From Treponemataceae bacterium (GTDB taxonomy: Bacteria; Spirochaetota; Spirochaetia; Treponematales; Rectinemataceae), in assembly GCA_963677895.2 (NCBI GenBank), contig CAXXGJ010000018.1, positions 320,001 to 384,000 of the forward strand: a stretch of DNA of 64,000 bases, in the 5' to 3' direction. The notes under the pieces are model-generated. The model had not been told where the DNA came from and did not search any database. It worked only from the letters and a program-made list of their open reading frames with translations. This document shows, one piece after another, positions 1 through 64,000 of the stretch; positions within the stretch are counted from its first letter, which is position 1, and each line of letters starts with the position of its first letter. A program made the translations under genes and the position numbers.

Positions 1-939
1 AGAGGCGGCTACGAGCGCATCGAAGCCAAGGCCGTGGTGCTTGCCATGGGCTGCAGGGAGCGCGCGAGAGGAGCCATCTCCATCCCGGGGGACAGGCCGT
101 CGGGAGTAATCACCGCCGGGGCGGCCCAGAACCTCATGAATATCGAAAACATCATGGTGGGAAAGAACGTCGCCATTCTGGGTTCGGGCGATATCGGCCT
201 CATCATGGCGCGTCGCATGACCCTCGAGGGCGCCCATGTCCAGGCTGTTTTCGAGATACTTCCTTATTCCAGCGGACTTCCCCGGAACATTCAGCAGTGC
301 CTGAACGACTACGATATCCCTCTCTTCCTGAACACCACGGTGACCGAAATCCGCGGCGAGGGGAGGCTCGAAGGCGTAAAAGTAGCCCAGGTGGGGCAAG
401 ACAGATCGCCCATTCCCGAAACGGAACGCTATGTGCCCTGCGACACGCTGCTACTTTCGGTAGGTCTCATTCCCGAGAACGAACTGACAAGGGAAGCGGG
501 CATCGTCATGGACGCCGTGACGAACGGCGCGCGCGTGAATGACGATTTCATGACGAGCGCGCCAGGAATTTTTGCCTGCGGGAACGTGCTTCATGTCCAT
601 GATCTTGTGGACTGGGTTTCGGTGGAAGCGGCGGAAGCCGGACGCCGCGCCGCCTTCTTCGCCGCGAGCGAAAAGAGCGGATCTTCGCGAAACATTCCCG
701 TAAAGCCGGGGAATGGCGTCCGCTATGCCCTGCCGCAGAGCGTTTCGGGCGAAGAGGATTTCACCCTTTCGCTTCGCGTGACGGCGCCTTGGCGGGACAG
801 GGCCGTAGTCGTCAGGAGCGGAGAGAAAATAGTGGCGCGAAAAATGGCCAGGCGACTTCATCCAGCCGAGATGATGCGGATCGAGGTCGAGAAAAAGAAT
901 CTGGCCGGCTGTTACTGCCTGGAGGTGACGCTGGAATGA
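1..939 (+). CDS. NAD(P)/FAD-dependent oxidoreductase (5'-truncated by window edge)
   Basis: Frame is open from base 1; GSGDIG dinucleotide motif, GIFACGNVLHVHDLVD; followed by DUF1667 gene as in glycerol-3-P dehydrogenase-type clusters. Confidence 0.85.
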   Translation, partial: RGGYERIEAKAVVLAMGCRERARGAISIPGDRPSGVITAGAAQNLMNIENIMVGKNVAILGSGDIGLIMARRMTLEGAHVQAVFEILPYSSGLPRNIQQCLNDYDIPLFLNTTVTEIRGEGRLEGVKVAQVGQDRSPIPETERYVPCDTLLLSVGLIPENELTREAGIVMDAVTNGARVNDDFMTSAPGIFACGNVLHVHDLVDWVSVEAAEAGRRAAFFAASEKSGSSRNIPVKPGNGVRYALPQSVSGEEDFTLSLRVTAPWRDRAVVVRSGEKIVARKMARRLHPAEMMRIEVEKKNLAGCYCLEVTLE

Positions 940-1313
940 GCGCGAAAGAATTTACCTGCGTAGTATGTCCCAACGGCTGTTCCATCGTCGTCGACATCGA
1001 TGACGATGAAACGCCCATCGTGACGGGGATTCAAGGGAATACCTGCAAAAGGGGCGCCGAATGGGCGCGTCAGGAAGTTGAAAACCCGATGCGGACCATA
1101 GCGTCCAGCGTCCCCGTTCGCGGCGGGGATTTCCCGCTCGCCAGCGTTCGGACGAATCGACCCATACCTTTGGCGAAAATTCGGCGAGTCATGGAGGAAA
1201 TCCGAAAAATCTCCGTGAACGCGCCGGTGGCCATAGGCGATGTCGTCATCGCGCGGCCGGCCGGCTGCGATACGGAGATCGTAGTCACCAGAAACGTCAG
1301 ATCTTCTTCTTAA
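936..1313 (+). CDS. DUF1667 family CxxC metal-binding protein
   Basis: ATG at 936 overlaps upstream stop (ATGA), GGAGG RBS; CVVCPNGC...GNTCKRG motif. Confidence 0.85.
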   Translation: MSAKEFTCVVCPNGCSIVVDIDDDETPIVTGIQGNTCKRGAEWARQEVENPMRTIASSVPVRGGDFPLASVRTNRPIPLAKIRRVMEEIRKISVNAPVAIGDVVIARPAGCDTEIVVTRNVRSSS

Positions 1314-2277
1314 GGCTTCCGCCCTTGATCGCGTCTATCGATACCGAGATGATGAGCACGGAACCGATGACGACCTGCTGCCAGAACGAAGGGATGTTGA
1401 GCATAACCATGCCATTGTTCAGGGTGCAGAGCACGAGGACGCCGAAGAGGGTGCCCAGGATGGTGCCCCGACCGCCGGCGAGCCCGGCGCCTCCCAGAAT
1501 GACGGCCGACAGGGCCTGCATATTGATCTCGCCGGCGGCCTGCGGCAGAGCGGCGCCAGTCTGAGCCGAAAGCAGAAGGGCCGCGATTCCGGCCATGAGA
1601 CCATGGATCATGTACAGGGTAGCTTTGATCCGATTCACCTTTACGCCCGCGAGGAAGCTGGCTTGAGGATTGCCGCCCACCATGTAGATAGTCCGTCCGA
1701 ACACGGTCCGGCGCCCGATCACCGAGAAGATGATGTAGCAGACAAGCATGATTACCAATGACAGCGGGATGCTCCCGAAGAGCCGATGCCGCCCGATGTA
1801 CTGGAACACCGGATCCGACAGGACGTATGAGCTGCCGTCGTTGATGAGGTAGCAGATGCCGCGCATGATCTGCATGGAGGCGAGAGTGGTTATGAAGGGA
1901 TTCAGCTTCAAGACGGTGATGAAGAAGCCGTTGAAAGCCCCGAAGAGAAGGCCCGCGGCAAGCGATATCGGAATGACGGCCGCGATGGGAAGGTGGTAAT
2001 CGACCATCATCTTCCCCGCGATCATGCCAATGACAGCGATTTGGGAGCCCACCGACAGGTCGATGCAGCCGGACACGTTGATGAAGGTCATGCTGCAGGC
2101 GACCGTGCCCATGATGGCCGCGTAGAGGCCTATGTTCAGCAGGTTTCTGGTTGAAAGGAAATGGGGCGAAGTCAGGGAGAAGAAGACCATGAGAAGGGTG
2201 AGCGCCCCGATGACCGTTATCATCGACGAAGCGTTGTCGGAGGATAGATATCGCTTGATTCTTTCGGAAAACGTCAT
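1297..2277 (-). CDS. sugar ABC transporter permease (RbsC-like)
   Basis: hydrophobic; IDLSVGS, GGNPQAS, AVILGG motifs. Confidence 0.92.
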   Translation of the reverse strand: MTFSERIKRYLSSDNASSMITVIGALTLLMVFFSLTSPHFLSTRNLLNIGLYAAIMGTVACSMTFINVSGCIDLSVGSQIAVIGMIAGKMMVDYHLPIAAVIPISLAAGLLFGAFNGFFITVLKLNPFITTLASMQIMRGICYLINDGSSYVLSDPVFQYIGRHRLFGSIPLSLVIMLVCYIIFSVIGRRTVFGRTIYMVGGNPQASFLAGVKVNRIKATLYMIHGLMAGIAALLLSAQTGAALPQAAGEINMQALSAVILGGAGLAGGRGTILGTLFGVLVLCTLNNGMVMLNIPSFWQQVVIGSVLIISVSIDAIKGGSLKKKI

Positions 2278-2308
2278 TCATTCCCGCCTTATGTTAAAAA
2301 AGAGTTGT

Positions 2309-3826
2309 CTAGCCGCCTATGGCCAGCCGGAGGACTTGTTCCTGGGTTGTCTCTTTCGCGTTCAGGATTCCCATGACCTTGCCTTCGTGCATCACCATGA
2401 TCTCATCGCTCATGTTGAGAAGCTCCGGCATCTCGGAGGTTATCATGATGACGCACTTGCCGAGCGCGCAGAGATCCTGGAGAAGTCGATAAATCTCCGC
2501 CTTGGCGCCGACGTCGATGCCTCGTGTCGGTTCGTTCAGGATGAGGACCGCTGGCTCCAGCTCGAGCCAGCGCGCCAGGACGACCTTCTGTTGATTGCCT
2601 CCCGAAAGGGACTCGGCGGCCGTTTCCCCGGAGGGTGTCTTCACGCTCAGATTCCCGATCCATTTAGCGCTGATGCTCTGTTCCAGGACCTTATCGATGA
2701 ATTTCCGCTTATGGAGGGCATAGTACGAAATCATGATGTTGCTCTTCACCGAAGCGTTCAGGACAAGACCTTCGATTTTCCGCTCCGCCGGAACATAGGC
2801 GATGCCTGCCTTCAAGGCTTCCAGGGGATTGGTGATCTTCATGGCCACGCCGTCGACCTTGATCTCGCCTTGGGCGTAATTCATCTGGCCGAAGACCGTC
2901 GGACCTACCTCGAGATGTCCCGATCCCAAAAGACCATATATCCCGAAAATCGTTCCCTTGCGCGCCTTGAAGCTCAAATCCCGGAAAGCATCGCTGGTGA
3001 GGTTCGCGACCTCGAGGGCCACGTCGCCCGCGACAGCCTCCCGCTTTGGGTACATGACGGATAGGTTTCTGCCCACCATCATGGAGATGAGCGTTTCCCG
3101 TGTCGCGTCGCGGATATCCACCTGACCGGTCACGATTCCGTCCCTGAGCACGACCACGCGGTCGGCCAGCCGGAACAGCTCGTCCAGTTTATGGGAGATG
3201 TATATGACGGCCACGCCCATGGACGCCATCCGATCCACCAGCTCGAAAAGCCGTTCCGTCTCCACGTCGTTGAGCGAACTTGTCGGTTCGTCGAGTATCA
3301 GGACTTTGACCTCCTCGGCCATTACCTTGGCTATTTCGATGAGCTGTTTCTGGGCGACCGTGCACTTGCCGAGCAGCATCCGGGGATCCAGGTCCAGCCC
3401 GATCCGGGCCATGATCTCCTTGGCCTCCCGCTCGAGCCTTTTCTGGTCCACGAAAGGGCCGTGCCTGGGCAGGTTGCTCATGAAAATATTCTCGGCCACG
3501 GAAATGCTCGGGACGTAGTTGAGTTCCTGGTGGACCACCCCTATACCCGCCGACCTGGCGTCCATGGGGATCTCGAAGACGCGAACTTGGCCGTCGAGCT
3601 CGAGCTGTCCGGCATCGCATTGATATACCCCGCAAAGTATCTTGATCAATGTCGATTTGCCCGCTCCGTTCTCCCCGAGCAAAGCCACGACCTCTCCCTT
3701 CCTGACGTTGAAATCCACCTTCGTGAGGGCTTTTACCCCCGGGAAAGACTTGCTGACGCCGATCGCCCGGAGAACTATCGCCGCACCGTCAAGGTTCCTT
3801 TTCTGCACCACAACCGCTCCTGCCAT
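2309..3826 (-). CDS. sugar ABC transporter ATP-binding protein (RbsA-like, two NBDs)
   Basis: GENGAGKST, LILDEPT, LSGGNQQK; start moved to MAGAVV at 3826. Confidence 0.92.
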   Translation of the reverse strand: MAGAVVVQKRNLDGAAIVLRAIGVSKSFPGVKALTKVDFNVRKGEVVALLGENGAGKSTLIKILCGVYQCDAGQLELDGQVRVFEIPMDARSAGIGVVHQELNYVPSISVAENIFMSNLPRHGPFVDQKRLEREAKEIMARIGLDLDPRMLLGKCTVAQKQLIEIAKVMAEEVKVLILDEPTSSLNDVETERLFELVDRMASMGVAVIYISHKLDELFRLADRVVVLRDGIVTGQVDIRDATRETLISMMVGRNLSVMYPKREAVAGDVALEVANLTSDAFRDLSFKARKGTIFGIYGLLGSGHLEVGPTVFGQMNYAQGEIKVDGVAMKITNPLEALKAGIAYVPAERKIEGLVLNASVKSNIMISYYALHKRKFIDKVLEQSISAKWIGNLSVKTPSGETAAESLSGGNQQKVVLARWLELEPAVLILNEPTRGIDVGAKAEIYRLLQDLCALGKCVIMITSEMPELLNMSDEIMVMHEGKVMGILNAKETTQEQVLRLAIGG

Positions 3827-3929
3827 TCGACTTTGTCTCGATTCCACGCATCTGCGCAGGCGCCCCGGCTGTACAGCCGGGGCGCCGATGCCGTCCATCC
3901 AAGAGTATAGAATGGACGGCCTATCCTTG

Positions 3930-4916
3930 CTACTTGAGATTATTCCAGGGAAGGTTGTCCAGGGGATAGTACTTCTTGATATTGTCCCAGCTGACCGGCT
4001 CGTGCTGGATGAAATAGGTCGCTTCGGTTTTAGCCTTGGCCACCATCTTGTCCAGTATCTGGAATATCCATTCGCCGTAGCGGTTGGGGAAGAAGCCGAT
4101 GCTGGCGATCCAGTTGGTCTTGCCTTCCTTGGCGTACAGAGCCTCGACAAATTCTCTCGCGGAATTCTGCGAGACGATGACTACCTCTTTTGTCCTTCCG
4201 GCGATCTCGGCGGCCGAATAGGCGCCGTTGGCGTACAAGTCGTTCATGGAAGCCACCGCGATGCGCGTGGAGGCCGGGTGCGCCATGAGGAAATCGGAGA
4301 ACATCTGCTGCATCCTGGCTACGTCGCCTGAGGTGTCGAGCACGGTGATCTGGTTGGCGTTCACCTGGATGCCCTTGTTGCGCAGACCGTCGACGAACTT
4401 GTGCACGCGCGGAGCCACGGTCGCGCCGGACATGGCCTGGGCGAGGAGGACCACGTTATCCACCTGTCCTTTCCAATTCTTGTTGATCCAATCGCCGGCG
4501 AATTCGCCGCCGAGCGTGCCGGCGCGGATGTTGTCGGCCCCGAAGTAGATGGCGCCTGGATGCGGGATGTCGACCGCTATGACAGGTATCTTGGCCGCGT
4601 TGAATTTCTCCATGATGACGGGGGCGACTGAACCGTCAACATTGAATTCGATCATGTAGTCGATCTGCTGGGTGATGAGGTCGTCGGCGTTGCGCACCGC
4701 TGTCGCCCCATCCGAAGCGTTGTCCAGGCTGACGATGTCCCAACCGCGCTTCTTGGCTTCGACCTCAATGCCGTTGCGCACCATCTTGGTGAACGCCGAC
4801 CTCTCGTTGATGTTCGCGAACCCGATCTTGATTCGCTTGGTCGCCTTGGCCTGGCTGTAACCCATCGTCCCCAGGGCCAGCATCGCCACCGCGAAAACCG
4901 CTAATACTTTTCTCAT
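3930..4916 (-). CDS. sugar ABC substrate-binding protein (class I)
   Basis: signal peptide; IPVIAVD...YFGADN motif; in operon with ATPase and permease. Confidence 0.9.
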   Translation of the reverse strand: MRKVLAVFAVAMLALGTMGYSQAKATKRIKIGFANINERSAFTKMVRNGIEVEAKKRGWDIVSLDNASDGATAVRNADDLITQQIDYMIEFNVDGSVAPVIMEKFNAAKIPVIAVDIPHPGAIYFGADNIRAGTLGGEFAGDWINKNWKGQVDNVVLLAQAMSGATVAPRVHKFVDGLRNKGIQVNANQITVLDTSGDVARMQQMFSDFLMAHPASTRIAVASMNDLYANGAYSAAEIAGRTKEVVIVSQNSAREFVEALYAKEGKTNWIASIGFFPNRYGEWIFQILDKMVAKAKTEATYFIQHEPVSWDNIKKYYPLDNLPWNNLK

Positions 4917-4973
4917 CGTTTCCTCCTTCGAATGATATGGCGCCCGCCTCCTGCGCGGCAGGCGCCGGAATGC

Positions 4974-6434
4974 CTAGTCATTGGATATCCGGGCGTAGTC
5001 GATCCCAAGCGCCTCGGCTACCTTCACCAACTCGTCGCCATGGTGCCCGATGCCCAAGGCGAAGTGGTGGGTCGGGCCCTCGGCCGTCCACCGCTTGAGA
5101 AAGGTCTTCAGATCAGGCTTGAAATAGCCGTGCGTGTTCGTGTTTCCCGTAGGAGGGATCGCCCCTTGGAGGGATTCTCCCTCGGCGATGACGAACTTGA
5201 GCCCTCCCTCTGCGTTCACGGTGACGCTCAGCATGGTGAGGGGGCCTTCCTTGATTTTGAACTCCACCCCAGCCCCGCTGCCAGGCTTGCCGTGATACTT
5301 GCTCAAGGACCTGAGCACCGGCTTGCTGTCAGCGATGTTCAGGTGGTGGGGACCATCGTGCCCCACCAGGATGGATCCCGTGTTGAAGTCCAGGGGGTGG
5401 AATTCGGCGAAGCTTCCGCCAATTTCCAGCCTGTCCATGATGAGCATGGCCACGCAGGTTTTCAGGTCGAACTCGCCGCACATCGGGAAGCCCGCCGCGG
5501 TGAGAAGGGAGTTGCCGACGATGAAATTCGTCACCATCGTGCGCAGATCGGAACCTGCCTCGCCCTCGTAATAATAGGCGAGTCCCGTGAGATCCAGCTC
5601 GTCGATGGCCATTTCCAGAGCCACAGCGGCCTTGGACGCCACCGTAAGATCGGTTTCCGCGAGCGTGGAGGTCAATATATCCGAGACTGGCTCCGGCGTG
5701 TCGAAGAAGGAAAGAATCCGTTCCCTCATGGCCGCGAGATCCGTACCGCCCAGACGAGTGTAATGTTTGAAGATATCCTCTGGCTCGACCTGCACCACAT
5801 GACAGCCGAAGGTGCGCGTCATGAGCGTGGGATCCACGTGCATATCGTACATGCATTCGAGGACATGGCCCATGAGCCCGATCCGGGCATTCTTCAGATC
5901 GTGAAGCACATGGGCGATCCTGCACCACGAGCGGATCTCTTCGTCGGCCTCTTCGTCTCCTTCCCTGAGCCCGATGACGAGGGGAGGGGTCTTCTTCCCC
6001 ATCCGGACCGCGACGGAGCAGAATTCGGGGACCGAGCAGAAATCGTCGTTGCAGAGCTGCATGAAGGTTGTGCCGCGCGCGTACTCCATAGCCTTGAGGG
6101 GTTGAAGGACCACGAGGACGATAGGTATGTTCAAGGCCTGGACCAGCGGCGCGAAGGTGGCCGACGTCGCGTAGGTCACCATATCGATGAAGAGCAGGTC
6201 GAGATCGGCCTTCCTGATTTCCTCGAGAGCGCGATACGCGGTCCGGGAATCGTCGATCAAACCGAAGTCATTGATTTCCACGGCGCAGCCTTCCAGCTTG
6301 AGCTTGAAGGCTGCCGTCTTCTGGACCATCACTTCGCGCAGTCCCTCGAATTGTTCCCAATATGTATGGTGTCCCACGCCCAACACACCGACGCGGGCGT
6401 AGAGCGGTCTTCTTCGTTCAATGATCATGGTCAC
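4974..6434 (-). CDS. L-fucose/L-arabinose isomerase family protein
   Basis: PMCGEFD, SFAEF, GHDGPHH, GPTHH motifs. Confidence 0.85.
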   Translation of the reverse strand: MTMIIERRRPLYARVGVLGVGHHTYWEQFEGLREVMVQKTAAFKLKLEGCAVEINDFGLIDDSRTAYRALEEIRKADLDLLFIDMVTYATSATFAPLVQALNIPIVLVVLQPLKAMEYARGTTFMQLCNDDFCSVPEFCSVAVRMGKKTPPLVIGLREGDEEADEEIRSWCRIAHVLHDLKNARIGLMGHVLECMYDMHVDPTLMTRTFGCHVVQVEPEDIFKHYTRLGGTDLAAMRERILSFFDTPEPVSDILTSTLAETDLTVASKAAVALEMAIDELDLTGLAYYYEGEAGSDLRTMVTNFIVGNSLLTAAGFPMCGEFDLKTCVAMLIMDRLEIGGSFAEFHPLDFNTGSILVGHDGPHHLNIADSKPVLRSLSKYHGKPGSGAGVEFKIKEGPLTMLSVTVNAEGGLKFVIAEGESLQGAIPPTGNTNTHGYFKPDLKTFLKRWTAEGPTHHFALGIGHHGDELVKVAEALGIDYARISND

Positions 6435-6655
6435 TCCTACTCGACTGTGATACTGATACTAAGCCCTTGCCGGAAAAAGCGTCAAATGAAATTCGTACAC
6501 TCAACTTGCGATTAGGTTGTAATTTAATAATTTTAAATATATATAATAAAAAGATATAAAAAATATATTACAATTAGTATCAAAAAAATTAGCATCTAGG
6601 TTGCGTGGTGGTTTTAATATTGCATTTTACCGAAAACGCCATTACACTCGGGACA

Positions 6656-8536
6656 ATGATGTTCAGCCCGAGACAGACAGCCATCCTGCGCATGGTCCAT
6701 AAGTGCGGAAGCCTCTCCATAGCCAAGCTCTCCGAGGCATTTCCCGTGAGCCGCGAAACCTTGAGAAAGGACCTGGTGTTTCTCGAGTCCAATGGCTATA
6801 TAGGCCGAAAGTATGGCCTCGTCGATTTTCTGGACGGAGAACCGGGCAAACAATGGTTGAGCATAGAGCGACGCCTGTCCGCCTCCCAGCGGCGGGATCG
6901 TATCCTGGAACTGGTTCAGGGCCATAAAAACGTCAGGATATCGGCCCTCGCGGCCAGGCTTAAGGTGTCCGGCATCACCGTGCGTTCGGATCTCCTGCAA
7001 TTGGAACGCTCGGGCCTCGTCGTGAGGAAGCACGGATCCGTATCGCCCCTCGCCGGAGCCGAGGATCGCTCGGAGACCGCCTCCTTCAACAACTTCCCGC
7101 CCAAGGTGCGCATCCTGGGCGAGCACGCCCTCCTGCGCATCAGCCCTGGCGATACAATCTACCTCGGCGCCGGCGAAATCGCCCGCTATATCGCCACTTC
7201 CTTGCCTTCCGACGCCAATATCACCGTCGTGTCGGACGACCTTGATATCCTTTCCCTGCTGCGCAGGAGGCGATACGCTTCCCCGATCCACGTTCTTCCC
7301 GGCAGGCTTCGGTTCGACTCGCCGACCATCGTCGTGGAGCATGCGCAGGGCGTCTTCGCCAGACTGATCATCGGCAAAGCCTTCCTCATGATCTCCTCCT
7401 ACGCGGACGGGACGTACTACATGGAAAGCCCGGAGGCCGTAGCCAACGCGGTCGAGGCGAGCAGGAACGCGGCGGCGCTCTACTTCATCCTCGAATCGGT
7501 CATGCTGGACAAACGCGGTAATTTCCCCTTCCCCTATCGCGATTTCCGCGAAAAAGTACAGGAAATCCTCATCGACGACAGCGTGGACCAATCGGTGGTC
7601 AACTACCTTTTCCCCCGGCGGGATCCCGTGGTCGTCCAAGGCGCCGACTTTTCCTTCAAACGCGGTCGAAGGCAGAAATTCAGGATCGGCTTCCTTGTCG
7701 ACCGGGATAGGGGATTCTTCATACAGGAAGTCTACAACAGCGTCCTGGACTCGGTCGCCGAGCACGACAACCTGTCACTGGAGATCCGCGAAACGGAGAG
7801 AGGCTTCTATTCGACGGTAAGAAATATAGACATGCTGCTGAACCAGCGCCCCGACCTTATAATCAACTTCAGCCTCTGCGCCGAGTCCCTTTCCTATATC
7901 GGAGACAAATGCAAGGTTCGCGGAATAAAACTTATGACCATCGACCTTCAGGACCGCGCCTCCGTCTATTTCGGCGCCGACAACGCTCTGGCCGGCGCCT
8001 TGGCGGCGAACCATACGATCCAGTATATCCAGCAGCATTGGAGAGGACGTCTCGACCATATCGTCGCCTTTGCCCGACGCGGCATCGATCCCGTCACCAA
8101 CCTGCGCGTAATGAGCGTGGTCGAAAGAATCCAGGCGGAGATATGCTGCTCCTCGCCCGAGCCCGAGGTCATCGAGTGGGACACTCCCAACGAGGCGCCC
8201 AAGGAGGCGCTCCTGAAGTTCCTGCTCGGCGTCCCCAAGAACGACAAGATACTTTTCATCACCTTCAATCTTCCCCATATACTGGGAAGCTATGAACTGA
8301 TAACCCAGTACAGGGACGCGCGGGATACGCTCATCGTAGGCCAGAATTTCAACGAACAGGTTCAGGAACTCATGCGGAAGCCCGATTCTCCAATCCTCGG
8401 CTGCGTATCCTACAGCCCCGAGAATTATGGGGCCCGAGTCATCGATATCGCCCTCCGCATGTTGAATGAAGAACCTGTCGACCCGGTGAACTACACGACC
8501 CACACATGGATTTCCAAGGAATCGGTGCTCAAGTAG
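6656..8536 (+). CDS. DeoR-family regulator with two HTH domains and C-terminal sugar-binding-protein-like domain
   Basis: VSRETLRKDL and VSGITVRSDL HTHs; DeoR sensor region; C-terminal YFGADN domain; divergent from isomerase operon. Confidence 0.85.
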   Translation: MMFSPRQTAILRMVHKCGSLSIAKLSEAFPVSRETLRKDLVFLESNGYIGRKYGLVDFLDGEPGKQWLSIERRLSASQRRDRILELVQGHKNVRISALAARLKVSGITVRSDLLQLERSGLVVRKHGSVSPLAGAEDRSETASFNNFPPKVRILGEHALLRISPGDTIYLGAGEIARYIATSLPSDANITVVSDDLDILSLLRRRRYASPIHVLPGRLRFDSPTIVVEHAQGVFARLIIGKAFLMISSYADGTYYMESPEAVANAVEASRNAAALYFILESVMLDKRGNFPFPYRDFREKVQEILIDDSVDQSVVNYLFPRRDPVVVQGADFSFKRGRRQKFRIGFLVDRDRGFFIQEVYNSVLDSVAEHDNLSLEIRETERGFYSTVRNIDMLLNQRPDLIINFSLCAESLSYIGDKCKVRGIKLMTIDLQDRASVYFGADNALAGALAANHTIQYIQQHWRGRLDHIVAFARRGIDPVTNLRVMSVVERIQAEICCSSPEPEVIEWDTPNEAPKEALLKFLLGVPKNDKILFITFNLPHILGSYELITQYRDARDTLIVGQNFNEQVQELMRKPDSPILGCVSYSPENYGARVIDIALRMLNEEPVDPVNYTTHTWISKESVLK

Positions 8537-8570
8537 TTCCAAGCTGAAGGGAATCACCGTATTCGCAGAT

Positions 8571-8620
8571 AAAAAAAATTCCTGTAAATCTTTAAAAATA
8601 AAAGACTTACAGGAATTTTT
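8571..8620. terminator. bidirectional hairpin between regulator and tRNA
   Basis: AAAAATTCCTGTAA...TTACAGGAATTTTT inverted repeat with A/T tails. Confidence 0.7.
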
Positions 8621-8624
8621 CGTG

Positions 8625-8697
8625 TGGAGAATAGGGGATTCGAACCCCTGACCTATAGATTGCGAACCTATCGCTCTACCAACTGAGCTAATTCCCC
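8625..8697 (-). tRNA. tRNA-Ala(CGC)
   Basis: GGGGAATTAGCTCAGTTGGTAGAGCG-ATAGG-TTCGCAA-TCTAT-AGGTCAGGGGTTCGAATCCCCTATTCTCCA; G3:U70 pair, discriminator A, CCA not encoded. Confidence 0.97.
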
Positions 8698-8829
8698 AGA
8701 ACGAAGCGCCGGAAAGATGTCTATCGGCAAATTCCCGGATCGAAGCCACTATAATATACAGCTGGACGATTGATCAAGAGCTTTTTCTAGAACAGCGTCC
8801 CCCGGAGCCGCTCGTAACGTTCAATTAAT

Positions 8830-9309
8830 CTAAATCCTGTATTTTTTCGTCAGCCCTGCCAGGAAATTCCGCAGAAACTGGTCGCCGCAAAGGCGAAAAT
8901 TTTCCTGGTCCTTTTTCCTGAACAGCGCGTTGATTTCGGATTTGGATGCCTCGACATCGGCCAGACGCAATATGGCCACAATATCGTCGTCCCGCAGCTG
9001 GAGGGCGATGCGGATCGCCTTCAGCACATCGTTGTTCGTCGGGTTCCTCATCCATTCCTGACTCGCCGGCGCCGCGCCTTCCTTCCGGCCGCGCCTGCTC
9101 GTCACAAGACCATCGAGAAAAGCCCCGAGGGTAGGGCCATCGCACTCGTGAAATCCCTCATCTTCTTCCTTGAGGAAAAACGGGCGAAGTTCTTCCGCCG
9201 ACATGGGTTTCCCGGCGAGGGTGAAAAGTTCCACGAGCTTGTGGTCAGTAATATTGAGGGCATATCGCAGCCGTATCAGGATATCGTTGTTGATCATGCC
9301 CTGAATCAT
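8830..9309 (-). CDS. DUF1456 (YehS-like) protein
   Basis: duplicated NNDIL/NNDVL repeats, CGDQFLRNFL. Confidence 0.88.
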   Translation of the reverse strand: MIQGMINNDILIRLRYALNITDHKLVELFTLAGKPMSAEELRPFFLKEEDEGFHECDGPTLGAFLDGLVTSRRGRKEGAAPASQEWMRNPTNNDVLKAIRIALQLRDDDIVAILRLADVEASKSEINALFRKKDQENFRLCGDQFLRNFLAGLTKKYRI

Positions 9310-9591
9310 GAACCACTTTTCCGTTCTTGCGCAAGTCAGCGTTTTCTGGTGGCTCTCCTCAGATTATGCTATCGATATAGTCCATCAATCCCGCTTCATC
9401 GCGTATGTCATCCCAAGTTCCACGCGTCCTTGTCGAGAACTCCCGTCCAGAATGAATAGATGCACGTCGCTTTTAGGAGCAGTAAATTGGTTTTTGAACA
9501 TTTCGTTTGACAGTGGATAGAATAGGATTTACAATTGGATATCACTTATAAGAAACCGTGTACTCCAATAGAGAACACTACGGGAGGAAGA

Positions 9592-10422
9592 ATGGAACCT
9601 GAGAGTTGCTCAAGGGCGAATGCAGAGATAGCAGCACTCCGCGCGCAACGCGATGTCGATTATGAGGAGTATGAGAAAGCAGGGCGAATTTGGGGTTTGG
9701 TTCCTCGAGAAAGGATCACGAGGATAAAATTCCAGCGCGTCAGTAAAGAGATCGTCAACGGATTCTTGGCTATGGAGGATATGACGACAACTGTCTCGGA
9801 TGTTCTCGATTCGATGGGCATTTTTGGCTCCATACCGGCATCCTATATAAAGCCTGTCATCTCTGGTTCCAAGCTTGTCGGCCCCGCGGTCACTATCCGG
9901 AATCTTCCCGTCCGAAAGACGCCGACCCAAGGCGCCATCGATCGGGATTTCATCCAAATGTCGACGAGGGATATTTACTATTTAGGCGAACCCGGTGATG
10001 TTCTTGTTTCTGACTTCGGCGGCAACCTCGATGTCTCGAATATGGGTGGCCAAAGCTGTACGGTCGGGAAGAGTTGCGGTTTTGCGGGTAACATCGTCAA
10101 TGGCAGTGCGCGCGATATAAGTAGCATTCGCGATATGGGGTATCCAGTCTTCAGCGTCGGTTTGACTCCTCTCACTGGCAAATTCCGTATGGAATGCGTC
10201 GAGATGAATGGTCCGGTCACGCTTTGCGGTCGGCTCGTCGCCCCCGGAGACCTCATGGTTGCCGACGATTCTGGTGTTTGCATCGTGCCATATGAGAAGG
10301 CTGCGGAAGTATTGGTTAAATGCCAGGCGATAGCCGAAGAAGAGGAGCGGATGCGCAAATTGATCGTATCCAAGGCTCCAATCAACGAACTGAGGCTTTT
10401 ATTCCGAAAAAGATACAAATAG
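9592..10422 (+). CDS. RraA/HMG-aldolase family protein
   Basis: GPAVT, NGSARD, PGDLMVADDSGV; RBS GGGAGG. Confidence 0.85.
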   Translation: MEPESCSRANAEIAALRAQRDVDYEEYEKAGRIWGLVPRERITRIKFQRVSKEIVNGFLAMEDMTTTVSDVLDSMGIFGSIPASYIKPVISGSKLVGPAVTIRNLPVRKTPTQGAIDRDFIQMSTRDIYYLGEPGDVLVSDFGGNLDVSNMGGQSCTVGKSCGFAGNIVNGSARDISSIRDMGYPVFSVGLTPLTGKFRMECVEMNGPVTLCGRLVAPGDLMVADDSGVCIVPYEKAAEVLVKCQAIAEEEERMRKLIVSKAPINELRLLFRKRYK

Positions 10423-10493
10423 GCGAATTTTGTAGGCGGCTATGCGCAGGCGATGCCTGTGATAATATCTCTTCACGAATGGAGGCAGTAAGT

Positions 10494-11462
10494 ATGAAGC
10501 GTATTTTGTCTTTAGTTTTCATCGCTATGATTGTCACGATGTTAGGATTCTCACAGGCTATCCAAGGCAATTTCTCATTCAAGTCCCCAATCACGGTAAT
10601 CATTCCTTTCAAGGCGGGGAGTACCACTGACCTCCAGGTTCGCTTCATGCAAAAGGCTCTCGAGAAGAATTTGGGCGTAAATCTAGTTATTGTGAATGAA
10701 GACGGCGGCTCGGGTATAATTGGAACCACTACATATATCAACGACTATAAAGCCGATGGATATTCGATCCTGTACGCATTGGCTACGCCTGTAGTGTATA
10801 AGCCGCTGACAGGAGACACGAAGTATTCCTATGATGCCGATCTCCAGGCTGTCTCACGCACAATGTCGTCACCGATGTATCTGGTAGTTCGGGATAATTA
10901 CGACAAGTCGGCACAGGAATTGATTCAGTACATCAAGAGTAAGCCGGGCGCGTTCAAGTATGCGCACGTCGGAACCGGGGGCAATGGTCATCTGGCTTTC
11001 GCTTCATTCCTGAGCGGCCAAGCTATGAAGGCAGTGGCGGTTCCCTATTCCGGCGGAACGGCCGATTGCTATGCTGCGACAATGGGCAAACAAACAGACG
11101 CCTATGTCTGCGGCGAAGCTGATGTAGCAGGACGTCAGGGTGTAAAAGCGCTCATCAATCTTGGCAGTGAGTCTGATAACGCCAAATTCAAAGACGTACC
11201 CACCTTGGCGTCCCTCGGATACCAAGGATATGAAACAAACAATCTTGCCGGATTCTATTATAAGAAGGGAGTTGATAAACGTATAGTCGACACCTTCGAT
11301 GCCGCCGTGAAGGCCGTACTCAAGGATCCTGCCTTGCAGGCACAGGCATTGAAGGCAGGTTTCACCTTCATCTACGATAACGCCGCTGCCTTCGACATGC
11401 AGATACGAGATACTATAGAAAAGGCCATACCAGCAATGAAGGAACTCGGGTTCAAGAAATAG
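10494..11462 (+). CDS. tctC: tripartite tricarboxylate transporter substrate-binding protein
   Basis: signal peptide; PFKAGSTTD, GGSGIIG, DVPTLASLG. Confidence 0.88.
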   Translation: MKRILSLVFIAMIVTMLGFSQAIQGNFSFKSPITVIIPFKAGSTTDLQVRFMQKALEKNLGVNLVIVNEDGGSGIIGTTTYINDYKADGYSILYALATPVVYKPLTGDTKYSYDADLQAVSRTMSSPMYLVVRDNYDKSAQELIQYIKSKPGAFKYAHVGTGGNGHLAFASFLSGQAMKAVAVPYSGGTADCYAATMGKQTDAYVCGEADVAGRQGVKALINLGSESDNAKFKDVPTLASLGYQGYETNNLAGFYYKKGVDKRIVDTFDAAVKAVLKDPALQAQALKAGFTFIYDNAAAFDMQIRDTIEKAIPAMKELGFKK

Positions 11463-11477
11463 ATTCTGATCTATCAC

Positions 11478-11508
11478 AAACGAGGGGGGCCTAATCCCTC
11501 CTCGTTTT
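11478..11508 (+). terminator. stem-loop after tctC
   Basis: AAACGAGG...CCTCGTTTT. Confidence 0.55.
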
Positions 11509-11527
11509 ATCTGGAGGGACTTCGTTC

Positions 11528-11986
11528 ATGAACAAGAAAGACTTCATTACTTACAGCTTCTGGGGAGGGTTATTCCTCCTTGTCATGTTGTGGTGCAAGG
11601 CTTTGCCTGAATCGGTAGCATACTGGCCTCGGCTAATTAGCATCATCGGATTGTCGCTCTCTGCTATCGGGATTATTCGATGCGGGATCGCCTGGTTCAA
11701 GGAAAGAAACAAAGTCCGAGAAAAAATCTTTGTACTCGGCAAGGTTCAGACGAAACATGCTGCAGTCCTGCTCACTTTAATGATTGTATGGATTGCGTCC
11801 ATGAAAATCCTCGGTTTTTTGGTATCATCAGCCATAGTAGTGAATCTGATCGTGGTGTACTTCGAGGCGGCCAAAACTCGGAGGAAGCTGCTCTTGGATT
11901 TTGGTGTGACCTCGGTCCTGGTGATCGGCATGTATTTCCTCTTTGTCGCTCTAGGCGTTCGTTTCCCCCTAGGGATCTTGGGATGA
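11528..11986 (+). CDS. tctB: TTT small membrane subunit
   Basis: about 4 TM segments, C-terminal FPLG, between tctC and tctA. Confidence 0.8.
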   Translation: MNKKDFITYSFWGGLFLLVMLWCKALPESVAYWPRLISIIGLSLSAIGIIRCGIAWFKERNKVREKIFVLGKVQTKHAAVLLTLMIVWIASMKILGFLVSSAIVVNLIVVYFEAAKTRRKLLLDFGVTSVLVIGMYFLFVALGVRFPLGILG

Positions 11987-12008
11987 CCGATCAAAGGAGC
12001 TATCAATA

Positions 12009-13514
12009 ATGAGCAATTTTATTCACTTAATCATGGCGACGCTTTCTTTCGCCAACCTGGCGATCGTGCTACTCGGAACGATTGTCGGTATAGTCGTTGG
12101 AGCCCTTCCTGGCTTTACCGCGACAATGGCTATCGCCATTTTAATTCCGATCACATATACATGGGACGCAACAATGGCGCTGATTTTCCTTGGTGCCATC
12201 TACTGTGGCTCGATGTATGGCGGATCAATTACCGCAATCCTCATCAACACTCCAGGAACCGCAGCCGCAGCTGCGACAACAATCGACGGCTTCGCGCTAA
12301 CGAAAAAGGGTAGGGCCCACGAGGCTTTAACGCAGGCTGCGGTCGCTTCGTTCTGGGGAAATATGCTCAGTGTTGTCGTACTTCTGTTCTTCGCCCCGTC
12401 CCTCGCGAAATGGGCTTTCAGTTTTGGAGCTCAGGAGCGTTTCCTCCTTGCGCTTTTTGGCTTGGCCATCATAGCATCGCTCTCTACGAAGAACATGCTT
12501 AAGGGCTTAATAATGGGATGCTTCGGACTGCTCATCGCGACTATGGGCATGGATCCCATAATGGGAAAGGCACGATTCACTTTTGGCTCGACATATCTTC
12601 TCGGCGGCATTAATCTGATCCCTGCTGTAATCGGGCTTTTCAGTATTACTCAAGTGTTCACCTCGGTTAACGATAGCTCTGAGGTTCTCCATAAGGAAAA
12701 TATTACCGAGTTCAAGAAGTCCAAGACTAACCTTAAGGATTTATTCAGGTATCCGGCAACTTATATTCGTGCTTCAATTATTGGCATCATCATTGGTATA
12801 ATCCCCGGCACAGGCGGAGACGTTGCATCTTACCTGTCGCATAACATCGGCAAGATGTTCTCCAAGGACAAGGAATATGGGAACGGCTCTCCGGAAGGCG
12901 TCGCTGCTTGCGAGGCTGCGAACAACGCGGTTGTCGGAGGCACTTTGATACCGACACTTACTCTGGGAATACCAGGCAATGCTACAACAGCTATCCTCAT
13001 GGGAGGATTGACCTTACATGGCCTTACCCCCGGCTATACATTATTCACATCCAATGCGGATACTATCTTCCCATTCATTTTCTCTTTGTTCATAGCGACT
13101 ATTCTCTTTCTCATTATTGGCCTCAAAGGTGCGAAGTACTTTGCGCTTGCAACTCTCACTCCTCGTAACTTACTTGCAGGTACGGTTCTCCTGCTAAGCA
13201 CAATCGGAAGTTATGCGATGAGGGGTAATATCATCGATGTCGTTGTTATGCTGGTATTCGGCGTTCTGGGCTATGTGCTAAAGCTCTATAAGTACAGCAT
13301 CGTACCGATCGTTCTTGGCATGATCCTTGGTCGAATGGCCGAGGAGTCACTCCAACAGGCATTGCTCCTTAATGATGACTCACTCGCCGCCGTTTTCAGA
13401 AGTTTCCTCGGAAGGCCGATATGTATTGTATTGGCAATCTTCATTCTCTTATCTGTAGCCTATCCGATCTATACGGAGAAAAAGAAAAAAAGTGTCATAG
13501 AGGAGAGCACCTAA
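12009..13514 (+). CDS. tctA: TTT large permease
   Basis: GALPGF, YGGSITAILINTPG, EAANNA, LTLGIPG. Confidence 0.93.
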   Translation: MSNFIHLIMATLSFANLAIVLLGTIVGIVVGALPGFTATMAIAILIPITYTWDATMALIFLGAIYCGSMYGGSITAILINTPGTAAAAATTIDGFALTKKGRAHEALTQAAVASFWGNMLSVVVLLFFAPSLAKWAFSFGAQERFLLALFGLAIIASLSTKNMLKGLIMGCFGLLIATMGMDPIMGKARFTFGSTYLLGGINLIPAVIGLFSITQVFTSVNDSSEVLHKENITEFKKSKTNLKDLFRYPATYIRASIIGIIIGIIPGTGGDVASYLSHNIGKMFSKDKEYGNGSPEGVAACEAANNAVVGGTLIPTLTLGIPGNATTAILMGGLTLHGLTPGYTLFTSNADTIFPFIFSLFIATILFLIIGLKGAKYFALATLTPRNLLAGTVLLLSTIGSYAMRGNIIDVVVMLVFGVLGYVLKLYKYSIVPIVLGMILGRMAEESLQQALLLNDDSLAAVFRSFLGRPICIVLAIFILLSVAYPIYTEKKKKSVIEEST

Positions 13515-13541
13515 CAGCCACCACTGGATATTATTATATCT

Positions 13542-14309
13542 CTAGTATTTTAAGCTGAACGTCGCGCCTTCGACAGAAAGATCCTTGCTCATTGTGTTGG
13601 CCGTTTCGACTAGAAGAGCTGAGTACAGCTTAATCTTTGCCTGGTCTATTCGGATTTTTGGCGCACCGATTGAAATTGCAGCCCAGACCTTCCCATTGGG
13701 ATCGCGTATCGGGGCGCCAATGCCGAAAGCTTCAGATGCGTACTCCTCGTCACTGATCGCGTACCCACGCTCGCGCACTTTTGCGAGATCTTCGAGGATC
13801 TTGTCCAGTGATGTAATCGTCTTCTTCGTAAGAGCGCGAATCGGCTCTCGAGAATACCATTCCTTGATTACTTCTACGTTTTCGTATGCTGCCAGAGTCT
13901 TTCCGATCGCGCTTGCGTAGAAGGGTCTTGGATCTCCTATTTTTCCCGTTATACGAACTACTTGGTGACTCTCTGCCCGACAGACGATAGTCGCCACATC
14001 ACCGACCATCATTCCTAGATTGACATTCTCATTAACGGCATCACGTAGGCGCTCCATATATGGCTTTGCGTAATGTGTTATTCCAATTTGCTCTTCATAC
14101 GTCTTGCCGATTAAATAGACCGCTAAGCCAAGCGTATATTTATGGCTGGCATTTTGCTTCGCGAAACCATTATTTACTAATACACTTAATAACTTGAATG
14201 TCCCACTTTTCCCGCAGCCGATCCTTTTACCCAGCTCAGTTACACCATATTCATAGGGCGATTGCGATAGGATTTTTAGCAGGGCTATCACCTTTTCTTG
14301 CGAATTCAT
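13542..14309 (-). CDS. IclR-family transcriptional regulator
   Basis: N-terminal HTH; SAIGKTLAA, RERGYAISDEE, IGAPI. Confidence 0.92.
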   Translation of the reverse strand: MNSQEKVIALLKILSQSPYEYGVTELGKRIGCGKSGTFKLLSVLVNNGFAKQNASHKYTLGLAVYLIGKTYEEQIGITHYAKPYMERLRDAVNENVNLGMMVGDVATIVCRAESHQVVRITGKIGDPRPFYASAIGKTLAAYENVEVIKEWYSREPIRALTKKTITSLDKILEDLAKVRERGYAISDEEYASEAFGIGAPIRDPNGKVWAAISIGAPKIRIDQAKIKLYSALLVETANTMSKDLSVEGATFSLKY

Positions 14310-14470
14310 AGCTCCTCCCAATTTCATATTGCTATTGTTACTTTTATGATTGGTAGAACATAGCATAGGCGTAAAACTACCTCAAGGAAACTAGTCCTTA
14401 TAAAAAGGTATCGGTCACAGCATTCGTACCTCCTCGTTCATTATACATGGTATGAGCGTGGAGAGGGTCA

Positions 14471-14641
14471 TTATGCTTCATCTTCGTTTTTAGCTTTTAT
14501 AGACCGAACCATCGTATACTTGCCTTTTGTTTCTTTCCAGAGCTGGGCATAGAAGATCACGTTGCGGTTTTGGATGGAAAAAGGCTGTCTCCGGTCTACA
14601 AACACCTTCCCGCGACGAAGAATCTCATGCTTTCGTCTCAT
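14471..14641 (-). pseudogene. possible tyrosine-integrase N-terminal fragment
   Basis: 56-aa ORF ...QPFSIQNRNVIFYAQLWKETKGKYTMVRSIKAKNEDEA* resembles integrase arm-binding N-termini; next to att scar. Confidence 0.35.
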
Positions 14642-14711
14642 AGTTGGATAAGTGTTTGGATTCCGGATCTCGGATCGCCAAACTATTTCATTATCTCGTA
14701 AAACTTAAAAT

Positions 14712-14756
14712 AGCCGAAGCCGGGAATCGAACCCGGTACCTGCGCATTACGAGTGC
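14712..14756 (-). pseudogene. 3' half of tRNA-Thr(CGT), att-site remnant
   Basis: GCACTCGTAATGCGCAGGTACCGGGTTCGATTCCCGGCTTCGGCT; no D-arm or 5' acceptor strand upstream. Confidence 0.85.
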
Positions 14757-14911
14757 ATATTATATTAAGCATGCAGTAGCTTACACAACTATAGTATTTA
14801 CATAAGTCATTTCAGTCAATAGATATAATTTCTATAGCGTTACTTATAATTACTTAGCTTTGCTCTACTAATTATGCAATTCTTGTCAACTTTGCTACAA
14901 ACTTTGCTACA
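14740..14911. repeat. att-like repeat family 1, copy 1 (core plus arm repeats AACTTTGCTACA x2)
   Basis: colinear with 33433-33593. Confidence 0.8.
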
Positions 14912-15214
14912 GGATTTTATCCCAGTTTTTAACTGATCAGTTTCATCTTGACTAAGCATCGGAGTCTTTTAGACGAATAATCACCACCTCAAGGCACTAA
15001 TGGCATCTCTCAACATCCTGATTCAGAATAACTAATAGGAAACAAATCTCTGTTTTGGGGAATTTTAGTTTGCAATAAACAGGTAAGATCGAGACTCAAA
15101 TATAAAGTGCCAGCAGACGAACTGTTTTCAGCTCATCTGTTGGCAGATTGATAATGATTAGAAGATAGCTAGTTAAACCAAATTCTGGCATGATGTATAA
15201 CTTTGATAATTCTA

Positions 15215-15628
15215 TTATTTCTTGGTAATTTCTACAATTCCTTTTTCTCCATCAACCTTTACCCAGTCACCAGTTTCAATTACAGCGGTTGGATCCTGAT
15301 CCAGATCAGTTACAGCTGGCACTCTCGTCACGACAGCGCCAAGAGCTATTTTTGTTGTAGTTTCAACATAGACCATTGCCAATGGCGCAACACCATTCAA
15401 TCTCGCTTCATGAAATTGCCCTGACCATCCTGAAGAACCTTTAGCACCATGGTAGACAAGTACTTTCCCCGCAAAGCACTTACCGGCAAGCTCATGACGT
15501 AAATCGATAATAATACCAGTTTTTGGGTCAATACCACCCCAACCAGAAATATAGTCTTTCGTCACAAGTGCTTCACCTTCCACACAGCCGCCGACGACTT
15601 TTCTTCCCTTAAGTATAATCTTGTTCAA
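15215..15628 (-). CDS. aconitase X small (swivel) subunit, DUF126
   Basis: GEALV, DPKTG, GKVLV, AKGSSG; TTG start overlapping the upstream stop. Confidence 0.9.
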   Translation of the reverse strand: MNKIILKGRKVVGGCVEGEALVTKDYISGWGGIDPKTGIIIDLRHELAGKCFAGKVLVYHGAKGSSGWSGQFHEARLNGVAPLAMVYVETTTKIALGAVVTRVPAVTDLDQDPTAVIETGDWVKVDGEKGIVEITKK

Positions 15629-16896
15629 TTGAGTTTCCCCTCCCATTTGCCAGTAAGGGCAGCATTAACACATTCTTCAGTAGATCCATACCAAGCTTCT
15701 ATACCCGTGATATTTGGAAGATAATGGGCTTGTTTTGCCGAATCGGTGGCCAATACAGTACTTCCTTGAGGCTTAAATCTCCCTAAGGCAGGACAGCAAT
15801 CACGCATCAGGATGGCACCAGTATCCTCGATAATCTTCTTGAATCCATTTCTTTCAGCTAAATCTTTCAAAGACTGTGGAACAAAAACCCACAAATTGAC
15901 ACCTTTCTTAATTTTTTTACCTTGCAGAAGCTTACAGAGACTCCATACTTGCTCAATGGAATAATGGGGACACCCTAACATGATAAAATCCACGTTTCTA
16001 TTACTGCCAATAGAATTCAAAATATCATAGGCTTCTTTCTTTTCTTTCTTTCCGAAGGTAAAGACTTCACGGGGCGTTTTTCCTCCAAACGCTTCGGTCA
16101 CGGAATTCGCCTCGGCGGTAATTCCCGGGATGTGAAACATTTCAACACCACCTGAGGAGGCAGAAGCGGCGCTGAAGTGTTTAAGCATATCGCGAGTTGG
16201 AGTTTTTGTTATATTTGCAATAACGGGTACTTTATCATGTACAACCTTGCCTGCATAATAACCGAGGAGTCCCCAATCCTCTATGGTTTCTATAGGACAT
16301 TCAACGTTAATAAGGTGTGTGCCCAAGCGATTTTCGGTAATATGATATCCCCAATAAGGTATTTTGCCTGTGAGCATTGCCGATGTTGTGCTTTCACGAC
16401 CTTCGCAATTTGTCCGCGCCCCGAGTACACCATTTATGTAGGCTACTGCCGAGGACTCCATCCATGCGCAATGCTCACCTTTTACAGGTACATTGCCTAC
16501 TTGGTAGGGAGTGCAGGTACACATCAGCTGGACGCCCATCTTTGAAAGATATTTCATGTTCTCCTGATAAAGATCGTAATCCGCCTTAGTCTTTCCAGCT
16601 AATTCATAATGATCAGGGTCCATGGATGTTTCAAATTGGCAGGAAGGAACTTTAACCTTAGGGAACACTACGGTTTCATCACTGTCCATGCTAACCTGCG
16701 AAAATAAAGCATCAAAGCTTTTATACGTCTGCATCTGCTTGAGATCGGCGATCATATAGCCACCCACATTGCTGGTATCGATAAGACGCTCAGCACCAAG
16801 CGCTTCGCAATACCGAACCAGCATTTCCATGGCTTTCTGGACCGCAAGCCCTTGTTCTCCATTTAGCATTGCTTTTTCGTCATCTTGTAAAATCAT
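15625..16896 (-). CDS. aconitase X large catalytic subunit, DUF521
   Basis: CTCTPY, AWMESSA, GARTN, LGCPHYS, DCCP, TDSAKQAHY. Confidence 0.92.
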   Translation of the reverse strand: MILQDDEKAMLNGEQGLAVQKAMEMLVRYCEALGAERLIDTSNVGGYMIADLKQMQTYKSFDALFSQVSMDSDETVVFPKVKVPSCQFETSMDPDHYELAGKTKADYDLYQENMKYLSKMGVQLMCTCTPYQVGNVPVKGEHCAWMESSAVAYINGVLGARTNCEGRESTTSAMLTGKIPYWGYHITENRLGTHLINVECPIETIEDWGLLGYYAGKVVHDKVPVIANITKTPTRDMLKHFSAASASSGGVEMFHIPGITAEANSVTEAFGGKTPREVFTFGKKEKKEAYDILNSIGSNRNVDFIMLGCPHYSIEQVWSLCKLLQGKKIKKGVNLWVFVPQSLKDLAERNGFKKIIEDTGAILMRDCCPALGRFKPQGSTVLATDSAKQAHYLPNITGIEAWYGSTEECVNAALTGKWEGKLN

Positions 16897-16934
16897 AGGA
16901 TCCTCCTATTACATCATTTAGTGTCATAGAAATA

Positions 16935-18230
16935 TTAATCGATATTGAAGGCAATCCGCTTTTGGAGTAATCCGATATCAATGTCATGAACACTCCCTTT
17001 CCCAGAGAGAACAAGAACATGAGCGGCTGCAGCTCCGGTTGCAACGCAAGGTCCCATTACTCTTACCGATGAGAGAGCAGCAACATCGGCATCGATACAT
17101 CTGCCACAAGCTGCATAGTTGTCTGCTTCAGGTGAAAGAAGGCTACCAAGAGGTATATAGTGGACGTGATCTTCACTAAATACTTCCCAGATATATCCTT
17201 CGCCATGATTATGCAGCTCAACCGGCCAAGCTGATCTAGCAATTGCATCATGAGGGCGTTCTCCACTTCGTACGGCTTTTAATGACAGTTGCTTGACACC
17301 ATGTATCCACCTAGTCTGTCGCACTCCAGTCTGCCCATAAATTCTTACATTCGATTCTGAAAAGTTCTTGGGATACTCTGCCTTAAGAAATTTGACAACA
17401 TTGTCTACCTGATCCTTTCCTTTTATGGAAATCATAGATGCTTCCAGAGGATCCAAAGGAGTATCAACATGAGTCATATTCCCAATTGCTATACCGCCTC
17501 GTTGTGGACAATAAAACATGAGCCCCTTTTTTCGCAACAACCTATATTTGCCAGCTGTATGTTCCATTTTATCCATCAGTTCATTTTCTTCTGGAACAGA
17601 TTCGGTAAAATTAATTCCTTCAAGCAGGAACATTTCGCTTCCATACACTGCTCCATTTTCGGGAATGTTGCAGGGCAATCCAGCAAACCAAGCAAGTGCA
17701 GCATCCCCGCTGGCATCTATAAATCCTTCAGCAGAGATGACAACTTCTCCATAACGAGTTGCTGCATGAATCTTATTGATTCTTCTACCTTCGGTATCTA
17801 CCTTATTAAGAACCGCTCCGAGTAGAACTTGTACCCCAGTTTCGACAATTTTTTTTTCCGCCCATCGCAAGAATATTGTTTCATTATAATAGGGTACACG
17901 TGTGTTTTTTACGGGATTCTCGTAGAGCCCTCCAGCTGCTTTAAGTTCGCTGAATAGCTCATCAGCAATACCATGGGTAAACTGATAACCATTCGACCCA
18001 TTCGAAAAGAAACCACAGAAACAGCCAATTACTGCATTATATGTCTGTCCGCCTAGCTGATGTGAAGAATCGAGGAGCAAAACCTTTTTATTCTGCCGCG
18101 CTGCTTCTATGGCAGCAGAGAGTCCAGATATGCCTGCACCAACAACACAAATATCTACATCAATATTCCAGCCGTCTAGCAAATCTCCTCTTCTCACAGA
18201 TCTGGTTCTTGTCATATCAATATCGCTCAT
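16935..18230 (-). CDS. FAD-dependent oxidoreductase (FAD_oxidored family)
   Basis: VVGAGISG, FIDASGDA, GVRQTR, GRCIDAD, RVMGPC. Confidence 0.9.
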   Translation of the reverse strand: MSDIDMTRTRSVRRGDLLDGWNIDVDICVVGAGISGLSAAIEAARQNKKVLLLDSSHQLGGQTYNAVIGCFCGFFSNGSNGYQFTHGIADELFSELKAAGGLYENPVKNTRVPYYNETIFLRWAEKKIVETGVQVLLGAVLNKVDTEGRRINKIHAATRYGEVVISAEGFIDASGDAALAWFAGLPCNIPENGAVYGSEMFLLEGINFTESVPEENELMDKMEHTAGKYRLLRKKGLMFYCPQRGGIAIGNMTHVDTPLDPLEASMISIKGKDQVDNVVKFLKAEYPKNFSESNVRIYGQTGVRQTRWIHGVKQLSLKAVRSGERPHDAIARSAWPVELHNHGEGYIWEVFSEDHVHYIPLGSLLSPEADNYAACGRCIDADVAALSSVRVMGPCVATGAAAAHVLVLSGKGSVHDIDIGLLQKRIAFNID

Positions 18231-18267
18231 TTAGCATTACAACTCCCTATAGTAGATTTTATTAAAG

Positions 18268-19626
18268 TCAATTACCGCCGAGAATGAGTCTCGGGAGGAA
18301 TTCTGATGCTTCAGGTACAAATGTAACGAGAATAAGAATCGGTAAAGCCCCGAATAGAAAGAGAGGAATGAGTGGTTTTATCATCTCATTCACGGTAACC
18401 TTGCATATTTTCCCTGTTATGAAAAGACTCATAGCCATAGGTGGAGTAATGGTCCCGATGCCAACCGCTACGAACATCATTACTCCAAGCTGTACTTGGG
18501 ATAGCCCAATCATCACTGCCGTGGGTAAAAGCAGAGGAGTAAAAAGAAGGAGAAGAATTCCCGCATCAAGGAAAAATCCAGCAGCGAAAATTATAAAATC
18601 GATGATTAGGAGAATTACTGTCCGATTCGTAGATATCGAAGTTATAAGGGTTGTCACCATTTGTGGAACATCATTTACAACTAGAATCCTCGAGAACATA
18701 AGTGTCATAGGCATCATGATGAGAATCGATCCTAAAGACGAACCAGTATCGATGAAACTTTTAAATGCCTGCTTAAACGTCATCTTTTTGAATATAAAAA
18801 TTCCGACAATTAATGCATATAAACAGCCAACTCCTCCAGCTTCAGTAGGAGTAAAAACTCCACCATAAATGCCACCCATAATGATCACCGGCATCATAAA
18901 TGCAGGAAGAACGGAACGAATGATTGATTTTGTATTCCTTTCTTTTGGCTCATTGAAGTTGGCGCTTTCCACGGTTTTCGAATTGAGCGGAGAAGCGGAT
19001 ATCGCAGCTTTACTTGTTATAGAATTTTCTGGAGGATGATACCATTTTGTATATATAACTCTATTGATTATAATATAAAGAGCAGCCCAGATAAGACCAG
19101 GGATAATTGTCGCAAGAAACAATGCTGCAACAGAAGCACTGGAAACGGTAGTATATAATATCGCATTCATATTGGGCGGTATCATGTAACCGAGAGGTCC
19201 GGCTGCAGCTATGAAGGCAGCAATGTATCTTTTATCCCAGCCAAGCTCTTCGAGGCGAGGAGCCATCATTGTACTAAGCGTAGTGACCGTCGCTGTACCT
19301 GAACCGCTCAACGCACCAAAAAAACAGGCGACAACAGGTATGGTAGCGCCCATTCCTCCCTTTACTTTCTTCAATAGAACTTCAGCAAAATCTATTAACG
19401 TTCTTGCGATTCCACTACGTTCCATCAAGGTACCGGCTGCCATGAAGAGAGGAATCGCTAGAATTCCAAAAGAATTTTGTGAATAATATGCTGTCGATAC
19501 ATAAGAACCAGTACTTGCACCGGTAATCAAGGAGAATAGAAGAGATCCTGAAAGAAAGGAGAAAGGAATACTCATGCCTAAAAAAATGAGTAAGAGAATA
19601 GTGATCGACGCTATAATTAATGCCAT
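18268..19626 (-). CDS. dctM: TRAP transporter large permease
   Basis: LAIPLF, FGALSGSG, GYMIPP, FTPTEAG, ITPP. Confidence 0.92.
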   Translation of the reverse strand: MALIIASITILLLIFLGMSIPFSFLSGSLLFSLITGASTGSYVSTAYYSQNSFGILAIPLFMAAGTLMERSGIARTLIDFAEVLLKKVKGGMGATIPVVACFFGALSGSGTATVTTLSTMMAPRLEELGWDKRYIAAFIAAAGPLGYMIPPNMNAILYTTVSSASVAALFLATIIPGLIWAALYIIINRVIYTKWYHPPENSITSKAAISASPLNSKTVESANFNEPKERNTKSIIRSVLPAFMMPVIIMGGIYGGVFTPTEAGGVGCLYALIVGIFIFKKMTFKQAFKSFIDTGSSLGSILIMMPMTLMFSRILVVNDVPQMVTTLITSISTNRTVILLIIDFIIFAAGFFLDAGILLLLFTPLLLPTAVMIGLSQVQLGVMMFVAVGIGTITPPMAMSLFITGKICKVTVNEMIKPLIPLFLFGALPILILVTFVPEASEFLPRLILGGN

Positions 19627-20114
19627 GCTTGTACCACCTTTATCTCTTTGAAAATTAACCGAGCATAATAAATTGCCATAACGGAAGTGCTAAAAGGAAT
19701 AACAGCTTGGAGAATCCAAAGAGGAATCGCCAAACCAGCAGTCACATCATTCATCTCAAAAGTTCCCTTCACATAGCTAAAAGCTAGATAAGCAAAAACA
19801 GATATAACGACGAAGGTTAAAAATTTTATAAATATCTTGAATATTGCTAAAGATTTTTTATTTTTTACTACCATATCCAGAAGATCAATTTTAAAATGAT
19901 CGTCATTCCTTGAAACTAAAATAGCTGCAAGCCAAACACTCTGTATCATGAGGATAACCGGAAGTTCTTCTATTCCCCCTAGGGAAATCTTTAATACATA
20001 CCTCGCAATTACCTGTAGATTAATAATAAAGGCCAGAGCAGCCATTGCAATGCCAAGTAAAATCGAAATTGTAGAATTCAACCATGAATCTATATTTAAA
20101 AAAAACTTCTTCAA
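19617..20114 (-). CDS. dctQ: TRAP transporter small permease
   Basis: 4 TM segments, QVIARY, EEL, HFKIDL; TTG start after GGAGGT. Confidence 0.85.
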   Translation of the reverse strand: MKKFFLNIDSWLNSTISILLGIAMAALAFIINLQVIARYVLKISLGGIEELPVILMIQSVWLAAILVSRNDDHFKIDLLDMVVKNKKSLAIFKIFIKFLTFVVISVFAYLAFSYVKGTFEMNDVTAGLAIPLWILQAVIPFSTSVMAIYYARLIFKEIKVVQAWH

Positions 20115-20194
20115 TCTGGGACCTCCATTCGGTAACAAATGAGACGAAGAAATTATGAAATCTCTTCGTCTCATTTTGAAAAAAGAAGAAATGG

Positions 20195-21226
20195 TTATTT
20201 AAGAGCGTTCATAACGGCATCAAATGTTTCAGCTCCAATAGCCTCACGCATTTTTGGATCAAGAGATCGTGCAAAATCAATCCATGTTTTTCTTTCTACA
20301 GCAGTAAGGTGATAGACCTCTACGCCTTTTGACTTAAGCTCGCCTTCTGCCATAGCTTTGTTGGCAATCTCTTCTTTCTTCTGAAGGTCCATGGCTTCCC
20401 ATGCACAGTCAGTTATAATATTTTTAAGATCATCTGGAATACCTTTCCAAGTTTTCTTGGAAAAGATAATATTGGCTGCCCATGTCCATTGCCAGTCTAT
20501 GTCTGAGAAATATTTTCCGACATCATAATATTTGCTGGATAGTACAGAGGTATCGGCAAATTCAAGGCCATCAACCGTCTTTGTCTGAAGTGCTGTATAT
20601 ACTTCGCTATAGGCCATTGAGGTTGCATTGCAGATGCTCTTCCAGAAAAGATTAACAACTGGATCTTCATAGATACGAACTTTTAGATCTCTGACATCGC
20701 TGACTTTGGCTACACGATGCTTGATATTGAAGAATCCGCGGAATACGGAGGCGCCCGATGCGACAAGATAAGCGTTATTCTTGTCAACCCAACTCTGAGC
20801 CAGCTTAAAAAGAGGTGCGTCTTTGCTGGCGATAAGCTTCGTCACTTCATTATAATCAGCAAAGATATAGGGGACACTGAAAGCACCGAATCGTTTATCG
20901 ACCGTAGACATAGGCTGACCGTAAAATATATCGAGTTCTCCGCGCCTTAGTTGCTCGAAAAGCTCATCGCTTGCACCTAGAACTGAACTGTAATAGGGAG
21001 AGATTTCGACCCTGCCTCCTGATTTTTCTTTGACAAGTTCAACGAACTTTTTCATTGAACTACCAAAGGCATTAAATGCAGGACGAGCAACCGGATCATT
21101 GTAAATAGTACCCATCCTAAGCTTAATTACTTTTGCTGCTGGTGCAGCAAAAATATTTGAACTAACAAACAAAATAGCTAGAACTAACGAAATAATAGCT
21201 ACTCTACCTTTTCTGACCTTTGGCAT
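20195..21226 (-). CDS. dctP: TRAP substrate-binding protein
   Basis: signal peptide; EKSGGRV, DLKVR, EVYTALQTKTVDG. Confidence 0.92.
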   Translation of the reverse strand: MPKVRKGRVAIISLVLAILFVSSNIFAAPAAKVIKLRMGTIYNDPVARPAFNAFGSSMKKFVELVKEKSGGRVEISPYYSSVLGASDELFEQLRRGELDIFYGQPMSTVDKRFGAFSVPYIFADYNEVTKLIASKDAPLFKLAQSWVDKNNAYLVASGASVFRGFFNIKHRVAKVSDVRDLKVRIYEDPVVNLFWKSICNATSMAYSEVYTALQTKTVDGLEFADTSVLSSKYYDVGKYFSDIDWQWTWAANIIFSKKTWKGIPDDLKNIITDCAWEAMDLQKKEEIANKAMAEGELKSKGVEVYHLTAVERKTWIDFARSLDPKMREAIGAETFDAVMNALK

Positions 21227-21429
21227 AAGCAAAACCTCCTGAAAGATTGCATCCAACCCAAATAGGTTGGTATAAAAACTGCTATTTGACTAGAAAAAGC
21301 CTAGATTAAGCAGAACTGAACTAAATTTACCCCCTGTTTTCTGTTCTGTACAATATTATTAAAGAATGATATTATTCCAAATTGGAATAACAAAGCCTAT
21401 GAGACTCTATCTTTTACTGGAGCAATTTT

Positions 21430-22332
21430 ATGGATCTACTACAGATGAAGTGTTTTTTAGCAGTAGCTAAAAATCTGAGTTTCACGAAAGCGTCTGAATG
21501 GATGTGTATATCTCAGTCAGCAGTCAGCAAGAGAATCTCCTCGCTAGAAGAGGAACTTGGCATAATGCTGTTTCATAGGACACAACATGTTGTAACACTC
21601 ACAGCTGCGGGTTCAATATTAAAGAAATCATTTGAAGAAATTATAAAGAGTATTGATAACGCAATTGAAAGTGCTCAAAAATATGGTAAGGGATTATCAG
21701 GCGAAATTAAAGTTGGCTTTCCTGGCCTTATGGATATTAAACGGATCATACCTGATTTTTTTGAGCAGTTCTCAAAAAAATTTCCAAATATAAATATTAT
21801 TGTAGAAACAAGAGAATTTAATGAATTATGGGAAATGCTAAATAAAGAAGAACTCGATATAATATTTACTTATTCATTTGAGCAAAGAGATAATCCATTA
21901 ATTTGCCGTGTTAAGCTTTGCCGCTCCAATTCCCGTTTATACTATTCAAAAGACATTCGTGCAGTTTGCGATATTAAACAACCGCTATTCACAAACTTTA
22001 AAAATGAAAAATTAATATTACTTCATCATAAGGAATCACTCGGCGCAAGGGATTTTATCCTAAATATATATAAGAGATATAATATGGAAATTCCGCCCAT
22101 AATCGAGGTGAATACTATGGAAGCGATGTTATTTCATCTGGAAGCAGGTACAGGAATTGCCATACTCGGCAATAGTTATCGAGTAAGCTTCGGCAACAGT
22201 ATTCGATCAATTGAGCTTAAGGATATACAGTCGATGGTTGGTACAGATGCATTATGGTTTCTGAAAAATACTAATCCGTCATTGCATATCTTTGAAAAAT
22301 GCCTTAAAGAACATTTGAACAAATGCATATGA
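21430..22332 (+). CDS. LysR-family regulator
   Basis: SFTKAS...SQSAVSKRISSLEEELG. Confidence 0.92.
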   Translation: MDLLQMKCFLAVAKNLSFTKASEWMCISQSAVSKRISSLEEELGIMLFHRTQHVVTLTAAGSILKKSFEEIIKSIDNAIESAQKYGKGLSGEIKVGFPGLMDIKRIIPDFFEQFSKKFPNINIIVETREFNELWEMLNKEELDIIFTYSFEQRDNPLICRVKLCRSNSRLYYSKDIRAVCDIKQPLFTNFKNEKLILLHHKESLGARDFILNIYKRYNMEIPPIIEVNTMEAMLFHLEAGTGIAILGNSYRVSFGNSIRSIELKDIQSMVGTDALWFLKNTNPSLHIFEKCLKEHLNKCI

Positions 22333-22454
22333 TCAAATCTTTCCTGAGATTTAATTGTCAACTGAATATCACTGGAATTATCATCAGTAGGGGGTACGGA
22401 CAAATTCCTAGACACAAATCATCGTCAGGATGCTGCTCGTGTATTCAAAAGAAT

Positions 22455-23381
22455 AGACATGTTGCGTAACTAAAAGATATGATAAAATAAATCTATGGGC
22501 ATAGAAAGTGCCTTATCAAGCAACAGGACAAGTCAAGCAACAATAGGTCTTACAAAAGAAGTTTTCGAAACATTGATCCCATATTTTGAAAAGGGACTGA
22601 AGAAAAGCATAAAGAAAAACCCTTACAGAGGTGGGCGGCCAGATATACTAAAAACATCACGAGAGAAACTGTTTTTCATACTATTCTTCTTGAAAAACTA
22701 TCCGACCTATGATGTTTTAGGCGTTCAGTTTGGGATACATAGGTCAAATGCATTTCGGAAAGTGAATCGGTACACGATAGCACTGAAGCGAGCTTTAAAA
22801 GATAGTGGGGTACTACCATCTGATTCTATAACGGACTTGAATAAAAAGTTGAAAGGCGTACGTTTGGTAATTGTTGACGGTACTGAGCAGCGTAAAAACA
22901 GGCCCAAAGACAAGGAAAAGCAGAAAGACTATTACTTTGGTAAAAAAAATGCCATATAGTAAAGCATTTATGCATTTCTGATAGAAATACTAGGATCTTA
23001 TATGCATCAAATCATTATCCTGGCAAAATACATGATAAAACGATGATTATCGAAGAGTCACGAAAGAGAAAGCTACCACAGCGAATAAAGAAATTCTTTG
23101 ATCTTGCGTTCCTTGGTATGGACTCAGGCTACGATAATGTGGTCATGCCGCGAAAGAAGCCAAAAGGAAGGGAATTGACCCTGAAGCAAAAACGTTCAAA
23201 CAGAAATATAAGTCGTATACGAGTGAGAATCGAAAACGCCTTTGCCGGGGTAAAGCGGTTACGGATAGTCTACAATGTTTCACGAACACGTCGAAACGAC
23301 TTCATTGATTTGACATTCCGTGTTGCCTGTGGACTCTGGAATTACTATTTGTCGGAAAGTTCATAGTTTCGCAACAAGTCT
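22455..23381 (+). mobile_element. IS5-family (ISL2-group-like) insertion sequence
   Basis: TIRs AGACATGTTGCGTAACT / AGTTTCGCAACAAGTCT; flanking AAT duplication (or TA if ends are shifted by 1 nt). Confidence 0.85.
22495..23366 (+). CDS. IS5-family transposase, split by -1 frameshift at A8 (22942-22949)
   Basis: HTH region, VDGTE; -1 shift restores GKKKCH...GKIHD; RVRIENAF. Confidence 0.85.
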
Positions 23382-23445
23382 AATATCTAAACAGGGCTAT
23401 TTGCTTTAACGATTCTATCCTATAGGCTCAGTATAGCAAAAAAAG

Positions 23446-23502
23446 TTGACAACCCATTTTTGTGTGCTATAATTTTAATTGTATTCATAAAGTGTATACA
23501 AT
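23446..23502 (+). promoter_or_regulatory. sigma70 promoter with GntR-type operator
   Basis: TTGACA-16nt-TATAAT with extended TG; downstream TTGTAT...TGTATACAA palindromic site. Confidence 0.7.
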
Positions 23503-23521
23503 TTTCCATTTCGGAGAGCTT

Positions 23522-24226
23522 ATGGAAGAGAATCAGGTTGAAAAAGCCTGCCATCTTATTTCCAATATGATCTTCAGGTACCAGCTGCCTCCCGGGTCCC
23601 GTGTCTCCGATTTCTCTCTGAGCAAGACTCTCGGAATGAGCAGGACCCCCGTCCGCCAGGCCATCATGATTCTCCTAAACCAGGGTCTTGTTATCAGCAC
23701 CGAAAAAGGTTTCAAAGTCCCCGAGATAACCCTCGAAAGCATAGATGAGCTTTACGATGCACGCGTCTGCCTAGAAATAGCCGTTCTCCGGTTCGCCATG
23801 CAAAAAGGAGTGAGCAAAAACTCTCTGAAGCAGCTCAGGAAGGAAGTGGAGCTTGAAGAGAAATGCAACAAAAGCGGGAATATGATAGACGCTCTCGCCC
23901 ACGACTTCGAATTCCACAACATCCTGGATAGCCTCTGGCGAAACCAAAGACTGGAGAACGCTTTGGGCAATCTAAAGCTCCAGATGAGAATGCTCAACGT
24001 ATTATCCCTCGCATCCCTCAATATAGATACGCCCAGGGTATATTTCTCGATATGCGATGCAATAGAGGCGGGCGATACGGAGGACGCCTGTGCTAAACTC
24101 ACCGCTTCTATCGAGTCCGGAAGGCAGCAGAAGAAGAATGCAATGGCGAATTTCGGGATCTACGGAATCCAGGGCATCTATAGCTTCATAGCAAATAGTT
24201 TTAAAGGGTCCTTAAAAACTGATTAA
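23522..24226 (+). CDS. GntR-family regulator (FCD)
   Basis: LGMSRTPVRQA, ELYDARVCLE, DFEFH. Confidence 0.9.
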   Translation: MEENQVEKACHLISNMIFRYQLPPGSRVSDFSLSKTLGMSRTPVRQAIMILLNQGLVISTEKGFKVPEITLESIDELYDARVCLEIAVLRFAMQKGVSKNSLKQLRKEVELEEKCNKSGNMIDALAHDFEFHNILDSLWRNQRLENALGNLKLQMRMLNVLSLASLNIDTPRVYFSICDAIEAGDTEDACAKLTASIESGRQQKKNAMANFGIYGIQGIYSFIANSFKGSLKTD

Positions 24227-24250
24227 CTAATTTTCAAGGAGGAGTCTAGG

Positions 24251-25534
24251 ATGAAAAAGGTATTGGCAACATTCTTGGTTTTGTTGGTAGCTCTCGGCGC
24301 CGTTTTCGCCACTGACACGCCTAAATCAGCTGCGCCGTCCGGCAAAAGAACGCTTCGTATCTCTGCAGAATCCTGGGAAGTAAACAAAATATTCCTAGAA
24401 CACGCAGCTCAGGAGTTCGAAGCGGCCCATCCGGACGTGGACGTAGAGATCATCACTCTTGCTGATCAGACCGTACTTGCCAACTATATCATTGACTGGA
24501 CCAAGGGGCATACGGATACTGATCTCGTATTCCTGGACGGCGGCTACATGTCCAAGACCTATGCCGCGAAGGGCCTGATCAACGACTTCAACAAGGATCT
24601 CAACTTCTTTGCCGACTACCCGGCCTCTAATTTCCAGCCCGGCGTTCTTGGAACTGGCGTAATCCAGGGAGCCCAGGTATGCCTTCCTGCCATCTACGAA
24701 GTATACGGCATCTCTATAAACACTGCGATGTTCAAAGAAGCTGGCCTCGTCGACGCACGCGGAAATCCACTTCCGATAAACACTTGGGACGACTTCTATA
24801 ACTTCGCGAAGAAGCTTACAAAAAAAGACGCCAACGGCAGAGTGACCCAGGTGGGCGCCTCAATACAGTTCGGCAACAACCTCGCCGGGATCATCGGCGG
24901 AGTCATCATAGCTCAGTCTGGCCACTCTACCACAGCCGATGGCTATACCTACGACTTCAACAACGACACGTTCCGCCACGTGGTCGACCTCTGGAAGAAA
25001 GGTGTCCAAAACGGTTACATCTCCACTGCTACGTTTGTGGACAATGCGGGCGGTCGTAACGGTTTCAAGGCGGGCCAGATCGCAATGTGCTACGAAGCCG
25101 CAGGACGTTGGATGGAAGCCGTCAATACCCTCGGTGCCAAGAATATTTCCCTCATGCCAATCCCCGGTGGACAGGGAACATATTGCTTCGGCTGCCAAAT
25201 GGTGATCCCCAAGCTATCTAAAAACGCGGACCTCGCATGCCAGTTCATCAAGGAAAGCATTTTCAGCGAGTACAACCAGACGAACGCCTTCACGCAATAC
25301 GGGAAGATGTCCGTAATAAAGAAACACTTCGCACAGTCTCTTAAGCAAACCCCGCTTTGGAACAACATAGCCGATTCCATGGCCAAAGCCGTAGCAATCC
25401 CCGAATGGGAAGAGCAGGCCAAGTGGCTCAAGGGCCTCAATACGATCTTCCAACAAGGACTCGTGGATTCCAAGTCGTCGGCCGATGACATCGTGGACAA
25501 GATGGTAGCACTTTCCAATTCGCTCAAGAAATAA
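24251..25534 (+). CDS. carbohydrate ABC substrate-binding protein (CUT1)
   Basis: signal peptide; FEAAHPDVDVE, INTAMFKEAG, TWDDF. Confidence 0.9.
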   Translation: MKKVLATFLVLLVALGAVFATDTPKSAAPSGKRTLRISAESWEVNKIFLEHAAQEFEAAHPDVDVEIITLADQTVLANYIIDWTKGHTDTDLVFLDGGYMSKTYAAKGLINDFNKDLNFFADYPASNFQPGVLGTGVIQGAQVCLPAIYEVYGISINTAMFKEAGLVDARGNPLPINTWDDFYNFAKKLTKKDANGRVTQVGASIQFGNNLAGIIGGVIIAQSGHSTTADGYTYDFNNDTFRHVVDLWKKGVQNGYISTATFVDNAGGRNGFKAGQIAMCYEAAGRWMEAVNTLGAKNISLMPIPGGQGTYCFGCQMVIPKLSKNADLACQFIKESIFSEYNQTNAFTQYGKMSVIKKHFAQSLKQTPLWNNIADSMAKAVAIPEWEEQAKWLKGLNTIFQQGLVDSKSSADDIVDKMVALSNSLKK

Positions 25535-25610
25535 TTCGCAAAGGATACGATAAGGCAGCCGGCGGGCTCGGGCCCGCCGGCTGTTGTCTTATTCGCAAGG
25601 GATATAAATT

Positions 25611-26504
25611 ATGCAAGATACTATAAGAGCAAGGCGCAAATCTAAGGAGATGTGGGGAAGACTCTTCGTGCTTCCGACCGCGATCGTCCTTTTCCTCTTC
25701 GTAGTATACCCAATCAGCTACACAACGATCCTAAGCCTCTGCGACTATAACTTTGCATTCGACCAGAAGCCGACGTTCATAGGCTTTAAGAACTTCACGA
25801 ACATGTTCAAAGACAGTCTGTTCCTGACCGCGCTCTCGAATACACTTGTTTTTACCGCCGTCATGTTCGTCCTCTTGATAGTCCTCTCCTTTGCTTTCGC
25901 GTTCCTTCTGTTCAACAAGAAAAAGCACAGCTGGTTCTACAGGATTGCTATTTTCATGCCCATTGTAGTCCCTGCATCGCTCATCAGCCTTCTTTTCTCA
26001 TGGATGCTTGCGGACAATTTTGGCATTATAAACAAGTTCCTTTTAGAAATAGGACTTTCACAATTCATGCACAACTGGCTCACTGACGCTAAAAGCGCCA
26101 AATGGTGGGTCATAATCGTAAGCACATGGGGTAAAGTCGGGTTCAGCACAATACTCTTCCTCTCTGGCCTTCAAGGCATTTCCCAGGACATGCTCGAAGC
26201 TGCAGAGATAGATGGCGCCATCGGTTGGAAGAAACTTTTCTATATCATAATCCCGAGCCTCTCGGAAACATTTGTTGTCGCTGGCATCTGGTCAATCCTC
26301 CAGTGCTTCAAGCTTTACGTTACTCCCAATGTTCTGACCAACGGTGGACCGGCCAACGCAACGCTGGTCCTTTATCAGGAAATCTACAATGAGGCCTTCC
26401 TCAACTTCGAAATGGGCTACGCATCGGCGATTGCCTTCGTCCTAACGGCCTTAGTGATGATATTCTCAATACTCAATATGAAAATAAGCAGGAATGAGGG
26501 CTGA
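25611..26504 (+). CDS. carbohydrate ABC permease
   Basis: EAAEIDGA EAA motif; TNGGP. Confidence 0.92.
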   Translation: MQDTIRARRKSKEMWGRLFVLPTAIVLFLFVVYPISYTTILSLCDYNFAFDQKPTFIGFKNFTNMFKDSLFLTALSNTLVFTAVMFVLLIVLSFAFAFLLFNKKKHSWFYRIAIFMPIVVPASLISLLFSWMLADNFGIINKFLLEIGLSQFMHNWLTDAKSAKWWVIIVSTWGKVGFSTILFLSGLQGISQDMLEAAEIDGAIGWKKLFYIIIPSLSETFVVAGIWSILQCFKLYVTPNVLTNGGPANATLVLYQEIYNEAFLNFEMGYASAIAFVLTALVMIFSILNMKISRNEG

Positions 26505-27339
26505 AATGGCAAGAAAGCAGAAGAAATCAACCACCATACTGACCTCCGTCGTGCTCATGACAGTCTCGCTGCTCTTCGTACTGCCCATCGTCTTCAACGT
26601 CTTCACGTCGTTCAAGGAATCGGTGGAAATAATCAAGGATATAACGTTTTTCCCACACAAGTGGTCGCTAGTTAACTACGACTACGTTTTCGCGCGCGGG
26701 GCGAAATACCTAAAATACTACCTTAATACGATAATCATAACCATGTCTTCGGTCGCGATCACAGTCGTCCTTTCATCTCTCGCTGGGTATGCGTTCGTGA
26801 AGCTCCCGTTTAGGGGCAGCAACACCCTGCTAAAGGGAATCCTCTTCGTCCTCGCGTTCCCGCTTGCTGCCATACTCATACCGATCTACATAATGGAGTA
26901 CGACCTTGGCATGATAAACACATACATTGGGCTAATTTTCCCCAATCTGCTGATCATCCTGCCTTTCTCAATATTCATAATGCGGGGAACATTCATAAAC
27001 ATGCCCAGCGAGCTCGAGGATTCCGCCGAAATAGACGGATGCAGCGTGCCCCAGACATGGTGGTACATAATGCTCCCCCTTGCGCAAAACGCGCTCATCA
27101 TAGTCTTGGTCTCCGGCTTCTATAGCGTCTGGGGTGAATACACGATTTCCAAAATGCTTGCCACCAAGGACGCCATAATGCCCATCTCGGTAGCTCTCAC
27201 TCTGCTTAAGAGTGAGGACTGGAACTATGGTGTGCTCGCCGCCGCCATCACAATGTCCATAATCCCGCCCATTGTCGTTTTCGCGATTTTCCAGAACCGG
27301 CTTGTGGAAGGTATGTCGGCGGGTGCCGTAAAAGGTTGA
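26494..27339 (+). CDS. carbohydrate ABC permease
   Basis: LAGYAF, ELEDSAEIDG, AGAVKG. Confidence 0.92.
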   Translation: MRAEMARKQKKSTTILTSVVLMTVSLLFVLPIVFNVFTSFKESVEIIKDITFFPHKWSLVNYDYVFARGAKYLKYYLNTIIITMSSVAITVVLSSLAGYAFVKLPFRGSNTLLKGILFVLAFPLAAILIPIYIMEYDLGMINTYIGLIFPNLLIILPFSIFIMRGTFINMPSELEDSAEIDGCSVPQTWWYIMLPLAQNALIIVLVSGFYSVWGEYTISKMLATKDAIMPISVALTLLKSEDWNYGVLAAAITMSIIPPIVVFAIFQNRLVEGMSAGAVKG

Positions 27340-27343
27340 CAAT

Positions 27344-28534
27344 ATGAAAACACTCATAAAAAATGCATGCCTAATCCTGCCCGACAGGCTCATAGAAGAT
27401 GCCTGGCTTACCGCGTGCGATGGGATCATAGACGATTTTGGTACCGAAGCCTGCCCCCAAGCCGGTTTCGATAGTGTGATCGACGGGGAGGGCGAGTACC
27501 TCTCGCCCGGTTTCGTGGATACCCACGTCCATGGTGGCGGCGGAACGTGCTTCCACGACGGATCGGAAGAAGCGATTCTGAATTCTCTAAGGACCCACCT
27601 GAAAGGCGGCACCACCACGATACTTCCCACCCTCACGAGCCTACCCCACGATAAATACCTCAGTAGCCTCGGAATGTTCGCCCGGTTGAGCGATTATTTC
27701 CCTGACATGCCCGACATTCCTGAAGTGGAGGGTATCCATATGGAAGGACCTTACTGCTCAGGAGCCGTCCTAGGCGCCCAGGACACCAGAACCTACAGGG
27801 ATGTCGATTACTCCGAGGTGGAGAGGTACCTAGAAATATACCCGAAGATAAAAAAATGGACCGCGGCCTGCGAAAGGGTGGGCGGTATTGAGTTCGGGAG
27901 ATACCTGGAGAAAAAAGGAATAGTCGCTTCCATAGGTCATTCCAATGCGACCCTGCAACAAGTATTCGATGCATACGACTCAGGCTATCGCTGCATAACC
28001 CACCTTTATTCTGCATGCTCCTCCTACCACAGGAACGGCGCCTACCGCGAAGGCGGAATTGTGGAGGCCGCCTTCCTTATCAATGACATGGACGTAGAGA
28101 TGATAGGTGACGGCGTGCACCTCCCTAAGGAATTCCTGCAGTTGATATATAAGATAAAAGGACCGGAGCGCATTTCCTTGATAACCGACGCAACAAGATG
28201 GGCGGGAGTCCCTTTGCCCGACGGAATAAAAAAATACGGCGACGAGGATGAGAAGACTCTGATATACATAGAGCACGGCGTCGCGCTGGTGGAGAACAAA
28301 AGCTGCTTCGCTGGGAGCATAGCCACTTATGCCCGACTTGTGAGGACTGCTACGCAGATCGCCGGGATAAACATGCCCGACGCCATAAGAATGGCCACAC
28401 TTACGCCGGCCAGGTTAATAGGCCTGGACTCAGAAATCGGGAGCATATCGAGAGGGAAGAGGGCGAACCTTGTTCTTTTTGATGGCGACATCAATATAAA
28501 ACACGTTTTCTTGAGAGGGATTCTGGCCATATGA
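27344..28534 (+). CDS. nagA: N-acetylglucosamine-6-phosphate deacetylase family, paralog 1
   Basis: PGFVDTHVHG, HMEGPY, GHSNA, THLY, DGVHL, ITDA, FAGS. Confidence 0.88.
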   Translation: MKTLIKNACLILPDRLIEDAWLTACDGIIDDFGTEACPQAGFDSVIDGEGEYLSPGFVDTHVHGGGGTCFHDGSEEAILNSLRTHLKGGTTTILPTLTSLPHDKYLSSLGMFARLSDYFPDMPDIPEVEGIHMEGPYCSGAVLGAQDTRTYRDVDYSEVERYLEIYPKIKKWTAACERVGGIEFGRYLEKKGIVASIGHSNATLQQVFDAYDSGYRCITHLYSACSSYHRNGAYREGGIVEAAFLINDMDVEMIGDGVHLPKEFLQLIYKIKGPERISLITDATRWAGVPLPDGIKKYGDEDEKTLIYIEHGVALVENKSCFAGSIATYARLVRTATQIAGINMPDAIRMATLTPARLIGLDSEIGSISRGKRANLVLFDGDINIKHVFLRGILAI

Positions 28535-28558
28535 AATTCCTGCACCTGAGGTTTGTCT

Positions 28559-29731
28559 ATGATCATTCGTAACTCCCGGATCGTACTGGAAAACAAAGTG
28601 GTACGCGGAAGTCTTAGAATAAAAGGCTCCCGTATTGTCGCAGTATCAAGATCGGAAATACCCCCGCTCGAAGGTGAAGAGCTTATCGATACAGAAGACT
28701 CCTATGTCATGCCCGGATTCGTAGATCTCCACACTCACGGCTCTGGAGGCTTCGATTTCATGGATGGGGAAGTGTCCGATATAACCGGTGCCGCGAGGAG
28801 CCTCGCCGTCCACGGCACCACGACCTGCCTTCCCACGTTGCTCACAAGCTCGGACGAGGACCTTTTCCTCTTCCTAAGAAACTTCAGGAAAGCCGTGAAG
28901 AAAAGCGGATATACGGTGACCTCCAAAATGCCCGGGATCCATCTGGAAGGACCTTATTTCTCCATGACGGAGAAGGGCGCTCAGGATCCCAGGTACATCC
29001 GCACCCCCGATAAAGCCCATTACATGAAGATAATAGAGGCCGCGGATGGCAGCATAATTCGCTGGTCCGTGGCTCCCGAGCTCGACGGCGCCCTTGAGAT
29101 GATAAACGCTCTCTCAAAAGAAGGCGTGCTCATCTCCGGTGGCCATACAGCCGCAACCTACGAGGACGTCACCAAGGCATACGACCTGGGAATGAAAATG
29201 CTCACCCATTTCTATTCCGGCATGTCCTCCATCACGAGACACGGAGGTTTCAGAGTGCTCGGGACGGTTGAGGCCGGATATCTTATAGATGATCTTTACC
29301 TCGAGCTCATAGGAGATGGCATGCACCTTCCTCCAGAACTATTGAAGCTTATCTTCAGATTCAAGCGCCACGATCGGATAACGGTCTGTTCCGACAGCAT
29401 GCGCGGGGCGGCTATGGGATGCGGACCCTCCATATTGGGCTCGAAGGCGAACGGCACTCCTGTGATCATCGAGGATGGGATCGCGAAGATGCCTGATCGC
29501 ACCTGTTTCGCCGGAAGCGTGGCCACGGGTGACGTGCTCGCCAGAACACTGCACAGGATAGTGGGGCTGGAGATGGAGGAAGTATCCAGGATAACTTCGT
29601 TTCTTCCCGCCGGGCTTATAGGCATAAGCGACGAGACCGGTTCCATAGCCGAAGGGAAAAAGGCAGACCTCGTCATATGCGACGACAATATTAATATCAA
29701 GAGCGTTTTCGTGGATGGAAAACGCGTGTGA
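28559..29731 (+). CDS. nagA: N-acetylglucosamine-6-phosphate deacetylase family, paralog 2
   Basis: PGFVDLHTHG, HLEGPY, APE, GHTAA, THFY, DGMHL, SDSM, FAGS. Confidence 0.88.
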   Translation: MIIRNSRIVLENKVVRGSLRIKGSRIVAVSRSEIPPLEGEELIDTEDSYVMPGFVDLHTHGSGGFDFMDGEVSDITGAARSLAVHGTTTCLPTLLTSSDEDLFLFLRNFRKAVKKSGYTVTSKMPGIHLEGPYFSMTEKGAQDPRYIRTPDKAHYMKIIEAADGSIIRWSVAPELDGALEMINALSKEGVLISGGHTAATYEDVTKAYDLGMKMLTHFYSGMSSITRHGGFRVLGTVEAGYLIDDLYLELIGDGMHLPPELLKLIFRFKRHDRITVCSDSMRGAAMGCGPSILGSKANGTPVIIEDGIAKMPDRTCFAGSVATGDVLARTLHRIVGLEMEEVSRITSFLPAGLIGISDETGSIAEGKKADLVICDDNINIKSVFVDGKRV

Positions 29732-29737
29732 GGAGGA

Positions 29738-30499
29738 TTGATGAATATCAATATCAACGTTTCCGCTGATCCCGGGACCCTGGGACAAAGAGCTGCAGAA
29801 AAGATAGCGCAGTACCTCAGGGAAGCAATAATAAAGAAAAGGCATGCTAGAATGATCCTTTCCACCGGCGCAAGCCAGTTCGAGACCATCGCTGCTCTAG
29901 TGAAGGAAGACCTTGACTGGACCAAAGTCGAAATGTTCCATCTGGACGAGTACGTCGTTCTTCCCGAGAGCCATGTCGCGTCCTTCCGCAAGTACCTGAA
30001 GGAACGCTTCGTCGCCGAAGTCGCAAAGAATCCGCGCGGACCGCTGAAGGCCGCTCACTTCGTGAATGGAGAAGGCGATGTGCAGAAGAACATAATAGAG
30101 CTCACAAAGGAGCTCAGGGCGGACGAGATAGACGTGGGCGTAATCGGAATAGGCGAGAACGGACATATAGCGTTCAACGATCCGCCTGCGGATTTCGAAA
30201 TTGACGCGGCGTACAAGGTGGTAGACCTTGACAGGCGCTGCCGCATGCAGCAGGTAGGCGAGGGCTGGTTCAAAGGTTTGGATGACGTTCCCGTTCAGGC
30301 GATAACCATGTGTCCGAAACAGATTATGTCCTGTAGACACATCGTTACCTGCGTCCCACACTCCGTGAAGGCCGAGGCTATTTACAATACCGTCACGCAG
30401 CCTGTGACGCCAAAGGTTCCCGCTACGCTCATGAAGACTCATCCTGATTGGAGCCTCTTCATAGACGACGCTTCGGCCGCGAAGCTGTTTGCCATGTGA
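29738..30499 (+). CDS. nagB: glucosamine-6-phosphate deaminase/isomerase family
   Basis: STGASQ, FHLDEY, GIGENGHIAFNDP. Confidence 0.85.
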   Translation: MMNININVSADPGTLGQRAAEKIAQYLREAIIKKRHARMILSTGASQFETIAALVKEDLDWTKVEMFHLDEYVVLPESHVASFRKYLKERFVAEVAKNPRGPLKAAHFVNGEGDVQKNIIELTKELRADEIDVGVIGIGENGHIAFNDPPADFEIDAAYKVVDLDRRCRMQQVGEGWFKGLDDVPVQAITMCPKQIMSCRHIVTCVPHSVKAEAIYNTVTQPVTPKVPATLMKTHPDWSLFIDDASAAKLFAM

Positions 30500-30843
30500 T
30501 CGTTATTCTCTGATTTTTACTGGCCCGTCGCGAACATAAAATTTGCGGCGAGCTTTTTTTACCCGCAGCAAAAGAGACCATCCATGATCGTGAGATTCGC
30601 CTCTTAACATGTTGGCGGAATAAGATTGGACGCGGGCTCGATATTTGCCAAAAGCCATAGAGCTGGCTTGTTATTGAGGCGAGTAATTTTACCTGAGACC
30701 ATGCCTTGAAACGATGGTGGATATTTTCAAGGTGTGATCGAAGGTCGTATAGAAAGGGAATACCATCCACGGATGAATCTGTTCTTTTCTGTATTGACAA
30801 CAGTATCCAATAGATACAGTATAAATAAAAAGGAGAATTAAGA

Positions 30844-31986
30844 ATGAAAAAAAAATTCTTTTTCGGTCTCACCACGTTACTTATAATCGTATTATTCGTC
30901 TTGGCGGGTTGCGCAACCACAGTCGGAAGTACCTCTAAAGTGGATACCTACACCCACGCTTCGGCCAATCCGAAAGGTATGTCGGGTTTCCCCGATAAAA
31001 CGCCACTCACGGGAGCAAAGCTCCAGGGCGCCTACGACTTCCTGGCGGATTCTTCCCACTATGCGTACACTCAGAAGGATCTGCCGTCTTTTAACTCAGC
31101 AAAATATCCCCACGGGTTTGACGAAAACTGGCGTTCTAAGTTAAACGGTCGTGTATACCGGGGCCCCTACTACGATCCCTTATGCAGGTCCGTTGACTGG
31201 CTCTCCATTAACCCCAATGGCACAGTGGACGTATCCCTTGGTTCCTATTGGGGCATGGTGACTCCGAATAAGGAACTTCCGGTCTCTGAATTACCGGGAT
31301 ATCAAAAATCGAGCAAGTATCAGATTTTTTCCTACAACTCCTCGGGCCAGATGACCAAGAACTGGAAAGAGCGCAAACGCGGTACCTTTGCTATAGACGC
31401 CTCCCTGGCTGAGTATTATGGCATCGAAGGCAACGGCGTTCTTCTCGTAGAAGTGGCGCTGAACCACTACACCGACGTTGTGGTTACCCCGGAACAGTAC
31501 TATGACGGCTTGCTGCCCGAAAGCTGGTCGATGGGCACCAATTTCGGTCTCAAGGCCATCAATCCTACTTATCCTACCTGGACAGAATTCTGGAAACTGA
31601 ACGAATCGCAGCAAAAGGACGTTCTTGCCAAAATGAACGGCGATGTCAAGGTCAAGGAATTACTGGCGACCCGGGGCTCCTATTTCTGGTTTGATGTCCT
31701 GCAGATCGTCAGCGTTACCAACCTGATCGGCTTTGAGTTTGAATCCGCCAATGGTAAAGTTAACGGCATCGACAAGGACCACGACGGGTTCCTGGATAAA
31801 TATCCTGCTGGCCACGAAAAAGCCGGCCAGCCAATCATCTCCAAAATGTCAAATCTTCGGGTACCCGAGTACAGCCTTTACCTGAACTTTAACGACGGCT
31901 GGTGGTACGACCGCTGGTCCACTCCCGGCCAGATTAAAGTCGTCTATGCCGACGGTACTGTCGTGTCGGATCCCAGAAAGAAATAA
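30844..31986 (+). CDS. hypothetical lipoprotein
   Basis: LAGC lipobox; strong RBS; DxDxDG motif. Confidence 0.8.
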   Translation: MKKKFFFGLTTLLIIVLFVLAGCATTVGSTSKVDTYTHASANPKGMSGFPDKTPLTGAKLQGAYDFLADSSHYAYTQKDLPSFNSAKYPHGFDENWRSKLNGRVYRGPYYDPLCRSVDWLSINPNGTVDVSLGSYWGMVTPNKELPVSELPGYQKSSKYQIFSYNSSGQMTKNWKERKRGTFAIDASLAEYYGIEGNGVLLVEVALNHYTDVVVTPEQYYDGLLPESWSMGTNFGLKAINPTYPTWTEFWKLNESQQKDVLAKMNGDVKVKELLATRGSYFWFDVLQIVSVTNLIGFEFESANGKVNGIDKDHDGFLDKYPAGHEKAGQPIISKMSNLRVPEYSLYLNFNDGWWYDRWSTPGQIKVVYADGTVVSDPRKK

Positions 31987-32083
31987 CGCACTTTCCCCGT
32001 GGCGCTTTTCGTGCCGCGGGGGCCGCGTTCTGGGCGCCTTTTCGTAAGGGCGCCCGGGGCGCGCAACAGCGGAGGAGATTATC

Positions 32084-32782
32084 ATGAAGTTGCGCACCTA
32101 TGCTGGGGCCGTATGCGTCTTGGCGATTCTCTTAATGGTCATTAGCTGCGCCAGCAATGCTAAAAAGCCGGCGGCTGAAAATCCCCGGGTGGCAACGCCT
32201 GTCATAGCGCAAAACCCGGACAGGTATTTTAATAACGAGCCCATAGTGATTACCCTAGCCACCGATACGCCCGACGCAGCAATTTACTATACCCTCGACG
32301 GGTCCATCCCCGCCGCGGAAAACGGCACCCTCTACGCTGGGCCTTTTAACCTGACCTTTGATAAAACAAAGAATACTGACTTTAGGGGCTACGTCCTACT
32401 ACAGGCCATTGCCGTTAAGGCGGGCCATCCCAACAGCGCCATGACCTCGCAGATTTTCCAAGTGTTCCCGGCGGAGCAAATCAAGGGCTTAGACGGAAAG
32501 CCGGTTACAGGCGGACCCGTGACCGGAACGGGCACCGGATATTACGCCCCGGTAGAGGTAACCTTAAGCCTGAGTAACGGGTATATAACCGACGTCAGAT
32601 TTATCAACGTGGACGACAAACAAACTGAAACGTTTTTTAACAAGGCCAGAACCTATGCGGCTGATTTTTTTAAAGTTATGAACTCCCCGGATTTTGTTCC
32701 CGCCGTATCCGGCGCTTCCTATTCCGGCAACGGCGTCGTGGAAGCCGCTAAAGACGCGATAAACAAAATCGTAAGTAAATAG
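32084..32782 (+). CDS. lipoprotein with Fn3-associated/CHB_HEX_C-like domain and C-terminal FMN-binding domain
   Basis: VISC lipobox; AIYYTLDGS.P...Y.GP; GTGYYAPVEV...VSGASYSG. Confidence 0.8.
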   Translation: MKLRTYAGAVCVLAILLMVISCASNAKKPAAENPRVATPVIAQNPDRYFNNEPIVITLATDTPDAAIYYTLDGSIPAAENGTLYAGPFNLTFDKTKNTDFRGYVLLQAIAVKAGHPNSAMTSQIFQVFPAEQIKGLDGKPVTGGPVTGTGTGYYAPVEVTLSLSNGYITDVRFINVDDKQTETFFNKARTYAADFFKVMNSPDFVPAVSGASYSGNGVVEAAKDAINKIVSK

Positions 32783-32800
32783 AATAATTTTAAAGTAATG

Positions 32801-32828
32801 AAGCCTCCCGCCCTGGAGGCTTTTTATT
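32801..32828 (+). terminator. intrinsic terminator
   Basis: AAGCCTCC-loop-GGAGGCTTTTT. Confidence 0.75.
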
Positions 32829-32995
32829 CCAAATCACAGTTCGCAAGCTCCGTATACTCCACACCTCCCCGGACAGGCCGGGACCGAAAATCAAGTCCGC
32901 TTTTGATATTATCAAATTTTGTTGAAAATCATCTTATCACTGTATTTATTGATTAAAATAAAAAAGGCTGTCATCTCTGACAGCCTTTCCGTTCG

Positions 32996-33178
32996 TGAAG
33001 GTGAGATGAATCGAACCTAAATATTTATATGGTATAGAGTTATATAGACTATCATAGAATGCTATGATTTCTTTCCCTAAAATGACTTATTTCTGCCAAA
33101 ATCATAATGAGCCTTCTGGCACGGTTCATCATAATCCTTGTTTTTAAGAAATATTGCTTACAGTATTGCTTACAGTAT
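32996..33178. repeat. att-like repeat family 2, copy 1 (degenerate tRNA 3' end plus TATTGCTTACAG x2)
   Basis: colinear with 33700-33878; preceded by hairpin AAAAGGCTGTCA/TGACAGCCTTT. Confidence 0.65.
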
Positions 33179-33432
33179 TTGATTAGTAACCTGAATTCCC
33201 GAATAATTATACCCCAGTTAGTTATTTAGATATATAATATAGAAATAGGAAATTAGTTAAAGGGTATATATTATACCCCTAGAAAACTTTCACTAAATAT
33301 AAGTGTATATAATAATTGGGAATAAAGACCATTGGGGTATAAAATCTCGGGAATGTAGGTAGTAAATATTATCATTTCGTTTTTTCTGGGCTATGTGCAT
33401 ATTCATAGAAGTCAATATGATTAAAACATCAT

Positions 33433-33593
33433 CTGCGCATTACGAGTGCAGTTTTTCTCTATCATGCAGTAGTTTACAATATGATGGTATTAATATAACT
33501 CTTTTCTGTCAATAGATATAGTTTCTATATCTTCACTCTTTATCACTTGGCTTCGCTTCTTATATCATGCATTTTTCACCAACTTTGCTACAA
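33433..33593. repeat. att-like repeat family 1, copy 2
   Basis: 18-bp exact core CTGCGCATTACGAGTGCA plus further shared blocks at constant offset to 14740-14900. Confidence 0.8.
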
Positions 33594-33699
33594 GCAGTGG
33601 AACTTATTCTCAAAATAATCTGTTTCATTGCTTTCAAATTAGACATTATAATTTGGTTAATAGTCTTTTTTGCTAATCATCCCTATTGGCTTAATCTTT

Positions 33700-33878
33700 C
33701 GGAGGCGATTGAATAAACCTAAATACATATATAATATACATTTAAATTTCTTTACGTGTTGTGTTGCTGATTCTTTCCCTAAAATGATTTCCTTCAACTT
33801 ATATCAAGTATAGCCTTCTATTATTGATTCTCTTCATTCACTTTTTTGAAAATACTGGTTCCAGTATGACTGACAGTA
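33700..33878. repeat. att-like repeat family 2, copy 2
   Basis: AACCTAAATA, TTCTTTCCCTAAAATGA, AGCCTTCT all 702 bp from copy 1. Confidence 0.65.
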
Positions 33879-34147
33879 CAATATGAACCGGCAAATGTTT
33901 TGTCACTAAAAGTATTGGAATTATTAAGAAAAACGAATAATCGCTGTCTACTAAGCCCTCAACTATTGAAATAGAATGCAGAAAAACTAATATAAAGAAG
34001 TATTGTTAGTTGAAGATCTGGAAATGTAGAGTTGGCAATATTTAAACCCAAAAAAAGTTGATTACGAGTGCTTTTTTGTTTGACAACAGTAAAAACCAGG
34101 ATTATTATACAATATAATGTAGCGTAGGCTATATTTTTATATCGAGA

Positions 34148-35365
34148 ATGTCGAATGCGTTTACTATGGAGATGTTAGGTATGAATAGGGTAGATACTCT
34201 CAATGGAAGGATGGAAAGTTTTCGTGGGAAAATGGATACAGCTGGAATAAATCTAGCTATTATAGTACGTCCTGTTGATATTTATCATTTCTCTGACTTT
34301 AACCCCATCAATTATAGTATGCAGAGCTTCGTACTTATTCCTCGATTCGGAGAGCCTTGCTTACTTCTTAACGCCGTTAGAGGACCTCGCTCAGATGAAC
34401 TATCTGGTATGCGGAACATTAAGCTTTATGGAAAGTGGAGTGATAACCCTTCGGTAGCTAAAAGCCCAATAGATGCTATTAAAATTATTGCTGAAAGCTA
34501 TAAGCTTGGGAAACTGCGGATTGGAAGTGAATTATCCTCTCTTATTCATACTAACTATTTAAAAATTGCTGATGCTCTCTGTGTGGAAGAGATCACTGAT
34601 ATCACTGAGGTAATGGATCTTGAAAAGTTGGTTAAAGATGACATGGCAATTGAACGATTGACGAACTGCGCCGATGTTTGTAATCACGGCATGAATATAA
34701 TGATAGAATGTCTTAGAGGTGGATCAACAGAAGCTGTGGCAACAATAGAAGCTAACTATGCTATGAAGAAAAAGTGGATCAGTGAATATCCCCAATATGA
34801 TATTACTGGTTTTGGTTCTACAGAGGCTTCAATTCAGGATGCGTTAATGACGACCTGTTCAAGTGGTATCCGAACAGCCTATGGAGCTGAAAGTGCTCGA
34901 GACTATAAACCAATATCCGGAGATCTTGTACTCCCGATAATTATAGGGAAAATGGGTGGATATTCAGTCGAGAATGAGAGAAGTCTGTATGTTGATCAAC
35001 TTGATGATTATCGAATGAAAGTTTTCGAAATAGTAATGGAAGCTAGAAATTCAGTTTTTAATATGATACGGCCCGATGTTACTTTTAGCGATCTATATCA
35101 TAGCGCGGCAAGCATTTTTGAAAAGCAAGGTTTCGGTGATTTTATGCCTGCCCGTATTGGACATGGTATGGGGCTAACTAATCATGAATATCCTTCAGTT
35201 GAAGCTGGGAATATGAGAAAATTGGAACCTGGAATGGTTTTCACTGTTGAGCCAGGATTAATGTCGAGTAAGTTCGGAGGAGTACGTCCTTCTGATACAG
35301 TACTAATTACAAAGGATGGTTTTAAGAATCTGACCAACACGGAAAACGGTATTTTAAGGATATAG
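34148..35365 (+). CDS. M24 (Xaa-Pro peptidase/creatinase) family hydrolase
   Basis: IGHGMGLTNHEYP, LEPGMVFTVEPG, GGVR. Confidence 0.88.
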   Translation: MSNAFTMEMLGMNRVDTLNGRMESFRGKMDTAGINLAIIVRPVDIYHFSDFNPINYSMQSFVLIPRFGEPCLLLNAVRGPRSDELSGMRNIKLYGKWSDNPSVAKSPIDAIKIIAESYKLGKLRIGSELSSLIHTNYLKIADALCVEEITDITEVMDLEKLVKDDMAIERLTNCADVCNHGMNIMIECLRGGSTEAVATIEANYAMKKKWISEYPQYDITGFGSTEASIQDALMTTCSSGIRTAYGAESARDYKPISGDLVLPIIIGKMGGYSVENERSLYVDQLDDYRMKVFEIVMEARNSVFNMIRPDVTFSDLYHSAASIFEKQGFGDFMPARIGHGMGLTNHEYPSVEAGNMRKLEPGMVFTVEPGLMSSKFGGVRPSDTVLITKDGFKNLTNTENGILRI

Positions 35366-35407
35366 CCGTAAGTTTTAGATTGAATCTTATAAGGAGAGGA
35401 GATTATT

Positions 35408-36931
35408 ATGAAGAACCGGGTATTCTTTTATTTCTGTATTGTTTCTATGTTCTTGGTTCCAATTAGCAGTTTTTGCCAAACAAAGAGCAATACTACCAAA
35501 TCAGAACTTGTTGTAGCAATAAGCCGTGAAATCACTTCGATGACTCCATATATGCCAGGGCTAGGTACTTTGGGTGCTAACCTTGCAAATCAAATTCATG
35601 ATTGCTTAATTCAACGCGCACCTGATGGGAGCATTGAGCCTGCATTGGTAGAGAGTTGGTCTATTCTGGATGATACTACTTGGCAGCTGCGTCTTCGAAA
35701 AGGAGTCACGTTTCATAATGGTGAGGTATTTAACGCTGATGCAATAATATTTACATGGAATTTTATCACCACTCCTGGTACTCCACTAACAAATTCAGCC
35801 GACCTTACAGAGTATATTAAAAGCATCGAAAAAAAGGATGACTATACAATCTTAATACATACGAAAGTTCCATATTCCGGTCTTTTGCTGCGCTTGGCGG
35901 CATTTCGAGCTTTTCCTCCTCAATACATGAAGGAACATGGATTGGCTTATTTTAATGAACATCCTATAGGGACTGGCCCATTTAAATTTGTTAGTAGAGT
36001 AGTTGATGAAAAAACTGCATTTGAAGCTTATGAAAAATATTGGGGAGGTTCGCCAAAAATAAAAAAATTGACTTTTGTTCCTATTGTTGAGCAGTCAACC
36101 CGAGTTGCTGCCTTGGAAGCTGGTGATATTGATATTATAAATGGTGTACCTACTAGCCAGGTTACCCGCTTGAAAAGTAAAGGTCTTGCCATTATATCAG
36201 CTAAAACCACACGTAGCTGCTATATAGGTTTCAACACTATTGCATCAAAACCTTTAAAAGATATTCGTGTTCGATATGCTCTTAATCATGCTGTTAACGT
36301 TGACGAGATAATTAATGTGATATTAGGAGGATATGCTTTTAAATTAGCTGATTGTACATTTAATCCAACATACACGGGCTATAGGACAGATCTACAGCAT
36401 TTGGAATTCAATCCTGATAAGGCAAAAAAACTTCTTGCAGAAGCGGGATATCCAAATGGTTTAAATTTGACTATGAGCTATGTTCCTGGACAAATATTGA
36501 ATGATACGGAAGTAGCACAAGTAGTGGTTGCACAACTTTCAAAGGTTGGTATCAATGTTTCTCTTTCAGAGGTTGAAACAGGTGTAAAAAACAAGCAGCT
36601 GCTTGATGACAGTATTGCCGATTTGTATATTGCGTCGCTTGGTGGTCCCCAGGCTGATGGTGATTTGATGAATTCAGTAGGCTTCGATACGAAGGGTCGT
36701 TATTCAACATGGGCAAACGCCGAATTAGATGCGCTAAGAGCAAAGGCAAATGCCGCAATGAATCCAGTTGTAGCTAAAAAATTGTGGGGGGAGTTGCAAG
36801 AAAAAATGTGGCGGGATGCACCAGGAATTGCTATGTACCAGGCATTTGAAATATACGCTTACAATCCCAAGCTAAAAAATTGGTTGCCTAAAGCTGATGA
36901 TCTTGGAGATTATTCTAAATGCTATTTTTGA
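35408..36931 (+). CDS. peptide/nickel ABC substrate-binding protein (family 5)
   Basis: LRKGVTFHNG, PIGTGPF, RVRYALNHAVN. Confidence 0.92.
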   Translation: MKNRVFFYFCIVSMFLVPISSFCQTKSNTTKSELVVAISREITSMTPYMPGLGTLGANLANQIHDCLIQRAPDGSIEPALVESWSILDDTTWQLRLRKGVTFHNGEVFNADAIIFTWNFITTPGTPLTNSADLTEYIKSIEKKDDYTILIHTKVPYSGLLLRLAAFRAFPPQYMKEHGLAYFNEHPIGTGPFKFVSRVVDEKTAFEAYEKYWGGSPKIKKLTFVPIVEQSTRVAALEAGDIDIINGVPTSQVTRLKSKGLAIISAKTTRSCYIGFNTIASKPLKDIRVRYALNHAVNVDEIINVILGGYAFKLADCTFNPTYTGYRTDLQHLEFNPDKAKKLLAEAGYPNGLNLTMSYVPGQILNDTEVAQVVVAQLSKVGINVSLSEVETGVKNKQLLDDSIADLYIASLGGPQADGDLMNSVGFDTKGRYSTWANAELDALRAKANAAMNPVVAKKLWGELQEKMWRDAPGIAMYQAFEIYAYNPKLKNWLPKADDLGDYSKCYF

Positions 36932-37034
36932 ATTAGCTTAGTGTGTTTTTGAGATACGACTGCATGAATTAAAATATGTAGTCGTATCTGTAGTTAGTAT
37001 GAAAACAAAACCGTAATAGAGGTAGTTGTAATAT

Positions 37035-37952
37035 ATGGTTAAATATTTTTTTAAGAGAGTTTGGCAAGCCATTATTGTTTTGTTTGGAGTAATCTCTTTT
37101 GTATTTATAATGTTACAACTTACAGGAGATCCAATATCATTTCTTATAGAACCAAATGCAACAAAAGAAGCTGAACAAGCACTACGAATTTCACTTGGCT
37201 TTGATAGGCCTGTTTATATACAATATTTAATATTCTTAGGAAATGCTATACAAGGAAATTTCGGAAATTCGTACTATTTCAATCAACCTGCTCTTTCACT
37301 TGTATTAAATAAAATGCCTGCTACGCTATGTCTAGCATTTTATTCTCTTTTAGTTGCTGTAATTTGGAGCATACCCGCTGGAATTATTGCAGCTGTCAAA
37401 CGTAACTCATTAGTTGATGCGTTAGTAAGAGTATTTTCACTCTTGGGACAATCTCTTCCTACATTTTGGCTTGGTATATTACTTATTCTTGTATTCGGTG
37501 TGAAGCTAAAATGGTTACCTACTTTTGGATATGGGAAATTCGTAAATTTTATAATGCCCGTTATTGCATTATCGACTCATTCAGGAGCTAGTATAGCACG
37601 CCTTATGAGATCTGGTATGTTAGATGTACTAAATAAAGAATATATTATTGCAGCCAAAGCAAAAGGTGTAAGTAAATTTGGTTTAATAACAAGGCATGCT
37701 TTTAAGAATAGTATAAATTCTGTTATTACAATAATTGGCCTCCAATTAGCTACTTTAATGGGAGGGTCTATAGTTATTGAAAATGTATTTTCTTGGCCTG
37801 GTGTTGGAAGATTGATACTTCAATCAATTCAAAAGCGCGATTTCATGGTTGTAGAAGCAGGTGTTTTTATTATTGCAGTATTTTTTATTGTTGTTAATTT
37901 GTTAGTAGATATGTCATATGCATTTCTTAATCCTCGTATAAGATATGAATAA
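37035..37952 (+). CDS. peptide ABC permease (OppB/DppB-like)
   Basis: PTFWLG, AKAKG, IENVFSWPGVG. Confidence 0.92.
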   Translation: MVKYFFKRVWQAIIVLFGVISFVFIMLQLTGDPISFLIEPNATKEAEQALRISLGFDRPVYIQYLIFLGNAIQGNFGNSYYFNQPALSLVLNKMPATLCLAFYSLLVAVIWSIPAGIIAAVKRNSLVDALVRVFSLLGQSLPTFWLGILLILVFGVKLKWLPTFGYGKFVNFIMPVIALSTHSGASIARLMRSGMLDVLNKEYIIAAKAKGVSKFGLITRHAFKNSINSVITIIGLQLATLMGGSIVIENVFSWPGVGRLILQSIQKRDFMVVEAGVFIIAVFFIVVNLLVDMSYAFLNPRIRYE

Positions 37953-38811
37953 TTTTGGGGAGAATATAATGTATTATCAGCTAAAAAAAAGTCCTACAGG
38001 TTTTATTGGTCTAGCTATAATTATTATATTTGTCATTGTAGCTTTTTTAGCACCGATAATCAGCCCATTTGATCCATCAGAACAAAATCTTACAGAAAGA
38101 TTACATAAACCAATTTGGGGAAATGAAAATTATTCAAGTATACATATACTTGGGACTGATCAGTTGGGAAGAGATGTATTAAGTAGAATTATCTATGGTT
38201 CACGTATAAGTATAAGTGTATCGCTTTGTGGAACAATATTTGGATTAATTTTTGGTACTATTATGGGAGCAATTGCTGGATATTTTGGGAAATTCATAGA
38301 TACAATAATTAGCAGAATTATTGATATACAACTTTCCTTCCCATTTATGTTAATCGCTATATTTGTTGCTTCAACTATTGGTCCAGGCATTATTAATATT
38401 ATTATAGTTGCAGGTATTACAAGTTGGGTTCGTTTTGCTCGAATAGCTCGAGCAGAAGTTCTTAATATTAAGAATCTAGAATATATTACAGCAACTCGTG
38501 CTTTGGGTGGGAAAAATATACGAATCATTCTAAACCATATTCTTCCGAATATTATTAGTCCTATCATTGTTATTGCTTCATTAGAAGTATCAAAAATTGT
38601 ATTGATGGAAGCCTCTCTTAGCTTTTTAGGTTTAGGTGTGCCTCCTCAAATACCAACTTGGGGTCGAATGCTTGCCCAAAGTATTACATATTTACAAACA
38701 GCTTCGTATTTGGCAGTTATTCCTGGCATTGCAATAACTTTATTAGTTCTTTCGTTAAATCTTTTTGGAGACTGGTTGCGAGATTACCTTGATCCAAAAA
38801 TAGCAGATTGA
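37945..38811 (+). CDS. peptide ABC permease (OppC/DppC-like)
   Basis: LGTDQLGRD, HILPN, SLSFLGLG. Confidence 0.92.
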   Translation: MNNFGENIMYYQLKKSPTGFIGLAIIIIFVIVAFLAPIISPFDPSEQNLTERLHKPIWGNENYSSIHILGTDQLGRDVLSRIIYGSRISISVSLCGTIFGLIFGTIMGAIAGYFGKFIDTIISRIIDIQLSFPFMLIAIFVASTIGPGIINIIIVAGITSWVRFARIARAEVLNIKNLEYITATRALGGKNIRIILNHILPNIISPIIVIASLEVSKIVLMEASLSFLGLGVPPQIPTWGRMLAQSITYLQTASYLAVIPGIAITLLVLSLNLFGDWLRDYLDPKIAD

Positions 38812-38834
38812 ATTCATACAAGTGAGGAAGAAAA

Positions 38835-39803
38835 ATGTTTAATTCGATATTATCAATCGAAAATCTCAGTATAGATTTTAAAATACAAGAAAAAATATAT
38901 CGTGCTGTTGATAATATTAGTTTTATTTTACATAAAGAAGAAAGGCTTGGAGTTGTTGGTGAATCAGGATGTGGAAAAAGCATAACTTGTAAAGCAATAC
39001 TTGGTTTACTCTCTAACAAGGCAGTAATATCTGGAAATATAATATTTAATAATGAAAACCTCATAAAATTAAAAGATAAACAATTGAACAAAGTACGTGG
39101 TTCTAAAATTTCAATGATATTCCAAGAACCAGTTGCTTCATTAAACCCAGTTTTTACAATAGGTTATCAATTGAATGAAGCCATCTTGTTACATCAAAAA
39201 GTTAATAAAAAAGAAGCTCATGAAATTGCGTTAGAAATGTTGAATCTTGTTAAACTGCCTCAAGCTGAACAAAGGATAAAGCAATATCCATTTGAGTTAT
39301 CTGGTGGAATGTGTCAGCGTGTAATGATTGCAATTGCACTTTCATGTAAACCTATGATACTAATTGCTGACGAACCAACAACAGCACTTGATGTAACAAT
39401 TCAAGCTCAAATACTCAACTTAATCAAACGCTTGAATTCTGAGTTAAAGACTTCACTCATACTTATTACACATGATCTTGGTGTAATTGCTGAAACCGTT
39501 GAAAATGTAATAGTAATGTATGCAGGAAATATTGTAGAAAAAGCTGAAGTCAATCAATTATTTCATAATCCTCTTCATCCGTACACAATTGGATTGTTAG
39601 CTGCAATTCCAAAAATTGAAAAAGAATCAAAAACGTTAGAACAGATACCTGGATTAGTACCATCAATTTTAAATATGCCTAATGGATGCAGGTTTAATAC
39701 TAGATGTAAACTAAAAATGGAATTGTGTAAAACTAAAAGTCCGCCAGAAATTGTTATAGATGGTCATATGGTGAAGTGTTGGAAATATGCGGGAGCTTAT
39801 TAA
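38835..39803 (+). CDS. peptide ABC ATPase (OppD-like)
   Basis: [17 protein letters not shown]-terminal Cys motif. Confidence 0.93.
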   Translation: MFNSILSIENLSIDFKIQEKIYRAVDNISFILHKEERLGVVGESGCGKSITCKAILGLLSNKAVISGNIIFNNENLIKLKDKQLNKVRGSKISMIFQEPVASLNPVFTIGYQLNEAILLHQKVNKKEAHEIALEMLNLVKLPQAEQRIKQYPFELSGGMCQRVMIAIALSCKPMILIADEPTTALDVTIQAQILNLIKRLNSELKTSLILITHDLGVIAETVENVIVMYAGNIVEKAEVNQLFHNPLHPYTIGLLAAIPKIEKESKTLEQIPGLVPSILNMPNGCRFNTRCKLKMELCKTKSPPEIVIDGHMVKCWKYAGAY

Positions 39804-40812
39804 AATGAATTTAGATAACATAATAAGAGATTCAAATATAAAATCAGATAATATATTGAATGTAGTTAATTTAAAAAAATATTTTCCAACTAAAAAAGGA
39901 GTATTTGGGTTAAGAAAAGAATATATAAAAGCTGTTGATGATGTAAGTTTTTATATCAAATCGGGAGAAACTCTTGGTCTGGTTGGAGAGTCTGGTTGTG
40001 GAAAATCAACTGTTGGGCATTCAATATTACGGTTAATTGAACCAACAGAAGGGAAAATTGTTTTTGATGGACAAGAAATAACAAATATTAATGGAAAAAA
40101 TCTTAGAAAGTTAAGAAATAAATTTCAAATTATATTTCAAGATCCTTTGTCTTCTCTTGATCCTAGGTTTACAATCGGTAGATCATTAAGTGAACCATTT
40201 GAAATTCAAAAAATATATAAAAGAAAAGAAATAAATGAAAAAGTTAAAGAACTAGTAGAAATAGTAGGGCTTAGTCAAGATAGTATTGGTAGGTATCCTC
40301 ATGAATTTTCTGGTGGACAAAAACAAAGAATTTGTATTGCACGAGCTCTTGCTGTTAGTCCAAAAATGATAGTTTGTGATGAGTGTGTTTCTGCTCTAGA
40401 TGTATCGATACAAGCCCAGATAATAAATCTTCTAGTTCAATTGAAAAATAGAAAAAATAGTTTATCTTATTTATTTATTTCACACGATTTGCGAGTAATT
40501 AAGCATATTTCAGATAGAGTCGCAGTTATGTATTTAGGAAAAATTGTAGAAATTGCCGAAAAAACTGATTTATTTAACAATCCAAAACATCCTTATACAC
40601 AATCACTTTTGAGTGCAATTCCATTTACAGATCCAAGTAAAAAAAGAGAAAAAATATTATTAACGGATGATATTCTTAGTTTAGCAAATATGACAAATGG
40701 CTGCAAATTTAATAATAGATGTTTTAAAGTACAAAAAATATGTAAAGAAACTGAACCGGAAATTAAACAATATGGTAACAATCATTATTGTTCATGCCAT
40801 TTTTGCGATTAG
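39787..40812 (+). CDS. peptide ABC ATPase (OppF-like)
   Basis: [20 protein letters not shown]; start uncertain. Confidence 0.93.
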
Positions 40813-40836
40813 CAAGACGGAAAAAATATAAGGAGA

Positions 40837-41835
40837 TTGTTTATGATGGGGAAAATGACTAAAAGAGAACGGGTTGAAGCGGCACTTAACTTTAAAGAAG
40901 TAGACCGATTACCTATTAGTATTTGGTTTCATTTACCAGAGGTAGATCAAGATCCAGTAAGTCTTGCTGCTGCAACTATTTCTGTAAATAAGAAATATGA
41001 TTTTGATTTCATTAAAATGATGCCATTTGGAAACTATGGCGCTCAAGATTATGGATTGAGTGTTCGCTTTTATTGTACAAAGACACAACCAGCAAAGGAA
41101 ATAGAATTTTGTATTAAAGATGCTAAAGATTGGACAAATATTGAACCGTTACCGGCCTATTATGGGACTTATGGGAAACAAGTACAATTTTCACAACAAT
41201 TACAAAAGCAATTAAATGGAGAAGATATCCCATATATTCAGACTATATTCAGTCCTTTGACAATTGCAAAAAAATTAGCTGGACCTAGAATTTATAAAGA
41301 CATTAAGGAAAATCCAAAATATGTGCATCAAGCCCTTAAAGCGATTACGGAAACAACACGTAATTTTTGTAAAGCTAATATTGAAGCTGGAGTAGCAGGA
41401 TTCTTTTTTGCAAGTCAATGTGCTAGTTATACATTGATGAGCGAACTCGAATATGATGAATTTGGAATGAAGTATGATTTAGATGTTTTTAATTCATTTG
41501 AAAATAATACATATTTTAATGTAATTCACATTCATGGTGATAATACTATGTTTGAGAAACTTACTAAATATCCTGGTAATTGTATTAACTGGCATGATCG
41601 CTGGGCTTCTCCAAATCTTGAAGAAGCAAGAAGTATAACTAGTAAATGTTTATTAGGTGGAATCAACGAAAAGGAGTTTGTTGTAGCTGATCAAGAAAAA
41701 GTATATTCACATATTAAAGAGGCAGTAGATATGGCAGGGGAAAAAGGATATATGGTTGGGCCAGGATGTGTAGCAAAGTTGGCAACTCCAGAAAGCAATT
41801 TTTATGCTGCAAGAAAGGCAATAGAAAATATGTAG
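40837..41835 (+). CDS. uroporphyrinogen decarboxylase (URO-D/MtaA-like) superfamily protein
   Basis: MTKRERVEAAL, QTIFSP, IHIHG, LLGG, VGPGC. Confidence 0.8.
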   Translation: MFMMGKMTKRERVEAALNFKEVDRLPISIWFHLPEVDQDPVSLAAATISVNKKYDFDFIKMMPFGNYGAQDYGLSVRFYCTKTQPAKEIEFCIKDAKDWTNIEPLPAYYGTYGKQVQFSQQLQKQLNGEDIPYIQTIFSPLTIAKKLAGPRIYKDIKENPKYVHQALKAITETTRNFCKANIEAGVAGFFFASQCASYTLMSELEYDEFGMKYDLDVFNSFENNTYFNVIHIHGDNTMFEKLTKYPGNCINWHDRWASPNLEEARSITSKCLLGGINEKEFVVADQEKVYSHIKEAVDMAGEKGYMVGPGCVAKLATPESNFYAARKAIENM

Positions 41836-42081
41836 TACATATTTTAATTTAAAGTATAGAATTTAAATAATTGATTACAATTACATAAAATCATATGAAG
41901 ATGGTTTAATAATTGAAAAGTATTATTGTGTAATTGTAATCAATATTTTTTTAAGAGTATAAAGTGATTAACTAATTAAAAGTTGAGTAAAAAATAATTA
42001 AAATATATTTGAATAAAAGATACTAATAAAAAAATATATTAAATTGTTTTAAAATAATTTGTTAAATCTGAGGACGTAAAA

Positions 42082-43362
42082 ATGATAGATGATGAGACAT
42101 ATAATTGTTATGTTAACTTATTACGTGATGAATTAATTCCTGCACTGGGATGTACTGAACCAATTGCTATTGCATATGCTGCTGCAGTTGCTAGGAAATA
42201 TCTTGTGACAATGCCTGATATTGCTGAAATTCGATGTTCTGGTAACATTATAAAAAATGTAAAAGGAGTGAAAGTTCCTAATACTAATGGGGAAAAAGGT
42301 ATTGATATTGCTGCTCTTGCTGGTTTTATTGGAGGTAATCCATCAAAAGGACTTCAAGTACTAGACGAGCTTGATGATAAGCATCGTAGTGAGATTAATA
42401 GGCTTGCTAAAACAAAAATGTGTACAATAAAACATATTGAAGGTAAAGAAAATTTATTTATCAATATCGTTGCTTCTTCAGGATGCAATACAGTAGAAGT
42501 AAAGATAGAGGAATCTCATACAAATATTACATATATTTCGTATAATGGAAAAATCATTGTTGGTTCGGATTATGTTGTATTAAAAAGGCATAATAATAAT
42601 GCTACAATTATTAATAATATGAATATAAAAAAAATTCTAGAATTTGCAGATATTGTACTTATTAAAGATATTGAAAATATTATATTACCACAGATAGTAT
42701 TGAACAGTAATATTTCTGATGAAGGACTAAAAAATTCTTATGGTGTATCAGTTGGAAAAACTATCTTAAAATATCGTGGAAAGGACTTGCGAACTAGAGC
42801 TATCGCTAAAGCAGCAGCCGGGAGTGATGCCCGTATGAGCGGTAGCTCACTTCCAGTGGTAATTAATTCAGGGAGTGGTAATCAGGGAATGACTGTAAGC
42901 CTTCCTGTGATAGAATATGCAAAAGATATGAAAGTCAGTAAAGATAAACTATATAGAGCTCTCATCGTAAGTAATTTAGTTGCGATACATCAAAAAAAAT
43001 ATATTGGTAAGCTATCAGCATTTTGTGGAGCAGTATGTGCTGCTTGCGGAAGCGGAGCAGGTATCGCATATATTCATAATAAAAGTTATAAAATAATAAC
43101 AGATACTATTACTAATACAATCGCAAATATTGGTGGTATGGTATGTGATGGTGCAAAACCTTCTTGTGCAGCTAAAATAGCCTCTGCAGTAGAAGCATCA
43201 CTATTGGCATATGAATTAGCGACTGAAAATAAAGCTTTTGCTTCAGGAGAAGGAATTGTTGATAATGATGTTGAAGGCACTATAAAGAATATCGGAGAAA
43301 TTGCAAAAATAGGTATGCTAACTACTGATAAAGAAATATTAAGAATAATGATAAGTGGATAG
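42082..43362 (+). CDS. L-cysteine desulfidase / serine dehydratase alpha-like Fe-S protein (YhaM/CdsB-like)
   Basis: PALGCTEP, GSDARMSG, GSGNQG, LSAFCG, CDGAKPSCA. Confidence 0.88.
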   Translation: MIDDETYNCYVNLLRDELIPALGCTEPIAIAYAAAVARKYLVTMPDIAEIRCSGNIIKNVKGVKVPNTNGEKGIDIAALAGFIGGNPSKGLQVLDELDDKHRSEINRLAKTKMCTIKHIEGKENLFINIVASSGCNTVEVKIEESHTNITYISYNGKIIVGSDYVVLKRHNNNATIINNMNIKKILEFADIVLIKDIENIILPQIVLNSNISDEGLKNSYGVSVGKTILKYRGKDLRTRAIAKAAAGSDARMSGSSLPVVINSGSGNQGMTVSLPVIEYAKDMKVSKDKLYRALIVSNLVAIHQKKYIGKLSAFCGAVCAACGSGAGIAYIHNKSYKIITDTITNTIANIGGMVCDGAKPSCAAKIASAVEASLLAYELATENKAFASGEGIVDNDVEGTIKNIGEIAKIGMLTTDKEILRIMISG

Positions 43363-43596
43363 AATATTTTATTTGAATTAAAGGAACCGCATCGGATAAA
43401 TAATTAGGTTATAAAAGCTTAAAAGAGTATAATTAATATTCTTCTTGTGTTTCTCCTTCAAGATGACTGTTCCTTAACGCTCAGTGAAGAAATATTTGAT
43501 GAGTAAAATATATTTAATGAATAGTAAGCGTCCAATTCTGCCCATGAGGACAAGTTAAAAAAATCGAATATCCTTCCTGAAATGGAGGGATAAACA

Positions 43597-43941
43597 ATGT
43601 ACCTAAAAAAGGATCGGACCATTTACCTCGTCGCCGGGATTACCGATATGCGAAAACAAATCAATGGACTTTCGGCAATCGCGCAAGACAAGCAACCAGA
43701 AGAAGTCTTCTCAGGGTCGTACTTTGTATTTCTCGGGAAGACTAGAAAAGTCATGAAGATTCTTTACTGGGACAAAAGTGGTTTCTGCATGTGGATCAAA
43801 AGACTCGAAGAAGAAACCTTTCCTTGGACGCGAAAACAGAACGGTGTTATAGAAATAGAACGCGATAAATTCAAGCTTCTTATAAAGGGAATTGACATAT
43901 TCAGAGAGCATCGAAAGCTCGAATATTCCGCGGTAGCATAA
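43597..43941 (+). CDS. tnpB: IS66 accessory protein
   Basis: TDMRKQINGL, KILYWD..GF. Confidence 0.93.
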   Translation: MYLKKDRTIYLVAGITDMRKQINGLSAIAQDKQPEEVFSGSYFVFLGKTRKVMKILYWDKSGFCMWIKRLEEETFPWTRKQNGVIEIERDKFKLLIKGIDIFREHRKLEYSAVA

Positions 43942-43987
43942 GCGATTCAAGGCTGAAAATAGGGCATTTCATGCTATACTGCAGAGC

Positions 43988-45568
43988 ATGGTGAGCGTGT
44001 TAGAAAACCTTCCTGACGATGTGGCCAGTCTCAAGAAACTGGTCAGGGAAATGGCGGCCGAACATACGAAGGAAGTCCATGAACTGCAGAGCAGGCTCTC
44101 CCTTGAACAGGAAAAGTACGCCGCATTACAGCGCCTGATATTCGGACCAAAGAGCGAGAAACACCAAAAAGAGAATCCTAAACAGGATCTGCTGTTCAAC
44201 GAAGCCGAAACGTTCTTCAATATCCCCGATCGAAAACCAGCCACGATAATGGTTGGCGCTCATGAGCGGAAGAAATCGGGAAGGAAACATTTTCCGGATA
44301 CGCTCGAACACAATGAAATCGTGCATGAAATGAGCAGAGAACAACGCACTTGCCCGTCCTGTGGTTCTTTACGGCCAGAAATCGGTGAAGAGCGTACGGA
44401 AGAATTAAGGCTTATTCCCGCCAAGGCAGTGGTTGACGTTCATGTCATGAAGAAATACGGACCTTGCCCCTGCAAAGAATGCAAGGGTACCGAAAAGACT
44501 CCGATTATTCAGGCTCCAGGACCTGCAAAGATCGTCCCCGGTTCGAGATTCTCGAACGGAACGATCGCCTTCTTCCTGACGAGCAAATTTGTCGACGCCC
44601 AGCCCTTCTACCGGATGGAAGGAATCCTTTCCCGCTGGGGCATAGACACGGGACGTTCAACCTTGTGTTCCCTTGCCATGAACGCTGGCCGTGCGGTGGG
44701 CGATCTTGTCCAGGCGATCAGGGATGACATAAAAGTATCGCCGGTGATCGGGATGGATGAAACGCCATTACAGGTGCTGCACGAAAAGAATCGAAGCGCG
44801 ACGGCGAAGTCGTATATGTGGGTAGCGTCGGGATTCAAGGATACCAAGCGGCTTTTGTTTTTTCACTACCACCCGACGAGATCGGGCAATGTGGTAACTG
44901 AATTCTTAAAGGGCTATTCAGGCTATCTTCAAACGGACGGCTATTCAGGGTATTTGCCGATAGGCGAAGCTCCGGGAATCGTCCATGTGGGCTGCATGGC
45001 GCATATCCGACGGAAGTTCTACGACGCGGACAAGATCGCAGGCGGTTCAGGAGACGCTGCTGATATGCTCTCGATGATCGGAGCGTTCTACCATAACGAA
45101 GCGCTTCTACGACAACGGTATGAGAGCAAAGCGCTCGATGAAGCCGCATTCCTTTCAGAACGGAAACGACTGCAAGAGCCACAGCTTACGGCGATCCATG
45201 AGTGGCTCACCTCACGAAGCCTAAGCGTGGCGCCTTCGAGCAGTCTGGGTAAAGCGATTTCTTATGCACTGGGGCAATGGGAACGCGCGATTCGCTATCT
45301 TGATCATGTGCTTTTGACACCTGACAACAATGCCGTCGAGAACGCGATCCGGCCCTTTGTCCTAGGTAGAAAGAATTGGCTTTTTTCAAACACGCCGTCA
45401 GGAGCTCATACGAGCGCGGGACTTTACAGCCTGATAGAAACGGCAAAGGCCAATGGGCATGAGCCGTATAAATATCTTTGTTACCTATTCGACATGCTTC
45501 CGAGAGCCACGACGCTTGATGAAAAGCTTGCGCTCCTTCCGTACCGGCTTGATCCTATGGCCTACTAA
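43988..45568 (+). CDS. tnpC: IS66 DDE transposase
   Basis: FGPKSEK, CPSCG, DETP, LQTDGY, CMAHIRRKF, DNNAVENAIRP. Confidence 0.95.
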   Translation: MVSVLENLPDDVASLKKLVREMAAEHTKEVHELQSRLSLEQEKYAALQRLIFGPKSEKHQKENPKQDLLFNEAETFFNIPDRKPATIMVGAHERKKSGRKHFPDTLEHNEIVHEMSREQRTCPSCGSLRPEIGEERTEELRLIPAKAVVDVHVMKKYGPCPCKECKGTEKTPIIQAPGPAKIVPGSRFSNGTIAFFLTSKFVDAQPFYRMEGILSRWGIDTGRSTLCSLAMNAGRAVGDLVQAIRDDIKVSPVIGMDETPLQVLHEKNRSATAKSYMWVASGFKDTKRLLFFHYHPTRSGNVVTEFLKGYSGYLQTDGYSGYLPIGEAPGIVHVGCMAHIRRKFYDADKIAGGSGDAADMLSMIGAFYHNEALLRQRYESKALDEAAFLSERKRLQEPQLTAIHEWLTSRSLSVAPSSSLGKAISYALGQWERAIRYLDHVLLTPDNNAVENAIRPFVLGRKNWLFSNTPSGAHTSAGLYSLIETAKANGHEPYKYLCYLFDMLPRATTLDEKLALLPYRLDPMAY

Positions 45569-45638
45569 GCTCCCGTCAAGACGGGGAGAATTGGACGCTT
45601 ACAATGAATATGAAAATTATCACAGGTTCTAAAATTGA

Positions 45639-45740
45639 GAGCCTGTAAATATTTTTGTGTAAACGGCTCGATTCATAACGGCACCCTGTTGCCATAGAGA
45701 ATTATGCTGGGCCCTCAGATCAAGACCAAAAACAGCTAAC
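45639..45740 (-). mobile_element. IS256-family right-end remnant
   Basis: minus strand ...IILYGNRVPL* followed by TTTACACAAAAATATTTACAGGCTC. Confidence 0.55.
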
Positions 45741-45831
45741 GAATAAGGTGGGTGATCTGCCACCCGAAAACTGGACACTCATAATGTCAATAATCGCATT
45801 TTAATGCGATACTACAGGAAGGAGCGGTCCA

Positions 45832-46059
45832 ATGAAGAAATCGAGCTTCACCGATGAGCAAATTGCCTTTGCCCTGAAGCAAGCGGAAACCGGCACCCCC
45901 GTCGCTGATATCATCCGGAAGATGGAGATCAGCGAACAGACCTTCTACCGGTGGAAGAAGAAGTACGCAGGGCTGCTACCCAGTGAACTGAAACGTTTGC
46001 GGCAGCTCGAAGATGAAAACAAGCACATGCTGCAGGAGGTGCTGTCAAAAAAAGCCTGA
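45832..46059 (+). CDS. IS3 OrfA (apparently internally deleted)
   Basis: FTDEQI, ISEQTFYRWKKKY HTH; short leucine zipper. Confidence 0.85.
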   Translation: MKKSSFTDEQIAFALKQAETGTPVADIIRKMEISEQTFYRWKKKYAGLLPSELKRLRQLEDENKHMLQEVLSKKA

Positions 46060-46079
46060 CGCTTGCCCGGAAGCATGAG

Positions 46080-46895
46080 TTGGTCGACAACCTTGTTGCC
46101 ACCTACCGGGTAAGCATCAGGACCGCCTGTAAGGTCCTATTGCTCAACCGTGCAACCTATTACTACAAGCCCCATCCTGATGATCAGGAAGTCTTGCGGA
46201 TGAAGATTCGCGATTACGCTACGACGCGGGTGAAGTATGGCTATCGAAGGATCCATGTACTTCTGCAACGCGAAGGCTTGAAGATAAACAGAAAGCGCGT
46301 CTACCGTCTTTACTGTCTAGAAAACCTCAACATGCGGCTCAAATCACGAAGAAAGCAGGTGGCGAGGCCTCGAATAGAACTGGTAAAAGAGAGTCGAGCT
46401 AACGAGGTATGGGCAATGGATTTCGTCTCAGACCAGCTTTTCAATGGAAAGTGGTTCAGGACTTTGACGGTCGTTGATGTTTTCACCCGGGAATGCCTTT
46501 GTACTCATATAGGCCAATCGATGAAGGGCACGGATGTGGTCCAGGCGTTGGAACGATTGTGTATTCATCGGCAAAAACCATCCGCAATTCGAGTCGACAA
46601 TGGGCCTGAATTCGTTTCGAAGGAACTTGATCTTTGGGCTTACCAGAAAGGCATTGGGCTTGTGTTTTCCCGCCCTGGTAAACCTACAGACAACGCGTAC
46701 ATCGAATCTTTCAACGGGAGTTTCAGGGAAGAATGCCTTCAGACACACTGGTTTTTGTCCCTGGAAGATGCAAGAATCAAGATCGATACATGGCAGAAAG
46801 ACTACAATGAATTCCGGCCGCATAGTTCTCTGGGATACAAAACTCCGTCCGAGTTTGCATCTTGTGTTGATGGTCCAATTAGCCTGTTAGGCTGA
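46080..46895 (+). CDS. IS3 OrfB integrase-core transposase
   Basis: YGYRRI, WAMDF, DNGPEF, PGKPTDNAYIESFNG. Confidence 0.92.
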   Translation: MVDNLVATYRVSIRTACKVLLLNRATYYYKPHPDDQEVLRMKIRDYATTRVKYGYRRIHVLLQREGLKINRKRVYRLYCLENLNMRLKSRRKQVARPRIELVKESRANEVWAMDFVSDQLFNGKWFRTLTVVDVFTRECLCTHIGQSMKGTDVVQALERLCIHRQKPSAIRVDNGPEFVSKELDLWAYQKGIGLVFSRPGKPTDNAYIESFNGSFREECLQTHWFLSLEDARIKIDTWQKDYNEFRPHSSLGYKTPSEFASCVDGPISLLG

Positions 46896-46948
46896 TTTTC
46901 TAACTTGAAAAGTGTCCAGAAACTGGGGGACCTTCAATTCCACCTTAT

Positions 46949-47119
46949 TCAGTTTCTGTAGTGGTCCTGCTCGATGGGCTCAGCATAAATCTCGGACGAA
47001 AGGGCAAACAATCTGCCCATGTAGTCTGCCACATTCGCGGCTGGCAGCGATGTAAAAGCTTTTACAGGTTCCGGAGAAGGTAAATCGCGTTTCAGGAAGA
47101 CTCTAAATCCAACAGACAT
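46949..47119 (-). pseudogene. truncated RraA-family gene (N-terminus only)
   Basis: MSVGFRVFLKRDLP...AANVADYMGRL with AAGGAG RBS; ends next to the IS3 end. Confidence 0.6.
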
Positions 47120-47262
47120 ATAAGCTCCTTTGCGTCCTTTTTGAGCTTTATCAAAAATTGAATACCTGTGGGCTTTTTCAACAAAAAAACAAGTATCATC
47201 GTATATCACTGTGATCATCTTTAATTTTTCTAGGGTTTTTTCTCATCTTCATAGCGATACCT

Positions 47263-48321
47263 TCAGGCGCTAGTTTCGAAAAATGCTAAGCAAGGATTGC
47301 CAATAGCTGTCCAAAGTTGATTGTCTTCTACAATGATTATACTTGAATAGACAGTAAGACTGCCCTTTCCATCTTCATGCCTACAAATAGAGTTACATGG
47401 TCCATTTTCATGATCAGAAGCAATCTGTAGCATATCTTGAAAACGTAATGATCCACGTTTTAGTTGAAGCATCTCCATAGCTCTATCAAAGCGCGAATAG
47501 GTTGATGGATAATCCTTGTGGCTAGGGTTATATTTTTGTAGATCTGGGGAGTGGAAATGGTTGGTCCGGACCAATAAGCCATTTTCTTGTTCAATAATGC
47601 AGCATTGATTTTCTGTGGTTTCCACAACAACTGCCTTTTGATTATCAACTAATAATAAATTGGATCTTGTTACTTTATAAGGATTCTTGTCCCTAAGATA
47701 TGCTAAAGCATCATCTACATTCTTACAAATACGGAGCAGTGTATGAGGAGTAAAAGTAAATGCAAGATGTCCAATCAATTCTAAATCTAAGGGAATCCGT
47801 GTTGGACCAACTCCGGTTGTAGTTAGTGCAAATCCGTGATTATTTATACCGCTTCCTGGGAATGTGATACTTCCTGCCATATCTACTTCGGTAATCCTTG
47901 TTCCGTCGCTGAATTCTCGACTAAGTACTACATGAAGGACACGGTCATGCATATCACGGTTTTTTATAATATAGGTCTTTTTATCCAAGGTTGCAGAGCT
48001 ACTTGCAACTATTGCACTACACTCTTCAGAAGCCCTCATGCGCTCAGTAAAAGAGGAAAAATTGGCATTAAGTAACTTTATATCATATAAAGGGAGCTCG
48101 GAACCTTCAGCAATGCCGTTAATCTCTTCCTCAATTTCAGGGTTGTTTGAGAATACATTAGAAAAGAATTGATCAATCACTGAGTTATAGATAGCGAAAT
48201 CAACTCTTTTAGTTTTTAAAGAAGATTTTATAATTTCAATGTTCGTTTCGATCTGTTCTTTTGCTGACCGCCCATGAATCAATCCTTGCTCATAATAGGA
48301 ACCCAATAACTTGATTTCCAT
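47263..48321 (-). CDS. peptidase C45 / acyl-CoA:6-APA acyltransferase-like Ntn hydrolase
   Basis: EEINGIAEG, E-CSAI nucleophile site, KNRD, GINNHG, RTNHF. Confidence 0.85.
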   Translation of the reverse strand: MEIKLLGSYYEQGLIHGRSAKEQIETNIEIIKSSLKTKRVDFAIYNSVIDQFFSNVFSNNPEIEEEINGIAEGSELPLYDIKLLNANFSSFTERMRASEECSAIVASSSATLDKKTYIIKNRDMHDRVLHVVLSREFSDGTRITEVDMAGSITFPGSGINNHGFALTTTGVGPTRIPLDLELIGHLAFTFTPHTLLRICKNVDDALAYLRDKNPYKVTRSNLLLVDNQKAVVVETTENQCCIIEQENGLLVRTNHFHSPDLQKYNPSHKDYPSTYSRFDRAMEMLQLKRGSLRFQDMLQIASDHENGPCNSICRHEDGKGSLTVYSSIIIVEDNQLWTAIGNPCLAFFETSA

Positions 48322-48841
48322 ATACTTCGCACCCTCCCAAGTAACTGATGTTCAGCTTTAAAATGTCGGATAAACAAATAATACAATTTACTAATAGTAC
48401 ATGTTCTCTACATTGTCAATGGTAATAACGAGACTTGGACTATTTGGGTTACATTCTCTCAGTTCAGCAGGATTTATTGAATATTAATGGGTGAAATAGT
48501 ACAGTCTATTTTAAATCAAAATTATCATGTCTCTAATAATACTTAATAATTTATTAAAATAGATGCAGTATGATGTCTATTCTAACACTTAGTCTATTTA
48601 ATTGTTTACTTCATAAGTTGCCTTACTACTCATTATTAACAATGCTGTTTAAAATTGTTGCATTTTCATATCGACCTGTAACTTAATTTGATTTCTCGAT
48701 TTCAATCTAAAACCTTGTATTAAGGAAAGCTATTGTTATTATTATTGATGAACTGGGGTTGACGAGTAACAATCTTTTGATATAATCAATTGTAGAGGAT
48801 AGTGTCAATAATAATCTTAAGAGAAACGATCTTGAAGGCAT

Positions 48842-49702
48842 ATGATGAAAATTGAAGAAAGAATAAAAAACGCACGTTTGACGAAAAAAGCAAAGATAAT
48901 AACACAATTCCTGCTTGATCACCCTTCAGAAGCAGCGTTTATGTCAGCTACTAGTATAGCAAAAAAACTCAATGTCAGCGATGTTATGGTGATTCGCTTG
49001 GCTCGTACACTCGGTTACGATGGCTATTACTCTATGCAAAAGGATCTGCAACAGAAAATGATTGCAGAAATGGAGACAGCTCGAAAAAGGAAACCTTCAC
49101 TTTCAGAAAAAATTATCCATATTGGTAAAGAGCAGGACCAGAGTATCTCCGATATGACTTTGAGCAAAACATGGGAAAATTTGCAGGAGACTGTGTGGAA
49201 AAATCCTGATAGTAAATATGTTGATGCTGCAAAGATCCTGAGAAGCAGCCGTAAAAAATATATTGTTGGCTTTCGAGCAAGCGCTGCGATGGCGTTATAC
49301 CTTAGTATAAAGATGAGGTTCGTCTCTGATGATGTCATTACCCTAATGAATGCTGATCCAAATGAAGTGGATCAATTGTATAGTATGCAAGAGGAAGATT
49401 GCCTTGTTGTTTTTTCAATGGGACGATATCCGAGGATGTCGCTTTTTGCCATTGAGATTGCAAAAAAGCGCCGTGCTAAAATTATTGTCATTACCGAAAA
49501 AGAAACATCGCCTGCTGCTTTTGGAGTCGATATCGTTTTTATTGCTAAAAGCGATGGACTTAGCTTTAGCGCGTATGCGGGGCCATTGATTACGTGCGAA
49601 ATCTTAGTCACACATTTAGCAAAAGAAACTTGGCCTCTTCGTGAACTTAGGATTGCAGAGATAGATGAGGAGTATAGTCAGATGAATTTCTTTTTGACAT
49701 AA
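48842..49702 (+). CDS. MurR/RpiR-family regulator (HTH+SIS)
   Basis: VIRLARTLGYDGY, VGFRAS, IIVITE..TSP. Confidence 0.9.
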   Translation: MMKIEERIKNARLTKKAKIITQFLLDHPSEAAFMSATSIAKKLNVSDVMVIRLARTLGYDGYYSMQKDLQQKMIAEMETARKRKPSLSEKIIHIGKEQDQSISDMTLSKTWENLQETVWKNPDSKYVDAAKILRSSRKKYIVGFRASAAMALYLSIKMRFVSDDVITLMNADPNEVDQLYSMQEEDCLVVFSMGRYPRMSLFAIEIAKKRRAKIIVITEKETSPAAFGVDIVFIAKSDGLSFSAYAGPLITCEILVTHLAKETWPLRELRIAEIDEEYSQMNFFLT

Positions 49703-49806
49703 GCATTTATATTAACTATTTTAACAAGGTCTTTTTATTCGATCCCTATTAATATTCTAAGTAAAACTGTTCATAAATTATTACTAAGCTATTTTCTTTT
49801 CAGACA

Positions 49807-50298
49807 TTAAAACACTTTTGCCATAACTACACCAGAAATCATTATCAAGACAATACCTAATCCTAGCTCGAACACTAATCCCGATACTCTCGCTCTAAGG
49901 ATTTTTGCTTCTACTTCTTCTTTGTAACTCCTCCACGATGCCTCCGAGGTTCTCAAGGCCGTCACCAGCTCCAGCTGCATTTTCTCCGATTCGGCCGATT
50001 CTATCTTCGATTTTTCGAGCGCTGTCTGCAGGGATTCCAAGTCCTTCAAGAGCGCTTCTTTCTCGCTCCTCAATGCTTTCAACTGCGCCGATAGCTCCCT
50101 CGATTCCCTCAACGCTTCGCTGGCCTCCTTCTTCAAGTCCTCGTTCAATATCTTTAATTTCTCGATCACTGAGGCCGCTTCCTGGAGGAGTGCCTGATCG
50201 TCCAAGGCTTCCCACTTTGAATCCGATGACTGCGCCCCCAATGCCCATAAGCAGAAGAGCAGCAGCAATAAAAAAGAACTTAGTCTTCTTTTCCACAT
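49807..50298 (-). CDS. coiled-coil protein with N-terminal signal and C-terminal TM (spanin-like)
   Basis: MWKRRLSSFLLLLLFC..., heptad-rich middle, hydrophobic C-terminus; last gene of lysis module. Confidence 0.65.
   Translation of the reverse strand: MWKRRLSSFLLLLLFCLWALGAQSSDSKWEALDDQALLQEAASVIEKLKILNEDLKKEASEALRESRELSAQLKALRSEKEALLKDLESLQTALEKSKIESAESEKMQLELVTALRTSEASWRSYKEEVEAKILRARVSGLVFELGLGIVLIMISGVVMAKVF
49895..50296 (-). CDS. embedded ORF with N-terminal TM and amphipathic helices (spanin-like partner)
   Basis: MEKKTKFFFIAAALLLMGIGGAVIGF; fully nested in another frame. Confidence 0.55.
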   Translation of the reverse strand: MEKKTKFFFIAAALLLMGIGGAVIGFKVGSLGRSGTPPGSGLSDREIKDIERGLEEGGQRSVEGIEGAIGAVESIEERERSALEGLGIPADSARKIEDRIGRIGENAAGAGDGLENLGGIVEELQRRSRSKNP

Positions 50299-50483
50299 TC
50301 CTTTCCCTTCAACGAGGCCACAAGACCCTTTATCGATTCGAGCGTCGTATATCCCGCCAGTACGAGCACGCCGAGCATGGCCGCAATCCCTGCCCATACA
50401 CCGGTCATCTCACCGTTCAGTGCCGCCGACCCCAAGCAACCCACCGAGCAGAGTGAGTAGAGGAGGGCGAGCCCTCTCCTCAT
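50280..50483 (-). CDS. small two-TM protein, holin candidate
   Basis: 67 aa, two hydrophobic segments, charged C-terminus, GGAG RBS. Confidence 0.55.
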   Translation of the reverse strand: MRRGLALLYSLCSVGCLGSAALNGEMTGVWAGIAAMLGVLVLAGYTTLESIKGLVASLKGKECGKED

Positions 50484-50524
50484 AGACCACGCTCCATCCT
50501 ATTCCTGCAGGAAGCCAGATTTCT

Positions 50525-50962
50525 TCATGCTGCCCGCCTGAAAACACGCAAGGATTCGATCTTCCCGTTCTTAACCGTTCTCGAGTTTTTTATGGGATCC
50601 CATTTCACAAGCCTGAAGTGCTGGTGCTTTATCGCCTTATCCCTACAGCATTCTATCCATTCCCAGCCCTCGACTACTCTTTCCCCAGGCTTTGCCCTGT
50701 AGTCGGCATTCTCTTTGTCGCTCCTCCATCCTCGTTCACCGGTTACCAGTTTCATTAGCCCATCCCGGTCGGCCACATAACAATTGTCGGGGTTGTCCCT
50801 GTTCTCCTCGTCGTACTCGATGAAGCCCCGCCTTATCCCTTCCAGGATCAGGTTTACCGCCTCACCCTCCGTCAGCCCGGGCTTCCCCAGTTCGCAGATG
50901 CACAGTGCCAGGCAGGCTCCTTCCCCCAATTCGGCAAGGAAGGTCTGTATGCCTTCCCTCAT
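50525..50962 (-). CDS. DUF261-like protein, candidate endolysin
   Basis: GACLALC...CYV...HF...WDP..SRTVKNG...S.RVF pattern; between membrane genes. Confidence 0.6.
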   Translation of the reverse strand: MREGIQTFLAELGEGACLALCICELGKPGLTEGEAVNLILEGIRRGFIEYDEENRDNPDNCYVADRDGLMKLVTGERGWRSDKENADYRAKPGERVVEGWEWIECCRDKAIKHQHFRLVKWDPIKNSRTVKNGKIESLRVFRRAA

Positions 50963-51333
50963 GGCCGATCCCCAGAGCCCCTTGCTCCCTTAGCCTTGCC
51001 TTCTCCCTTTTCTTGCCCCGCCAGGCTTTCGAGAAGATACTCGTCAAACTCCTTCTTGGCCCCCTCCATCAACTCGATAGCCTTGTCCACATTACCGTTG
51101 CACTCGCCATCGCGCTGTGCTTCGAGCGTTGCCTTCAGGCTCACTATCTGCGGTCCCTGCAACCTGAAAAGGATCGTCACGTTCGATCGCATACAGATGA
51201 GTTCAGAGAGGATCTTTTCCATGCTTCGCTTGGAGTTGAAGAGCCATTTCAGGTTTAGCCAGATCGCCCCGATCATCGCCGCGGCGCCAATCCCGGCCGC
51301 CGCATCCATCAACTTGTCCAGCATCGGGTTCAT
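50959..51333 (-). CDS. single-TM phage membrane protein (holin/antiholin candidate)
   Basis: N-terminal TM; ALEAQ..GECNGNV..A-type C-terminal motif; coupled to next gene. Confidence 0.55.
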   Translation of the reverse strand: MNPMLDKLMDAAAGIGAAAMIGAIWLNLKWLFNSKRSMEKILSELICMRSNVTILFRLQGPQIVSLKATLEAQRDGECNGNVDKAIELMEGAKKEFDEYLLESLAGQEKGEGKAKGARGSGDRP

Positions 51334-51353
51334 TCCCGCCTGCCTTATTTGTA

Positions 51354-52475
51354 TCAGCCTGAACGCAGCGCTTCCCAAAGCTCATTGGTTTCTGCGAGGG
51401 CAGCGCTGAAGGCTCCTTTCGCGGGGCGCCCGAAACCCAAACGGATTCCGGGACCATCCTTTGTCCATCGTTCTTCTATGGATTCAATCGGTACGGTGTA
51501 CCAATGGTCGAATGCTTTTACGCTACAGAGATCTCCCAGGAAATAATCCCTATCTAGAACGATAGGCGATCCTGGCGGTACTTCGGCTTCGAGACAAAAA
51601 GTCGTACCATAGTTGCCTAACCGCGCAGCGCCATAGCTCCTTAAACTTTCATCATCCTCACAAGCCCAGGCTTCGAGCTCTCTCTCAAATCGCAATGTTC
51701 CTGACGGTTCCTCTCCTTCCCAAATAGTCGCCTTTATTCTTCCTTCATTCGTTTTTGCGCCCCGCAGATACAGCGTATTGCTGTATCGCGAATTTCCTTC
51801 TATGAGACTCGCGCCGCTAAGGCTGTCATAGTCTTCAGAGAACAGGGCACGCCCGTTTGTTTCCTGCGCCGCGCTCCGGTCGGTGCCAATAAGGATATCG
51901 AAAGCCATCGTCCTCGTGCTCGCGTCAAAATCAATCGTGAATCCAGTTTCCGTGGCTTTACCGCAACGGGATAGCTCTGTAAGCATGTTCGAAAACGCAC
52001 ATCGCAGTGAAATTTGTTTCCCTCGCTCCTGATTTGCTTTAAGGCGAAGGCATTCGAATTTACGTGTTTCTCCGGCATCCATGCAGCATTCTCTGGCCAC
52101 GATCGTCTTCATCACCGTTTCAACGGGAGCGGTCGCTTCAAAAAAACCTGAGAGTTCGTCGGGTATCACCAATCTTCTTCCAAGAATGCTCTTCGCCTCA
52201 TATCCCCTGGCGATAATCCACGGTGTTCCTTTTTTTAATCGTTTCTTCTCCGTCTCCACGATGATCCCGAGCCGTTTTCCGGAATTCCCCGCAACTATGA
52301 AATTCCCTGGCTTTAAGGCAGAATCTTCGGCTTTATCCAGTGGCATCGAAAGCGCAAAATCACCCGGCGCTAAAAATCTGCGTACGTAATAGAATTCTCC
52401 GAAAGCATCAATGTCAGCCAATAGATCAAGCTGTTCACTAAAAATTCTTATGGGAATCGTGGCGTTCATCGTCAA
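51354..52475 (-). CDS. siphovirus Gp37-like baseplate hub/Tal-like protein
   Basis: RRFLAPGDF, ILGRRLV, GTDRS, DYFLGD, LGFG. Confidence 0.8.
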   Translation of the reverse strand: MTMNATIPIRIFSEQLDLLADIDAFGEFYYVRRFLAPGDFALSMPLDKAEDSALKPGNFIVAGNSGKRLGIIVETEKKRLKKGTPWIIARGYEAKSILGRRLVIPDELSGFFEATAPVETVMKTIVARECCMDAGETRKFECLRLKANQERGKQISLRCAFSNMLTELSRCGKATETGFTIDFDASTRTMAFDILIGTDRSAAQETNGRALFSEDYDSLSGASLIEGNSRYSNTLYLRGAKTNEGRIKATIWEGEEPSGTLRFERELEAWACEDDESLRSYGAARLGNYGTTFCLEAEVPPGSPIVLDRDYFLGDLCSVKAFDHWYTVPIESIEERWTKDGPGIRLGFGRPAKGAFSAALAETNELWEALRSG

Positions 52476-53935
52476 GCCTCGAACTTATATCCCCAACTCA
52501 CGTTGCTTCCGGCCGTAATTACTACGAGTACTCCATCATCATTTTTGTAGATAAATTTTATGCAATCATTTTCGGGTATTTCCCATTTCTTTATCCAGCT
52601 TGCACCCATATCATTGCTAATGTATATTTTTCTGCGGCATCCCATATAGATGGTTGTTCCATCGACAAAGATTGCTGAATAATCTATTTGTCCATCAATT
52701 TCCCTGCCATCATCCCAGGTAATCCCATAGTCCGTACTTTTAAAAAGTTTTGCGTTGTGCTCTAGCCCTGCTAAAACTATGCCGTTTCCTATGTGCTTAA
52801 TAAAAGTATATGGGTATTCTTCTATCCCCGTTGATTTTACTTCTGCCCATGTTACGCCGGAGTCAGTCGATCGAAACATTTTCCCGCTGGCATAACTTCC
52901 AGCGAGTACCACCGTCCCGCCAACACTCTCCATTACTTTTAATCCTTCATTGCTGCAAGTTCCGATATAGCTCCATGTTAATCCGCCATCTATAGAGCCG
53001 ATTATCTTATCTCGTGAAGATCCCGTTGCGATAATGTTTGATGTGCTGAGGACACAGAATGTGTCGATGAATTCTTCGTACTCAGAATCCCATACCTCTG
53101 TCCATGGACTGAGATAATAAGATGATGCCCTGAATATTTTACCATCTGTTCCTGCTAAATATGCTGATCCAGTATTGGCCAGGCTACGAATACTAGTGCT
53201 CACCGTAATTTGATCTATATTTTTCAGAGTTATTCCATGATCGTTGCTGTAAGCCAAGTGGTTGTTCTTATCATATCCAGCAAGTACTACATCACTTTCA
53301 AGCCGCAGCGCACAATTGATAGTCCCTGTCTCTAAACTATGATTTTCGACATGCATGAACTTTACAAAGGAAATTCCGTTCTGACCTGCATTCAGCGCAT
53401 CAGCCTTCGCTTTTATTATCCTTCCATAAACCTGCCCTTCTACAAGCGCATCGATCGAGTCGCTGTTCGTTATAAAGACCGGCCTCATCTGCCGCTCATC
53501 GGTCAGCGTCAGTACATTCGGCCCCGCCGAATGATCGATAAGGATTTTTTCCACTTCGATGTCATCATCGCTTAGGTAAAGGGGCGCGACAGGGTCATCG
53601 GCTTCCCCCCCTTTTAGAACAGTCGCCACCATCGTCCGCCGGTATCGATCGATGCATATGGCGATCCTGTCATACCGCTTTTTCCCAAGCGTTGGCTCAT
53701 CCAAGGTCAATGATAGTGGCGATGTGTTTCTATAATAGACGCCTCCCTTCATCGCCACGCCTTTTCCCATAGTGATCGTGAAACTTCCATCTGATGTCAC
53801 CGCGAAAGCATCATCGGAATGCGCCAGAATTCCATCGGCGCGCTGCATAGCCTCGTGAAGTTTTTCGTTCATGAATCGCGCCGTATATTTCCTGTCGCCC
53901 GCAACCCCGGTGAAGAACCCGGATTCTTCCGCCAT
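52472..53935 (-). CDS. baseplate/receptor-binding protein with Asp-box beta-propeller
   Basis: MAEESGFF...GDRKY, RYDRI N-terminal anchor; repeated S-x-D-x-G-x-T/S-W. Confidence 0.78.
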   Translation of the reverse strand: MAEESGFFTGVAGDRKYTARFMNEKLHEAMQRADGILAHSDDAFAVTSDGSFTITMGKGVAMKGGVYYRNTSPLSLTLDEPTLGKKRYDRIAICIDRYRRTMVATVLKGGEADDPVAPLYLSDDDIEVEKILIDHSAGPNVLTLTDERQMRPVFITNSDSIDALVEGQVYGRIIKAKADALNAGQNGISFVKFMHVENHSLETGTINCALRLESDVVLAGYDKNNHLAYSNDHGITLKNIDQITVSTSIRSLANTGSAYLAGTDGKIFRASSYYLSPWTEVWDSEYEEFIDTFCVLSTSNIIATGSSRDKIIGSIDGGLTWSYIGTCSNEGLKVMESVGGTVVLAGSYASGKMFRSTDSGVTWAEVKSTGIEEYPYTFIKHIGNGIVLAGLEHNAKLFKSTDYGITWDDGREIDGQIDYSAIFVDGTTIYMGCRRKIYISNDMGASWIKKWEIPENDCIKFIYKNDDGVLVVITAGSNVSWGYKFEA

Positions 53936-53944
53936 ATCCTCTCC

Positions 53945-54832
53945 TTATGCTTCCAGATGTCTCCCTGCAAATTCAAACAGTGCTTCGGATCCTTCCCCGG
54001 GGGAGTCATCGCCAATTTCGATGATATTTTCTCCCGGCTTGAGCTGCCAGAACGTCGATAAAAGGTCCATGTAATGCATCCCGTTGCTTTCTATGCCATG
54101 GCGGTGCAATGTTATGGTTCTGTTGACAGGTTCCGTGTTCACCTCCAAATACTCTCCAGCGGCAATAATGCCTGAAATCCTTAAGATCTCCCCGCTTGTC
54201 GTATTCCGGATGAATGGATTAACGATGGGCCCGCTGAAGCGAATTCTTAACGGCGCCGCAACATTTCCTTGATTGTTGATAGTCTTCGTCCTGTTTCCCG
54301 TGTGCAGTATGGTGGCGAATTCGATACCGTCCTCATCGAACTCGATCCCTTCCTCGCTGAACTCTGTCAATGCCGCAAAGTAGGCAACCTCGGAAACTTG
54401 AGGCTCTATATCTATGAAATAGGGCTGCCTGCAGACAAATTCCACCGAGAATCGCTGCCACGCCTCACTCCATGAACGTTTGACAAAGATTGGCTCACGC
54501 GAGGGCTGCGCCCCAATCTTCCGCCGCCTTCCCAGTCGCTCTACAAACAAGGTTCCTTCCCTCGTATGAATCTTCAATGCCTCACAGATAGTTCTTCTTT
54601 CCGACGCTTCATCTGCCTCCTCGAGCCCCTCGCAATCGATAGCTGCGTCTATCGCTATGTACCGTGGTCTTGTCGTTGTTGTTATCGCAATAACGCCATC
54701 AATCCCCGGTCCTTCCGAAACGCTTATCCCCAGCGGAGGCGTTTCAAGCCCCGATGCTGTAATCAGCTTAAGCCTTCCCGTACCGAAGGATACCTCCTCT
54801 TCGTCGATCGTTCGAAAGGTAAGCACCGTCAC
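53945..54832 (-). CDS. distal tail (Dit/Sipho_tail) protein
   Basis: GPGIDG, C..PYF, INNQGNVAAP...GPIVNP, STFWQLKPGENII. Confidence 0.82.
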   Translation of the reverse strand: MTVLTFRTIDEEEVSFGTGRLKLITASGLETPPLGISVSEGPGIDGVIAITTTTRPRYIAIDAAIDCEGLEEADEASERRTICEALKIHTREGTLFVERLGRRRKIGAQPSREPIFVKRSWSEAWQRFSVEFVCRQPYFIDIEPQVSEVAYFAALTEFSEEGIEFDEDGIEFATILHTGNRTKTINNQGNVAAPLRIRFSGPIVNPFIRNTTSGEILRISGIIAAGEYLEVNTEPVNRTITLHRHGIESNGMHYMDLLSTFWQLKPGENIIEIGDDSPGEGSEALFEFAGRHLEA

Positions 54833-54981
54833 CAGTCCTCTCCAAAGGCGATGAGCCTCGATACTCTTTCGCTCTCTCGTTTTTCTTCCAGGAGATCGGG
54901 AACAACCTCATGTTCAATGGTATTCGCCATCGTTTCATCGCTTGATTCATCGTTCCTGGGTTCCTTTTTTTCGATCGCCAT
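54829..54981 (-). CDS. 50-aa ORF at the position of the missing tail tube/tape measure genes
   Basis: TGATG overlap at its start and GTGA overlap at its end. Confidence 0.5.
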   Translation of the reverse strand: MAIEKKEPRNDESSDETMANTIEHEVVPDLLEEKRESERVSRLIAFGEDW

Positions 54982-55346
54982 CACCGCATCCTTGCGCCTG
55001 AATAGCGCGATACAAGGCGGCTCCATTCTGGCCGGCCGGCATCATGGCGTACCGTCGCTTCATGATGAAACCCAATATTCTCCATCGCAGTATCGACACG
55101 ATCGGCAAGCTCATAAGCGCATCCTTCTGCAATCATCCCTATGGTGCATTCCCACATCTCTGCGATAACGCTTGTCTCGCCTTCCAGAATCGGTGCGCCC
55201 CTCGCGAGTTCAATAAGCATAAGGGGAGGGGAGTAAGGCGCCTTCTCTGCAGGGTTCCCTACAATAATTCTGTCGGCCGATCCCACCAGCTCAAGTATCC
55301 TTGCATTCTCTGCCAGTAAGGAGCGTATATCCGTTCTACCGCTCAT
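54981..55346 (-). CDS. putative tail terminator/completion protein
   Basis: size and position; ELADRVDTAMENIGF. Confidence 0.55.
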   Translation of the reverse strand: MSGRTDIRSLLAENARILELVGSADRIIVGNPAEKAPYSPPLMLIELARGAPILEGETSVIAEMWECTIGMIAEGCAYELADRVDTAMENIGFHHEATVRHDAGRPEWSRLVSRYSGARMR

Positions 55347-55639
55347 GCCGACTCATCTTCTTTTTCAAGCGTGGCTTCCGTATGCTTAGGAAAACGGCGT
55401 GCTTCAATCACCCTGAAAAGCCCCCTTGTGCAGGTAATCCGATCATTCATGCCGATTTCGATCTTTTCTCTCGTGATGAGCGATAGGCGCTCCTTTCGTC
55501 CCATACCTTGCTTCTCGCTTCTCGCAGGCCATAGGCGAGCCCTGATTGTCCCTCCCGCCTCGTAGGTAGCTTTGTATGCGTGGCATGCATCGAAAGAGAG
55601 CGAGTATTTCAAGAGCTCCACTGCCTCAATGTTCCTCAT
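55343..55639 (-). CDS. putative head-closure protein
   Basis: position after adaptor; IEIGMNDRI...FRV pattern. Confidence 0.5.
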   Translation of the reverse strand: MRNIEAVELLKYSLSFDACHAYKATYEAGGTIRARLWPARSEKQGMGRKERLSLITREKIEIGMNDRITCTRGLFRVIEARRFPKHTEATLEKEDESA

Positions 55640-56124
55640 ACCCGTTCCAGGAGCACCTGTGCCGGGCACCGAATGTGCGCCGATAACAGCCTGTAAATGG
55701 AAGGAAAACGCCGTACCGTTTCGGCCCCAGCCGCATACCTTCGCGTTACTCCGCCTTCTCTCTCTTCCTTTAAATATCCACCCTCGCTCTCGCTCGCCGC
55801 TAGAATGCCGGGATCCACGAGCTCAAGGAGTGCGGCCTCGCACTGCGCTTCGATAAGCCACTGTGGTATCGCGCCGCTCCAAAGCGCTTCCATTCCATAC
55901 CGGGGGTATGAAAGCCGCTGTATCTTCGAAATCCTCGCTCCTGGCCAAAGACCGCCATACATCCGTTCCAGATAGTCACAGGCGCGGATCAGGGCCGCAC
56001 TTTTGGCATCGATACCTGCATTTCCCCATGACGTATTTCCTCGCAGCAGATGATAGCTATCAGCCACACTCACTTCCGTGTAGCTGTCGGCCCCGGCAAG
56101 CCCGCTCCCGTTCTCGATTGTCAT
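55636..56124 (-). CDS. head-tail adaptor ('DnaT-like' phage family)
   Basis: IENGSGLAGADSY...ADSYH, ALIRACDYL, Q.L.YPR, AQCEAAL. Confidence 0.75.
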   Translation of the reverse strand: MTIENGSGLAGADSYTEVSVADSYHLLRGNTSWGNAGIDAKSAALIRACDYLERMYGGLWPGARISKIQRLSYPRYGMEALWSGAIPQWLIEAQCEAALLELVDPGILAASESEGGYLKEEREGGVTRRYAAGAETVRRFPSIYRLLSAHIRCPAQVLLERV

Positions 56125-56669
56125 GCCATGTACCCGTAGACCGTCACCACAAGATCGCTGCCCTCGGCAAAATCGCCGTCGGCCATGACATCGATGCCCT
56201 TCCCGGCACGGCATCCAAGCGACATCCCAAACTCAGCCTCAAGCGTAACCCCTTCGGATGCGGGGCCAATGTAATTGCCCGGAATAAGTTGGGTTGCCAG
56301 AATACCCGCAAAACGGTAGATGAGATCGGTTCCCGAATCGGTGATATATACCTTCGTTCCTGTTCCTCCCGTCCAGGCAGTCTCGCCGTCGAGGAGGAGA
56401 AAGAACCCCAAGGGATAGATCTTCTTTCCCTCGGGGATATCCGCTTCCAAAAAGCTATGGACTCGTGTGCCGGCCGTGAGCGCGGGCAATCGTATCGTCT
56501 TTGAGAAAAATTCCTGCCCACCCGCCTCGGCGCTTTTAATCGTGTTTACCGATTCCTCAAGCTCTTCCAGAGCCTTTCCCAGCCTCATCAGCTCCTGCCC
56601 CAGAAGCGCTCTCTGTCCATCGGGGCTCAAGCGGTCGAGAATCCCTGCCTTGTCAGGATCAAGCGCCAT
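56121..56669 (-). CDS. hypothetical virion protein (capsid decoration candidate)
   Basis: immediately after capsid gene; short coiled coil plus beta-rich domain. Confidence 0.5.
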   Translation of the reverse strand: MALDPDKAGILDRLSPDGQRALLGQELMRLGKALEELEESVNTIKSAEAGGQEFFSKTIRLPALTAGTRVHSFLEADIPEGKKIYPLGFFLLLDGETAWTGGTGTKVYITDSGTDLIYRFAGILATQLIPGNYIGPASEGVTLEAEFGMSLGCRAGKGIDVMADGDFAEGSDLVVTVYGYMA

Positions 56670-56678
56670 GCTGTCCCC

Positions 56679-57821
56679 CTAACCTAAGAGCAGGCCGACA
56701 TGCTCATGCATCACTACCTTGAACCCCCACGCCAGGTGCAGCTCCCAAGTGATCTGCCCGTACTGGGCGATTTCCAGCAGCAGGTAAGAGAGGCCGCGAA
56801 GATCCGAAATTATGGCCTGGATCATGGTCGGATTCTCGGGCATCACCGGAGGTCGCATAATCCCCACCACTGCTTCCCGCTCGAAAGCCAGGCAGGGCGT
56901 GTAGCTGTCGCCGATCGTTATGGCACTTGAGGTGTCGATACCCAGTCGTACTCCCGGTCTTCCGATCGTGAGCAGCTGCTGCATGGCGGTTATCTCGTTG
57001 TGGTTGATGTACCGATTGGTGTCACCCGCGAAGGCGATAATGTCGCCTTCCTTTATGATCCCCGTTCCCGAAGCTCCCGACAGCGTCGTGCTTACGTCGC
57101 CTTTGACCATCGCCTTCGTCGCGTTCGTCAGATAATTCGCGCCCGTCCCCTTCACATGCTGCGCGATCTGCGCGCTCGTGCGAATCTGAAATCCAAACTG
57201 ACGCTTGATGACACCGCTCCGCCGCTCCTCGTCGCTACCCGCCGCGTAAGCCTGCTGAATTGCCGAAAGCTTCAACAGGTTCGTCTCGGCGCCAGAATCG
57301 CAGACGAACTGCGGATCGGCCATAGCGCAGCCGTTATCCTTCAGAATCCTCCGAACCGCGATCAGATCATCCAGGGATGAGGCAAAAGGCGTCGTCCCCG
57401 CCACGCCCGCCGCTCTTGAGGCCCCATGAACAATCGCCGTCACGCAGTCAGCTTCCGCCGCATTCCTTAAGGAGCGCATCTCCTGCATCAACTTTAGCCT
57501 GAGCCACTCCTTGTCGGTCCCTGAGTTCTCAAGACTCCGCCGCTGCTCTCCCGTCAGATGCCAGCTCCGCTTCTTCGACGCCGTGATCTTCACGTTCACC
57601 GTCGACGCCGAATCCGAATCCCCCTGGGGCGTCACGTTCCCCGGAATAAAATCCACCGGCGTTCCGCCCGAAGCGATCGGCACCGCCACAATATCGTCTT
57701 TAGCCACCTGCTTGTCGTCGAAGCTCATGGTCACCGCCTGCAGGGCTCCCGTATCTTCTGCTGAAACCTCCTGCGCCGCTGAAAACAGAATCGGCGCAAG
57801 ACTTGTGAATACATTGGACAT
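56679..57821 (-). CDS. major capsid protein (P22 coat-like, HK97 fold)
   Basis: 380 aa; GTTPF, FGFQIRTS, LAFEREA, LAWGFKV...LLG. Confidence 0.85.
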   Translation of the reverse strand: MSNVFTSLAPILFSAAQEVSAEDTGALQAVTMSFDDKQVAKDDIVAVPIASGGTPVDFIPGNVTPQGDSDSASTVNVKITASKKRSWHLTGEQRRSLENSGTDKEWLRLKLMQEMRSLRNAAEADCVTAIVHGASRAAGVAGTTPFASSLDDLIAVRRILKDNGCAMADPQFVCDSGAETNLLKLSAIQQAYAAGSDEERRSGVIKRQFGFQIRTSAQIAQHVKGTGANYLTNATKAMVKGDVSTTLSGASGTGIIKEGDIIAFAGDTNRYINHNEITAMQQLLTIGRPGVRLGIDTSSAITIGDSYTPCLAFEREAVVGIMRPPVMPENPTMIQAIISDLRGLSYLLLEIAQYGQITWELHLAWGFKVVMHEHVGLLLG

Positions 57822-57837
57822 CTTCTAATGCAGAGGC

Positions 57838-58575
57838 TCAATCCTGATTGAGCGTGCCTCCATGCGCGATAAATGCTGCGCGTTCCTTTGCCGGTAGCCC
57901 CCAAAACTGCTCTACAGCCATGCCGCTTGTCATGTCTCCCGCCACCGGAGCTCTATGCTCCCCGGCGCCGCCCCCCGCGTTCTCCTTCGCGGCGATAAAC
58001 TCCTTCCCTTCGTCGGAAGCCAGAAACTCTTTCACCCAATCAGGCAAATTCTGTTTCTGCTCCACACCATCTCGTGTGAATCTCGCCACTGCCGTCCTGA
58101 TATCTCCCTCTCCCTCAACCGCAAGGATACCTTTCTCTTTGATCAAAGCTTTAGCCGCTCCAATCAGCGAAGGTTTTACATTGGCCTTGGATAGTTCGGC
58201 CGTAAGGCCAGAGTCGAGCAGAAGCCTTGTTACCGCGGCCTTCTCTTCATTGAGATTCTTTGTGAGCAATGTTTCCTTATCGGTGCTTTGTCGTGTAGCG
58301 GCTTCGAGAAGTTTTTCCTTCTCGGCGAGAGTGGCTTTCGTGGTTTCGAGCTCGGCCTTCAGCGTCTCGGCCTCGCTGATAACCTTCTCTAGCTCCTCAG
58401 GGCTTTTCCCTGAGAAGGCCTCCATGCGCCGTTCGAATTTCTTGATCCTGGCCCAGTCGCGGGAGGCGAGAGGCTCGATCCTGTCCACGAGGGAGATGAT
58501 CAATTCCTTATCAGCGCTCTCGCCCTTCTCCAGCTCGAATTTCAGATGAGTAATGATGTCTTTCAGACTTGTCAT
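57838..58575 (-). CDS. capsid scaffolding protein
   Basis: coiled coil, EGKEFIAA..NAGGGA, C-terminal ERAAFIAHGG; directly upstream of capsid gene. Confidence 0.78.
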   Translation of the reverse strand: MTSLKDIITHLKFELEKGESADKELIISLVDRIEPLASRDWARIKKFERRMEAFSGKSPEELEKVISEAETLKAELETTKATLAEKEKLLEAATRQSTDKETLLTKNLNEEKAAVTRLLLDSGLTAELSKANVKPSLIGAAKALIKEKGILAVEGEGDIRTAVARFTRDGVEQKQNLPDWVKEFLASDEGKEFIAAKENAGGGAGEHRAPVAGDMTSGMAVEQFWGLPAKERAAFIAHGGTLNQD

Positions 58576-58817
58576 TGGTCATGGTCTATCGTCGGGGGTA
58601 ATATCCGCCCCGCCGGCCGTGCGCAAGGTCTATTGGAAGGTTCTATCGCTTTTGCAGGAAATGCGCGTTACCTGTAAAAGCGGGCAGGCAGGAATTTTCC
58701 GTCCTGTACGGATCGCATGGCAGGTTTGCTACCATAGGTGTATGATAAAGTATACATCACTTGCATGTAAAGAGGGCAGTATCTTATAATCTATTTTTTG
58801 ATTGTTTTTAAAATTTC

Positions 58818-59936
58818 TTACATGTTCCAGATAGCTTTAAAAGCATCTATTATCAAATCCTCATCACCTATTTGTAAACCAATTGGATTTATTACAATTA
58901 TGCCTTTGTTAAGATAGAAAGATGTTACATATATAGGTGGATTGTTCTGTAATAGATGCTTAGCAATTTCGAATGCAGATAATCCCATTTTTTTTTCATC
59001 TATTTTAATCTGTATACGTGGAACCGGTCTTCCAACTTCGTCTGGAAAAATTCTCTTAAGGACGGTATGTGGAAGATTTTTCAAGGAATCTTGTATGAAC
59101 GAGACTTTTGATTCCCATATTTTCTGCTCAGCTTCGTGGTTCCTATTCATATATATTTCTAAAGCTGTAACTAAGCCTATAATTTCTTCTTTACCTACTT
59201 TCATTGGCCGTCCAATTCCATATTCAGGCCCGGCTTGGAGCCGACATGATTCTATAAGATCCTTATCTCCAAATATAAATCCTGTTCCTGGTGGACCATA
59301 AATGTGCTTAGCTCCACTTACAGACACAAGGTTTGCTCCCATAAGCGAATAAGCTCTTAATTTTTCTGGAGGATAATTTGCTACTGCAGCATCTATAATT
59401 ACTGGAATTTTGTGATCTTTACCAATTTGTATGAATTTTTCTAGTGATACCATCCCCAAATCGTTAGATAATTCACTAAAGGCATATAATAAAGCTACCG
59501 TATTCTCGTTTATTGAATACTCAATTTCTTCTATTCTTGTTGAAGATGGCAATCCAACTTCGATAACCTTGACGCCAGTTAGTCTGATGCCTTGATCATA
59601 TCCAGTTCTTTGTCCTTTCTGGATAATTATCTCCGATCCATTAGCTGCTGCCGGTAAATCTAGCATCTTAGCTGTATTACTATGTGTTATACATGCGGAT
59701 ACTGCAAGAAGAAGTCCTGCAGCTGCACCAGAAGTTACGAGAGCTGACTCAGCATTTATAAGTTTTGCAATGGCATTACCGGCGCTCTTGTGAAGTTCAG
59801 TCATATCGATATAGCTTTTTGCAGCTTCAACCATAGAGTTGAGAACAGCATCATCCATGCAAGATCCGCCTAATCTGGAATTATTCGCAGAGGCATTAAT
59901 TACTCTTTTGACTCCTAGAGTTTCATAAGTTGCCAT
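58818..59936 (-). CDS. SelA-like PLP enzyme (DgaE / D-glucosaminate-6-P ammonia-lyase-like)
   Basis: RVINAS, VTSGAAAGL, IIDAA, SGAK, GIGRPMKVGKEEIIGL. Confidence 0.85.
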   Translation of the reverse strand: MATYETLGVKRVINASANNSRLGGSCMDDAVLNSMVEAAKSYIDMTELHKSAGNAIAKLINAESALVTSGAAAGLLLAVSACITHSNTAKMLDLPAAANGSEIIIQKGQRTGYDQGIRLTGVKVIEVGLPSSTRIEEIEYSINENTVALLYAFSELSNDLGMVSLEKFIQIGKDHKIPVIIDAAVANYPPEKLRAYSLMGANLVSVSGAKHIYGPPGTGFIFGDKDLIESCRLQAGPEYGIGRPMKVGKEEIIGLVTALEIYMNRNHEAEQKIWESKVSFIQDSLKNLPHTVLKRIFPDEVGRPVPRIQIKIDEKKMGLSAFEIAKHLLQNNPPIYVTSFYLNKGIIVINPIGLQIGDEDLIIDAFKAIWNM

Positions 59937-59948
59937 ATCTTCCCCCCA

Positions 59949-60677
59949 TCATAATTGTTCAGTTAATTCTTTATTATTTTTGCTGTTGTATGTCTTTTTG
60001 ATATTTTGAAGGTGCTTATTAAAATGATCGTATAAGATTTCAAGTGCTTTTTTCTCATTTCCTTTAATGAATTGATCTAATAGTCTCCTGTGATCATCAA
60101 TTGAAATTCTAGCAGAGTTAGTAAATGATTCTTGCATAGACAAATTCCTAAGAATGTTGATATGAAGACGTAAATCATCGATTATATTCTTAATCCAGAC
60201 ATTGCCAGATGCTTCATAGATAAGTTCATGAAACTTGATATCAGCATCCATGTAGTCTTGGTAGCTGCTAGTATCAATGAGTTTTTCAGAAATATCTATC
60301 GCTTCTTTCATTTTCTCAAATACCCTCGGTTCTTTAATAGATAGCATTTTTTTTATAGCAAGTTCTTCTAAAGCTACGCGCACTTCAATTATAGATTCAA
60401 TTTCTTTTATGCTTAACTTTCTCACAAAGTAGCCTTTCCAATGTACTTTTTCTACTATTCCTCTTTCAACGAGAAAGGAAAGAGCTTCACGAACTGAAAT
60501 ACGGCTAATTTTTGTTTCATCTGAAAGCTCTTGATCATTAATTCGATCGCCGGGCAGCCAATGACCTTCAAGTATTGCTTTTGTAATAATAAGGCTTAGG
60601 CTCTCTGAACGGCTACGCGAAAGCATTGATACGTCAGAGGAAAATCTTGTTGTTTTTATATTTTCATCCAAATTCAT
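59949..60677 (-). CDS. GntR-family regulator (FCD)
   Basis: ISRISVREAL, EVRVALE, DIKFH. Confidence 0.9.
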   Translation of the reverse strand: MNLDENIKTTRFSSDVSMLSRSRSESLSLIITKAILEGHWLPGDRINDQELSDETKISRISVREALSFLVERGIVEKVHWKGYFVRKLSIKEIESIIEVRVALEELAIKKMLSIKEPRVFEKMKEAIDISEKLIDTSSYQDYMDADIKFHELIYEASGNVWIKNIIDDLRLHINILRNLSMQESFTNSARISIDDHRRLLDQFIKGNEKKALEILYDHFNKHLQNIKKTYNSKNNKELTEQL

Positions 60678-60952
60678 GATTAGTTACCTCAAAATATTAG
60701 AATATTTTAATAAACGAAATTTCTTTATCCAGAATTTGCAAATATTCAAATAGTTGCATATATAGTTCAACTGCTATTATGTATTCTATTTTTTTATAGC
60801 TCAATTTCTTTAAAACCACAACTCATCATAATATATATATTATTATAATGCAATAGTTTTAAATTTAAAATTTATAATTGACAATATTCAAAACTTGACT
60901 TATGGTTGTTTATATAGATTAGGTCTCTTGAATTGGGCTTAAGGAGCGTAGA

Positions 60953-61684
60953 ATGGTACAGCCTATCCTTGAATATTGTGGAGTAGATAAAAATTATAAA
61001 AATTTGCATGTCTTAAATGGAGTTACTTTCAGCATTGAAAAAGGGGAAACTGTTGTAATCATTGGAAAGAGCGGTTCAGGTAAAAGTACCCTTTTAAGAT
61101 GTACAAATATGCTTGAGCCAATTCAAAACGGTCAAATTCTTTATAAAGGGAAAAATGTTAATACTTATAAACCCAGAGATTTAAGAGAGGAGATAGGGAT
61201 CGTTTTTCAGAGTTATAATTTGTTCCCTCATTATACAGCATTAGGAAATTGTAGTTTAGCATTAAGAGTTGTAAAAGGAAAATCGAAAGAAGAATCAGAT
61301 GAAATCGGCATGGAAATGCTAAAAAAAGTTGGGCTAACAAATAAAGTTGATTGTTTCCCTCAGCATCTGTCAGGTGGCCAACAGCAACGTGTAGCAATTG
61401 CTCGCTCTTTGGCATTAAATCCTTCAATAATGATGTTTGATGAAGTAACCTCTGCTTTAGATACTGAGCTAATTGGAGAAGTTTTGCGAGTAATGGAAGA
61501 TGTAGCACTCGCAGGAATGACAATGATAGTAGTAACTCATGAAATGGGTTTTGCGAGACATGTTGCAAGTAAAATTGTGTTCTTAGATGAAGGTATAGTC
61601 ACTGAAACAGGATCGCCTGATCAAGTTTTTGATAATCCAAAAAATGAAAACTTGAAAAATTTTTTAAATGCGATTTTAAAATAA
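60953..61684 (+). CDS. polar amino-acid ABC ATPase (GlnQ-like)
   Basis: GKSGSGKST, LSGGQQQR, FDEVTSALD, VTHEMGFA. Confidence 0.93.
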   Translation: MVQPILEYCGVDKNYKNLHVLNGVTFSIEKGETVVIIGKSGSGKSTLLRCTNMLEPIQNGQILYKGKNVNTYKPRDLREEIGIVFQSYNLFPHYTALGNCSLALRVVKGKSKEESDEIGMEMLKKVGLTNKVDCFPQHLSGGQQQRVAIARSLALNPSIMMFDEVTSALDTELIGEVLRVMEDVALAGMTMIVVTHEMGFARHVASKIVFLDEGIVTETGSPDQVFDNPKNENLKNFLNAILK

Positions 61685-61718
61685 CTCAAATAGCTCTGGT
61701 TGTATTAAGGAGATTTAT

Positions 61719-62192
61719 ATGGCAATTATCGAAGCAAGATTACTTGAATTAGGAATTGAGCTACCAACTGATGCTATTAATAAAAATGCTCTATTTGTTC
61801 CTTCTGTAATTGTGAATAATATTTTATATACTTCAGGAGCAGTCGCAGGGGTTGGTGATAATAATCATAAATATACTGGAAAAGTTGGAAGTGATTTAAC
61901 ATTGGATGAAGCAAAAGTTGCAGCTCGCAAATGTGCAATTAATCTCATTACTTTCATTAAATATTCAGTTGGAGATCTCGATCGAGTTAAACGGATTGTT
62001 AATATTATTGGATATGTAAACAGTGCGCCAGGTTTTAATCGTCAACCAGAAGTACTAAATAGCGTATCCGAGTTATTTCTTCAAGTTTGGGGAGAAAATG
62101 GTAAACATGCTCGTACGGCTCTTTCTGTAAATGAACTTGGCTCAAATGCATGTATTGAATGTAATGCTGTTGTAGAAGTAAAAGATAAATAG
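61719..62192 (+). CDS. RidA/YjgF-family protein
   Basis: YTGKVG, GDLDRVKRIV, GKHARTA. Confidence 0.88.
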   Translation: MAIIEARLLELGIELPTDAINKNALFVPSVIVNNILYTSGAVAGVGDNNHKYTGKVGSDLTLDEAKVAARKCAINLITFIKYSVGDLDRVKRIVNIIGYVNSAPGFNRQPEVLNSVSELFLQVWGENGKHARTALSVNELGSNACIECNAVVEVKDK

Positions 62193-62200
62193 AATATAAT

Positions 62201-62908
62201 ATGAACTATCAATTTGATTTTTCTATTATTTCAATAAATTTGCCGTCATTGCTTCAAGGTGCAGCAAATTCGTTAATAATATCATTTTTATCTATAGTAT
62301 TTGGATTTTCATTAGGTTTAATTTTTGCTTTACTACGTTCATTAAATATAAAAGCAATTAAATATTTCATAATTTGCTACGTAGAGCTTATTAGAAATAC
62401 ACCTTTCATTGTTCAATTATTTATTGTTTATTTTGTACTTCCTCGTATAGGTATTTATGTAGATGCTTATCCAGCAGGTATTATAGCACTCTCATTAAAT
62501 TGTGCTGGATATGCAACAGAGATTTTACGCGCTGGTATTGAATCTATTCATGAGAGTCAGATTGAAGCCGCACGATCCTTAAGTATGACATATTTTCAAA
62601 TATTTAGATATGCTATTCTAAAACCAGCATTAATTACTATTTTCCCTTCACTATCTAGCTTATTTATTACAATATTGCTTGGCTCAAGTGTACTTTCAGC
62701 AATTTCAACACCAGAACTAACATCTATTGCGTATTCAATAACGGCATATAAATATAGACACTTTGAAATATTTTCATTTATTGCAGTATTCTATTTATTA
62801 ATGTCAAATATTCTATCAATAATATTTAAGTATTTAGAGTATCGTTTTTTAAGTATTGAAGGAAAGCAGTCGATTATGAAGTTTTTCCATAATGTTTTAT
62901 TAGGATGA
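62201..62908 (+). CDS. polar amino-acid ABC permease
   Basis: YVELIRNTP, EILRAGIESI..SQIEAA. Confidence 0.92.
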   Translation: MNYQFDFSIISINLPSLLQGAANSLIISFLSIVFGFSLGLIFALLRSLNIKAIKYFIICYVELIRNTPFIVQLFIVYFVLPRIGIYVDAYPAGIIALSLNCAGYATEILRAGIESIHESQIEAARSLSMTYFQIFRYAILKPALITIFPSLSSLFITILLGSSVLSAISTPELTSIAYSITAYKYRHFEIFSFIAVFYLLMSNILSIIFKYLEYRFLSIEGKQSIMKFFHNVLLG

Positions 62909-62944
62909 AAATTATGTTTAATATATTATTTGTGGAGTATCTTA

Positions 62945-63142
62945 ATGAGTAATCAGTTTTATACTGCAAGAGATTTAAATTTTGGTGATATTATATTCAT
63001 GTTAAAAGCAAGCTTAACAACTATAGAATTAGCTATTATCGCAATTGCAGGAGGGATGCTGCTTGGTATACTTGTTGGAATAGGTCGATCAAGTTCAAAT
63101 ATATTTTTAAAGGTAATAACAAAAATGTACGTTGAATTATTT
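62945..63142 (+). pseudogene. second amino-acid ABC permease interrupted by IS66
   Basis: reads ...YVELF then the IS66 left end, where R.TP would be expected. Confidence 0.85.
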
Positions 63143-64000
63143 GTAAGCGTCCAATTCTGCCCATGAGGACAAGTTAAAAAAATCGAATATCCTTCCTGAA
63201 ATGGAGGGATAAACAATGTACCTAAAAAAGGATCGGACCATTTACCTCGTCGCCGGGATTACCGATATGCGAAAACAAATCAATGGACTTTCGGCAATCG
63301 CGCAAGACAAGCAACCAGAAGAAGTCTTCTCAGGGTCGTACTTTGTATTTCTCGGGAAGACTAGAAAAGTCATGAAGATTCTTTACTGGGACAAAAGTGG
63401 TTTCTGCATGTGGATCAAAAGACTCGAAGAAGAAACCTTTCCTTGGACGCGAAAACAGAACGGTGTTATAGAAATAGAACGCGATAAATTCAAGCTTCTT
63501 ATAAAGGGAATTGACATATTCAGAGAGCATCGAAAGCTCGAATATTCCGCGGTAGCATAAGCGATTCAAGGCTGAAAATAGGGCATTTCATGCTATACTG
63601 CAGAGCATGGTGAGCGTGTTAGAAAACCTTCCTGACGATGTGGCCAGTCTCAAGAAACTGGTCAGGGAAATGGCGGCCGAACATACGAAGGAAGTCCATG
63701 AACTGCAGAGCAGGCTCTCCCTTGAACAGGAAAAGTACGCCGCATTACAGCGCCTGATATTCGGACCAAAGAGCGAGAAACACCAAAAAGAGAATCCTAA
63801 ACAGGATCTGCTGTTCAACGAAGCCGAAACGTTCTTCAATATCCCCGATCGAAAACCAGCCACGATAATGGTTGGCGCTCATGAGCGGAAGAAATCGGGA
63901 AGGAAACATTTTCCGGATACGCTCGAACACAATGAAATCGTGCATGAAATGAGCAGAGAACAACGCACTTGCCCGTCCTGTGGTTCTTTACGGCCAGAAA
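63143..64000 (+). mobile_element. IS66 second copy (runs off window); tnpB 63216-63560, tnpC from 63607
   Basis: sequence matches 43524 onward; identical TnpB translation. Confidence 0.95.

Follow-up and report, generated by a model that had tools for sequence, protein, structure and literature searches.

Which kind of element keeps the neck and tail-tip genes of a long-tailed phage when no genes for a tail tube, a tape measure or DNA packaging lie beside them? This question is raised by a particle operon on the minus strand (58575 to 49807) of the 64,000-nucleotide stretch analysed here, called the window, from a spirochaete whose RecA is nearest to those of uncultured Spirochaetia and Treponemataceae. 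Judging from gene content, the cluster is probably the late operon of phage-like elements that are temperate, integrate at tRNA genes and occur in environmental spirochaetes; it would build a stub-tailed particle from siphovirus parts. This lies close to the tail-less capsid/baseplate particle suggested in a preliminary description of the sequence. The window element itself is a packaging-defective copy of a patchy mobile prophage family and not a VSH-1-like GTA.

Gene content of the particle operon

All ORFs of the operon (Table 1) are uninterrupted. Stop and start codons overlap (-4 or -1) at 6 of the 13 junctions from the scaffold gene to the first nested ORF, which bears out the intact, overlapping frames noted before. 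Among the other junctions, the holin gene overlaps the first nested ORF and six are gaps of 2-41 bp; the 163-aa ORF starts 2 nt ahead of the 133-aa ORF. The earlier labels scaffold, capsid, adaptor, closure, terminator, Dit and Gp37-like are backed by family, profile or model matches, whereas the decoration and lysis functions are still putative. The terminator model (pLDDT 88) matches the lambda gpU, T5 p142 and RcGTA terminators (6tba), and the hub model matches the Tal/hub proteins of Bxb1, monocin, Mu (gp44) and 80alpha (Tal); by sequence, the Gp37 profile gave nothing useful against the PDB. The RBP joins a virion structural N-domain to a BNR/propeller C-domain. The 182-aa head-module protein had no significant family match in PHROGs or Pfam and was not found in the C30, G019 and L018 elements, and the G019 element has an M23-type peptidase/endolysin at the position of the DUF261-like protein. 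The tail ORFs are of siphovirus type; no podovirus tail families (nozzle/hub, internal ejection proteins) occurred among the PHROGs and Pfam matches, and no ejection or pilot protein was found in the tubeless family.

Promoter-like sites such as the one upstream of the operon arise at chance rate in this region, and boxes resembling it sit at the same place in several siblings. The conserved leader was considered as a structured RNA and this was not supported, as there is no Rfam match and almost no covariation (covariation term -0.08).

Table 1. Features of the operon and its island, in window coordinates
Feature	Position	Strand	Basis or remark
Far att repeat, 45-46-bp copy of tRNA-Thr(cgt) 3' end	14711..14756	-	island holding the operon
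Partial att arm, 17-bp core, 81% over 97 bp	33433..33529	-	possible inner island end
163-aa protein, signal-like N-terminus, C-terminal membrane helix, putatively spanin-like	49807..50298	-	
133-aa N-anchored coiled-coil protein, putatively spanin-like, nested in 163-aa ORF	49895..50296	-	
Putative holin-like two-helix protein, 67 aa	50280..50483	-	hydropathy; conserved
DUF261-like protein, putative endolysin	50525..50962	-	Atlas 0.97 to DUF261 clusters
124-aa ORF, single N-terminal hydrophobic helix, family-conserved	50959..51333	-	
Gp37-like Tal/baseplate hub, 371 aa	51354..52469	-	PF14594 E 1e-44
Baseplate/receptor-binding protein (RBP), 487 aa, putative receptor role	52472..53935	-	phrog_1220/9534 (residues 1-125), PF02012/PF15902
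Distal tail protein Dit, 295 aa	53945..54832	-	phrog_33 E 2e-25, PF22768
50-aa ORF, proposed mini tape measure	54829..54981	-	overlaps terminator stop and Dit start
Tail terminator, 121 aa	54981..55346	-	hhalign 91.3% to L015 phrog_78 terminator
Head closure Hc1, 98 aa	55343..55639	-	hhalign 95.5% to L015 ORF (phrog_25 Hc1)
Head-tail adaptor Ad1, 162 aa	55636..56124	-	phrog_477 E 6e-31
182-aa optional head-module protein, putative decoration (by position)	56121..56669	-	viral hypothetical cluster 0.91
Major capsid protein, P22-coat-like, 380 aa	56679..57821	-	phrog_283 E 4e-60, PF11651
Head scaffolding protein, 245 aa	57838..58575	-	phrog_206 E 3e-7
Non-coding leader, about 170 nt, conserved, inverted repeats	58576..58741	-	alignment of 11 elements
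Sigma-70-like promoter, TTTACA-N18-TATCAT	58742..58771	-	10/12 matches

Packaging genes and the mobile island

The flanks, previously taken for unrelated metabolic genes, are the cargo of an att-bounded island and not host backbone. GC content is 52.5% in the cluster, 43.1% in the island and 56.6% in the host arm. The near att repeat (C18:400398-400442) and the integrase (C18:398910-400283) both lie outside the window; hence the reported absence of an integrase holds for the window but not for the element, whose integrase is found about 15 kb past the window end and 47 kb from the partial att arm. IS66 and IS3 copies surround the operon. The window copy sits at tRNA-Thr and the G019 copy in an integrase/att island at tRNA-Gly. 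The cluster belongs to a mobile prophage family. The assembly is backed by one contig of another study (run X3) that spans 50763-58540 with 3 differences; run X1 is possibly the source sample and not independent. In the small-share runs X6 and X9, pieces of 85-95% likeness lay on the cluster, and the flanks had little or no cover, to which no evidential weight is given.

PHROGs detected no portal, terminase, tail tube, Neck1 or full-length tape measure in the cluster or among 53 island ORFs, where the only packaging-labelled match was a weak terminase-small-subunit match on an IS3 transposase ORF. All of these except Neck1 had been reported missing from the cluster, and this is confirmed, but two modules are missing and the causes differ. 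Terminase and portal are present in five siblings (C30, L029, G019, L010 and L011, the last a twin of L021), where they lie upstream and 4-12 kb containing cargo separates them from the scaffold gene. The window copy has lost TerS, TerL, portal and replication genes, and has metabolic cargo and IS elements instead. Such a copy would be unable to make DNA-filled particles unaided, and would be either defective or complemented by a sibling. Elsewhere in the bin, one TerL and one portal occur, both in a prophage on contig C30 with its own capsid genes. At its start, C30 repeats the tRNA flank of C18 with 94% identity, and its sequence stops inside the RBP gene; this prophage is probably from a co-binned strain (bin contamination 5.46%). 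It carries a replication initiator and recombination genes of its own, and its cargo includes methylase, Abi-like and reverse-transcriptase genes. The G019 element has no recognisable replication module and almost no replication genes. Relatives of TerL (L141/L142) gave no information on tail type.

The structural genes are under purifying selection. Values of dN/dS were 0.07-0.08 for the scaffold against L018/L019, 0.04-0.05 for the major capsid protein and 0.19 for the 50-aa ORF in the C30/L018 pair; in close pairs the latter (0.19-0.33) resembles its neck and Dit neighbours (0.17-0.32). Wherever measurable, dN/dS is well under 1 and not near it, save for the overlapped 133-aa ORF (0.43-0.79). 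This agrees with the earlier impression that the remaining genes show no decay: the operon is clean, and not a randomly decaying remnant. The element occurs in 0 of 2 congeners, in 1 of 60 relatives by capsid and in 1 of 68 family genomes by Dit, many of these family genomes being incomplete MAGs. A phylum-wide Dit search gave two weak partial matches in 400 genomes, and a scan of genome contigs with a wider Dit alignment gave none. The copies are mosaic relative to each other. In L019, from a related organism, the same selA-like/GntR/ABC cargo adjoins scaffold and capsid at 88-92% nucleotide identity, with dN/dS of 0.05-0.07 for the capsid module and 0.09-0.10 for the cargo. The similarity of these values indicates that the junction is old and the genes still constrained.

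This old junction might suggest a domesticated element or split-locus GTA, as proposed before, i.e., an operon that is maintained by the host or yields non-replicating particles (decoys, or carriers that bring DNA only as far as the periplasm, for uptake) and obtains packaging genes from another locus. The promoter-like site of the operon and the single TerL and portal elsewhere in the bin are consistent with this, as are five further loci (L018, L019, L023, L025, L031) without a portal in the 9.2-9.5 kb covered. However, in L011 and G019 the portal-to-scaffold gap extends to 10-12 kb, and a 9-kb stretch that lacks a portal is therefore no proof of loss; the bin's TerL and portal belong to the C30 prophage. 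Purifying selection on structural genes is a mark of GTAs, but active phages show it too. VSH-1/BhGTA of Brachyspira likewise has a spirochaete host, a head-tail-lysis cluster and terL outside it; in BhGTA, however, the tail is 65 nm long, homologues occur throughout the genus, and the one conserved terL has diversified along with the host (PMC9662315). In contrast, the window element is patchy, integrase-linked and mosaic, its copies occupy att islands at different tRNAs (Thr here, Gly in G019), and siblings carry terL in cis with a portal. Domestication is therefore unlikely, though it survives better than the other alternatives to the mobile family.

The absent tube module and the 50-residue ORF in its place

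The tail tube and tape measure are absent from all nine related elements, defined as those in which a single locus carries both terminator and Dit; loci lacking this pair, and near-duplicates, were left out. Compared with the window's, their Dit proteins show 29-56% identity. The terminator-to-Dit distance is 124-197 bp in eight of them, and in L012 the two genes overlap; in six of six long-tailed relatives the distance is 3715-6986 bp, occupied by tube, chaperones and tape measure. In L015, the nearest of these, the order is Hc1-Neck1-terminator-tube-chaperones-tape measure-Dit, and Neck1 is likewise missing from the tubeless elements. Since the tube and tape measure are missing in all nine diverged elements, this is a lineage trait and not decay; a single origin of the tubeless group has support of only 66/87. 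No tail tube was found by phrog_88, PF04630 or PF18906 in G019 or in the window's own genome (G000, 92.8% complete), where a custom HMM was also negative. PF10145 gave no tape measure in either, and Neck1 (phrog_5) and tape measures (tblastn with seven relatives' proteins) were not found in the own genome. As far as these families tell, the cluster is a clean operon with neck and tail-tip parts of long-tailed phages and without a tail tube.

The terminator-Dit gap holds an ORF of 40-65 aa in 8 of the 9 elements; L012/L026 have none. In the window this is the 50-aa ORF, which had been listed without a role. It has a variable acidic N-half, a conserved C-terminal part of about 25 residues, a net charge of -8, no hydrophobic helix and no long helical body, and it is directly upstream of Dit and coupled to it by a 4-bp overlap. 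The C-termini of these ORFs align without gaps to about 25 residues of tape-measure C-termini. Compared with 2,974 background C-termini, six of nine beat all; the window's own was matched or beaten by 14, and by HMM score 21 of the 2,974 were equally high. In 7,844 peptides, the first non-family matches of an 18-sequence profile were the ends of two tape measures (E 0.06 and 0.16), and hhalign gave P 2e-4; in about 72,000 peptides the likeness was not significant database-wide (E 0.6-0.8), and the members are kin. In a 50%-identity library the ORF forms 20 clusters, and 20 of 21 matches were 40-65 aa, the other being a repetitive 503-aa match. No longer protein with the motif occurred among 8,000 candidates, which carries little weight. 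Complex prediction of the ORF with the hub (2+2 copies) scored 0.41 against 0.02 for the best control, with at least 82% of contacts agreeing between runs and partner pLDDT of at least 50. Of the solved pairs 116 of 157 passed the mark, and of the mismatched pairs 2 of 215; those that passed with a score of 0.60 or below were, however, only 18 solved pairs and both mismatched ones, and likeness to solved tape-measure/Tal structures may have helped; the prediction thus gives weak support. The 50-aa ORF is most likely a reduced tape measure. In 80alpha, Tal holds the last 20 tape-measure residues and Dit superimposes on the tube protein (PMC7048315).

The missing part is exactly the tube module, and this might suggest a satellite with its own head, neck and baseplate that depends on a helper siphovirus for tube, chaperones and tape measure and so forms chimeric long tails. 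The near absence of replication genes in G019 fits such a satellite, and cf-PICIs are a precedent for foreign tails: they are integrated mobile elements, have their own capsid and packaging genes and lack tube and tape measure (bioRxiv 10.1101/2025.02.11.637232). Own capsid, packaging genes and integrase are also present in C30 and G019, while the window copy has no packaging genes. However, cf-PICIs rely wholly on phage tails, whereas here terminator, Dit, hub, RBP, the proposed mini tape measure and a lysis block are all retained. Going by 80alpha, the mini tape measure would block the Tal site needed by the helper's tape measure. Together with the replication and recombination genes of C30, and with no tube, Neck1 or tape-measure gene in G000 or G019 by the families tried, this makes tail borrowing slightly less probable than domestication. 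An ordinary remnant, in which a single deletion took the tail core and the rest decays, would agree with the lost packaging and replication genes and the surrounding IS66 and IS3, but the same deletion in nine elements with near-saturated synonymous sites and intact frames, the low dN/dS and the 20 ORF clusters largely refute it for the lineage, leaving it improbable. Least credible is a phage-interference locus whose mini tape measure and spare neck and baseplate parts poison incoming siphovirus tails: such a C-terminus, if free, could compete for Tal, and the cargo of siblings includes defence genes, but translation of the ORF is coupled to that of its neighbours in a complete morphogenesis operon, siblings have terminase and portal, and PADLOC gave no credible match (one coiled-coil match to ZorA, E 2e-4).

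Proposed particle and related systems

The layout of the mobile, tubeless family is integrase ... TerS-TerL-portal-(4-12 kb variable cargo)-promoter, followed by scaffold-capsid-Ad1-Hc1-terminator-mini ORF-Dit-RBP-Tal hub-lysis. Dit-Tal siphoviruses have the same order of Ad1, Hc1, terminator, Dit, Tal-type hub and RBP (80alpha, PMC7048315; TP901-1, PMC5099701). By sequence the nearest long-tailed relatives are Paenibacillus phage Dash (OP503990.1), Methanoculleus virus Blf4 (MZ171369.1) and the IMG/VR loci L015-L017, whose Dit is 24-32% identical and whose tape-measure C-terminal motif stands right before Dit, as here. Unlike these siphoviruses, the tubeless family has no Neck1, tail tube or chaperones, has variable cargo between portal and scaffold, and has 40-65 aa in place of a tape measure of 700-1200 aa.

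We suggest that the short ORF is a tape measure reduced to its C-terminal helix, which would be seated in the Tal trimer and nucleate the Dit-Tal baseplate. In TP901-1, zero tail length is extrapolated at a 127-aa tape measure (PMC5099701). With no tube protein and a ruler below this length, the terminator ring would stack directly onto the ring of Dit, a protein with the tube fold. The product predicted from the genes is a head with a stub tail of siphovirus parts and no tube rings. That the lineage is infectious and temperate, with no tube ring between its neck and Dit-Tal baseplate and with a tape measure about 50 residues long, has in our view slightly less than an even chance. If so, the lineage would show how a long tail can give way naturally to a podovirus-like particle, and its DNA must cross a diderm envelope even though the long tape measure and the completion protein, both considered necessary for this, are missing. 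Infection by TP901-1 needs the N-terminal 154 residues of its tape measure and a hydrophobic region (PMC5099701), and SPP1 lacking the tail completion protein ejects its DNA outside the cell (PMC11099176); the tubeless family has neither such tape-measure regions nor a tail completion protein.

RcGTA differs from the tubeless family in being vertically inherited and in having a tube protein as well as a tape measure, the latter about 200 aa long. Its 49-nm tail (PMC9662315) is likewise a short tail from siphovirus parts, as would be that of the tubeless family. Two other candidate precedents were rejected: tail-less phage WO groups are not borne out by the available text of PMC9203015, and the 'no tape measure' of PMC8026635 is an unrecognised 2161-aa tape measure. 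No description of a tubeless stub tail was found in the literature searched, and the tail architecture of such a lineage would be undescribed.

This family indicates that phages can do without the entire tube module and still have neck, baseplate and a tape-measure stub under selection across deep divergence. If particles form, they would represent a minimal natural tail and a concrete intermediate between long- and short-tailed phages, in which the separability of baseplate nucleation, ruler and DNA conduit can be tested. Prophage morphology is routinely called by tape measure or sheath, e.g., in a Treponema survey (PMC11144348), and clusters without either are often dismissed as defective. 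In addition, large defence and metabolic cargo is moved by the family among environmental spirochaetes, which have received little study.

A lineage-wide absence of the tail tube module

The host is a spirochaete, with a RecA 91-94% identical to those of MAGs of uncultured Spirochaetia and Treponemataceae. The late operon comprises 15 uninterrupted ORFs, the majority of which overlap or almost abut. PHROGs and Pfam assign the scaffold, a P22-like capsid, the head-tail adaptor Ad1, Dit, a structural/BNR protein and Sipho_Gp37, and the identities of the head closure and terminator are borne out by comparison with a long-tailed relative. In addition, the predicted structures of the terminator and Gp37 resemble solved terminators and Tal/hub proteins, respectively. 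The phage-particle operon of the preliminary description is real. The ORFs labelled DUF261-like, holin-like and nested spanin-like are putative lysis genes, judged solely on position and hydropathy; in a complete sibling element from another genome (G019), an M23-type peptidase occupies the slot of the DUF261-like ORF. The two nested ORFs are membrane-anchored, lie in different frames with starts 2 nt apart and share a ribosome-binding site (ATGTGG), a layout also found in the related loci L010, L011 and L018, and no conserved lipobox was seen in them. A promoter and leader of ~200 nt upstream of the scaffold gene is strongly conserved (11 elements), carries palindromic TGCGCA motifs with little covariation and, within the source genome bin, is present only at its two late operons.

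The absence of the tube and tape measure is a trait of the whole lineage. The distance from terminator to Dit is 124-197 bp in 8 of 9 distinct tubeless elements, with the genes overlapping in L012, and 3.7-7.0 kb in the six long-tailed relatives that a search with Dit brought up. This count covers elements with both genes on one locus, some terminator ends being alignment ends, and leaves out near-duplicates (L016, L021, L026) and elements with one gene absent or not resolved (L027, L028, L044, L046, L050). The gene order in the nearest long-tailed relative is Hc1 (head closure)-Neck1-terminator-tube-two chaperones-tape measure-Dit, which implies that Neck1, tube, chaperones and nearly the whole tape measure are gone together in the tubeless elements. 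The preliminary description had proposed searching the rest of the genome for the tail tube and tape measure; with the families tried, neither these nor Neck1 and the chaperones were found elsewhere in the source bin (92.8% complete) or in G019 (99%). Dit of the tubeless elements is 29-56% identical to that of the window, and the Dit tree places them on one side with modest support (66/87). In the L012/L026 sub-lineage the terminator overlaps Dit and the mini ORF discussed below is absent; the L012 contig is recorded as Pelobacter, i.e., either a wider host range or mis-binning.

A full-text literature search, covering titles and abstract openings largely outside subscription journals, returned no Dit-Tal phage without a tube gene and no tape measure of mini-ORF size, although a prior mention is possible. 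The combination of a missing tube with a proposed mini tape measure, a variation on tailed-phage architecture, is lineage-wide, conserved and apparently undescribed.

The mini ORF as a putative tape measure

The mini ORF, of 50 aa, overlaps both the stop codon of the terminator gene and the start codon of Dit, at the place where a tape measure gene ends. Its N-terminal half is acidic and variable, its last ~25 residues are conserved, and 20 of the 21 matches in a 50%-identity library are short (40-65 aa). Its dN/dS (0.19 for C30/L018, 0.33 for L011/L020) is similar to that of neighbouring genes. The C-termini of the mini ORFs align gap-free with those of the relatives' tape measures. When mini ORFs were scored against nine tape-measure ends, with 2,974 C-termini of the genome as background, 6 of 9 outscored the entire background; the background scored equal or better 14 times for the window's ORF, 35 times for that of L029 and 414 times for the L012 candidate. 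An HMM form of the test was weaker, with 21 (window) and 26 (C30) background C-termini as high. In a reverse search of 7,844 peptides, the top matches outside the family fell on the final residues of two tape-measure proteins (E 0.06 and 0.16), and among ~72,000 peptides these ends, with E 0.6-0.8, ranked just after one unrelated 30-aa peptide.

A predicted 2+2 complex of the mini ORF with the Gp37-like hub is weakly supported, scoring 0.41 versus 0.02 for the best control, with contact agreement of at least 82% and partner pLDDT of at least 50. The mark used is reached by 116 of 157 solved pairs and 2 of 215 mismatched pairs, and at scores of 0.60 or lower by only 18 solved pairs plus both mismatches. 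Resemblance to solved structures may explain this pass.

For 80alpha, one report describes the final 20 tape-measure residues as lodged in Tal, takes Dit-Tal-tape measure as the start of tail assembly and superimposes Dit and the tube protein (PMC7048315). For TP901-1, another extrapolates zero tail length at 127 residues, with 0.145 nm per residue (PMC5099701). In the tubeless elements, the mini protein would nucleate the baseplate and the terminator would cap Dit directly, giving a stub tail. DNA entry is the weak step of this reading, because TP901-1 requires the N-terminal 154 residues of the tape measure and a hydrophobic segment (PMC5099701) and SPP1 a completion protein for DNA routing (PMC11099176), whereas the tubeless family has neither those tape-measure regions nor a completion protein, and no evident replacement.

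Terminase, portal and mobility

The source bin holds a sibling element on contig C30, in the order tRNA-Thr, integrase, defence cargo, recombination and replication genes, TerS, TerL, portal, cargo, and scaffold to the baseplate/receptor-binding protein, in which the contig ends. Its integrase is 91% identical to that of C18, the window's contig. Since C30 starts with the chromosomal flank of C18 at 94% identity, it probably stems from a co-binned strain. Terminase and portal lie upstream of the scaffold in C30, L029, G019, L010 and L011, across portal-side cargo gaps of 5.6, ~4.3, ~11.8, ~8.7 and ~10.1 kb, respectively. Neither was seen in five other loci within the 9.2-9.5 kb of sequence covered, and the bin containing L012 yielded no terminase. 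The window's copy has lost both, as its sequence is gap-free up to its integrase without them. This loss is ordinary and specific to that copy; of the whole-module losses in the preliminary description, that of tube and tape measure is lineage-wide. The cargo between portal and scaffold in L029, G019, L010 and L011 is unrelated, and the slot is hypervariable in these and C30. Its contents, some of them under putative labels, are restriction-modification genes, a NACHT-like protein accompanied by a DinB/DnaE2-like mutagenesis cassette, IS elements or nucleases. Within the defence genes carried by C30, a DNA polymerase A-like ORF adjoins split reverse-transcriptase-like ORFs.

The capsid is present in 1 of 60 relatives and Dit in 1 of 68 family genomes, and neither was found in two congeners. 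The G019 element is integrated at tRNA-Gly. L018 is a mosaic, in which the head and lysis block are of the window's type and the neck and baseplate of the C30 type. In this patchy presence, different tRNA site and mosaicism, the family behaves as mobile prophages and not as a GTA like VSH-1, whose terL is single-copy and conserved across Brachyspira (PMC9662315). The split-locus GTA or domestication suggested earlier is not supported by this pattern. A domesticated or sibling-complemented role may nevertheless apply to the window's copy, given the low dN/dS of its scaffold and capsid (0.04-0.08 versus L018 and L019) and the same cargo adjoining these genes in L019.

The surrounding island

Copies of the tRNA-Thr(cgt) 3' end (45-46 bp) and the integrase position place the operon on a segment of 47 or 66 kb. 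Among 53 island ORFs, a PHROGs scan recognised the integrase along with transporters, regulators, enzymes and transposases. It found neither replication nor tail genes, and its one terminase-small-subunit match was weak and fell on an ORF for an IS3 transposase. The flanks, described earlier as unrelated metabolic genes, form the cargo of an att-bounded island whose integrase lies outside the window.

Coordinates of the operon, island and repeat features
Feature	Coordinates	Strand	Remarks
Late operon	window 58575 to 49807	-	
Mini ORF	window 54829-54981	-	
Nested ORFs	window 49807-50298		
Promoter and leader	window 58576-58771		
tRNA-Thr(cgt) 3' end	C18:428821-428865		gene itself
Middle copy	C18:400398-400442		called tRNA by ARAGORN
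Distal copy	C18:334712-334756		window 14712-14756
Partial copy	window 33433-33449		
Integrase	C18:398910-400283		21.7 kb upstream of scaffold gene
Tandem islands	C18:334712-428893		window 14712 onward; ~94 kb total
IS66-type, left	window 43597-45568		
IS66-type, right	window 63216-64000 onward		
Defence cargo ORFs	L006 (C30):9695-12863		
C39-type repeats	C30:18905-19035; C18:529585-529696		

The tandem islands at tRNA-Thr(cgt) have two integrases and carry sugar and amino-acid metabolism genes. The two IS66-type copies on either side of the region are 99.7% identical, and the right one disrupts a gene for an amino-acid ABC permease, of which L019 has an uninterrupted version. A ~120-130-bp repeat occurs in >40 copies along contig C39 (46 kb, GC 33%) of the bin, and also on C30, C18, C6, C13, C2 and C28, one copy sitting within the cargo of the C30 prophage. 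Its spacing on C39 is like that of attC sites in what would be a long integron cassette array.
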